From: a virus
Lineage: Duplodnaviria > Caudoviricetes
Virus record (IMG/VR): IMGVR_UViG_3300032303_002768
Location: 1-33,642 of that record
Strand: one strand, 5' to 3'
Length of the DNA stretch: 33,642 nt
Below the pieces are notes generated by a model. The model was given only the letters and a program-made list of their open reading frames with translations. It made no database searches and was not told the origin of the DNA. Of the stretch, positions 1-33,642 are shown one piece after another; the first letter of the stretch is position 1, and each line of letters opens with the position of its first letter. The position numbers and the translations under genes are program-made.

Positions 1-1
1 G

Positions 2-250
2 TCAACATGTCATGAAATTGCACATATGCTAATTGAAAAAAATATATCATATGGTAACTCAGCTTTAGAGCCTGCAAGAATATTTTCAACGGCGGACTCA
101 ACAGAGCAATTAAAGGTAAGAATTGATGATAAATTAAATCGTGTAAAAAACAATCAAGGCTTTGCTGGAGATAATGATATTGATGATTTGATTGGTTATT
201 TAATCTTACTTAAAATTGCTCTTGACAAAAACAATCTTCCTGGAGTATAA
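2..250 (+). CDS. DUF1599/Nmad1-like nucleotide-modification-associated protein (5' truncated by window edge)
   Basis: Frame is open from position 2; KNxxYGNS...RIDDKLNR...DLIGYLIL pattern is typical of this small phage family. Confidence 0.65.
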   Translation, partial: STCHEIAHMLIEKNISYGNSALEPARIFSTADSTEQLKVRIDDKLNRVKNNQGFAGDNDIDDLIGYLILLKIALDKNNLPGV

Positions 251-251
251 T
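222..251 (+). promoter_or_regulatory. sigma70-type promoter, probably giving a leaderless mRNA
   Basis: TTGACA(222-227)-N18-TATAAT(246-251); ATG at 257 follows after 5 nt with no SD. Confidence 0.7.
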
Positions 252-256
252 TAATT

Positions 257-895
257 ATGCATAATTATGAATTTCTTTTACACCCAAGATCTACTTCTCA
301 AGCTCATCAGGAATCTTTTGCTTTAAATTTAAATGAATGGAAAAGCAACGGGTACTATGTTGAAATTGGTGGTTGTCACCCAACAGAAAACTCCAATACA
401 AATGTTCTAGAAACAGAGTTTGGTTGGAGGGGATTTAGTGTTGAAATTGAACAAGATAGAGCTGATTTATTTAAAAGTAGAAACAATCCTTGTATACAAG
501 GTGATGCTACAGAACTTGATTATTTAAAAATATTTCAAGATTTAAATATTCCAAATCAAATTGATTATTTGCAAGTTGATGTAGAGCCTGCAGATAATAC
601 ATTAAAATCACTTAAAAAAGTTTTAGTTGATGGGTATCGTTTTTCTGTTATAACTTTTGAACACGATCTGTATGCAAATTCTTCTAATCAAGAAATTATG
701 TACGAGGCCAGAGAAATTTTATTTAATAAAGGCTATGAAATTGTTGCACCATTAGTAAAAGATTGTTTTACTCATGGAGTTCAATTTGAAGATTGGTTTA
801 TTGATCCGACTTACATAACAACAAGAATTTGGCAAGATTTTCAAAATCAATATAATCAAGAAGATAATAGTTTGTTTAAAGAAAGATATGCGTAA
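257..895 (+). CDS. FkbM-like SAM-dependent methyltransferase
   Basis: GYYVEIGG...SNT...GWRGFSVE and IDYLQVDVE...ITFEHD motifs. Confidence 0.75.
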   Translation: MHNYEFLLHPRSTSQAHQESFALNLNEWKSNGYYVEIGGCHPTENSNTNVLETEFGWRGFSVEIEQDRADLFKSRNNPCIQGDATELDYLKIFQDLNIPNQIDYLQVDVEPADNTLKSLKKVLVDGYRFSVITFEHDLYANSSNQEIMYEAREILFNKGYEIVAPLVKDCFTHGVQFEDWFIDPTYITTRIWQDFQNQYNQEDNSLFKERYA

Positions 896-1074
896 TGCCA
901 ATATATGAATATGCTTGTATTGAATGTGATACAAAACAAGAGATAAACAGAAAAGTTAATGAGCAAGAAACAATACCTTCATGTATTGCATGTGGCTACA
1001 GGATGATAAGAGTTTATTCTGCGCCAGGTATTTCATTTAAAGGATCGGGGTTTTACAAAACTGATAATGGATAA
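895..1074 (+). CDS. FmdB-family zinc-ribbon protein (59 aa, absent from ORF track)
   Basis: MPIYEYACIEC...PSCIACG...RVYSAPGISFKGSGFYKTD; TAATG coupling to the upstream stop. Confidence 0.85.
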   Translation: MPIYEYACIECDTKQEINRKVNEQETIPSCIACGYRMIRVYSAPGISFKGSGFYKTDNG

Positions 1075-1411
1075 TTTAACAGATATAAGGCCTTGGGGAC
1101 ACTATATAATCCTTAAGGAAGAAGAAAACTTTAAATCAAAATATATATATGTAAAAGAAAATCAAAAGCTATCTTATCAAAGACATCAGCATAGAGCAGA
1201 GCATTGGTTTATAGTTTCTGGTATAGCCACTGTAACAATAGACGGCAAGACATTTAATATGTTACCTGGTGATTCAATTGATATTCCAGTAAACACCCTG
1301 CACAGGATTCAAGCGGGGACTTATCCTGTTGAATTTATTGAAGTACAAACAGGAACATACTTTGGAGAAGATGACATTGAGCGGATTGAAGATGAATATG
1401 GAAGACAATAA
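1067..1411 (+). CDS. Mannose-6-phosphate isomerase type II C-terminal cupin domain protein
   Basis: RPWG, LSYQRHQHRAEHW, HRI, IEVQTGTYFGEDDIERIED motifs. Confidence 0.9.
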   Translation: MDNLTDIRPWGHYIILKEEENFKSKYIYVKENQKLSYQRHQHRAEHWFIVSGIATVTIDGKTFNMLPGDSIDIPVNTLHRIQAGTYPVEFIEVQTGTYFGEDDIERIEDEYGRQ

Positions 1412-1934
1412 AAGCGAAGTAGCAGTAATCAATCAGTTTGATCAAATGAATAAAGTAATTGAAGAATTACTTAAAGGCAATACTCCAACAGCAATTGCGA
1501 GGGGTCTAGAACTTACCCGTGTACAAGTTGATAATCACATACAAACATGGAAAGAGCTTGTACAAGATAACACAGCTATAAAAGCCCGTGCTAAAGAGGC
1601 ACTTGCTGGGGCAGATGAGCATTACAGCATGCTTATAAAAGAAGCATGGAGAACTGTAGAACAAGCAGATGTTCAAGATTCTCTTAATGTTAAGGCGCAA
1701 GCATTAAAACTTATTGCTGACATTGAATCTAAAAGAATTGAAATGTTAAATAAAGCTGGAGTTCTAGAAAATAATGATTTAACTGATCAGATATTAGAGT
1801 CTGAAAGAAAACAAGAAGTTTTAGTTGGAATTTTAAAAGAAGTGACTGCAAATTGCGAACATTGCAAATGGGAAGTTTCAAGAAGACTGTCCCAGGTTAC
1901 TGGACAGATAGAAGCTGTAGTTATTAATGAGTAA
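1398..1934 (+). CDS. Putative terminase small subunit (N-terminal HTH, helical)
   Basis: HTH-like LLKGNTPTAIARGLELT; overlaps terminase large start; ATG 1398 (or 1392) preferred over the track start at 1329. Confidence 0.6.
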   Translation: MEDNKSEVAVINQFDQMNKVIEELLKGNTPTAIARGLELTRVQVDNHIQTWKELVQDNTAIKARAKEALAGADEHYSMLIKEAWRTVEQADVQDSLNVKAQALKLIADIESKRIEMLNKAGVLENNDLTDQILESERKQEVLVGILKEVTANCEHCKWEVSRRLSQVTGQIEAVVINE

Positions 1935-3768
1935 CTTTGATGTTTTTTTAGATGCATTAAGTGGTGATGAATTTTCAGACACCCCCGTTCCACTAGAGCA
2001 ATTTGTTACAGATAAAAATTATCTTGGCTTGCCACCATTATCTCAATATCAATATCAAATGATTAAAGCTTCAACACAAATCTATAAACGTGAAACATTG
2101 ATTAGGATATATGGGCAAGAAGAGGGCGAAAAAATTTGGAAGCAAACCTGTTCTGAAGTTATTTTACAACTAGGAAAGGGTTCTGGAAAAGATTATACCT
2201 CTACAATTGCCTGTGCTTATATGGTGCATTTACTTTTATGCTTAAAAGATCCTGCAGCATATTATGGTAAACCACCAGGTGATGCAATTGATATTATTAA
2301 CATTGCTATTAACGCAGTTCAAGCTAATCGAGTATTCTTTAAAGGTTTTAATCAACGTATTGAAAAATCACCTTGGTTTCAAGGAAGATATATAGCAAAA
2401 GCAAACATGGTTGAGTTTGATAAATCTGTAACTGTACACTCAGGTCACTCAGAAAGAGAAGCATGGGAAGGTTATAACGTACTTGTTATTATTCTTGATG
2501 AAATTTCTGGATTTGAATTAGAATCAACAACAGGTCACGACCAAGCTAAAACAGCGTCAGCCATATATAAAATGTATCGTGCATCAGTAAATTCACGTTT
2601 TCCAGATTTTGGAAAAGTAATTTTGCTTTCTTTTCCTCGTTTTAAAAATGACTATATTCAACAAAAATATAATGAAGCTGTTGCAGAAAAAGAAGTTGTA
2701 TTAAGACATCATAAATTTAAAGTAGATCCAGATCTTCCTGATGGTACCGAAGGAAATGAATTTGAAATTGAATGGGAAGAAGACCATGTTGTTTCTTATA
2801 AAGTGCCAAGAATGTATGCATTAAAAAGACCAACATGGGATATTAACCCAACAAGAAAAATTGAAGATTTTACAATTGACTTTTATACGGATCCAACAGA
2901 CGCCCTATCCAGATTTGCTTGCATGCCACCAGACGCAACGGATGCATTTTTTAAAAATCGTGCAGTAATTGAAAAAGCTTTTTCTAACCCTAAATTAAAT
3001 GTTGATTCATATGGAAGATTTGATGATGAGTTTAAGCCAAAAGAAAACATAACATATTTTATGCATGTTGACCTTGCACAAAAACATGACCATTGTGCCG
3101 TAGCATTAGCCCACGTAGATGGCTGGGTAACAATGAAAATTGGAGAACAATATAAAGAAGCAGCACCCAGAGTTGTAGTAGACGCAGTTAGATTTTGGAC
3201 ACCTACAGCATCAAAATCAGTAGATTTTACAGATGTTAAAGACTACATTCTTTCCGTAAGAGATAAAGGTTTTAATTTAAAAATGGTTACATTTGACCGA
3301 TGGAACTCTCACGATATGATGCAACAGTTAGGTGTAAACAATATTAAAACTGAGATTCTTTCTGTTGCAAAAAAACATTATGAAGATCTTTCTTTATGTT
3401 TAACTGAAGAAAGATTACATGGTCCAAAAATACAGTTGTTAATTGATGAATTACTTCAGCTTCGTATTTTAAAGGACAAGGTAGACCACCCCAGAAAAGG
3501 CTCTAAAGACCTCTCTGATGCTGTTACAGGGGCGGTATTCAATGCAATATCACTAACTCCTCCAGATCAAGATAAAGAGGTGGAAGTCTACACCTACTCT
3601 GGAGTATTTTCAAGCGAACTAGAACTATTAAAAAAAGAATCAGATGCAAGATTAATAAACACTATAAGGTTGCCAGAAAAAAGAATTATGCCACAAGACA
3701 TAAGAGATTTTTTTGATGATGAAGATGGCGAATACAAAGATATAGTTGACAACTTTAAAATTTTATAG
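1927..3768 (+). CDS. terL: Terminase large subunit
   Basis: Walker A LGKGSGKD, Walker B VIILDE, RNase H-like HVDLAQKHD, TFDRW and DHPRKGSKDLSDA. Confidence 0.93.
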   Translation: MSNFDVFLDALSGDEFSDTPVPLEQFVTDKNYLGLPPLSQYQYQMIKASTQIYKRETLIRIYGQEEGEKIWKQTCSEVILQLGKGSGKDYTSTIACAYMVHLLLCLKDPAAYYGKPPGDAIDIINIAINAVQANRVFFKGFNQRIEKSPWFQGRYIAKANMVEFDKSVTVHSGHSEREAWEGYNVLVIILDEISGFELESTTGHDQAKTASAIYKMYRASVNSRFPDFGKVILLSFPRFKNDYIQQKYNEAVAEKEVVLRHHKFKVDPDLPDGTEGNEFEIEWEEDHVVSYKVPRMYALKRPTWDINPTRKIEDFTIDFYTDPTDALSRFACMPPDATDAFFKNRAVIEKAFSNPKLNVDSYGRFDDEFKPKENITYFMHVDLAQKHDHCAVALAHVDGWVTMKIGEQYKEAAPRVVVDAVRFWTPTASKSVDFTDVKDYILSVRDKGFNLKMVTFDRWNSHDMMQQLGVNNIKTEILSVAKKHYEDLSLCLTEERLHGPKIQLLIDELLQLRILKDKVDHPRKGSKDLSDAVTGAVFNAISLTPPDQDKEVEVYTYSGVFSSELELLKKESDARLINTIRLPEKRIMPQDIRDFFDDEDGEYKDIVDNFKIL

Positions 3769-3799
3769 TAGAGTAGCACATACAATAAAAGGAGAAATA

Positions 3800-4087
3800 A
3801 TGCTTGCAAATGGAACAATAAAAACCATAGAAGACGATAATGATATATATATCAGTTTAACTTCACTTTGTGAATACTTTACTCAGTCTGCCACAAATAT
3901 GGAAAAAGAAATTAATGAAATTCACCCTTCAGAGTTTAAGTATGCAAGGGGTTTAAGAGACATGATGTTTACTATTGCACAAGAGATTGTTGAGCTTGGT
4001 AAATTTGAGGCTCAAAGAAGATTGATTAATAACCCAGATGATCTTTTAAAAATGATAGATAAAAATCCTTTTGGTAAGGTAGAATAA
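3800..4087 (+). CDS. Hypothetical protein
   Basis: AAGGAG SD before ATG 3800, in frame with track ORF 3746..4087. Confidence 0.7.
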   Translation: MLANGTIKTIEDDNDIYISLTSLCEYFTQSATNMEKEINEIHPSEFKYARGLRDMMFTIAQEIVELGKFEAQRRLINNPDDLLKMIDKNPFGKVE

Positions 4088-4093
4088 AATTAA

Positions 4094-4165
4094 TGGTTTG
4101 TAGCTCAATGGCAGAGCACCCGACTGTTAATCGGGATGTTGCTGGTTCGAGTCCAGCCAGACCAG
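4094..4165 (+). tRNA. tRNA-Asn(GTT)
   Basis: TGGTTTG/CAGACCA acceptor stem, CCCGA-CTGTTAA-TCGGG anticodon arm, GCTGG-TTCGAGT-CCAGC T arm; CCA not encoded. Confidence 0.95.
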
Positions 4166-4197
4166 CTAAACATTTAACTAGTTAAAGAGGTATAGGT

Positions 4198-4938
4198 ATG
4201 AAAAAAAATCAAGAAGAATCCATAGATATATATTGGGCACCAGTTTATATTAGAAGCATTGATAACCTTATTTATCAAGAACCTTCAAATTTATATTTTG
4301 ATTTTTTACCGCAAAAATCAAAAGAATCTGGGCCAGCTTCTTTTTTTAATTGCCCAGCCGTAACTGATAGGATGAAAAAAACTTTTGTTTTTAAAAATAA
4401 TTTAGATACAGAGTTTTATTATGATTTTAATGATATTAAAAATCCAATTATAAACCCTATTTCTGGTATACATGTTGAGTTTTATAAACACTCTAATATA
4501 CTTGACGGAGCATCTATTGCACTTGATTTATATTGGATATTTTTTGCTGAAGAAAATGTAGAGTTATATTTTAATCCACCATATTATCATAAGCCAACTG
4601 ATTTTTCATCCAAAGGATACTTTCCTTCTGCAAAAATAGAAGCAAATAAATGGTTTAGACCATATTCTGCAGAAATTCAAATGTGGGAAAACTCGGGTAA
4701 TGTAAAAATAAATGAAGGAGATCCTTTATTTTATTTAGAGGTAATGACAAATAAAAAAGTTAATTTAAAAAGATTTGATATGAATGCAAAATTAATAGAC
4801 ATTATGAATTCTTGTGTTAATTCACCACATAAACATGGAGCAAGATTGCCGTTGGAAGATAGATATAAAAGATTTATTGAAACAAAAACAAATAAAATTG
4901 TTATTAAAGAAATAAAAAGTCAACTTTTAGATGAGTAA
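4198..4938 (+). CDS. Hypothetical phage protein (CPA motif, beta-rich)
   Basis: 246-aa ORF with GAGG SD; FNCPAV and EGDPLFY motifs; function not assignable. Confidence 0.7.
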   Translation: MKKNQEESIDIYWAPVYIRSIDNLIYQEPSNLYFDFLPQKSKESGPASFFNCPAVTDRMKKTFVFKNNLDTEFYYDFNDIKNPIINPISGIHVEFYKHSNILDGASIALDLYWIFFAEENVELYFNPPYYHKPTDFSSKGYFPSAKIEANKWFRPYSAEIQMWENSGNVKINEGDPLFYLEVMTNKKVNLKRFDMNAKLIDIMNSCVNSPHKHGARLPLEDRYKRFIETKTNKIVIKEIKSQLLDE

Positions 4939-5458
4939 ATATTTTGATGAAAGTTTAAAATGGAAAGAAAGCTTAATCCAAAAAACTGGGCTCCCTAGGC
5001 CTTATGTTGATGTTCCAGAACATCTTTTAAATATGACTACAAGAAATAATCCTGATGGTAAATTTTATTTGCATAAAAGAGTTCCTATGCAATTTACAGC
5101 AAAGCCAAGATTAACTGACCGTCTTACTGATTTAATAATTGAAAATGAAAAAAAAGTAGTTAATGAAAATTTATGTGGATATTGCGGTGTAGGATTTCAA
5201 GATGAAGAAATTTGTGTAATTTGGAAAAAATATGATGTTGCTCCATTTTCTCAAGGCGAAGCTGGACCCCGTGTGTTTTCTGATTATTTTCCATTTCACT
5301 TAGAATGCATGGAACAAACATTAATTTTTTGTCCATTTATGAGAATGGAAGCAAAAGGCGATTTTTTTGAAGAAGGACCATATTCTGTTTTAATAAAAAA
5401 ATCAAAAGAATATAAAGAAATGATTGAAAATAATTTTCTTTACAAAGAACAAGAATAA
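4931..5458 (+). CDS. Hypothetical putative Zn-binding protein
   Basis: CGYCG ... PFHLEC ... FCPF Cys/His pattern; overlaps upstream stop. Confidence 0.65.
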   Translation: MSKYFDESLKWKESLIQKTGLPRPYVDVPEHLLNMTTRNNPDGKFYLHKRVPMQFTAKPRLTDRLTDLIIENEKKVVNENLCGYCGVGFQDEEICVIWKKYDVAPFSQGEAGPRVFSDYFPFHLECMEQTLIFCPFMRMEAKGDFFEEGPYSVLIKKSKEYKEMIENNFLYKEQE

Positions 5459-5467
5459 GGGTATAAT
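5439..5467 (+). promoter_or_regulatory. sigma70-type promoter, leaderless
   Basis: TTTACA(5439-5444)-N17-TATAAT(5462-5467); ATG 5474 follows after 6 nt. Confidence 0.65.
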
Positions 5468-5473
5468 ATATTT

Positions 5474-5695
5474 ATGATAGTAAAACAAGATCAAGAATAC
5501 ATTTTGAATGCTACTGATTGTTGTGATTCATGTGGTGCACAAGCATATGTTATTGTAAAGGGTGTAAATGGTCAATTGTTTTTTTGTGGACATCATTATG
5601 TTAAAAATGAAGAAGCTTTAAATAAATTTGCTTATGAAATTATTGATGAAAGATCAAAGCTAATACAATCACCATCTATAGGCCAGGTAAATTAA
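5474..5695 (+). CDS. Small actinobacterial-type Zn-finger protein
   Basis: CDSCGAQAYV...GQLFFCGHHY...IIDER pattern recalled from actinobacterial small proteins. Confidence 0.7.
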   Translation: MIVKQDQEYILNATDCCDSCGAQAYVIVKGVNGQLFFCGHHYVKNEEALNKFAYEIIDERSKLIQSPSIGQVN

Positions 5696-5701
5696 AAATT
5701 A

Positions 5702-5776
5702 CCTGCAGTAGCCTAATCTGGTTTTGGCAGCACTCTTATAAGGTGTCTATTGTGAGTTCAAATCTCATCTGCAGGA
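5702..5776 (+). tRNA. tRNA-Ile(TAT)
   Basis: CCTGCAG/CTGCAGG acceptor stem, GCACT-CTTATAA-GGTGT anticodon arm, GTGAG-TTCAAAT-CTCAT T arm, A discriminator. Confidence 0.85.
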
Positions 5777-5789
5777 CAAGAGGATAAAA

Positions 5790-6542
5790 ATGAAATTAAA
5801 AAAAACAGTTGGTTCAATAAAAGTAAATCAATATCTTGACGAGTTATTTTTTGTTGAAACATCTAAAGAACAAAAAAAAACCAATAAATTTGGTTTTATG
5901 TCAGATAATTTTATAAAAAAACATGACGGGCTCCACATTGTATTTACTGGATGTTCAGTAACAAGCGGAGTTGGACTAAAAAAAGAAGAGGTTTGGTCTA
6001 ATCTTTTATACAAAAAAATTTCAGAAAAAGAAAAATGTTCTGGATATTTTAATTTAGCAATAAGAGCAACTGGGTTGTGTGATCAAATTTTAAATCTGTT
6101 TAAATATTTTAAAATTTATGGAAATCCAGATATTATTTTTATAAACATAACCAATGAAATAAGGTTTTATGCTTCAGAAAACAATAAAATTAGGCATGGT
6201 TTTTTTCATGAATCAGAAAAAAAATTAATATTATTTTTATATAAACAATACTATAATATGCTAGAAACATATTGTTTGTCAAAAAATATTCAACTATATT
6301 CTTTTACTTGGGTGCGAAATGAATCAAGTGATTTACCCAAGGAATTTGAAAAAAATTTTAAAACTTTTTATAGGCATAATGATAAAGACAGGTTAAATTT
6401 TATTTTTGATTATAATGAAAAAAATTTAAACAAAAAATATGTTTTAAAAGCAAGAGATGGAATACATCATGGAACAGCTTTTCATGAATATTGGAAGGAG
6501 TTTATGTATGAAATTTATCAAAAACATAAAATTAAAAATTAA
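5790..6542 (+). CDS. SGNH/GDSL-like protein, paralog 1
   Basis: FTGCSVTSG (block I-like), YFNLA...G, C-terminal DGIH (DxxH). Confidence 0.65.
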   Translation: MKLKKTVGSIKVNQYLDELFFVETSKEQKKTNKFGFMSDNFIKKHDGLHIVFTGCSVTSGVGLKKEEVWSNLLYKKISEKEKCSGYFNLAIRATGLCDQILNLFKYFKIYGNPDIIFINITNEIRFYASENNKIRHGFFHESEKKLILFLYKQYYNMLETYCLSKNIQLYSFTWVRNESSDLPKEFEKNFKTFYRHNDKDRLNFIFDYNEKNLNKKYVLKARDGIHHGTAFHEYWKEFMYEIYQKHKIKN

Positions 6543-6600
6543 AAAAATAATTTTTAAAATTAAACAAAAAAGATTTGAAAAAAAAGATTTTATTTATTAA
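6508..6600 (+). CDS. 30-aa Lys-rich peptide MKFIKNIKLKIKKIIFKIKQKRFEKKDFIY (absent from ORF track)
   Basis: AAGGAG (6495-6500) 7 nt before ATG 6508; fills the gap between SGNH paralogs 1 and 2. Confidence 0.65.
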   Translation: MKFIKNIKLKIKKIIFKIKQKRFEKKDFIY

Positions 6601-6609
6601 GGAAAAATA

Positions 6610-7404
6610 ATGAAATTAAAACAATTATTTGGTTTTGTACATGATGATATGAATGTTCTTAAAAATCATTATGAAAATACAGAAAAACATATAGAAATTT
6701 ATTTTCCCAATGTTAATTTAAAAGAAAATGAATTTAATTCTTTATTTTATAGATCAGATGAATTTATTAAAAATCACGAAGGAAAACATTTACTTTTTGT
6801 CGGATGCTCTTATACTTTTGGCTCTGGAATTGAACAAGAGCTAACTTGGCCAAAAATTGTTTATGACAAAATATCAAAAAAAGAAAAAAATTCTGGATAT
6901 TTTAACATAGGAACAACTGGAAGCTCTATAACAGATTCAATATATAATATGTTTAAATATTTTAAAATTTACGGAAACCCTGATGTTATTTTTTTCTGCA
7001 TGCCAGACGCACTGAGGTTTTATAATTTTGATGAAAATATAAATAAAATAAGAAATGCCTGGTACAGCGAAGAAGATTTAGAACTTCTTATGTTTATTAA
7101 TAAAAACAATTACATGATTTTAGAAGAATATTGCAAAGCAAATAAAATAAAACTATATTCTTTTACCTGGGTTTTTAATAAAAAAAGACATAAATCTGTA
7201 GATGATGTATTTGATAAAAATTTTTTTACGTTTTATAAAATTAATTTAGAAGATCAAGATGAATTTGTTTTTGCCGTTTTTGCAAAAGAAACAAAAAATC
7301 CTTACACACTATGGGCGAAAGATGAAAAACATAGGGGCACCGCATACCATGAATATTGGGCTAATTTTATTTATAATAAATATAACGAAAGTACTTTGCA
7401 ATGA
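6610..7404 (+). CDS. SGNH/GDSL-like protein, paralog 2
   Basis: FVGCSYTFG, YFNIG, YGNPDVIF, DEKH. Confidence 0.65.
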   Translation: MKLKQLFGFVHDDMNVLKNHYENTEKHIEIYFPNVNLKENEFNSLFYRSDEFIKNHEGKHLLFVGCSYTFGSGIEQELTWPKIVYDKISKKEKNSGYFNIGTTGSSITDSIYNMFKYFKIYGNPDVIFFCMPDALRFYNFDENINKIRNAWYSEEDLELLMFINKNNYMILEEYCKANKIKLYSFTWVFNKKRHKSVDDVFDKNFFTFYKINLEDQDEFVFAVFAKETKNPYTLWAKDEKHRGTAYHEYWANFIYNKYNESTLQ

Positions 7405-8147
7405 AATATAAAAATGTTTATTCTAAAGTTCATAGAAACCAATTTGAATTAATAAATTCTTCAAATTACAGAAAGAATTTTTTTGGAGAAGAAAAAGAAA
7501 TAAATTCTCACGGTTTTAGATCAGAAGAATTTAAAAATGCACATCAAGGCAAGCACATTCTTTTTTCTGGATGTTCTGTGACTAGTGGTGTTGGTTTGTT
7601 ACAAGAAGAAATGTGGGCAAAAAAAACATATAATAAAATTTCAGAAAAAGAAGAATGTTCTGGATATTTTAATATAGGCATTGGTGCAAGTGGGTTATGC
7701 GATCAAGTATCAAATATGTTTAAATACTTTAACACTTATGGCAATCCAGACGTTATATTTTTTATGATACCAGACGAAGGTAGATTTTATCATTATAAGA
7801 AATCTTCTGATCAAATAAGCCATTCTTTTATTGAAGATGAATATAAAAATTTTATGCTTTTTATTTATTCTCAATATTATATGATGCTTGAGTCTTATTG
7901 CAAATCAAATAATATAAAATTGTTTTCAACAAGTTATGTTACAAACACACAAAATTATTTTAAGCAAAGATTTAAAACATTTTATCCAATTGATTCACAA
8001 AGTTTATATAATTTTGTTTTTAATAAAATTGAAAAAAATAAAGAATTAAAATATTTAGAAAAAGCAAGAGACAATATGCATTATGGGTCTGCATACCATG
8101 AATATTGGGCAGATCATTTTTTTAATTTATATAAAAAGGATATTTAG
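7401..8147 (+). CDS. SGNH/GDSL-like protein, paralog 3
   Basis: FSGCSVTSG, YFNIG, YGNPDVIF, DNMH; stop overlaps the carbamoyltransferase GTG. Confidence 0.65.
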   Translation: MKYKNVYSKVHRNQFELINSSNYRKNFFGEEKEINSHGFRSEEFKNAHQGKHILFSGCSVTSGVGLLQEEMWAKKTYNKISEKEECSGYFNIGIGASGLCDQVSNMFKYFNTYGNPDVIFFMIPDEGRFYHYKKSSDQISHSFIEDEYKNFMLFIYSQYYMMLESYCKSNNIKLFSTSYVTNTQNYFKQRFKTFYPIDSQSLYNFVFNKIEKNKELKYLEKARDNMHYGSAYHEYWADHFFNLYKKDI

Positions 8148-9571
8148 TGAACACATTAGGTTTTAATGAAACATCTCATGACGCTGCTATGGCACTAATT
8201 GATAATGATAGGATATTGTTTGCTGGTCATGCTGAAAGATATAGTAAGAAAAAAAATGATTGGTATAACAATAATGAAATATACCGTGATTTACTTAATT
8301 ATGGTATTCCAGATAAGGCTGCTTATTATGAAAAGTCCCGTTTAAAAAAAATAAGAATTAGGTTGCGTGGCGGGGCAGCTGACTGGAAACCTGTTGACAA
8401 AGGAATAAAGGCAAAAGAGTTTAAGCATCATTATTCTCATGCAGCAGCAGGATATTACACAAGTACATTTGATGATGCTTTAATTGTAGTTCTGGACGCA
8501 ATTGGAGAATTTAATACATCAACAATTTGGACGGGAATTGATAATGAGATATCCCTAGTAGAGAAAAGAAATTACCCTTTAAGCTTTGGGCTATTTTATT
8601 CAGCATTTACACAGTTGATTGGTCTTATGCCCAATCAAGAAGAATATATCATGATGGGTATGGCTGCATATGGAGATAAAAATAAATATTTTGATAAAGT
8701 AAATGAATATTTTCCAAGCATTGAAAGGCAAAAATATAATTTTCATAAAGGAATAACTGATTGGGGTTGGATTACTTCACATCAAGATGCATTTGATATT
8801 GCAGCAGCAGTTCAGTACGTCTATGAGCTTAGATTGATTGAATTTATGAATCATTCAAAGATAATGACTGGTAAAAACAATCTTGTGTTTATGGGCGGAT
8901 GTGCACTTAACTGTTCAGCAAATACATTGCTATGGAATATTTTTGATGATATTTGGATTATGCCAAACCCAGGAGATGCGGGTTCAAGCCTAGGATCAGC
9001 ATTGGCATTAAAAGGATCTCATATAAAATGGGAAAGCCCATACCTGGGTTATGATTTAAAAAATGAATATCCAGTTCAAAAAATTTTAGATGAATTGGTT
9101 AGCAAAGGAATAGCACCAGTAGCAGCGGGACGTGCAGAATTTGGTCCCCGAGCATTAGGTAATAGAAGCATATTAGCTGATCCAACAGACATAAGGGTTA
9201 AAGATAAAGTTAATCAAATAAAAAAAAGAGAAATGTTTAGGCCTTTTGCTCCAGTTGTAATGGAAGAGCATGCTAATGAATGGTTTGATATGCCAAAAGG
9301 TAAGCCAAGCCCTTATATGCAATATGCTGTTAAATGCCTAAAGCCAGATTTAATACCCGCAGTTGTACATAAAGATGGAACTTCAAGGGTTCAAACAGTA
9401 AATAAAGATCAACATCCAGGGCTGTATGAGGTTCTTAGTGTTTGGAATGAAATTACTGGAGTGCCAATTTTATTAAATACTAGTTTAAACATAAAAGGTC
9501 AACCACTTTTAAATGACTGGAATGATATCGTTGAGTGGAATAAAATGTATAAAACTGATATTATAGTGTAA
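8147..9571 (+). CDS. NodU/CmcH/TobZ-family O-carbamoyltransferase
   Basis: HDAA, HHYSHA, DAIGE, GGCALNC, GDAGSSLG, EFGPRALGNRS, RPFAP, HKDGTSRVQTV, LNTSLN. Confidence 0.93.
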   Translation: MNTLGFNETSHDAAMALIDNDRILFAGHAERYSKKKNDWYNNNEIYRDLLNYGIPDKAAYYEKSRLKKIRIRLRGGAADWKPVDKGIKAKEFKHHYSHAAAGYYTSTFDDALIVVLDAIGEFNTSTIWTGIDNEISLVEKRNYPLSFGLFYSAFTQLIGLMPNQEEYIMMGMAAYGDKNKYFDKVNEYFPSIERQKYNFHKGITDWGWITSHQDAFDIAAAVQYVYELRLIEFMNHSKIMTGKNNLVFMGGCALNCSANTLLWNIFDDIWIMPNPGDAGSSLGSALALKGSHIKWESPYLGYDLKNEYPVQKILDELVSKGIAPVAAGRAEFGPRALGNRSILADPTDIRVKDKVNQIKKREMFRPFAPVVMEEHANEWFDMPKGKPSPYMQYAVKCLKPDLIPAVVHKDGTSRVQTVNKDQHPGLYEVLSVWNEITGVPILLNTSLNIKGQPLLNDWNDIVEWNKMYKTDIIV

Positions 9572-9577
9572 CAACAT

Positions 9578-9648
9578 TCCCAGATCGTCTAACGGTAGGA
9601 CACCGCCCTTTGGAGGCGGGTATCTTGGTTCGAATCCAGGTCAGGGAG
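9578..9648 (+). tRNA. tRNA-Gln(TTG)
   Basis: TCCCAGA/TCAGGGA acceptor stem (one mismatch), CCGCC-CTTTGGA-GGCGG, CTTGG-TTCGAAT-CCAGG. Confidence 0.93.
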
Positions 9649-9651
9649 CAA

Positions 9652-9777
9652 GGCTATAAACGACACAACTTAGGATGTTATAGTTACATATACACCCGAA
9701 ACTCGGAAGCGAGTGGCGTGTGAGACAGATACAGCATGTACGTCATGTGCAACTGGAAGTCGCCATCGTTTATAGCC
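9652..9777 (+). ncRNA. Candidate structured ncRNA of unknown family
   Basis: Perfect 12-bp closing stem GGCTATAAACGA/TCGTTTATAGCC with internal hairpins; fills the tRNA-Gln to tRNA-Gly gap. Confidence 0.6.
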
Positions 9778-9780
9778 CCT

Positions 9781-9851
9781 GCGAATATTGCATAGTGGTA
9801 GTGCGTAACCTTGCCAAGGTTAATGTGCGAGTTCGATTCTCGCTATTCGCT
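9781..9851 (+). tRNA. tRNA-Gly(GCC)
   Basis: GCGAATA/TATTCGC, TAACC-TTGCCAA-GGTTA, GCGAG-TTCGATT-CTCGC, U discriminator. Confidence 0.95.
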
Positions 9852-9889
9852 CTTCGTGGTATAATTTATATAAATAATTAGGGGGAAAC

Positions 9890-10741
9890 ATGCCATACAA
9901 AATTGTTCAACATGAAGGTAAGTTTTCAGTAGTAGCACAAAATACTGGACACGTTGCTGGTACACACCCAAGCAAGCAAAAAGCACAAGCACAAATGGCT
10001 GCTTTATATGCCAATGAACCAGGAGCAAATGTAAAAAAGTGCATGACTTGTGGTTGTGATGATTTAGGAAATGATCATCATTATATCTCTGATACAGAAA
10101 AGTGTGCAAGTTGCATTGATAAAGGTCAAGGTCCTTGTTGGGATGGATACCAATATGCTGGAACAAAAGAACAAAATGGAAGAACAGTCCCTAATTGTAT
10201 TCCAGTCAAAAAAGCTGATGGTGGATACCAACCAAATGCTGGAATGAAAGCAGCAGCACGTCGTGCATTAAAATGGAAAGAAGAAGGCAAGGCAAATGGA
10301 GCTGGCACACCAGTTGGTTGGGGTCGTGCAAGCGATATAGTTGCTGGAAGATCAATGTCTCTTGACACAGTTAAAAGAATGTATTCTTTTTTTTCAAGAC
10401 ATGAAGTTGATAAAAAAGGAAAAAATTGGGATAAACCATCTAACGGTAAAATTATGTGGAACGCATGGGGCGGAGATGCAGGTTTTGCATGGTCTCGTGC
10501 AATTGTAAATAAAGAAGAAAAAATTGCAAAAGAAATTTGGAATGGCGCATTTTCACCAATTCAAAAGAAAAAAGATAAATTTAAAGATATAATTTCAGAT
10601 AAAAAAGGAAAACCATCAGATAAAGAATTATATGCAAGAGTAATTGCTGATGCTAAAAAGAAATTTGAAGTGTATCCTTCAGCTTACGCAAATGGTTGGG
10701 TTGTTCAGGAATACAAACGCCGTGGAGGAAAATACAATTAA
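9890..10741 (+). CDS. Modular putative head-associated protein (PCWxGY module, WGGDAG module, C-terminal DUF5872-like module)
   Basis: Concatenated short phage modules GPCWDGY..VPNC, RMYSFFSRH..WGGDAG and YPSAYANGWVVQEYKRRGGKY; TG-TATAAT and GGGGA SD upstream. Confidence 0.6.
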   Translation: MPYKIVQHEGKFSVVAQNTGHVAGTHPSKQKAQAQMAALYANEPGANVKKCMTCGCDDLGNDHHYISDTEKCASCIDKGQGPCWDGYQYAGTKEQNGRTVPNCIPVKKADGGYQPNAGMKAAARRALKWKEEGKANGAGTPVGWGRASDIVAGRSMSLDTVKRMYSFFSRHEVDKKGKNWDKPSNGKIMWNAWGGDAGFAWSRAIVNKEEKIAKEIWNGAFSPIQKKKDKFKDIISDKKGKPSDKELYARVIADAKKKFEVYPSAYANGWVVQEYKRRGGKYN

Positions 10742-11165
10742 AAAAGAACGTGGTAATATTGCGGGAGATTCATCGGCAAGCTCTGGTCGCATAAGCGGTG
10801 GCGTTGGTTGGAAGATAGAATTTAATACTCCAGATTGCCAACACGGTTGGTCTGTAATTAAAGTAGGTTCGGGACAATCAATAGGTTGTTATCTTAAAGA
10901 AGAAGATGCAAAAGCAGCATTAGAAGCATTAGCAGTTACAGAGCCAGTAGTAAAGGGTGCAAATCCTACTCCAACAAAAGAATCAACTTCAATTTGGGAT
11001 GGAGTTTTTTTGCCACTTGGACAAGCAATGTCTGGAACTAATTATGGTGAAATGTCGGGAGATGCTGGATGGATGTCAACTTATAATTCACCACCACAAC
11101 ATGACGGTAAACCAACAGTTGGATATGGTAATCATTCAGACCCAAAAGGTAGATCTAATCAATAA
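10722..11165 (+). CDS. Hypothetical protein sharing a module and the IWxGxFxP motif with 9890..10741
   Basis: GTG 10722 (MEENTIKKE) preferred over the track start at 10644; WSVIK..IGCY..AKAALEALAVTEP resembles FSVVA..AGTH..AQAQMAALYANEP. Confidence 0.6.
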   Translation: MEENTIKKERGNIAGDSSASSGRISGGVGWKIEFNTPDCQHGWSVIKVGSGQSIGCYLKEEDAKAALEALAVTEPVVKGANPTPTKESTSIWDGVFLPLGQAMSGTNYGEMSGDAGWMSTYNSPPQHDGKPTVGYGNHSDPKGRSNQ

Positions 11166-11179
11166 AAGAAAGAATAAAA

Positions 11180-12052
11180 ATGTGCAAAGCTTTTGAAAAA
11201 AAAGTTTCAATTGTTCGTATTATAGGAAATGACATTCCAGGCATACATGGAGATTTGCAATCATTAAAAAACTTAAAATATATTTTAAAAAATGAAAAAA
11301 AATTTAAAAATGTTGAAAAAATTTTTATTATCAATAAAATATTAGATAAAAAAATTGAAAAAAAAATAATTCATCAAATTAAAAAGCATGGCTTTATTTA
11401 TCATGTAATTCCATTTAATTATAATAAATTTTTAAAAACATTTAATGAAGATTTTAAGAAAAAAATTGAAAAAAATAATGTTGAAAACAAACTTAAAAAA
11501 TTTTTAAAATCAATTCATTACATCATAGATATAAATAGTGCAAGAAATATAGGTATTGAGATTGGTTTTTTACATTCAAAAACAGTATTAATATTTGATG
11601 GAAATTCTTTTTTTACTAAAGAGCTTTATAATGATTTTAAAAACAAACATAAAAAATTTAATGGTCAAAAAAATATTTTTGTTTTTCCAGTTCACAGGTT
11701 AAAAAATTATGAACAAATCTTTAAAAAAGAAGAACATAATTTTTACTACGAACCACAAGTTGGACTAGAAAATATTAATTCAAAATTTGATCCAGATTGT
11801 TTTTATACAGATTTTGAAAAAATTGAATTTTTAATAAGACACGGCATAGACGGATATTGGAATGAATGGAAAAAAGACAATCAGCAATATGCGTTAAAAG
11901 ATTTTAACAATGTATACTGCAAAGGAATATTTAGGCTTCCAACTCACACTAACTTTGATTTTAATGATAACAAGCTGTCGTTAGAAAAAAAACAAACAAG
12001 ATATAAGGGAATGCTGGACCTTTTAGACTTAGCATTTTTAAACGCTTATTAA
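11180..12052 (+). CDS. Putative GT-A-like glycosyltransferase, paralog 1
   Basis: RIIGND, NSARN, LIFDGNSFF, EPQ motifs; very AT-rich. Confidence 0.5.
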   Translation: MCKAFEKKVSIVRIIGNDIPGIHGDLQSLKNLKYILKNEKKFKNVEKIFIINKILDKKIEKKIIHQIKKHGFIYHVIPFNYNKFLKTFNEDFKKKIEKNNVENKLKKFLKSIHYIIDINSARNIGIEIGFLHSKTVLIFDGNSFFTKELYNDFKNKHKKFNGQKNIFVFPVHRLKNYEQIFKKEEHNFYYEPQVGLENINSKFDPDCFYTDFEKIEFLIRHGIDGYWNEWKKDNQQYALKDFNNVYCKGIFRLPTHTNFDFNDNKLSLEKKQTRYKGMLDLLDLAFLNAY

Positions 12053-12094
12053 AAACCACAATTGTGATACAATGTTTAAGTAGAAAGGCATAAA

Positions 12095-13087
12095 ATGATT
12101 CATCATATGAGTATAGACCCAAATGGTTTTTGTAACGCAAAATGTTGGTTTTGTCCTGTTGCATACGTTGGCAATTCAAAAGAAAACAAAACAAACATGT
12201 CTCTTGAAACAATGGAAAGTATCTTTAAGCAATTAGATGAAGGTAAAGGCGATTGGGTTTCAGAAATGATTTTTAATACTCCAATTCATTTTAATGAAGT
12301 TTTGCTTTATCCGCATTTTGAAGAGATGCTAAGTTTGCATAGAAAATATAAAATTGGTGTAGGAATATATACCAACGGCGTAAACTTAACAAGAGAAAAA
12401 ACTGATCTAATTAAAAAATATCGAGACACTGTTACGGTTGTTGCCATAAATGTCCCTTCTTTAGAAGCAGAACAATGGTCTAAGTTTACTGGCTTTAATA
12501 TTAAAATTTTTCCAAAACTATTAGATAATCTTAAATATGCAGAAGAAAAACTTTCTAAAATATATTCACCAAAACATTTTTATATTATGGCAAACGGCGT
12601 TAATGAAAAATCATTATTTAAAAACGGGGGTTGGTTAGATATGTTGCCAAATGCTCCAAAATATGACATGGATTTAGATACAGGAACTCTTGCAAACATT
12701 GTAAAAAACATGAAAGAGTTGTTGCCAAATACAAACATATGGGGCAGAAATAATTTGGGTGATAGAACCAGTGTATTAGAAGATTTAAATATTATTTCAA
12801 ATCAATCTGCAATAAAAGAAAAAAATAAAGGAAAAGTAATTGGTTGTGGCTTGAAGTATAACGAAAATCTTTATATATCAGCTACGGGCAATGTTTATAT
12901 TTGTTGTGTAGATTTTAATTATGAAACAGTTTATGCAAATATTCATGAAACACCACTTAAAGAAATTTGGTTGGGCGCAGACAGAAGAGAAGCAATTCAA
13001 AAAGCTTATGATGGACTTTGTTTAAATTGTTTGCATGGAGTTAGAGAAGAAGGATCTGGTCCAGCGATTAAAAAGGTTATAGAGTAA
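12095..13087 (+). CDS. Radical SAM protein with twitch/SPASM-like C-terminus, paralog 1
   Basis: CNAKCWFC (CX3CX2C), NEVLLYP, TNG, then GC...GNVYICC...IW...CLNC. Confidence 0.9.
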   Translation: MIHHMSIDPNGFCNAKCWFCPVAYVGNSKENKTNMSLETMESIFKQLDEGKGDWVSEMIFNTPIHFNEVLLYPHFEEMLSLHRKYKIGVGIYTNGVNLTREKTDLIKKYRDTVTVVAINVPSLEAEQWSKFTGFNIKIFPKLLDNLKYAEEKLSKIYSPKHFYIMANGVNEKSLFKNGGWLDMLPNAPKYDMDLDTGTLANIVKNMKELLPNTNIWGRNNLGDRTSVLEDLNIISNQSAIKEKNKGKVIGCGLKYNENLYISATGNVYICCVDFNYETVYANIHETPLKEIWLGADRREAIQKAYDGLCLNCLHGVREEGSGPAIKKVIE

Positions 13088-13092
13088 TTTTA

Positions 13093-14085
13093 ATGATTAA
13101 AAGCATAAATATTGACCCTAATGGTTTATGTAATGCAAAATGCTGGTTTTGTCCAGTTGCTTATGAAGGCAATCCTAAAAAACAAAAAACAAACATGCCC
13201 TTAGATTTAATGGAAAGCATCCTTTCCCAGTTAGATGCGGGAAGAGGAGAATGGGTTTCAAAAAAAATATACAATGCGCCAATTCATTTTAATGAAGTAT
13301 TACTCTATCCATATTTTAAAGAAATGCTTGATTTGCATAGAAAATATAAGGTATCTGTATCCATTTATACTAATGGTGTAAACTTAACAAAGGAAAAAAC
13401 AGATACAATTGTAGAATACAGAGATGTTGTAGATTTAATAGCTTTAAATGTTCCATCTCTTAATGCAGAGCAATGGTCAAAATTTACTGGATTTAATATT
13501 AAAATTTTTCCTAAGTTAATAGAAAATTTAAAATATGCAGAAGAAAAATTATCAACTGTTTATTCTCCAGAAGATTTTTATATTATGGCAAACGGTGTTG
13601 ATGAGAAGTCATTATTTAAAAATGGTGGATGGATAGAAATGCTAGAAGATGCTCCAAATTACAACCTAGATTTAAATAATGGAACCTTAGCTACAATTGT
13701 AAAAGAAATGAAAGAAATTTTACCAAATACAAATATTTGGGGAAGAAACAATTTGGGCGATAGAACTGGTGTTTTAGAAGAACTTAAAATAATTTCTAAT
13801 CAATCTGCAGTTAACCAAAAAAATAGCGGTAAAGTAATTGGTTGTGGTTTAAAGTTTGATGAAAGACTTTACATTGCAGCAAATGGGGATGTTTATATTT
13901 GTGCTGTAGACTTTAATTATGAAATTGTTTATGGCAATGTAAAAGAAATACCACTTAAAGAAATTTGGCAAGGATCACAAAGAAAAGATGCTATCAAAAA
14001 AAGCTACGAAACTTTGTGTCAATCATGTCTACATGCAATTAAAGAAGAAGGTTCTGGACCCTCATTAGTAAAGGTGATAAAATAA
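13093..14085 (+). CDS. Radical SAM protein with twitch/SPASM-like C-terminus, paralog 2
   Basis: CNAKCWFC, TNG, GC...GDVYICA...CQSC. Confidence 0.9.
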   Translation: MIKSINIDPNGLCNAKCWFCPVAYEGNPKKQKTNMPLDLMESILSQLDAGRGEWVSKKIYNAPIHFNEVLLYPYFKEMLDLHRKYKVSVSIYTNGVNLTKEKTDTIVEYRDVVDLIALNVPSLNAEQWSKFTGFNIKIFPKLIENLKYAEEKLSTVYSPEDFYIMANGVDEKSLFKNGGWIEMLEDAPNYNLDLNNGTLATIVKEMKEILPNTNIWGRNNLGDRTGVLEELKIISNQSAVNQKNSGKVIGCGLKFDERLYIAANGDVYICAVDFNYEIVYGNVKEIPLKEIWQGSQRKDAIKKSYETLCQSCLHAIKEEGSGPSLVKVIK

Positions 14086-14087
14086 AA

Positions 14088-15107
14088 ATGATAAAGTTAT
14101 ATGAATATAAACCAAAAATTAAATATGTAAATATTGATCCAAATGGAATATGTAATGCAAAATGTTGGTTTTGCCCAGTTGCATATGTAGGAAATTCAAA
14201 AGAAAATAAAACAAATATGTCTATTGAAACAATGGAAAATATTTTTAAACAACTTGATGAAGGCCGTGGAGATTTTGTTGTTCCAGGAACAATTTTTAAT
14301 TCTCCAATTCATTTTAACGAAATGTTACTATATCCATATTTTGAAGAAATGCTTGAGCTTCATAGAAAATATAATATTGCTATGATTGTTTTTACTAACG
14401 GCGTAAATTTAACAAAAGAAAAAACTGATCTAATTAAAAAATACAAAGATGTTGTTAAAGAAGTAAGGTTAAACGTTCCTTCAGCAAATGCAGAAGAATG
14501 GTCTAAATTTACTGGTTTTAATATTAAAATTTTTCCAAAACTTTTAGATAATATTAAATATGCAGAACAAGAATTGTCTACGATTTATGATTCAAAAACT
14601 TTTTATATAATGGTAAATGGTGTTAATGAAAAATCATTATATAAAAACGGTGGTTGGACTGAAATTCTTGAAAATGCACCAGAATATAATTTGAGCTTAA
14701 AAGACGGAACAATGTCAAAAGCAGTTGAAGAATTTAAAGTTATTTTTCCAAAAATACATGTTTGGGGAGGAAATAATTTAAGCGATAGAACAAGCATCTT
14801 GGAAGATTTAAAAATTATATCTAATCAACCTTCAATTAAAACAAAAAATCAAGGAAAAGTAATAGGTTGCGGAACATCCTTTAATCAAGCGTTTTACATA
14901 TCTGCAACTGGCAATGTTTATATTTGCTGCATAGATTTTGACTATGAGACAGTTTACGCAAATATTCATAATACTTCTATTAAAGAAATTTGGGAAGGAT
15001 CTCAAAGGCAAGAGGCAATTAAAAAAGCGTATTCTGGTTTATGTGTTGAATGCCTTCATGCAATAAAAGAAGAGGGATCTGGGCCCAGCTTGCAAAAAAC
15101 AATTTAA
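14088..15107 (+). CDS. Radical SAM protein with twitch/SPASM-like C-terminus, paralog 3
   Basis: CNAKCWFC, TNG, GC...GNVYICC...CVEC. Confidence 0.9.
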   Translation: MIKLYEYKPKIKYVNIDPNGICNAKCWFCPVAYVGNSKENKTNMSIETMENIFKQLDEGRGDFVVPGTIFNSPIHFNEMLLYPYFEEMLELHRKYNIAMIVFTNGVNLTKEKTDLIKKYKDVVKEVRLNVPSANAEEWSKFTGFNIKIFPKLLDNIKYAEQELSTIYDSKTFYIMVNGVNEKSLYKNGGWTEILENAPEYNLSLKDGTMSKAVEEFKVIFPKIHVWGGNNLSDRTSILEDLKIISNQPSIKTKNQGKVIGCGTSFNQAFYISATGNVYICCIDFDYETVYANIHNTSIKEIWEGSQRQEAIKKAYSGLCVECLHAIKEEGSGPSLQKTI

Positions 15108-15118
15108 TATATTATAAT
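15090..15118 (+). promoter_or_regulatory. sigma70-type promoter for hsp20
   Basis: TTGCAA(15090-15095)-N17-TATAAT(15113-15118). Confidence 0.65.
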
Positions 15119-15123
15119 ATAAA

Positions 15124-15183
15124 TGAGCTGCCAATAGGGGCTCAAAATCTAACTAACTTGCTGAAAAGGAGCTAAGTAAAATG
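15124..15183 (+). promoter_or_regulatory. ROSE-like RNA thermometer in the hsp20 5' UTR
   Basis: 5' hairpin TGAGC..GCTCA, then CTTGCT-GAAA-AGGAG pairing the SD with a bulged G. Confidence 0.6.
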
Positions 15184-15615
15184 ACACATCTAAGATACAC
15201 AGACCCATTCGTACAAATTCAATCTATTTTTAATGACCCGTTCTTTCTAGGGTTTAATGATCAATTTGTAAGGTGGGAATCAAATAAGAAAACAACATCA
15301 CAATTTCCTCCATATAATGTAAAAAAGGTTGACGAAGACAATTACACAATTGAACTTGCAGTTGCGGGATATTCCCGTGAAGACCTTGAGATTAAAGTAG
15401 AAAAAGATACTCTAACAATCAAAAGCGAAAAAGAAAAAGACGAAAAATCTGATTTCCTACATCGTGGCATTGCGGGACGTAATTTTACTCAACACTTTAC
15501 ATTAGGAGAATATATGGTTGTTAAATCTGCTTCACTTGAAAATGGATTACTTTCAATTAATATTGAACGTGAACTTCCAGAGGAAGCCAAACCTAAGACT
15601 ATTAAAATCAAATAG
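15181..15615 (+). CDS. hsp20: Small heat-shock protein (Hsp20/IbpA-like)
   Basis: FPPYNV, IELAVAGY, LHRGIAGRNF, ENGLLSI, PKTIKI. Confidence 0.95.
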   Translation: MTHLRYTDPFVQIQSIFNDPFFLGFNDQFVRWESNKKTTSQFPPYNVKKVDEDNYTIELAVAGYSREDLEIKVEKDTLTIKSEKEKDEKSDFLHRGIAGRNFTQHFTLGEYMVVKSASLENGLLSINIERELPEEAKPKTIKIK

Positions 15616-15626
15616 TGTATAATTAA

Positions 15627-15690
15627 AATCTGCACCCCTTAATCGGGGAGTCGCAGATTGTGACCTGAGCAAGTCCTAAAACTGCTCACA
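15627..15690 (+). ncRNA. Candidate small structured RNA (hairpin plus H-type pseudoknot)
   Basis: Starts 3 nt after TATAAT(15618-15623); AATCTGC/GCAGATT hairpin, then GAC/GTC crossed with TGAGCA/TGCTCA. Confidence 0.45.
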
Positions 15691-15717
15691 TAGAAATTAG
15701 GGGTAAACAAAATATCA

Positions 15718-16650
15718 ATGCATCAAGTGTCTCTTGTTCGCATCATAGGAAATGATGTCCCTGAAATACACAGCCAAGACCAATCTTTAAAAAATTTAAT
15801 TTATATTTTAAAAAATGAAAAAAATTTTATAAATTGCAAAAAAATATTTATTTTAAACAAAATAGTTAATAAAAATATTGAAAAAGAAATTATTGATCAA
15901 CTTAAAAAACATAATATTGAATATTTTATTATACCTTTTCAAACAAAAGAATTTATAAATTTATTTAATAAAAATTTTAAATGTTTAGATAAAAAACTAA
16001 ATTTGTTTAATTTTGAACCAGAGGATTCCTTTGCTTTAACAGAAACAATGTCGGAATCTATATATTTTTTAACAAATGTAAATAAAGCAAGAAATTTTGG
16101 AATAGAAAAAGGAAATATTTATTCAAATACAACTTTAATATTTGATGGTAGTTGTTTTATGACAGAAGAACTTTATTTTGATTTTTTAAATAATTTAAAT
16201 AAAACAGATAAAAATGATAAAGCTATTTTTATTTTTCCAATGCATCGTTTATCAAATTACAATCAAATAAAAAATAAAGAAAAACATAATTTTTGGTTTG
16301 AGCCACAAATTGGAATGAAAAATATTGTTTTAAATTTTGACAATAATAAACAATGGCCAGAAGATAAAATTGAATTTTTACACAGATATGGCATAGAAGG
16401 TTATTGGGATTTATGGAAAGAAAAAAATCAAAAATATGAAAGTCTAGATTGTTTAAAGATTTATTGCAAGGGAGTATTTAGGCTTCCAACTTGGACATTT
16501 TTTGACATAAAAAACAAAAACAAAAAACCAGACCTAAATTCAATAAAAAACTTTGGATTAATACCTGGCAGAAATTTATTTAGAAAAGTAGGATTGATCA
16601 AGCTTTTAACATTGGCATATTCACAATCTTTTATTGACAAAGAAGGTTGA
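15718..16650 (+). CDS. Putative GT-A-like glycosyltransferase, paralog 2
   Basis: RIIGND, NKARN, LIFDGSCFM, EPQ; clearly homologous to 11180..12052. Confidence 0.5.
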   Translation: MHQVSLVRIIGNDVPEIHSQDQSLKNLIYILKNEKNFINCKKIFILNKIVNKNIEKEIIDQLKKHNIEYFIIPFQTKEFINLFNKNFKCLDKKLNLFNFEPEDSFALTETMSESIYFLTNVNKARNFGIEKGNIYSNTTLIFDGSCFMTEELYFDFLNNLNKTDKNDKAIFIFPMHRLSNYNQIKNKEKHNFWFEPQIGMKNIVLNFDNNKQWPEDKIEFLHRYGIEGYWDLWKEKNQKYESLDCLKIYCKGVFRLPTWTFFDIKNKNKKPDLNSIKNFGLIPGRNLFRKVGLIKLLTLAYSQSFIDKEG

Positions 16651-16662
16651 TGGGTATATAAT
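16634..16662 (+). promoter_or_regulatory. Consensus sigma70 promoter for dps
   Basis: TTGACA(16634-16639)-N17-TATAAT(16657-16662). Confidence 0.8.
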
Positions 16663-16695
16663 GATATTTATAAAGACGTACAGGAAGTGGTAAAT

Positions 16696-17142
16696 ATGGC
16701 AACAAATCAAGAATTGGTAAGTGTTTTAAAAGAATTACAATCTATGGCGATGAAGATTTATGCACAGTCTCATGGCTACCATTGGAATATTAAAGGTCGG
16801 GAATTCAAACAAGACCATGCTTTCTTGTTAGAAATTTACGAAGACGTGTTTGATTCAATTGATACTTACGCAGAAAATTTAAGAAAGATTGGCGTTAAAG
16901 CCCCGTTTGGCTTAGAGCAATTACAACAAAATAGTGCATTAAGAATAAATGATTCATTTGAATTAACAGCAGAACAAATGTTTTTTGAATTAAGTAAAAC
17001 AAATTTACAAATAATTGATAAATTAAAAGATGGTTGCGATATTGCTGATAAAGCAAGGGAACAAGGCATACTAAACTTTTTTGCTGATCGCCTAGACAAG
17101 CATGAATTTTGGCAATGGCAGTTGACAGAAACCCTAGCATAA
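16696..17142 (+). CDS. dps: Dps/ferritin-like DNA-protection protein
   Basis: HGYHWNIKG..F...H......YE......D..AE ferroxidase pattern; ATG 16696 follows AGGAAG. Confidence 0.9.
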   Translation: MATNQELVSVLKELQSMAMKIYAQSHGYHWNIKGREFKQDHAFLLEIYEDVFDSIDTYAENLRKIGVKAPFGLEQLQQNSALRINDSFELTAEQMFFELSKTNLQIIDKLKDGCDIADKAREQGILNFFADRLDKHEFWQWQLTETLA

Positions 17143-17151
17143 TTATATAAT
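17122..17151 (+). promoter_or_regulatory. sigma70-type promoter upstream of the tRNA cluster
   Basis: TTGACA(17122-17127)-N18-TATAAT(17146-17151). Confidence 0.55.
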
Positions 17152-17171
17152 ATAAATATCAAACAAAAGAT

Positions 17172-17206
17172 AACAAAAGGTACTAGAGATAGTACCTTTT
17201 GTTTTT
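17172..17206. terminator. Intrinsic terminator-like hairpin
   Basis: AACAAAAGGTACTA-GAGA-TAGTACCTTTTGTT followed by T-run. Confidence 0.7.
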
Positions 17207-17211
17207 AATAT

Positions 17212-17285
17212 GGAGCAGTAGCTTAGTTGGTTAAAGCCCCGAACTCATAATTCGGTAATCGTAGGTTCAAGTCCTACCTGCTCCA
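17212..17285 (+). tRNA. tRNA-Met(CAT), elongator type (Ile2 not excluded)
   Basis: GGAGCAG/CTGCTCC, CCGAA-CTCATAA-TTCGG, GTAGG-TTCAAGT-CCTAC. Confidence 0.85.
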
Positions 17286-17289
17286 CAAA

Positions 17290-17362
17290 GCCCCAGTAAT
17301 CCAGTGGTAGAGATAGTAGACTTAAAATCTATACAGCGTTGGTTCAAATCCAACTTGGGGTA
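17290..17362 (+). tRNA. tRNA-Leu(TAA) with short variable region
   Basis: GCCCCAG/TTGGGGT, GTAGA-CTTAAAA-TCTAT, 5-nt variable loop ACAGC, GTTGG-TTCAAAT-CCAAC. Confidence 0.88.
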
Positions 17363-17363
17363 C

Positions 17364-17436
17364 GCTTCTATAGCTCAGTTGGTAGAGCAGCAGACTTTTA
17401 ATCTGCGGGTCGTAGGTTCGAAACCTACTGGAGGCA
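17364..17436 (+). tRNA. tRNA-Lys(TTT)
   Basis: GCTTCTA/TGGAGGC, GCAGA-CTTTTAA-TCTGC, GTAGG-TTCGAAA-CCTAC. Confidence 0.93.
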
Positions 17437-17440
17437 CTAA

Positions 17441-17513
17441 GCCTTTGTAGCTCAGGGGATAGAGCGAGACTCTTCTAAGGTCTGCGTCGCAGGTTCGATT
17501 CCTGCCAAGGGCG
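17441..17513 (+). tRNA. tRNA-Arg(TCT)
   Basis: GCCTTTG/CAAGGGC, AGACT-CTTCTAA-GGTCT, GCAGG-TTCGATT-CCTGC. Confidence 0.93.
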
Positions 17514-17567
17514 CATGTATTTATTTAATATTAGTGTATAATGATTTATGAGGAAAGGTTTAGCCAT

Positions 17568-17894
17568 ATGGATTATGATCCTTCTAATGAAGAGCATCAA
17601 CAAATAATGAATTATTTGATTGAAGAGGGTGCAGCATTTTTAGACGGGATAGATGAAGATGGCGAAGCTATATATAAGTTTGACATGGATGTTTTGGAAG
17701 AGATTATGCCAGAACTACATGCTGTGATGGAAGAAGATATAAATCAAGTTTTGGTTGATTTGTATCAAAAAGGTTTAATTGAAGTATCTTATGATGAAAA
17801 TTTAAATGCCCTTATGGACATTTCAGAGCAAGGTAAAGTTGCTTTAATGGAAGCAGGGTTTGATTTTGATGAAAAAGATGAGTTCGAATTATAA
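17568..17894 (+). CDS. Hypothetical acidic protein
   Basis: TATAAT 17537-17542 and AGGAAAGG SD favour ATG 17568 over 17541. Confidence 0.7.
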   Translation: MDYDPSNEEHQQIMNYLIEEGAAFLDGIDEDGEAIYKFDMDVLEEIMPELHAVMEEDINQVLVDLYQKGLIEVSYDENLNALMDISEQGKVALMEAGFDFDEKDEFEL

Positions 17895-17914
17895 AACAAG
17901 GTGGTGATTTAAAT

Positions 17915-18151
17915 ATGGATAACAACCAACAAAGCAAAGAGGGTGGAGTACAGCAACCTGCTGTAGCAACACCAGTTACAGAACAAGCAGGCCCACAAGC
18001 AAGCTTGGCTTCTGATTCAAGAACAGACCTAGGCGTTAATAACGCTGGTAATCTTAACATTGCAAGCCCTTTCACTGGGCGTGATGTTTCAATGACTACA
18101 CCACAAAATGCTGGAGGAAATATTACTTCAACAGAGGCGGGGTCCAAGTAA
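17915..18151 (+). CDS. Hypothetical low-complexity protein
   Basis: AGGTGG SD; TAATG-coupled to the next gene. Confidence 0.7.
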   Translation: MDNNQQSKEGGVQQPAVATPVTEQAGPQASLASDSRTDLGVNNAGNLNIASPFTGRDVSMTTPQNAGGNITSTEAGSK

Positions 18152-18813
18152 TGGAAACACAAACAAATAATAATCTTTCTGAAAATTCTAAAGTTATTAA
18201 ATTTATTGAAGAGGTAAAAGAAGCTTTTATTAAAGCAATTGGTACAAGTTCATCAATAGATCAAGAGCGAGACGAGAGATCAGTAGAGAATTACGTTAGA
18301 GGAAACACTAATACAAATGTTAATGCGGAACCTAGCGATTACACGATTGGAGGTAATTTAATGTCAAATAATACAACAGAACCAGATCCACAGGGAGATA
18401 TTGCTGTAACAAAGGTAATTGATCAAATGACACGTCCAGAGGGCGATGTATCAGTTTCAGATGCACCAAATAATCCAGCAATTGTTCCAGATCAAGCTAC
18501 AATTCCAAGCTCTGCTACTTCAGCAGTTGCTCCAACATCTGAAGAGATGGCAGAGCCAGTTGAAAAAGCTGCAACATGTAAGGAATGTGGTCAAACACTT
18601 CCAGTTGCAAAGTTAGATGAAATTGCAAAAGCTGAAACATGTGCAGATTGCGGTAAGCCTATGAATCTATGTAACTGCATGGGTAAGGCAGTAGATGCAG
18701 AAGAATCTGCAAAGCATGAAGCAGAAGAAACTTCAGCAGAAGAAGCAAAAGAAGAAATGAAAAAATCAATTGGTTCGCCAATATGGCAGGGTTCATTCCT
18801 ACCAATTAACTAA
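18151..18813 (+). CDS. Acidic protein with two CxxCG knuckles and C-terminal IWQGSFLP; possible nested start at 18361
   Basis: CKECG and CADCG; internal GGAGGT SD before in-frame ATG 18361. Confidence 0.7.
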   Translation: METQTNNNLSENSKVIKFIEEVKEAFIKAIGTSSSIDQERDERSVENYVRGNTNTNVNAEPSDYTIGGNLMSNNTTEPDPQGDIAVTKVIDQMTRPEGDVSVSDAPNNPAIVPDQATIPSSATSAVAPTSEEMAEPVEKAATCKECGQTLPVAKLDEIAKAETCADCGKPMNLCNCMGKAVDAEESAKHEAEETSAEEAKEEMKKSIGSPIWQGSFLPIN

Positions 18814-18833
18814 TCTATATATACGTATATATG

Positions 18834-18868
18834 TACACAAGGACGGTTTCCCCCGTCCTTGTGTATTT
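18834..18868 (+). terminator. Intrinsic terminator-like hairpin
   Basis: 13-bp stem TACACAAGGACGG/CCGTCCTTGTGTA followed by TTT. Confidence 0.65.
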
Positions 18869-18880
18869 AGAAAGGAAATT

Positions 18881-19249
18881 ATGAGGGTATTAATTTTTGG
18901 CAGTAAAAACTGGAAAGATTATAATGATTTAATCAGACAATTAACAGTTTTAATTGATGATCGTAAACATTTTTATCCAGATGACAAAGAGTATGTTTTT
19001 GTTCATACGGGTTTAAAGGGTGCAGAAAACATGGTTACTGAGTATATTGGAAAGACTGAAAAATTTTTAAAACAAAAAGGATATAAAATCAAAGAAGAAT
19101 TAATTAGAGATAAAACATTGTTTTCTGATATAAATTTAATTGAATCTTCGCCAGATTTTGCACTTGTTTTTGGTGATTCAGCAAGAAATAAGACTTGCAT
19201 TAGTCTGCTTGAATCATATAGCATTCCACATAGATATGTTCAAGAATAA
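18881..19249 (+). CDS. SLOG-superfamily (YspA/DUF2493-like) protein
   Basis: MRVLIFGSKNWKDY...VHTGLKGAE...PDFALVF; AAAGGA SD before ATG 18881. Confidence 0.6.
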   Translation: MRVLIFGSKNWKDYNDLIRQLTVLIDDRKHFYPDDKEYVFVHTGLKGAENMVTEYIGKTEKFLKQKGYKIKEELIRDKTLFSDINLIESSPDFALVFGDSARNKTCISLLESYSIPHRYVQE

Positions 19250-19251
19250 GC

Positions 19252-19309
19252 TTGACAAATGTAATGTTCAACTGGTACAATTAAATACAACTACTAACAA
19301 AGGAAAAAA
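19252..19309 (+). promoter_or_regulatory. Promoter plus 21-nt conserved leader (copy 1)
   Basis: TTGACA-N18-(TG)TACAAT, then AACTACTAACAAAGGAAAAAA (19289-19309). Confidence 0.7.
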
Positions 19310-19612
19310 TTGACAAACATAGAGCCTTTAGGCGGACTAATTCTTGTTAAAAAAAATGAAAAAGAAGACACATCTACAGCATCTGGATTAATTCTAACTG
19401 CAGATTCAAGAGATTCAGAATTAAATCGAGGGGTAATTATTAAGGTTGGCCCAGGAGAACGTGATCAAAATGGAACAACACATAAGATTCCATTAAATGA
19501 AGGACAAATTGTTATCTATGCAGATTCACATGCTACAGAAGTTATAGATAAAGATAGAAATACATATGAATTTATTAACTGGAGAAATTTGTTTGGAGTA
19601 GAAAATGATTAA
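19310..19612 (+). CDS. groES: Co-chaperonin GroES (Cpn10)
   Basis: IEPLGGLILV, TASGLIL mobile loop, VGPG; TTG start. Confidence 0.88.
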   Translation: MTNIEPLGGLILVKKNEKEDTSTASGLILTADSRDSELNRGVIIKVGPGERDQNGTTHKIPLNEGQIVIYADSHATEVIDKDRNTYEFINWRNLFGVEND

Positions 19613-19829
19613 ATTAAATTATAAAGAAGCACATAATTTTGTTGAAAAAAATAAAAATCAAGGATTTTATTGGGACGGATGGACTTTAATTAAGTTCACC
19701 CCTCATAGCGGTGCATATACTGATGCAAAAGGTATTTACAAAAACAATAAATGGGGATACGCTAATCGTTATCAATTAAAGTCAGACGGTTTTTGGGAAA
19801 TAAGCGACAAATATGCCAAGCTTATTTAA
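19605..19829 (+). CDS. Hypothetical protein (Trp/Gly-rich)
   Basis: Overlap-coupled ORF with WDGWT motif. Confidence 0.7.
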   Translation: MIKLNYKEAHNFVEKNKNQGFYWDGWTLIKFTPHSGAYTDAKGIYKNNKWGYANRYQLKSDGFWEISDKYAKLI

Positions 19830-20151
19830 TCAAATAGGATTAGATGAAGAAGATGTAAAATGGTATCATCTTGCTGCATGTAAAGGGATGACTACAAACC
19901 CTAAATACGATTGGTTTTATGATTTATATGAAACAGACAAAATTGTATCACAACAAGTTGATCAAATTTGTCTTAGTTGTCCAGTTATAAAACAATGTTA
20001 TGCAGAAGGTGTTGCAGGAAAAGAAAAGGGAGTATGGGGTGGTATTTATATGGATCTTGGTAGGCCAGATAAACAACACAATTCACACAAAAGCCCTGAA
20101 ATTTGGAAAGAACTAAAAAAAATTCATGGCAAAAATAAAATACAGCGTTGA
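19813..20151 (+). CDS. whiB: WhiB-family Fe-S transcription factor
   Basis: W...AAC...F...CLSCPVIKQC...GVWGG. Confidence 0.9.
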   Translation: MPSLFNQIGLDEEDVKWYHLAACKGMTTNPKYDWFYDLYETDKIVSQQVDQICLSCPVIKQCYAEGVAGKEKGVWGGIYMDLGRPDKQHNSHKSPEIWKELKKIHGKNKIQR

Positions 20152-20377
20152 AATGGCTAAGAAAGTTCGGGAAATAAAAGTTCCCGTAAAAGGTCTAAAA
20201 TTAAATATAATTGCTAGACCAAATTATCTTGCTTTAACGGTGTATGAAGAAAATGTTATGGAATACAATGAATCACAAAGAATGCAGTTAATGGAATATC
20301 TTTTAATGGTAAGAAGCTTAATACAGTCTTATGGTTCTCCATGTGAAATAGAAGGAGTTGCATCTAATGTCAAATGA
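20126..20377 (+). CDS. Hypothetical protein
   Basis: ORF within a tightly packed operon. Confidence 0.65.
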   Translation: MAKIKYSVEMAKKVREIKVPVKGLKLNIIARPNYLALTVYEENVMEYNESQRMQLMEYLLMVRSLIQSYGSPCEIEGVASNVK

Positions 20378-20570
20378 TGAAGGCACAATAACTTACGTAT
20401 ATCTTCCAGATGATGGGATATACGGAATCATAGTAAGGCATGGTGCTTGGTCATCTTTAGTAGAGTACTATGATGGCGGATTTAAATATACAGTAGAAGT
20501 GCCTAACGACGAATTTATTGCTGTAGATGAAATAGGGGTAGGCTATTATGATGAAGAGGAAGATATTTAA
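20367..20570 (+). CDS. Hypothetical acidic protein
   Basis: AAGGAG SD favours ATG 20367. Confidence 0.65.
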   Translation: MSNDEGTITYVYLPDDGIYGIIVRHGAWSSLVEYYDGGFKYTVEVPNDEFIAVDEIGVGYYDEEEDI

Positions 20571-20800
20571 TGTTGTGTTTTTCATGCAATAAACAAAAAG
20601 AACAATTACACCCGTTTAAATCAGAACTTATTTCTGGTATACAATTATTTATGTGTCAATCATGTATTGATTTAAAATACGAGCCAAGATGGGTTATTAT
20701 TTTGGCAGGCAGGCAAAATGGACCAGAATACGTTAAAGATTTTATAGTTAAAAATAGATATGTAGGTAACAAAATATTTGCGGAGGAATTAATTGCTTAA
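20570..20800 (+). CDS. Small Zn-finger protein
   Basis: CFSC...CQSC; TAATG coupling. Confidence 0.7.
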   Translation: MLCFSCNKQKEQLHPFKSELISGIQLFMCQSCIDLKYEPRWVIILAGRQNGPEYVKDFIVKNRYVGNKIFAEELIA

Positions 20801-21089
20801 AATCACAGATAATGCTAAAGAATTTCAACAAGAAGATGAATGCGTAGTTTATTTTACTGGTGAATGGTGTAATCCATGCAAGCAATTAAAACCACATTAT
20901 GGTAGGGTTTCAGTAATGGATCCAGATACTAACTACTACCTTGTTGATGTTGACAAAGTAGGTTCAAGTATAGTAGAATATTATGGTGTTAAAAGCATCC
21001 CGCAAATTTTTTTAATGCAAAAAGGAAAAATTATTGACACAATTGAGTCCAGAACATCCGAAGCTATTTTAGAAGAATTGGGTAAATAA
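20793..21089 (+). CDS. Thioredoxin
   Basis: FTGEWCNPCK, VDVD, GVKSIP (cis-Pro motif); GGAGG SD with TTG start. Confidence 0.88.
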   Translation: MLKITDNAKEFQQEDECVVYFTGEWCNPCKQLKPHYGRVSVMDPDTNYYLVDVDKVGSSIVEYYGVKSIPQIFLMQKGKIIDTIESRTSEAILEELGK

Positions 21090-21090
21090 A

Positions 21091-21636
21091 ATGACAACAA
21101 TTGTTGCTGTTGCTAAAAATGGTACTGTAACTATGGGAGCTGATTCACAAGTTACAGATCAATCAAGACCAAACCGACATGCTAAAATGGAAAAAATTAC
21201 TAAGAACAATGGTTGGTTAATTGCTGGTAGTGGAGATGCTACGCCATGCGATATTCTGCAACACATTTTTATTCCACCAGTTCCAACTCTTAAAGAAAGA
21301 GATAATCTTTATAAATTTATGATTACAAAATTTATTCCAGCAATGCGTGAATGTTTATCTGACAATGATTGGAAGCCTGACCAAAATGATAAAGAGTCTG
21401 GATTTAATATGTTGTTTGCATTTGACGGAGAAGTATTTGACATAGGAAATGACTTTAGTGTAATGTTAAATAGTGATGGAATACATGGCGTTGGGAATGG
21501 TTCAGAGTATGCAATTGGCGCTCTTTATGCAGGAGCAAGTGTTGAAAAAGCTTTAGAAATTGCTTCAATTAACGACATCTATACTTCTGGCCCTTATCAA
21601 ATTGTAAAACAACAAAAAACAACTAAAACAAAATAA
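21091..21636 (+). CDS. HslV/proteasome-beta-like Ntn threonine protease
   Basis: MTTIVAV..MGADSQ..K..AGSG..GNGSEYAIGAL..D. Confidence 0.8.
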   Translation: MTTIVAVAKNGTVTMGADSQVTDQSRPNRHAKMEKITKNNGWLIAGSGDATPCDILQHIFIPPVPTLKERDNLYKFMITKFIPAMRECLSDNDWKPDQNDKESGFNMLFAFDGEVFDIGNDFSVMLNSDGIHGVGNGSEYAIGALYAGASVEKALEIASINDIYTSGPYQIVKQQKTTKTK

Positions 21637-21692
21637 AATTGGTTGCATAAGCAATCATTATCCTGTACAGGGATACAAACTATAGGAGAAAA

Positions 21693-22697
21693 ATGAACAA
21701 GTTCAAAAAAATCAGTGCAGTACTTGCTACAGTTGTAGCAGTAGGTGCACTTTCAACAATCTCCGCTTCAGCAGCAGTATCAACTGCTCTTACAGTGGGA
21801 GGATCATCAGTATCAACAGGTACTGTTTCATCAAACCCTGCGGTACTTCCAGTACCAGCGGACAATTCAGTAGATTCAGCAGATGCACTTAAGATTGCAC
21901 TTACTGGTCTAGATACAGGTACAGTTGTTTCAGCAACTGCATCAAACGCAACAATTGTTCCAGCACTTGCAACAGTGTCAGCACCAGTTACTGCATCAGC
22001 GGGATCTGCGTCACTTTCAATTAGCACAGGCACAGGAACAACAGCAGACTTTTACGTCTACACAAAGACAACAACTGTTGGTACGGTTGTAGTTACAGTT
22101 GGTGGAAACACAACAACATACTATGTTAAGGGTTCAGCAGGACCTGCATACAATCTTTCAGTTGTAGGCGGAGATTCAGCATCAATCTCAACAGTATCAA
22201 AGGTATATGCAAAGACAACAGATATCTTTGGTAATCCAGTTGTTACAACAACTCCAACAGTTTCAGCAATTAACGCAACAGTTGGTTCTGTATCAGTTTC
22301 TGATACAGCAACAGGTACATTTGTGTTTGACTTTACAGCACCAGCATTAACTGGCACAGCAGCATTTTCTGTAAACATTACAGCAACAGATGTTGCAACA
22401 CTTGCACCAGCAGTTAAGACTGTTACAAAGTTTGCGTCAATCACAAACCCTGCAGATACACTTGCATCACTTAATGCACAGCTTGCAGCAGCAAAGGCAG
22501 AACTTGCAGCAGAAAAGACTGGACGTGCAGCAGACAAAGCAGCAGCAGACTCAGCAGCAGCAAAGGCAGCAACAGATGCAGCAGCATCAAAAGCAGCAGC
22601 AGATCTTGCATTAGCAGCTTACAAGGCAGAATACAATGCTCTTGCTAAGAAATGGAATGCTAAGAATCCAAAGGCTAGGGTTGCACTAAAGAAGTAA
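21693..22697 (+). CDS. Secreted surface-type protein (signal peptide, Ala/Thr/Val beta-rich body, C-terminal coiled coil)
   Basis: MNKFKK-hydrophobic-ASA signal peptide; AGGAG SD; own terminator. Confidence 0.7.
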   Translation: MNKFKKISAVLATVVAVGALSTISASAAVSTALTVGGSSVSTGTVSSNPAVLPVPADNSVDSADALKIALTGLDTGTVVSATASNATIVPALATVSAPVTASAGSASLSISTGTGTTADFYVYTKTTTVGTVVVTVGGNTTTYYVKGSAGPAYNLSVVGGDSASISTVSKVYAKTTDIFGNPVVTTTPTVSAINATVGSVSVSDTATGTFVFDFTAPALTGTAAFSVNITATDVATLAPAVKTVTKFASITNPADTLASLNAQLAAAKAELAAEKTGRAADKAAADSAAAKAATDAAASKAAADLALAAYKAEYNALAKKWNAKNPKARVALKK

Positions 22698-22707
22698 ATT
22701 AAAACAT

Positions 22708-22737
22708 AAGGGGCGGGAATAATATTCCCGCCCTTTT
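22708..22737 (+). terminator. Rho-independent terminator
   Basis: GGGCGGGAAT-AAT-ATTCCCGCCC-TTTT. Confidence 0.85.
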
Positions 22738-22777
22738 GTGGTATAATAAATTAATAATCTTGGGAAAGAAGGATAAG

Positions 22778-23386
22778 ATGGCAATAAAAGGAAGTTTAGA
22801 GGCAATCATTGAGGTTGCAAAGAAAGAAATTGGAACTATTGAGGGTCCAAAAGATAACGAAACAAAGTATGGTAAATGGACAGGTGCAAACTTTCAACCT
22901 TGGTGCCAATCATTTGTATCTTGGTGTGCATTTACTGCAGGAGTAACAAAGTTTCCAAAGTCTGCATCAACAATAGCAGCATCAGATCAATTTAAAAAGG
23001 AAAACCGTTGGTCAGATGCTCGTAATGATGATCCAACTCCAGGAGACTGGATTTATTTTGATTTTCCAGATGATGGCGTAAATCGTATTTCACATGTTGG
23101 TCTTTGTATTAAGAACAATGGGGATGGAACAATTCAAGTTATTGAAGGAAACACATCTGGAACTGCTAAGGGAGATCAAAGAAATGGCGGAATGTGCGTA
23201 GAAAAAACTCGTGCATATGTAAAAAACAATAAGCCTAAGTTAATGAATGCTATTGTTGGTTGGGGAAGACCAGTGTATGCTGGAGAAGAAAATGCTCCAC
23301 TTCTAAATAAATTAACAACAGTCTCAGCAGAAAAAGTTGTAGCAAAAACACCAGCAACAAAACTTACAGAAAAGAAAACTAAATAA
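22778..23386 (+). CDS. CHAP-domain cell-wall hydrolase (putative endolysin)
   Basis: PWCQSFVSW, PGDWIYF, SHVGL, IEGNT; AAGGA SD before ATG 22778; TG-TATAAT at 22739-22747. Confidence 0.85.
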   Translation: MAIKGSLEAIIEVAKKEIGTIEGPKDNETKYGKWTGANFQPWCQSFVSWCAFTAGVTKFPKSASTIAASDQFKKENRWSDARNDDPTPGDWIYFDFPDDGVNRISHVGLCIKNNGDGTIQVIEGNTSGTAKGDQRNGGMCVEKTRAYVKNNKPKLMNAIVGWGRPVYAGEENAPLLNKLTTVSAEKVVAKTPATKLTEKKTK

Positions 23387-23793
23387 TGTTTGAATATTAT
23401 GTTAAAAAAGTTACCAAAATTGTAGATGGTGACACAATTGATGTAGATATTGATTTAGGATTTGACATATCTTTTAGTTCAAGAGTAAGACTTGCTGGCA
23501 TAGATACTCCAGAATCTAGAACTTCTGACAAAATGGAAAAGGCTTTAGGTCTTGAGGCTAAGGCATATCTTAAACATGAAATAGAAGCAGCTAAATCTGT
23601 TGTAATAAAGACAGAAAAAATGGACTCATCTGAAAAGTATGGTCGTATTTTAGGCTGGGTATTTCTTGATGGAGCAACTGTATCTTTAAATGAAAAGATG
23701 ATTGCAGATGGATACGCTTGGGGTTATATGGGAGAAACAAAAATTAAAGATTTTGAAGCTTTAGCAAAAGCAAGAAAAAAAAGTGGTAAATAA
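23386..23793 (+). CDS. Thermonuclease (SNase-like)
   Basis: VDGDTID, RLAGIDTPE, KYGRILG. Confidence 0.9.
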   Translation: MFEYYVKKVTKIVDGDTIDVDIDLGFDISFSSRVRLAGIDTPESRTSDKMEKALGLEAKAYLKHEIEAAKSVVIKTEKMDSSEKYGRILGWVFLDGATVSLNEKMIADGYAWGYMGETKIKDFEALAKARKKSGK

Positions 23794-23795
23794 AA

Positions 23796-24017
23796 ATGTC
23801 ATCAGTGCCTCTATCGTTAGTTCAACTTGAAGAAATTGTAGAAATAGTTTCAAGAGATTTATTAGAAAGTTGGGCAATCAATGATCGTTTTGCAGAAGAT
23901 GAAATTGAAAAAGCTACAAACAATGCAGTAGAAGATACTGTTCTTGTTATAAATAATTTTATGTCTTTATTTAATGAAATTGCTTTAACAACTGCACAAG
24001 AATCTAAAATTATTTAA
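23796..24017 (+). CDS. Hypothetical protein
   Basis: 73-aa ORF in operon. Confidence 0.65.
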   Translation: MSSVPLSLVQLEEIVEIVSRDLLESWAINDRFAEDEIEKATNNAVEDTVLVINNFMSLFNEIALTTAQESKII

Positions 24018-24051
24018 ATTAATATAAATACAATGGTATAATTAATTTACC

Positions 24052-24408
24052 ATGAAAGATTTTTTTTATAACATAAATAAAAGGCTAGAAGAGTTTTCTG
24101 ATTTAGTTGCAGAGAAAGCTTCTAGTCCTATCTTTTTAATATGTCATATTGTTTTTTGGGCAGCATGGATTTTGCTTAAAATAGAGCCATTTCCATACGG
24201 CTTACTTACTTTAATAGTATCGCTAGAGTCCATCATTTTGGCTGGACTTTTATTATCTTCGGGAAGTCGGGAAGGCGAACAAGAAAAAAAGATCGCTAGA
24301 AAAGACTTGCGAATCAGTACTGAAACTAATATAATGGTTGAAGAAATAAGGGATATCATGAATGATATTCAAGAAGATATTAGGGATATAAAGGACTTGG
24401 AGGAATAA
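24052..24408 (+). CDS. DUF1003-like two-TM membrane protein
   Basis: F...H..FW..WI....PFPYGLLTLIVSLESI. Confidence 0.75.
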   Translation: MKDFFYNINKRLEEFSDLVAEKASSPIFLICHIVFWAAWILLKIEPFPYGLLTLIVSLESIILAGLLLSSGSREGEQEKKIARKDLRISTETNIMVEEIRDIMNDIQEDIRDIKDLEE

Positions 24409-24503
24409 TGCCAACTCTGGAAATTGTTAACACAATATTGCTTTTGGTTAACACCACTGCAATTGTTGTAATGTCATTAACATGTTGTTACAAAAATAAA
24501 TAA
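24408..24503 (+). CDS. 31-aa hydrophobic peptide
   Basis: MPTLEIVNTILLLVNTTAIVVMSLTCCYKNK; GGAGG SD and TAATG coupling. Confidence 0.55.
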   Translation: MPTLEIVNTILLLVNTTAIVVMSLTCCYKNK

Positions 24504-24513
24504 TTTTTTAAAA

Positions 24514-24551
24514 ATAAAAAGGCTATAGTTAATTAACTATAGCCTTTTTAT
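24514..24551. terminator. Bidirectional terminator / perfect 38-bp palindrome
   Basis: ATAAAAAGGCTATAGTTAA|TTAACTATAGCCTTTTTAT between convergent genes. Confidence 0.75.
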
Positions 24552-24559
24552 ATATATAA

Positions 24560-24856
24560 TTACTTTTTTGCTTTTGCTCTACGTTGTTCAACTTCAATAT
24601 CTGCAACAGAAGGTGCTGCTGCATCAATTGTTGAAAATGCAGAATTAATTTCATCTGCTGTAAGTTTGCCATCATCCATAAATGAACGAGCTAATTTTTC
24701 AACAACTGCAGCAACTGCTGTAAGTCCTGCCACTGTTATTGCTTTTGCTGTTGAAATTCCAGCTATTGCTCCTGCTCCTATAACTGCTAAACCATTTGCA
24801 GCAAAAACTGCAATGATACGCATAAAGATATTTTTAATGTTTTTTACATTTTCCAT
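24560..24856 (-). CDS. Small membrane protein (holin-like, two hydrophobic segments)
   Basis: GGAGG SD favours ATG 24856; FMDDGKLT..EIN motif; basic C-terminus. Confidence 0.6.
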   Translation of the reverse strand: MENVKNIKNIFMRIIAVFAANGLAVIGAGAIAGISTAKAITVAGLTAVAAVVEKLARSFMDDGKLTADEINSAFSTIDAAAPSVADIEVEQRRAKAKK

Positions 24857-24858
24857 TT

Positions 24859-24972
24859 TTAGTTCCTCCAATCATCATATTTACAAATTATTTCTGCAAT
24901 TGCATATGAAAATGCATATATGGTTAAATATGCTGCAATTACCATTAATCCTAGCTTTAATGTTCCGTTCAT
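24859..24972 (-). CDS. 37-aa single-TM peptide (absent from ORF track)
   Basis: MNGTLKLGLMVIAAYLTIYAFSYAIAEIICKYDDWRN; TAATG-coupled and fills the gap exactly. Confidence 0.6.
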   Translation of the reverse strand: MNGTLKLGLMVIAAYLTIYAFSYAIAEIICKYDDWRN

Positions 24973-25154
24973 TATTCTTCCTCTCTATGTCTAATTGGAC
25001 TGGTCAATATCCAAACAATTGTTGTAAATATAATTCCGTATCCGACAACAACTTTTGCACTACCATCCAAAACTACCCAGGCAATAAACATACCAAGAAG
25101 GGTCCATGCCTGATCAATTAAGTCATTGATTACATTTTTAATTAGTCTTACCAT
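24972..25154 (-). CDS. Small two-TM membrane protein
   Basis: QAWTLLGMFIAWVVLDGSAK..VGYGI; overlaps the stop of the 800-aa gene. Confidence 0.7.
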   Translation of the reverse strand: MVRLIKNVINDLIDQAWTLLGMFIAWVVLDGSAKVVVGYGIIFTTIVWILTSPIRHREEE

Positions 25155-27550
25155 CTTTCATTCCTCCTTGAACCACCTGAATTTGTACCACCACTTGAAC
25201 CACCAGATGAAGGAGCACTAGGTGCACCACCTCCAGTAGCCAAACCTACTGCATTAAGTGCAGCTCCTGTTGCAACAACTGTTGCTACAACCATATTTGT
25301 TGCTTCCTTTCTTTCACTTGGAGTCATGTCTGCTCCAATGCTTCCAAGTGCTGCAAGTGCTACTCCTGGATCTGTAAATGCTGCTTGTAGTAATGCTCCT
25401 GGATTTTGAACTAATTCTACATTTGCAGCAACTTCTGCTGTAATAACTAAAACCTCACCAGATTCAGAAGTTCTAACTGCAACTGGAGTTTCTGGTGGAA
25501 GATCAACATAAGAGACACCAGATGCTTTAACTTCTGCTGCTGATATAGATTCTCCAGGCTTTAAATTTTCTACTAATGATGTAACAACTGCTGCTACTTC
25601 TTCTTTTGTCAGTTCTTTTCCATTTTTAGCATTTTCTGCAATCTTTGCTAATTTATCTGCTTCTGCTTTAGCTTTTTCTGCTTCATTTTTAGCTTTTTGT
25701 TCTTCTAACTTTGCATTTGCTTCTGTTTTAGCTTTTGTTTCAGCTTCAGCTTTTGCTGCTTCTAATTTAGCCTTTGCATCTTTTTCTGCTTGAATTTTTG
25801 CATCTTCTTCAGCTTTTGCTTTTTCAGCCTCTGCTTCTTTAGCTTTTTGTTCTGCTAATATACGAGCATCTTCTGCTGCTTTTGCTTCCGCTGCAGCTTT
25901 TTCTTGTGCTATCTTTGCTTCTTCAATTGCTTTTTCTGCAGCAATTCTATCTGCTTCTGCTTGTTTAGCTATCGCTTCTGCTATTGCTGCTCTTTCTGCT
26001 GCTGCAGCAGCTTCTTGTGCTGCTCTATCTGCTGCTATTTGTGCATCTCTTGCAGCTTGTTCTGCTAATGCTCTAGCTGTTGCTTGTCTAACAGATTCTT
26101 CCGCTGCTAAAGTATTCTGAACAGTAGAGTTTGCTGCATCTACGGCTGATCCCATAGCATTTACTGATTGATTAACAAGCAACAAAGCTGAATCTAATTG
26201 TGATTTTGCTATTTCAACTTGTGCTTGCCAATAGGATACTTCATTAGTTGCTGTTATCCAGTTAGATTGTGCTGCTTGAAGCGCTTGTTGTGCTGCATTT
26301 ATTTCTGATTGTAATGCATTTTTATTTGATTGTAATTCAGACATTACATTTTGTGCAGCAGTCAATGTTTGTTGTGCTAAGGTCAGATTGCTTTGTGCAG
26401 TAGTTAGTTGTTCTGCAAGATTTGTATTAGAAGCAGGGGGAGTGTAAGGAGTGTAACCAGTGTTATCAATATGTGCTGTAAAGTTAGTAGAGTTTGTTCC
26501 AGATGTTAGTGGAATTGATGTACTTCGCATTTGATTATTTACATATTGAACTAACTGTACTGGATTATTATAATTATTTCCATTCATTCCAACAGAAGAA
26601 ATATCTGCTTTCCAAGAACCATCTAATGGGTTTACATCAGCATCAAATGTCATATAAGTAGTTGAAGTTCCAGGTGCATGTGTAGCAAAAGGAACAACAT
26701 TCCATTCAACTAAAAGACTATTAATAGTTGTTGAATATCTAACATATGTTGAAGCATCAACATTCCACCAGTCACGGAAGTTTACATAAACTGCTGGTGC
26801 ATTTCCTCCCCAACCTTGGGCTATACCAAATGATATCAAACCATTTGTTGCAACATATACATCTGTATATGTACGATCACCAAGTTTAAGGGCATAAGGA
26901 AGTGTCATTTTAAAAGCCCAGTCATCATCTTTAGGAAGATTTGTTGTCTGTGGATTGCCAGCATTTTCTAACCGTATCTGGTTTTGAACTAATGCTATAT
27001 CTTCTTGACGAGCAAGGACTGTAGCACTATCTATATTTATTGTTACCGTCTGGCTATCAATCTGAGTATTAAGAACTGTCATGCTATCTCTAAAAGATAG
27101 AACTGTTGCTGATTCTGTGGCTACTAATTGTGTCATGGCTGTTTGAGTTTCTATCGCTTGAGCCAGCAAATTTTGAGTTGAAACAACATTATTGATAGCA
27201 ACAGTAGCACTATCTACTATTGTTTGAGCTTGTTGAATGGAAGCTTGAGCCTGCGTAATAGTCGCTGTTATAGTTTCTGTAGGGCTTGTGATGGCTGTTG
27301 CTTGGGTTTGTATAATTGCCGTGGCAGTTTCAGCTACTGATATTGAATTATTTGCAGATAAAATTATAGAATTAGAATTTGTAATTAAAGCCGTAGATGT
27401 ATCTGTAATAAGTTGGGCTGGATCTGGAACAATTTCAGTATTAGTCTGACCTGTAAATGTATCTTCTGCATTAGCTTTATTAAAAGATAAAATGTTTATT
27501 AATCCTATTATAAATAAGATTGCAAGCGTAATTTTAATCTTTCTGGTCAT
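25148..27550 (-). CDS. Large exported protein: signal peptide, coiled coils, nidogen(NIDO)-like beta domain, Ala/Glu/Lys helical stalk, hydrophobic C-terminus
   Basis: DD....LP.......Y..VYVATNGLISFG motif; (AEK)n region; GGAGGT SD; TG-TATAAT upstream on minus strand. Confidence 0.7.
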   Translation of the reverse strand: MTRKIKITLAILFIIGLINILSFNKANAEDTFTGQTNTEIVPDPAQLITDTSTALITNSNSIILSANNSISVAETATAIIQTQATAITSPTETITATITQAQASIQQAQTIVDSATVAINNVVSTQNLLAQAIETQTAMTQLVATESATVLSFRDSMTVLNTQIDSQTVTINIDSATVLARQEDIALVQNQIRLENAGNPQTTNLPKDDDWAFKMTLPYALKLGDRTYTDVYVATNGLISFGIAQGWGGNAPAVYVNFRDWWNVDASTYVRYSTTINSLLVEWNVVPFATHAPGTSTTYMTFDADVNPLDGSWKADISSVGMNGNNYNNPVQLVQYVNNQMRSTSIPLTSGTNSTNFTAHIDNTGYTPYTPPASNTNLAEQLTTAQSNLTLAQQTLTAAQNVMSELQSNKNALQSEINAAQQALQAAQSNWITATNEVSYWQAQVEIAKSQLDSALLLVNQSVNAMGSAVDAANSTVQNTLAAEESVRQATARALAEQAARDAQIAADRAAQEAAAAAERAAIAEAIAKQAEADRIAAEKAIEEAKIAQEKAAAEAKAAEDARILAEQKAKEAEAEKAKAEEDAKIQAEKDAKAKLEAAKAEAETKAKTEANAKLEEQKAKNEAEKAKAEADKLAKIAENAKNGKELTKEEVAAVVTSLVENLKPGESISAAEVKASGVSYVDLPPETPVAVRTSESGEVLVITAEVAANVELVQNPGALLQAAFTDPGVALAALGSIGADMTPSERKEATNMVVATVVATGAALNAVGLATGGGAPSAPSSGGSSGGTNSGGSRRNERW

Positions 27551-27596
27551 ATCTGACCTCCGTATAAAGCATATTTATTTAATTATAACATTTCTC

Positions 27597-27626
27597 TTGA
27601 CAAAAACATATTTTAGGTGATACACT
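27597..27626 (+). promoter_or_regulatory. sigma70-type promoter, leaderless; divergent from a minus-strand promoter
   Basis: TTGACA(27597-27602)-N18-(TG)TACACT(27621-27626); ATG 27632. Confidence 0.65.
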
Positions 27627-27631
27627 TGAGC

Positions 27632-27940
27632 ATGGACATAAAAGCTGCCGAAGAACATATTATGGAAACTACAGAAAATGATAAAATTATAGATAGATTT
27701 GATGCTAAACCACCTTGTCCATGTTCTACATGTGCTAAGTCAAGAAGTTGGGAAAGAAATCAAATAATAAATTCATTATTAATGCATAAAGCTGAATATT
27801 TAATTTATAGGGGATCTTCATTTGATAATGAAGGAAATCTTTTATGGGCTAAAGATGATGCTGCTTCATACGCCGAAGGCATTGATAAGGTTATAGAATT
27901 TATTGAAAATAGAGAGCCAAAAAAAGCTGCAAAAAAATGA
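27632..27940 (+). CDS. Hypothetical protein (CPCSTC)
   Basis: ATG placed at predicted transcription start. Confidence 0.65.
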   Translation: MDIKAAEEHIMETTENDKIIDRFDAKPPCPCSTCAKSRSWERNQIINSLLMHKAEYLIYRGSSFDNEGNLLWAKDDAASYAEGIDKVIEFIENREPKKAAKK

Positions 27941-28086
27941 CATACGAAGAAGAAATAAATTTAAGAAACAAGATTGCTGATGAGATACTTGAAATGCAGT
28001 ATTTTGATGGCCAAGCATTGACTTCTGTATTTGCATTACTTTGGATTAAAAAATGTGCTGATGTGGCACGGGGTGTTGAAAAATAA
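27937..28086 (+). CDS. 49-aa hypothetical protein
   Basis: MTYEEEINLRNKIADEI...CADVARGVEK; ATGA overlap. Confidence 0.65.
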   Translation: MTYEEEINLRNKIADEILEMQYFDGQALTSVFALLWIKKCADVARGVEK

Positions 28087-28110
28087 CACTTTTTATAGTA
28101 GGATAGGTAT

Positions 28111-28254
28111 ATGAATACAAATAAAGAAAAAATGAAAAAATTGATTGAAAATCAGAATGGAATTGAGCATGTTCCAGTAACTGATGAGGATGCCGAGTTT
28201 TTCTTAAAAGTTTTGCTTGGAGATTATAGAGGGCCTGGTTATAGACAAGAATGA
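28111..28254 (+). CDS. 47-aa hypothetical protein
   Basis: MNTNKEKMKKLIEN...GPGYRQE; AGGATAGG upstream. Confidence 0.55.
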   Translation: MNTNKEKMKKLIENQNGIEHVPVTDEDAEFFLKVLLGDYRGPGYRQE

Positions 28255-28400
28255 ATAATTTTTTAGCTATATTTATTTTATTAACAATGTTTTTTGCAGC
28301 AAAATATATTACGCTTAAAATTGATTATAAAGATTTAATTAATCAATATAACATTTTAAAAAATTTGCAAAAATCAAAAAGAAAAAAGAATGATTCTTGA
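28251..28400 (+). CDS. 49-aa membrane-anchored peptide
   Basis: MNNFLAIFILLTMFFAAKY...; ATGA overlap. Confidence 0.55.
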   Translation: MNNFLAIFILLTMFFAAKYITLKIDYKDLINQYNILKNLQKSKRKKNDS

Positions 28401-28454
28401 CAGAATTAGTACCATAGTGCTAGAATTAGTCATAACTACTAACAAAGGAAAAAA
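28397..28454 (+). promoter_or_regulatory. Promoter plus 21-nt conserved leader (copy 2)
   Basis: TTGACA-N18-(TG)TAGAAT; AACTACTAACAAAGGAAAAAA (28434-28454); AGAATTAGT repeated at 28402 and 28422. Confidence 0.7.
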
Positions 28455-29309
28455 ATGAAAAAAGTATTGCTTGTATTAGCAATTATCTCAGGTTCAATTG
28501 CATCAATTTCAATCACATCAAATGCAAATGCATCAGAATGTACACAATCTAATGGTTGTGGTGGTTGGTCAATGGTAGATGGCAACGGAGTTGTTGTTGG
28601 AAATGTTGTTTGCCAAGCTTCTGTTTGCGGTCAAGATGGAGAATGGCATGGTAAAGTTCCAGATGGATTTGGTTGTGATGGTTGCACATATGCACTTCAA
28701 GTTCCACCAGCAAGGGACGGATCTTACAATGGTTCAATTGTAAATCCAATTAGTCAAACAGAACCAATGCATTATGATGCACAAACTCAAACATTTTCTC
28801 AGCAGGGAAATTCAGATGTAAGCAGTGTTGAAACTTTTGTTTCAACAAATCGCACCGATAATTCTATCATCAGTAGAAATTTAAATAATGTTACTGAAAA
28901 TATTATTACTCACAATTCTACAATTACTGATAATGTTAGTGTAACTGCAAATTCAAATGTTGCAACATTTAGCGTTAATGAATTAGGGTCTGATAATAGA
29001 CCAGTAATTAAAATTCCTGTTGCTTCTGTACAAATTTCTGTTGATCAAAAGGTTATTACAAAAATTGACAATGTTTCTATAGAAAAATCAATTACTAAGG
29101 TTTCTGATTCATCTACAGTTGTGCTTCCTGTAAAAACAATTGCTCCAACCAAAACTACAGTTGCAGTAAAAAAGGATAGTATTTTATTTAGTTCTAAGGT
29201 TTCTGCAGCGGAAGCAAAAACAATGTTAGATAACTCAAAGAGTTCACTGCTTTCTTCTTATGCAAACCATATCCTTGGAAAAATGCGTAGCATGAGGTTT
29301 TGGGAGTAA
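28455..29309 (+). CDS. Secreted protein with Cys-rich N-terminal domain
   Basis: MKK-hydrophobic-ANA signal peptide; six Cys early in the mature protein; Ser/Thr/Val-rich remainder. Confidence 0.7.
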   Translation: MKKVLLVLAIISGSIASISITSNANASECTQSNGCGGWSMVDGNGVVVGNVVCQASVCGQDGEWHGKVPDGFGCDGCTYALQVPPARDGSYNGSIVNPISQTEPMHYDAQTQTFSQQGNSDVSSVETFVSTNRTDNSIISRNLNNVTENIITHNSTITDNVSVTANSNVATFSVNELGSDNRPVIKIPVASVQISVDQKVITKIDNVSIEKSITKVSDSSTVVLPVKTIAPTKTTVAVKKDSILFSSKVSAAEAKTMLDNSKSSLLSSYANHILGKMRSMRFWE

Positions 29310-29614
29310 TGGAAGCATTATTAATATCAATTATGGCTTTATACACAACCTTCATAGTGGGCGGGATTCACCATTATGAAGGAAAGCTTAAAAATATAAA
29401 TAAGCAAAACAATCAAGCATTAAAAGCACTAGGAAAGCAATTAGATATCAATATTGAATTAGATCAACATAATGAAATATTAAAAAATCAAATTAAATCT
29501 TTAAAGGCAGAAAATACAGAGTTTCGTAATGCCTATGGAAAGTATGAAGGTGAGCTGTATAGATTAAGCCAAGGAACACCTTATGTAAACCCGTATGGAC
29601 CAAAATTTGACTAA
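29309..29614 (+). CDS. Membrane-anchored coiled-coil protein
   Basis: N-terminal hydrophobic helix then heptads; TAATG coupling favours 29309. Confidence 0.65.
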   Translation: MEALLISIMALYTTFIVGGIHHYEGKLKNINKQNNQALKALGKQLDINIELDQHNEILKNQIKSLKAENTEFRNAYGKYEGELYRLSQGTPYVNPYGPKFD

Positions 29615-29702
29615 TAAATGTAATCACAAATGGGTGCTTAGCCCTGATGCAATATTATGTGAGTTTTGCGGGGAAGTAAAGATAGAATATGGTAAAAGAT
29701 AA
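29607..29702 (+). CDS. 31-aa Zn-knuckle micro-protein
   Basis: MTNKCNHKW.....CEFCG; TTG start overlapping the upstream gene end. Confidence 0.5.
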   Translation: MTNKCNHKWVLSPDAILCEFCGEVKIEYGKR

Positions 29703-29738
29703 TATACTTTATATTGCATCACTTTGCTGGGGCAAAAA

Positions 29739-29915
29739 ATGAGGCGAAAAACAGAAGCAATTTTAAGAAAAATCAGGCTACGCCTGCATATTAAAAAAAT
29801 AATGCGGGACAATAAAGATATCTTAGATAAGATAGGATCTGATTATGATGAACATGGTAAGCCATATTGGTATTATCATGAAGTTAATTGTGCATGTACA
29901 AAATGCATGCCTTAA
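29739..29915 (+). CDS. Basic hypothetical protein with C-terminal H..CACTKC
   Basis: Track ORF 29724..29915; ATG 29739 likely. Confidence 0.55.
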   Translation: MRRKTEAILRKIRLRLHIKKIMRDNKDILDKIGSDYDEHGKPYWYYHEVNCACTKCMP

Positions 29916-29922
29916 TTTGATA

Positions 29923-29952
29923 TTGACAAGACCCACTAAATTCTGATAGAAT
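29923..29952 (+). promoter_or_regulatory. sigma70-type promoter, leaderless
   Basis: TTGACA(29923-29928)-N18-(TG)TAGAAT(29947-29952); ATG 29959. Confidence 0.7.
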
Positions 29953-29958
29953 TGTAAT

Positions 29959-30108
29959 ATGAATCAAGCTGAAGACCCTATGGATTGGGATGATATCCGC
30001 AAACTAGAGTCTGAAAGACGTATTGAACTACTAACGAAAGCGATTGTAGATAAATGCAAACAAGACGTAGAGAGCAAGTACGGAAACAAAAAAAGACATC
30101 GCCAATAG
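29959..30108 (+). CDS. 49-aa hypothetical protein
   Basis: MNQAEDPMDWDDIRKLESERRIELLTKAI...; starts at predicted transcription start. Confidence 0.6.
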   Translation: MNQAEDPMDWDDIRKLESERRIELLTKAIVDKCKQDVESKYGNKKRHRQ

Positions 30109-30272
30109 GCACAAATCCAAAAATTAAATATATGACTTATGACTTCTTTGGTGAAGAATGGCATGGTAATTGTGGGGCATGCTTCAAGGATTTTTATGCT
30201 CCAACTAAATCAGAATACTTAATGCAACTACAAAAGCACACTAGATCAATTAATTGTTTAGGGGGTTATTGA
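30054..30272 (+). CDS. Zn-finger hypothetical protein (start uncertain)
   Basis: CGAC...H....C. Confidence 0.6.
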   Translation: MQTRRREQVRKQKKTSPIGTNPKIKYMTYDFFGEEWHGNCGACFKDFYAPTKSEYLMQLQKHTRSINCLGGY

Positions 30273-30394
30273 TGACACACGATTGTATATTTAACTTAGA
30301 CCTTGATGGTCAAGTAACCTGTACTGTATGTGGTGCTATGGATGATGATAAAGAGCCAAACAAGATATTTGAAGAACAGGTAGATTTTGAATGA
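30272..30394 (+). CDS. 40-aa Zn-knuckle micro-protein
   Basis: MTHDC...CTVCG; TGATG coupling, GGGGG SD. Confidence 0.6.
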   Translation: MTHDCIFNLDLDGQVTCTVCGAMDDDKEPNKIFEEQVDFE

Positions 30395-30418
30395 ATAAGC
30401 GAGAGTTTGGGAGTAGCG

Positions 30419-30526
30419 GTGCCTAAAGAAGCCAGTATAATGAAGATGGATTGGAAAGCTTTGGGATATTGGCCTGTATATAAAGATGGAAAACTTACAT
30501 GGGAGAAAGAGCCAGATAATGATTAA
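30419..30526 (+). CDS. 35-aa hypothetical peptide
   Basis: GGGAG SD, GTG start; MPKEASIMKMDWKALGYWPVYKDGKLTWEKE. Confidence 0.5.
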   Translation: MPKEASIMKMDWKALGYWPVYKDGKLTWEKEPDND

Positions 30527-30800
30527 TTGGTTAGTTGGTAGGATATTTTCATGGCGTAGGCTTTATGATGCTGTAACTGATGAAGTTAGGCTTTATGACT
30601 CAGTACTTCGATCACTAAGGTCAAATGATTGGGATAGACATCCGACTAACTTATCTTGGACTGAAAATGATTTATGGTATGGATGGTCATATAGCCCAGA
30701 GAAAAAACGATACTACTTCGATGATTTGGGTTCTGAAAGCTTAATAGATTTGTGGGATTACTTAGGAAAGCGGGAAGCAAGCAATGGGCATATTGGATAA
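30519..30800 (+). CDS. Hypothetical Trp-rich protein
   Basis: Track ORF 30486..30800; ATG 30519 likely. Confidence 0.65.
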   Translation: MINWLVGRIFSWRRLYDAVTDEVRLYDSVLRSLRSNDWDRHPTNLSWTENDLWYGWSYSPEKKRYYFDDLGSESLIDLWDYLGKREASNGHIG

Positions 30801-30915
30801 CCTAGAAGCCTATATGGAAGAAGAAGACTCACATAAAGTAATTTGCAATAAATGTAAAAAAATATTTATTAAATCAAATAAAGATTCATTTCTATGTTTG
30901 ATATGCTCACAATAA
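30784..30915 (+). CDS. 43-aa Zn-ribbon micro-protein
   Basis: MGILDNLEAY...CNKC...CLIC. Confidence 0.6.
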   Translation: MGILDNLEAYMEEEDSHKVICNKCKKIFIKSNKDSFLCLICSQ

Positions 30916-30933
30916 AAGAAACGGGGGGAAGAA

Positions 30934-31134
30934 ATGAACATGCAGTTACTATTTTTACTAGTACTAACAACATGGTATACATCTAAGCTATATTACACAA
31001 GAGAGCCATATATAAATTTTCCTGAGCTTGATGATCATGGCCTTATGACAGCTAAATGCTCACACTGCTCACAATATCTTGTAATTAACCAAGAACATAT
31101 GCGTAATCCATTTTATTGCAATCTCTGCAAATAG
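30934..31134 (+). CDS. Membrane-anchored Zn-ribbon protein
   Basis: Hydrophobic N-terminus; CSHC...CNLC; G-rich SD. Confidence 0.65.
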   Translation: MNMQLLFLLVLTTWYTSKLYYTREPYINFPELDDHGLMTAKCSHCSQYLVINQEHMRNPFYCNLCK

Positions 31135-31206
31135 AGCAAAATAGGCATCTATCCCTTATCCCCCGCTCTCATTTATCTCCTGTATATGAGCCTCCTAGAG
31201 GCCTAT

Positions 31207-31235
31207 AAAGTGGAGTAAAGTGGAGCAAAGTGGTG
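31207..31235. repeat. Three tandem AAAGTGG(A/T)G repeats, 10-bp period
   Basis: Copies start at 31207, 31217 and 31227. Confidence 0.85.
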
Positions 31236-31352
31236 AATAATATACATAAGTATTTAAATAAATTCAGTTATTAATTATATATACATTGTTACTAGTTATG
31301 AGACGATATCACATCGCCATCGTAATGTCAAGGACATATCGTGCATATAAAA

Positions 31353-31368
31353 TGTGATATTTGTCACA
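31353..31368. promoter_or_regulatory. CRP/GlxR-type binding site
   Basis: Perfect TGTGA-N6-TCACA in AAATGTGATATTTGTCACATAT. Confidence 0.6.
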
Positions 31369-31425
31369 TATAATCCATATAAAAAATGCAGAAATTTTGC
31401 ACATATTTTGCACAAAATAGAATCA

Positions 31426-31490
31426 AAATAGATCAGAACTTGTACATTTTAAGACAGAATGTCTAATTATGTACAGATTTTGATCTACTT
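31426..31490. repeat. Long imperfect inverted repeat
   Basis: 22-nt arms AAATAGATCAGAACTTGTACAT / ATGTACAGATTTTGATCTACTT with inner AGACA/TGTCT stem. Confidence 0.75.
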
Positions 31491-31536
31491 TTTTTATATC
31501 GTTATTTTAGTATACATTATATGTGATCAATATAAC

Positions 31537-31700
31537 TCCAGCGAAATTTGACATAGCTTCGTAATGTCTGATATAGGATCTATTGAGATTTATAAATAAA
31601 AAGTCCAGCGAATTTTAGAGGTCCTTCGTAATGTATTATATATAGTACTATGGATTGTTGATAAAAAAATCCAGCGAAATTCCCGCCCCCTTCGTAATGT
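31537..31700. repeat. Bipartite interspaced repeat array, three units of TCCAGCGAAWTT-N8-CTTCGTAATGT
   Basis: Units at 31537, 31604 and 31670; unique spacers of 36 and 35 nt. Confidence 0.9.
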
Positions 31701-31763
31701 CTATTTATTTTATGATATGTCTACGCCGTCACAAATAGGGCAAATCGGACATTTGGTTTGATC

Positions 31764-31802
31764 AAAAAAAGAAGGCCATCAGCTCTCCAACTGATGGCCC
31801 TC
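31764..31802 (-). terminator. Rho-independent terminator for the minus-strand block
   Basis: Minus strand GAGGGCCATCAG-TTGGAGAG-CTGATGGCCTTC-TTTTTTT. Confidence 0.85.
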
Positions 31803-31840
31803 GTGGACTTGGCAGGAACAGCCTGAACGCCCTATCTTTA

Positions 31841-32131
31841 TTATACTACTAGATACTCGTTTTGGTCAAGTGGTCTAGTAACCCCTGTGAGTCCCAACTC
31901 CTCAAGGGCAAACTTTAGTTCTTTACATGTTTGCTGAACTTCAGCCAACTGCATTGGGATTACTTTCTGCTCTGCCATGACAATTATATAATTAACTAAA
32001 TAACCTAACATGGCTTCATTTACTGCCTTGGGTTCTCTTGTCATTTTCATTGCTAATGCTGCAGGTGATACTCTTGTATCCGCCAGCCCCGTAGCAATCT
32101 TTTCGTGTACTTTGTCATTAATGCTTGCCAA
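31841..32131 (-). CDS. Hypothetical protein
   Basis: 96 aa; GAGGTG SD, TTG start. Confidence 0.7.
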   Translation of the reverse strand: MASINDKVHEKIATGLADTRVSPAALAMKMTREPKAVNEAMLGYLVNYIIVMAEQKVIPMQLAEVQQTCKELKFALEELGLTGVTRPLDQNEYLVV

Positions 32132-32134
32132 TAG

Positions 32135-32524
32135 TTACACCTCTTCCTCTTCGGATTCTAGCACATCATCTTCGTCTTCGTCAAGCACATCATCAATAGG
32201 AATTAGGAATGAATTATCAACTAACCAATCAGTGACCGCTTCATCCATTTCAAGGGCACCGTATTCAAGGGTGAACGTTTCGGACGGGTTTGCCCAAAGA
32301 GTGTCCCAGATATCATCCAGAGTAATATCACGCTTAACTACATAGTCATTGTATTCAGCAACTTCTTTATACTCCTCATATTTAAATCTAATTAGGTCCC
32401 ATGCCCATGTCCAAATAAGAGACATACCTACAGGAACATTGTTTAATCTATCAACAATCTCATCAAGTTCTTTACGTACATCATTACCTCTAATTTTATT
32501 TTGTAGGTCTATTTCAATTGTCAT
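32135..32524 (-). CDS. Hypothetical acidic protein
   Basis: GGAG SD favours ATG 32524; FTLEYG motif and acidic tail. Confidence 0.7.
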   Translation of the reverse strand: MTIEIDLQNKIRGNDVRKELDEIVDRLNNVPVGMSLIWTWAWDLIRFKYEEYKEVAEYNDYVVKRDITLDDIWDTLWANPSETFTLEYGALEMDEAVTDWLVDNSFLIPIDDVLDEDEDDVLESEEEEV

Positions 32525-32783
32525 TGCTTGCTCCAATCGCAAATGATAGTTGGTATGTTAGATTATATAGTTCTCCATATGTATCACAAACACCTTCCCA
32601 GTATTTGCGTTCCATAGAATCCATGGCTTCTTCTGATTCATTTTCAGCCTTTTGGGCCAAGGTTAACTGTTGTTCTGCCATTAGCATGAGGTTCTTGAGT
32701 TCCCCGTGCATGATGTCAAGGCCTGATACTCCAGCGCTTACCATACGTTGCAGGTGAGGCGGGAGAATTAAAGTATCTTCCAT
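32514..32783 (-). CDS. Hypothetical protein
   Basis: AAAGGG SD; AMDSMERKYWEG helical hairpin. Confidence 0.7.
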   Translation of the reverse strand: MEDTLILPPHLQRMVSAGVSGLDIMHGELKNLMLMAEQQLTLAQKAENESEEAMDSMERKYWEGVCDTYGELYNLTYQLSFAIGASNDN

Positions 32784-32784
32784 T

Positions 32785-33111
32785 TTATACCCTTTCGTTA
32801 GAGTTATTCATTATATCAGTAGCCACTGACAAGATATGCCTGGTAGCATGTATTTGACCATTTAAATATATCTCCTGGTCTTTGCTCCCATCTCCCCATA
32901 TAACAGATTTATTACTAAGTAATTTTTCTAAATCTTGTTCTAAACTATTTAAATAAGCTTTAAGATATTCCATAAATTTAGATGATCGTGTTTCTAATTC
33001 AACATAACCCTCTTCATTACAATTGTGACACATTGCAGATTCATCTTCTGTATAATGTATTCCAACACCACATCCTGCACACCAAGATTCATCATACATC
33101 CCCATTGTCAA
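32785..33111 (-). CDS. Hypothetical protein with N-terminal CAGC..CHNC Zn ribbon
   Basis: Track ORF; start at 33111 or 33105. Confidence 0.65.
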   Translation of the reverse strand: MTMGMYDESWCAGCGVGIHYTEDESAMCHNCNEEGYVELETRSSKFMEYLKAYLNSLEQDLEKLLSNKSVIWGDGSKDQEIYLNGQIHATRHILSVATDIMNNSNERV

Positions 33112-33253
33112 AATACCCTTCTGCTAATAGGCCTTCGAAAAAATCCCATATGGTTAATAGACCTTGCTTAACGATAGGGTCTGTGGCGGAATCAATAGCA
33201 ACAGTTAAACTATTACCAAAGTTCTGTATATCCTTATATGTATAGCCAAGCAT
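33092..33253 (-). CDS. 53-aa hypothetical protein (absent from ORF track)
   Basis: MLGYTYKDIQNF...DFFEGLLAEGYF; TAATG coupling, GAGG SD. Confidence 0.65.
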   Translation of the reverse strand: MLGYTYKDIQNFGNSLTVAIDSATDPIVKQGLLTIWDFFEGLLAEGYFDNGDV

Positions 33254-33405
33254 TATGCTACCTCGTATTCATGTAGGTAATTTAATACAGTGTGAACAAT
33301 GCAATCACAATCTTCTCCACCCATATTATCCATAAAATCTAGATGGCTGTAATTGTCTTCATAAATAGTATTGATTACTTTATCAAACATTTCTATTGTT
33401 GTCAT
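33253..33405 (-). CDS. 50-aa hypothetical protein (absent from ORF track)
   Basis: MTTIEMFDKVINTIYEDNYSH...DCDCIVH; ATGA overlap. Confidence 0.65.
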   Translation of the reverse strand: MTTIEMFDKVINTIYEDNYSHLDFMDNMGGEDCDCIVHTVLNYLHEYEVA

Positions 33406-33641
33406 ATTTCCGCCTTTTCTTTAGATTTCAATAATACACTGTGGGTCTGACATTTAGCCATAGCCTCTTCATCTTGCCAAGAGCCTTGATTACAGTTTGA
33501 GCAGAATTCACCGCAGTCATCTTCACAATAACTTAATGTATCAAAAGACTGGCAAGCATAACAACGGTTTTCCCATTCAGCCAATTCTTTTACTTCACCA
33601 CGGACAATCTCATATTCCCCACCCCAACCTGTCTCTTCCTC
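33402..33641 (-). CDS. C-terminal part of a protein truncated by the window edge (possible YubB/DUF1281-like domain end plus Cys-rich tail)
   Basis: Frame open to the edge: EEETGWGGEYEIVRGE...CYAC...C..C..C..C. Confidence 0.5.
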   Translation of the reverse strand, partial: EEETGWGGEYEIVRGEVKELAEWENRCYACQSFDTLSYCEDDCGEFCSNCNQGSWQDEEAMAKCQTHSVLLKSKEKAEI

Positions 33642-33642
33642 A

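Follow-up and report, generated by a model that had tools for sequence, protein, structure and literature searches.

A candidate phage RNA gene between tRNA genes and its predicted pairing with helix 69 of 23S rRNA

The locus and its structured spacer

The window, meaning the whole stretch of 33,642 nucleotides that was analysed, is a tailed-phage fragment (30% complete) whose genes include those for a terminase, WhiB, Hsp20, GroES and ferritin. Because the phage carries a WhiB gene, its sequence points to an actinomycete host. Four contigs carrying members of the small-RNA family described below (78-95 kb, 72-81% complete) additionally encode portal, capsid and tail tube proteins, a DnaE-type polymerase and RecA. 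Around the tRNA region of the window (12095-15107 and 8147-9571) this phage has an insertion of a carbamoyltransferase gene and three radical SAM/SPASM genes in tandem, possibly a modification cluster. An HslV/proteasome-type peptidase (21091-21636) is common to four of the five contigs compared, and a tRNA-Ile with anticodon UAU (5702-5777), a type uncommon in bacteria, recurs in relatives. The element under study occupies the spacer between two further tRNA genes (Table 1).

Table 1 Positions of the small RNA, its parts and the neighbouring or diagnostic genes in the window.
Feature	Position	Strand	Remark
Terminase large subunit	1927..3768	+	Synteny anchor for collecting relatives
Tentative -10-like hexamer	9562..9567	+	Weak; 10 nt before tRNA-Gln
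tRNA-Gln(UUG)	9578..9649	+	Upstream neighbour of small RNA; Rfam end 9648
Small RNA gene	9652..9777	+	Single copy in window; folding, family, covariation
P1 closing stem, 5' arm	9652..9663	+	Covariation figures in text
Conserved core	9669..9687	+	Complement of 23S rRNA 1910-1929 (helix 69 loop and 3' strand)
P3, short hairpin presenting the core	9675..9689	+	91% of cells paired, little covariation
Predicted exposed seed, hairpin apex	9683..9687	+	Faces 23S 1910-1914
Variable hairpin domain (ACUCG hairpin)	9691..9722	+	Missing from 77-79-nt members
Second variable hairpin	9734..9748	+	Missing from 77-79-nt members
Possible second contact to 23S 1933-1942	9755..9763	+	p 0.79 in window RNA, not significant
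P1 closing stem, 3' arm	9766..9777	+	Covariation with 5' arm
tRNA-Gly(GCC)	9781..9852	+	Downstream neighbour of small RNA
WhiB gene	19813..20151	+	PF02467, E 1e-8

An earlier note had singled out this spacer as a structured RNA that tRNA processing would release. The letters and the 12-bp closing stem described there (9652-9663/9766-9777) are present, with predicted pair probabilities of 0.84-1.0, and the stem does lie 3 nt from each tRNA, if tRNA-Gln is taken to end where Rfam places it (9648) and tRNA-Gly to start at 9781. The spacer is also, as had been remarked, richer in G+C than its neighbours (0.46 versus 0.34 and 0.37 in the flanking genes), and its folding z-score is -3.0, with 2 of 200 shuffles folding equally well. 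The pairings proposed within the stem hold up less well. For example, the ACUCG-GAAG-CGAGU hairpin is well predicted in the window (0.85-1.0), whereas in each of the three closest variants a 4-bp ACUC/GAGU stem carries a different loop. Similarly, the letters of the GCAUGU/AUGUGC hairpin are present, but the register given for it has a probability of 0.03 and a shifted register is preferred. A mutually exclusive alternative pairing (CCGA/TCGG plus TGGCG/CGCCA) is broken in two of the three closest variants and is unsupported.

ARAGORN and Rfam find no tRNA cloverleaf at 9652-9777, in keeping with the earlier description, and the only Rfam matches at E <= 10 are the two flanking tRNAs, leaving the spacer itself without a family. 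A search of GenBank phages and plasmids with the element returned no match. A mini reading frame in the core was also considered and rejected, as the frame is not maintained across the sequences of related RNAs. Release of the small RNA by tRNA processing is plausible, with predicted ends at 9649-9652 and 9777-9780. A promoter scan listed no site on the + strand, and the eight public runs examined (of 24 listed, with shares under 0.1) gave tRNA matches only and no transcript of the element.

A family of related phage RNAs

Related elements were collected by several routes. A search with a pattern built on the two stem arms returned nine near-identical loci with differing flanking tRNAs, the best 80 of 597 terminase relatives yielded diverged copies in tRNA spacers, and further members came from a core pattern run over 25 of the 64 parts of IMG/VR. 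Filtering for the core and a terminal stem of at least 11 pairs gave 37 distinct sequences, from which L128, a chance coding match missed by the family model, was removed. The resulting family comprises 36 distinct phage RNAs of 77-138 nt, the shortest of which (77-79 nt) retain little beyond the stem and core.

The alignment used for covariation held 34 rows, namely 33 of the 36 members plus L033, with three near-duplicates left out. Each of the 12 pairs of the closing stem shows changes in both of its bases, and the share of paired cells is 97% (30-43% in slid controls), a percentage that, like counts of 36 out of 36 in this family, is partly circular because members were selected by the core pattern and the stem filter. 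The filter raises the percentage of pairing and not the variety of stems, and 24 different closing stems occur among the members. The inner helices are weaker, with 74-91% of cells paired.

The core was present in all 37 loci with a terminase identity of at least 70% and at least 1.6 kb of downstream sequence, which are kin and not independent, and in 4 of 20 loci below 70% identity. One copy of the RNA was found in the window and one in each of three carrier contigs, a count that leaves aside the stretch of G002 holding the copy of L022. In relatives, its upstream neighbour is tRNA-Met, Leu, Asp or Ile, or else a promoter-like hexamer. Of the eight members not preceded by a tRNA, seven have a -10-like hexamer that stops 7-8 nt short of the stem, as expected for a discrete RNA. 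A possible distant member from metagenome contigs (L451:330-436, - strand, and L512; E 0.21) has no clear closing stem. Taken together, the homologues, the covariation and the hexamer sustain the earlier proposal of a discrete phage small RNA, but not the decoy, Y-RNA, tRNA-mimic or ribozyme roles attached to it, and on comparative sequence evidence 9652-9777 is a real, conserved and uncatalogued RNA gene.

Complementarity of the core to 23S rRNA helix 69

All 12 invariant alignment columns fall in a stretch of 20 bases downstream of the 5' arm, here termed the core. The reverse-complement pattern of the core matches approximately 72,000 stretches of bacterial genomes, and in all five loci checked the match lies inside large-subunit rRNA and starts at E. 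coli position 1910. The core of the window RNA (9669-9687) forms 19 Watson-Crick pairs with actinomycete 23S 1910-1929, with one target C bulged, a relationship that the earlier note had overlooked. An initial antisense scoring was too permissive to be informative (0 of 36 members at the site), and three stricter scorings were used instead; under these, helix 69 was the best antisense site in 16S, 23S and 5S rRNA for 34-36 of the 36 members, a result that is partly circular. Taken by itself, the window sequence gives an antisense match of modest significance, equalled by 1-9 of 1000 shuffles, and one other of 532 window tiles scores as high as or higher than the core tile. Elsewhere in the window, the stretch 16381-16506, inside an ORF, contains 16 bases that are perfectly antisense to a different region of 23S rRNA, with a score equal to that of the core, and is treated as a chance match.

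Three results are free of the circularity introduced by member selection, namely the extended complement of L081 and L084, the full pairing of L503 and L515, and the free positions in the scan of other phage groups described below. Two differently built elements located before tRNA-Arg (L081:4750-4850 and L084:8615-8715) carry a continuous 27-base complement to 23S 1910-1936, and the extension to 1936 was not built into member selection. Changes at positions 1915, 1923, 1926, 1929 and 1930 all keep pairing through G.U. Because of these G.U-keeping changes and a strand bias, a role of the core as a DNA-level target or attachment site is disfavoured. Seven different central spellings occur among the 36 members, each imperfect opposite 1919-1921. 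A bulge or mismatch at this point was initially taken as obligatory, being true of 36/36 members, but is refuted by L503 and L515, found later, in which all 21 bases pair with the actinomycete variant (-40.6 versus -34.2 kcal/mol); within IMG/VR, no fully paired core of the actinomycete type was found. On these sequence comparisons we consider it likely that the RNA pairs with helix 69 of host 23S rRNA in the cell.

The middle four bases of the 23S site vary among bacteria. Of 120 loci, 20 have CCAU, and every one of these carries a title naming actinomycetes or Actinomycetota; another 96 have CGGU, including a few Actinomycetota. CCAU was likewise present in all five 1.3-Mb genomes of the class, and a wider class search matched 235 of 401 genomes, including one unpublished genome (G382) that is not the sole basis of any claim. 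Nearly every family member (35/36) pairs better with the actinomycete variant, by a mean of 2.1 kcal/mol, whereas the core of the window itself barely separates the host variants (-24.2 versus -24.1; difference 0.1-0.3 kcal/mol). The predicted preference of the family for the actinomycete rRNA variant fits with a WhiB-bearing phage.

The predicted fold is arranged like that of loop-presenting antisense RNAs. The last five bases of the core are left free at the tip of a hairpin, with the remainder held in short helices, and this putative seed has an unpaired probability of 0.79-0.90 in the window RNA and a mean of 0.83-0.91 over the 36 members. When co-folded with the target region, the window RNA gains 9.5 kcal/mol, above any of 183 other 23S pieces, and the family a mean of 5.4 kcal/mol; these gains are moderate, with values near 0 in five members and P1 opened in 34 of 36. 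A second guide on the 3' side, directed at 23S 1929-1950, was rejected as a general feature (p < 0.05 in 4/23 and 4/34, with medians of 0.39 and 0.31); such a contact stands out in L174, L146 and L493, and for these few subfamilies it is a lead only. Against the 16S tail, no partner RNA in the window rose above background.

Complements to the same target occur in other phage groups. A scan of viral sequences for complements to the CGGU-type helix 69, leaving three positions free and excluding rRNA, returned 49 matches. The free positions pair in 42 of these (14 of the 20 distinct matches), where chance predicts 2 in 64. Almost all matches are non-coding, and in 43 of the 49 a stop codon on the same strand precedes the match by no more than 21 nt; the 23 upstream ORFs scanned include 13 for capsid or other virion proteins and three for lysis proteins. 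A terminator-like hairpin follows on the same strand in 10 of the 20 distinct matches, versus 1 of 20 on the other strand. In L359-L425, L109, L169, L200 and L117, for example, the complement lies a few bases after the stop of major capsid, spanin or other late genes, and in several phage groups it precedes a terminator. The family model R1 does not find these complements, indicating that the target is common to the groups and the scaffold is not. Intergenic complements also occur in the cultured Vibrio phage PWH3a-P1 (L431:1500-1524, to 23S 1907-1931), Staphylococcus phage SpP (L432:1501-1517, to 1908-1924) and Arcanobacterium phage TPWB06 (L433:1501-1530, to 1927-1957).

Possible mode of action and comparison with known systems

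The best reading of these data is an antisense RNA, presented in a loop, that would bind 50S subunits while they are free or immature and keep them from joining the 30S, a proposal to which we give about an even chance. Helix 69 forms bridge B2a, and its tip is exposed once the subunits separate (PMC4289901, in part), so that the reachable target would be a free or assembling 50S. We infer that the small RNA is transcribed and excised from the tRNA transcript, after which its exposed seed would touch the helix-69 loop of a free or still-assembling 50S and this contact would allow the core to zip into a 19-pair duplex. The bound 126-nt RNA would then bar bridge B2a, taking 50S subunits out of use. 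In E. coli, translation was blocked by a peptide nucleic acid (PNA) that targets helix 69 (Kulik 2017, as cited in PMC12828698, in part).

The purpose may be to throttle, in late infection, the supply of host ribosomes, and rRNA may thereby be fed to decay. This is the weakest step, because the phage needs ribosomes too and inactivated 50S subunits would hurt phage translation. In E. coli, one helix-69 mutation triggers ribosome decay while deletion of helix 69 does not (PMC4289901, in part). The fact that deletion leaves ribosomes stable weakens the decay step, and the overall pattern fits either throttling or shielding of the subunits.

Shielding, the main rival explanation, is in our view fairly unlikely. 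Here the RNA would cap the exposed helix 69-70 face of idle 50S subunits, protecting them from host or toxin RNases so that the phage can use the ribosomes, and would later be displaced or released. It sits beside phage tRNAs, a class of gene that often counters host RNases, and the bulge or mismatch opposite 1919-1921 in all 36 members would ease release, although a fully paired member exists and no release mechanism is evident. Helix 69 has been proposed as the entry point for a degrading endonuclease, and its deletion did not trigger decay (PMC4289901, in part), and actinomycete MazF toxins cut helix/loop 70 in the 50S subunit but not in 70S ribosomes (PMC5408214, in part). However, the conserved contact is with helix 69 and not with the loop-70 cut site, and only 4 of the 23 representatives reach p < 0.05 for a contact of the 3' side with 1929-1950.

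That the RNA instead acts as a guide or splint, recruiting an enzyme (a nuclease, a modifier or an RNA ligase) to 23S positions around 1919-1921, is improbable. The imperfection that all seven central spellings leave there, together with the lack of a fully paired actinomycete-type core in IMG/VR, would suit such a role, but L503 and L515 are fully paired, as are 42 of the 49 general-type matches. Moreover, 184 proteins from five contigs, many of these proteins unannotated, yielded no match to the families of RNA ligases, Ro60, pseudouridine synthases or RNase III (40 from the window and 144 cluster representatives of 296 clusters, from contigs 30-81% complete).

Less probable again is an RNA that soaks up precursor rRNA or an rRNA fragment, or acts in cis as a tether of late transcripts. 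Full zipping would need helix 69 and its junction to be unfolded, which is easier in precursors or fragments, and many general-type copies lie directly behind stop codons; against this, the RNA's own closing stem and its frequent promoter-like hexamer suit a trans-acting RNA, and we know of no fragment-sensing partner. Least credible is a structured RNA of another kind (a decoy, tRNA or Y-RNA mimic, ribozyme, or RNA around the promoter-like TATAGT) with a chance rRNA match, for although single-sequence significance is modest, the core contains a -10-like hexamer and true Y-like RNAs occupy similar spacers of distant relatives, the independent extension, the G.U-keeping changes, the host-variant match, the 42/49 test and the absence of the GNCGAA motif and T-loop (both 0/36) all speak against it.

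In the literature searched, mostly non-subscription, no natural phage RNA pairing with 23S rRNA was found. Six supplement files of a catalogue of viral structured RNAs (PMC10690425) gave no match, and the family may be listed in three others. If pairing occurs as predicted, this would be a naturally occurring viral RNA that targets the ribosome of bacteria at its functional core, a mode of host takeover not seen in that literature. The predicted contact is exact and therefore open to compensating mutations, cultured carriers are known, including a phage of Vibrio natriegens, and the host-matched core could help to assign hosts to uncultured phages.

Among known RNAs, YrlA is 80-130 nt long, has its ends paired in a long stem and is found in phages (PMC4201824, in part). 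The window RNA is alike in size range, long terminal stem and phage occurrence, but its family lacks the GNCGAA motif, T-loop and any Rfam match, and no Ro60 (TROVE) gene was found in the four carrier contigs, so the Y-RNA role once suggested for it is not borne out. Y-RNA-like elements, with a GNCGAA-type start and a T-arm-like hairpin, do occur in tRNA spacers of distant relatives (L089:12009-12357, L091:9826-10187, L092:13617-14053), where Rfam searches at the gathering score miss them; a TROVE protein is encoded in the genome of L092, and Ro60 (TROVE) was found in the distant phage G411. The suggestion of a tRNA mimic is likewise unsupported, with no T-loop in the 36 members and no tRNA or tmRNA at 9652-9777, as is that of a ribozyme, for which Rfam gives no match at E <= 10. 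HDV-like tRNA-linked (theta) ribozymes form a nested pseudoknot with a conserved L3 motif; an L3-like motif occurs in only 2 of 36 members of the present family, in which it is instead the 3' end that covaries with the 5' arm.

The T4 RNAs rnaC and rnaD (species 1 and 2) are structured, late RNAs of approximately 120-140 nt from a tRNA cluster, and papers of 2010, 2022 and 2025 still give their function as unknown (PMC9697503, PMC3014915, PMC12685909, each in part). They resemble the window RNA in size and in their location in a phage tRNA cluster, but show no similarity to it in sequence or model: R1 has no match in the T4 tRNA region (L434), and rnaD has no helix-69 complement. The 5' hairpin loop of rnaD (L434:2054-2172, - strand) exactly complements the eight bases of 23S 1929-1936, which is a lead only; in the window RNA, a complement to this stretch does not reach significance. 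The rnaD loop is invariant in nine aligned T-even phages (of 735 records matched), and a complement to 1929-1936 is again found next to the helix-69 complements of L384, L405 and L431; a longer rnaD match to 1937-1944 is not conserved and was dropped. The complement would give a one-loop test for T4 rnaD. Tentatively, and with somewhat less than even confidence, we suggest that abundant late anti-ribosome RNAs, which pair with helix 69-70, govern subunit joining or the fate of the ribosome and are tuned to the host variant, arose repeatedly in the phages of several groups of bacteria, with the window RNA as the stand-alone actinomycete form, capsid 3' ends as the tethered form and T4 rnaD as a member at 1929-1936.

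The synthetic PNA against helix 69 has the same target and blocks translation, but is a man-made oligomer and not a natural gene (PMC12828698, in part). As in trans-acting antisense small RNAs, the window RNA appears to be a discrete non-coding gene, judged by its covarying stem, changing neighbours and hexamer, and carries a conserved, predicted-exposed seed complementary to its target. Internal guide sequences of group I introns pair near 23S 1917-1931, and eukaryotic and archaeal snoRNA guides base-pair with large-subunit rRNA near helix 69; the window RNA differs from both in being virus-encoded, without an intron core and with no partner enzyme found. In CopA/CopT and RNA I/RNA II, a loop-exposed seed makes the first contact and strand exchange then gives a longer duplex, the targets being mRNAs or primer RNAs. 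With its predicted seed and zipping, the window RNA resembles these loop-presenting antisense RNAs, but its predicted target is instead the subunit-joining helix of 23S rRNA.
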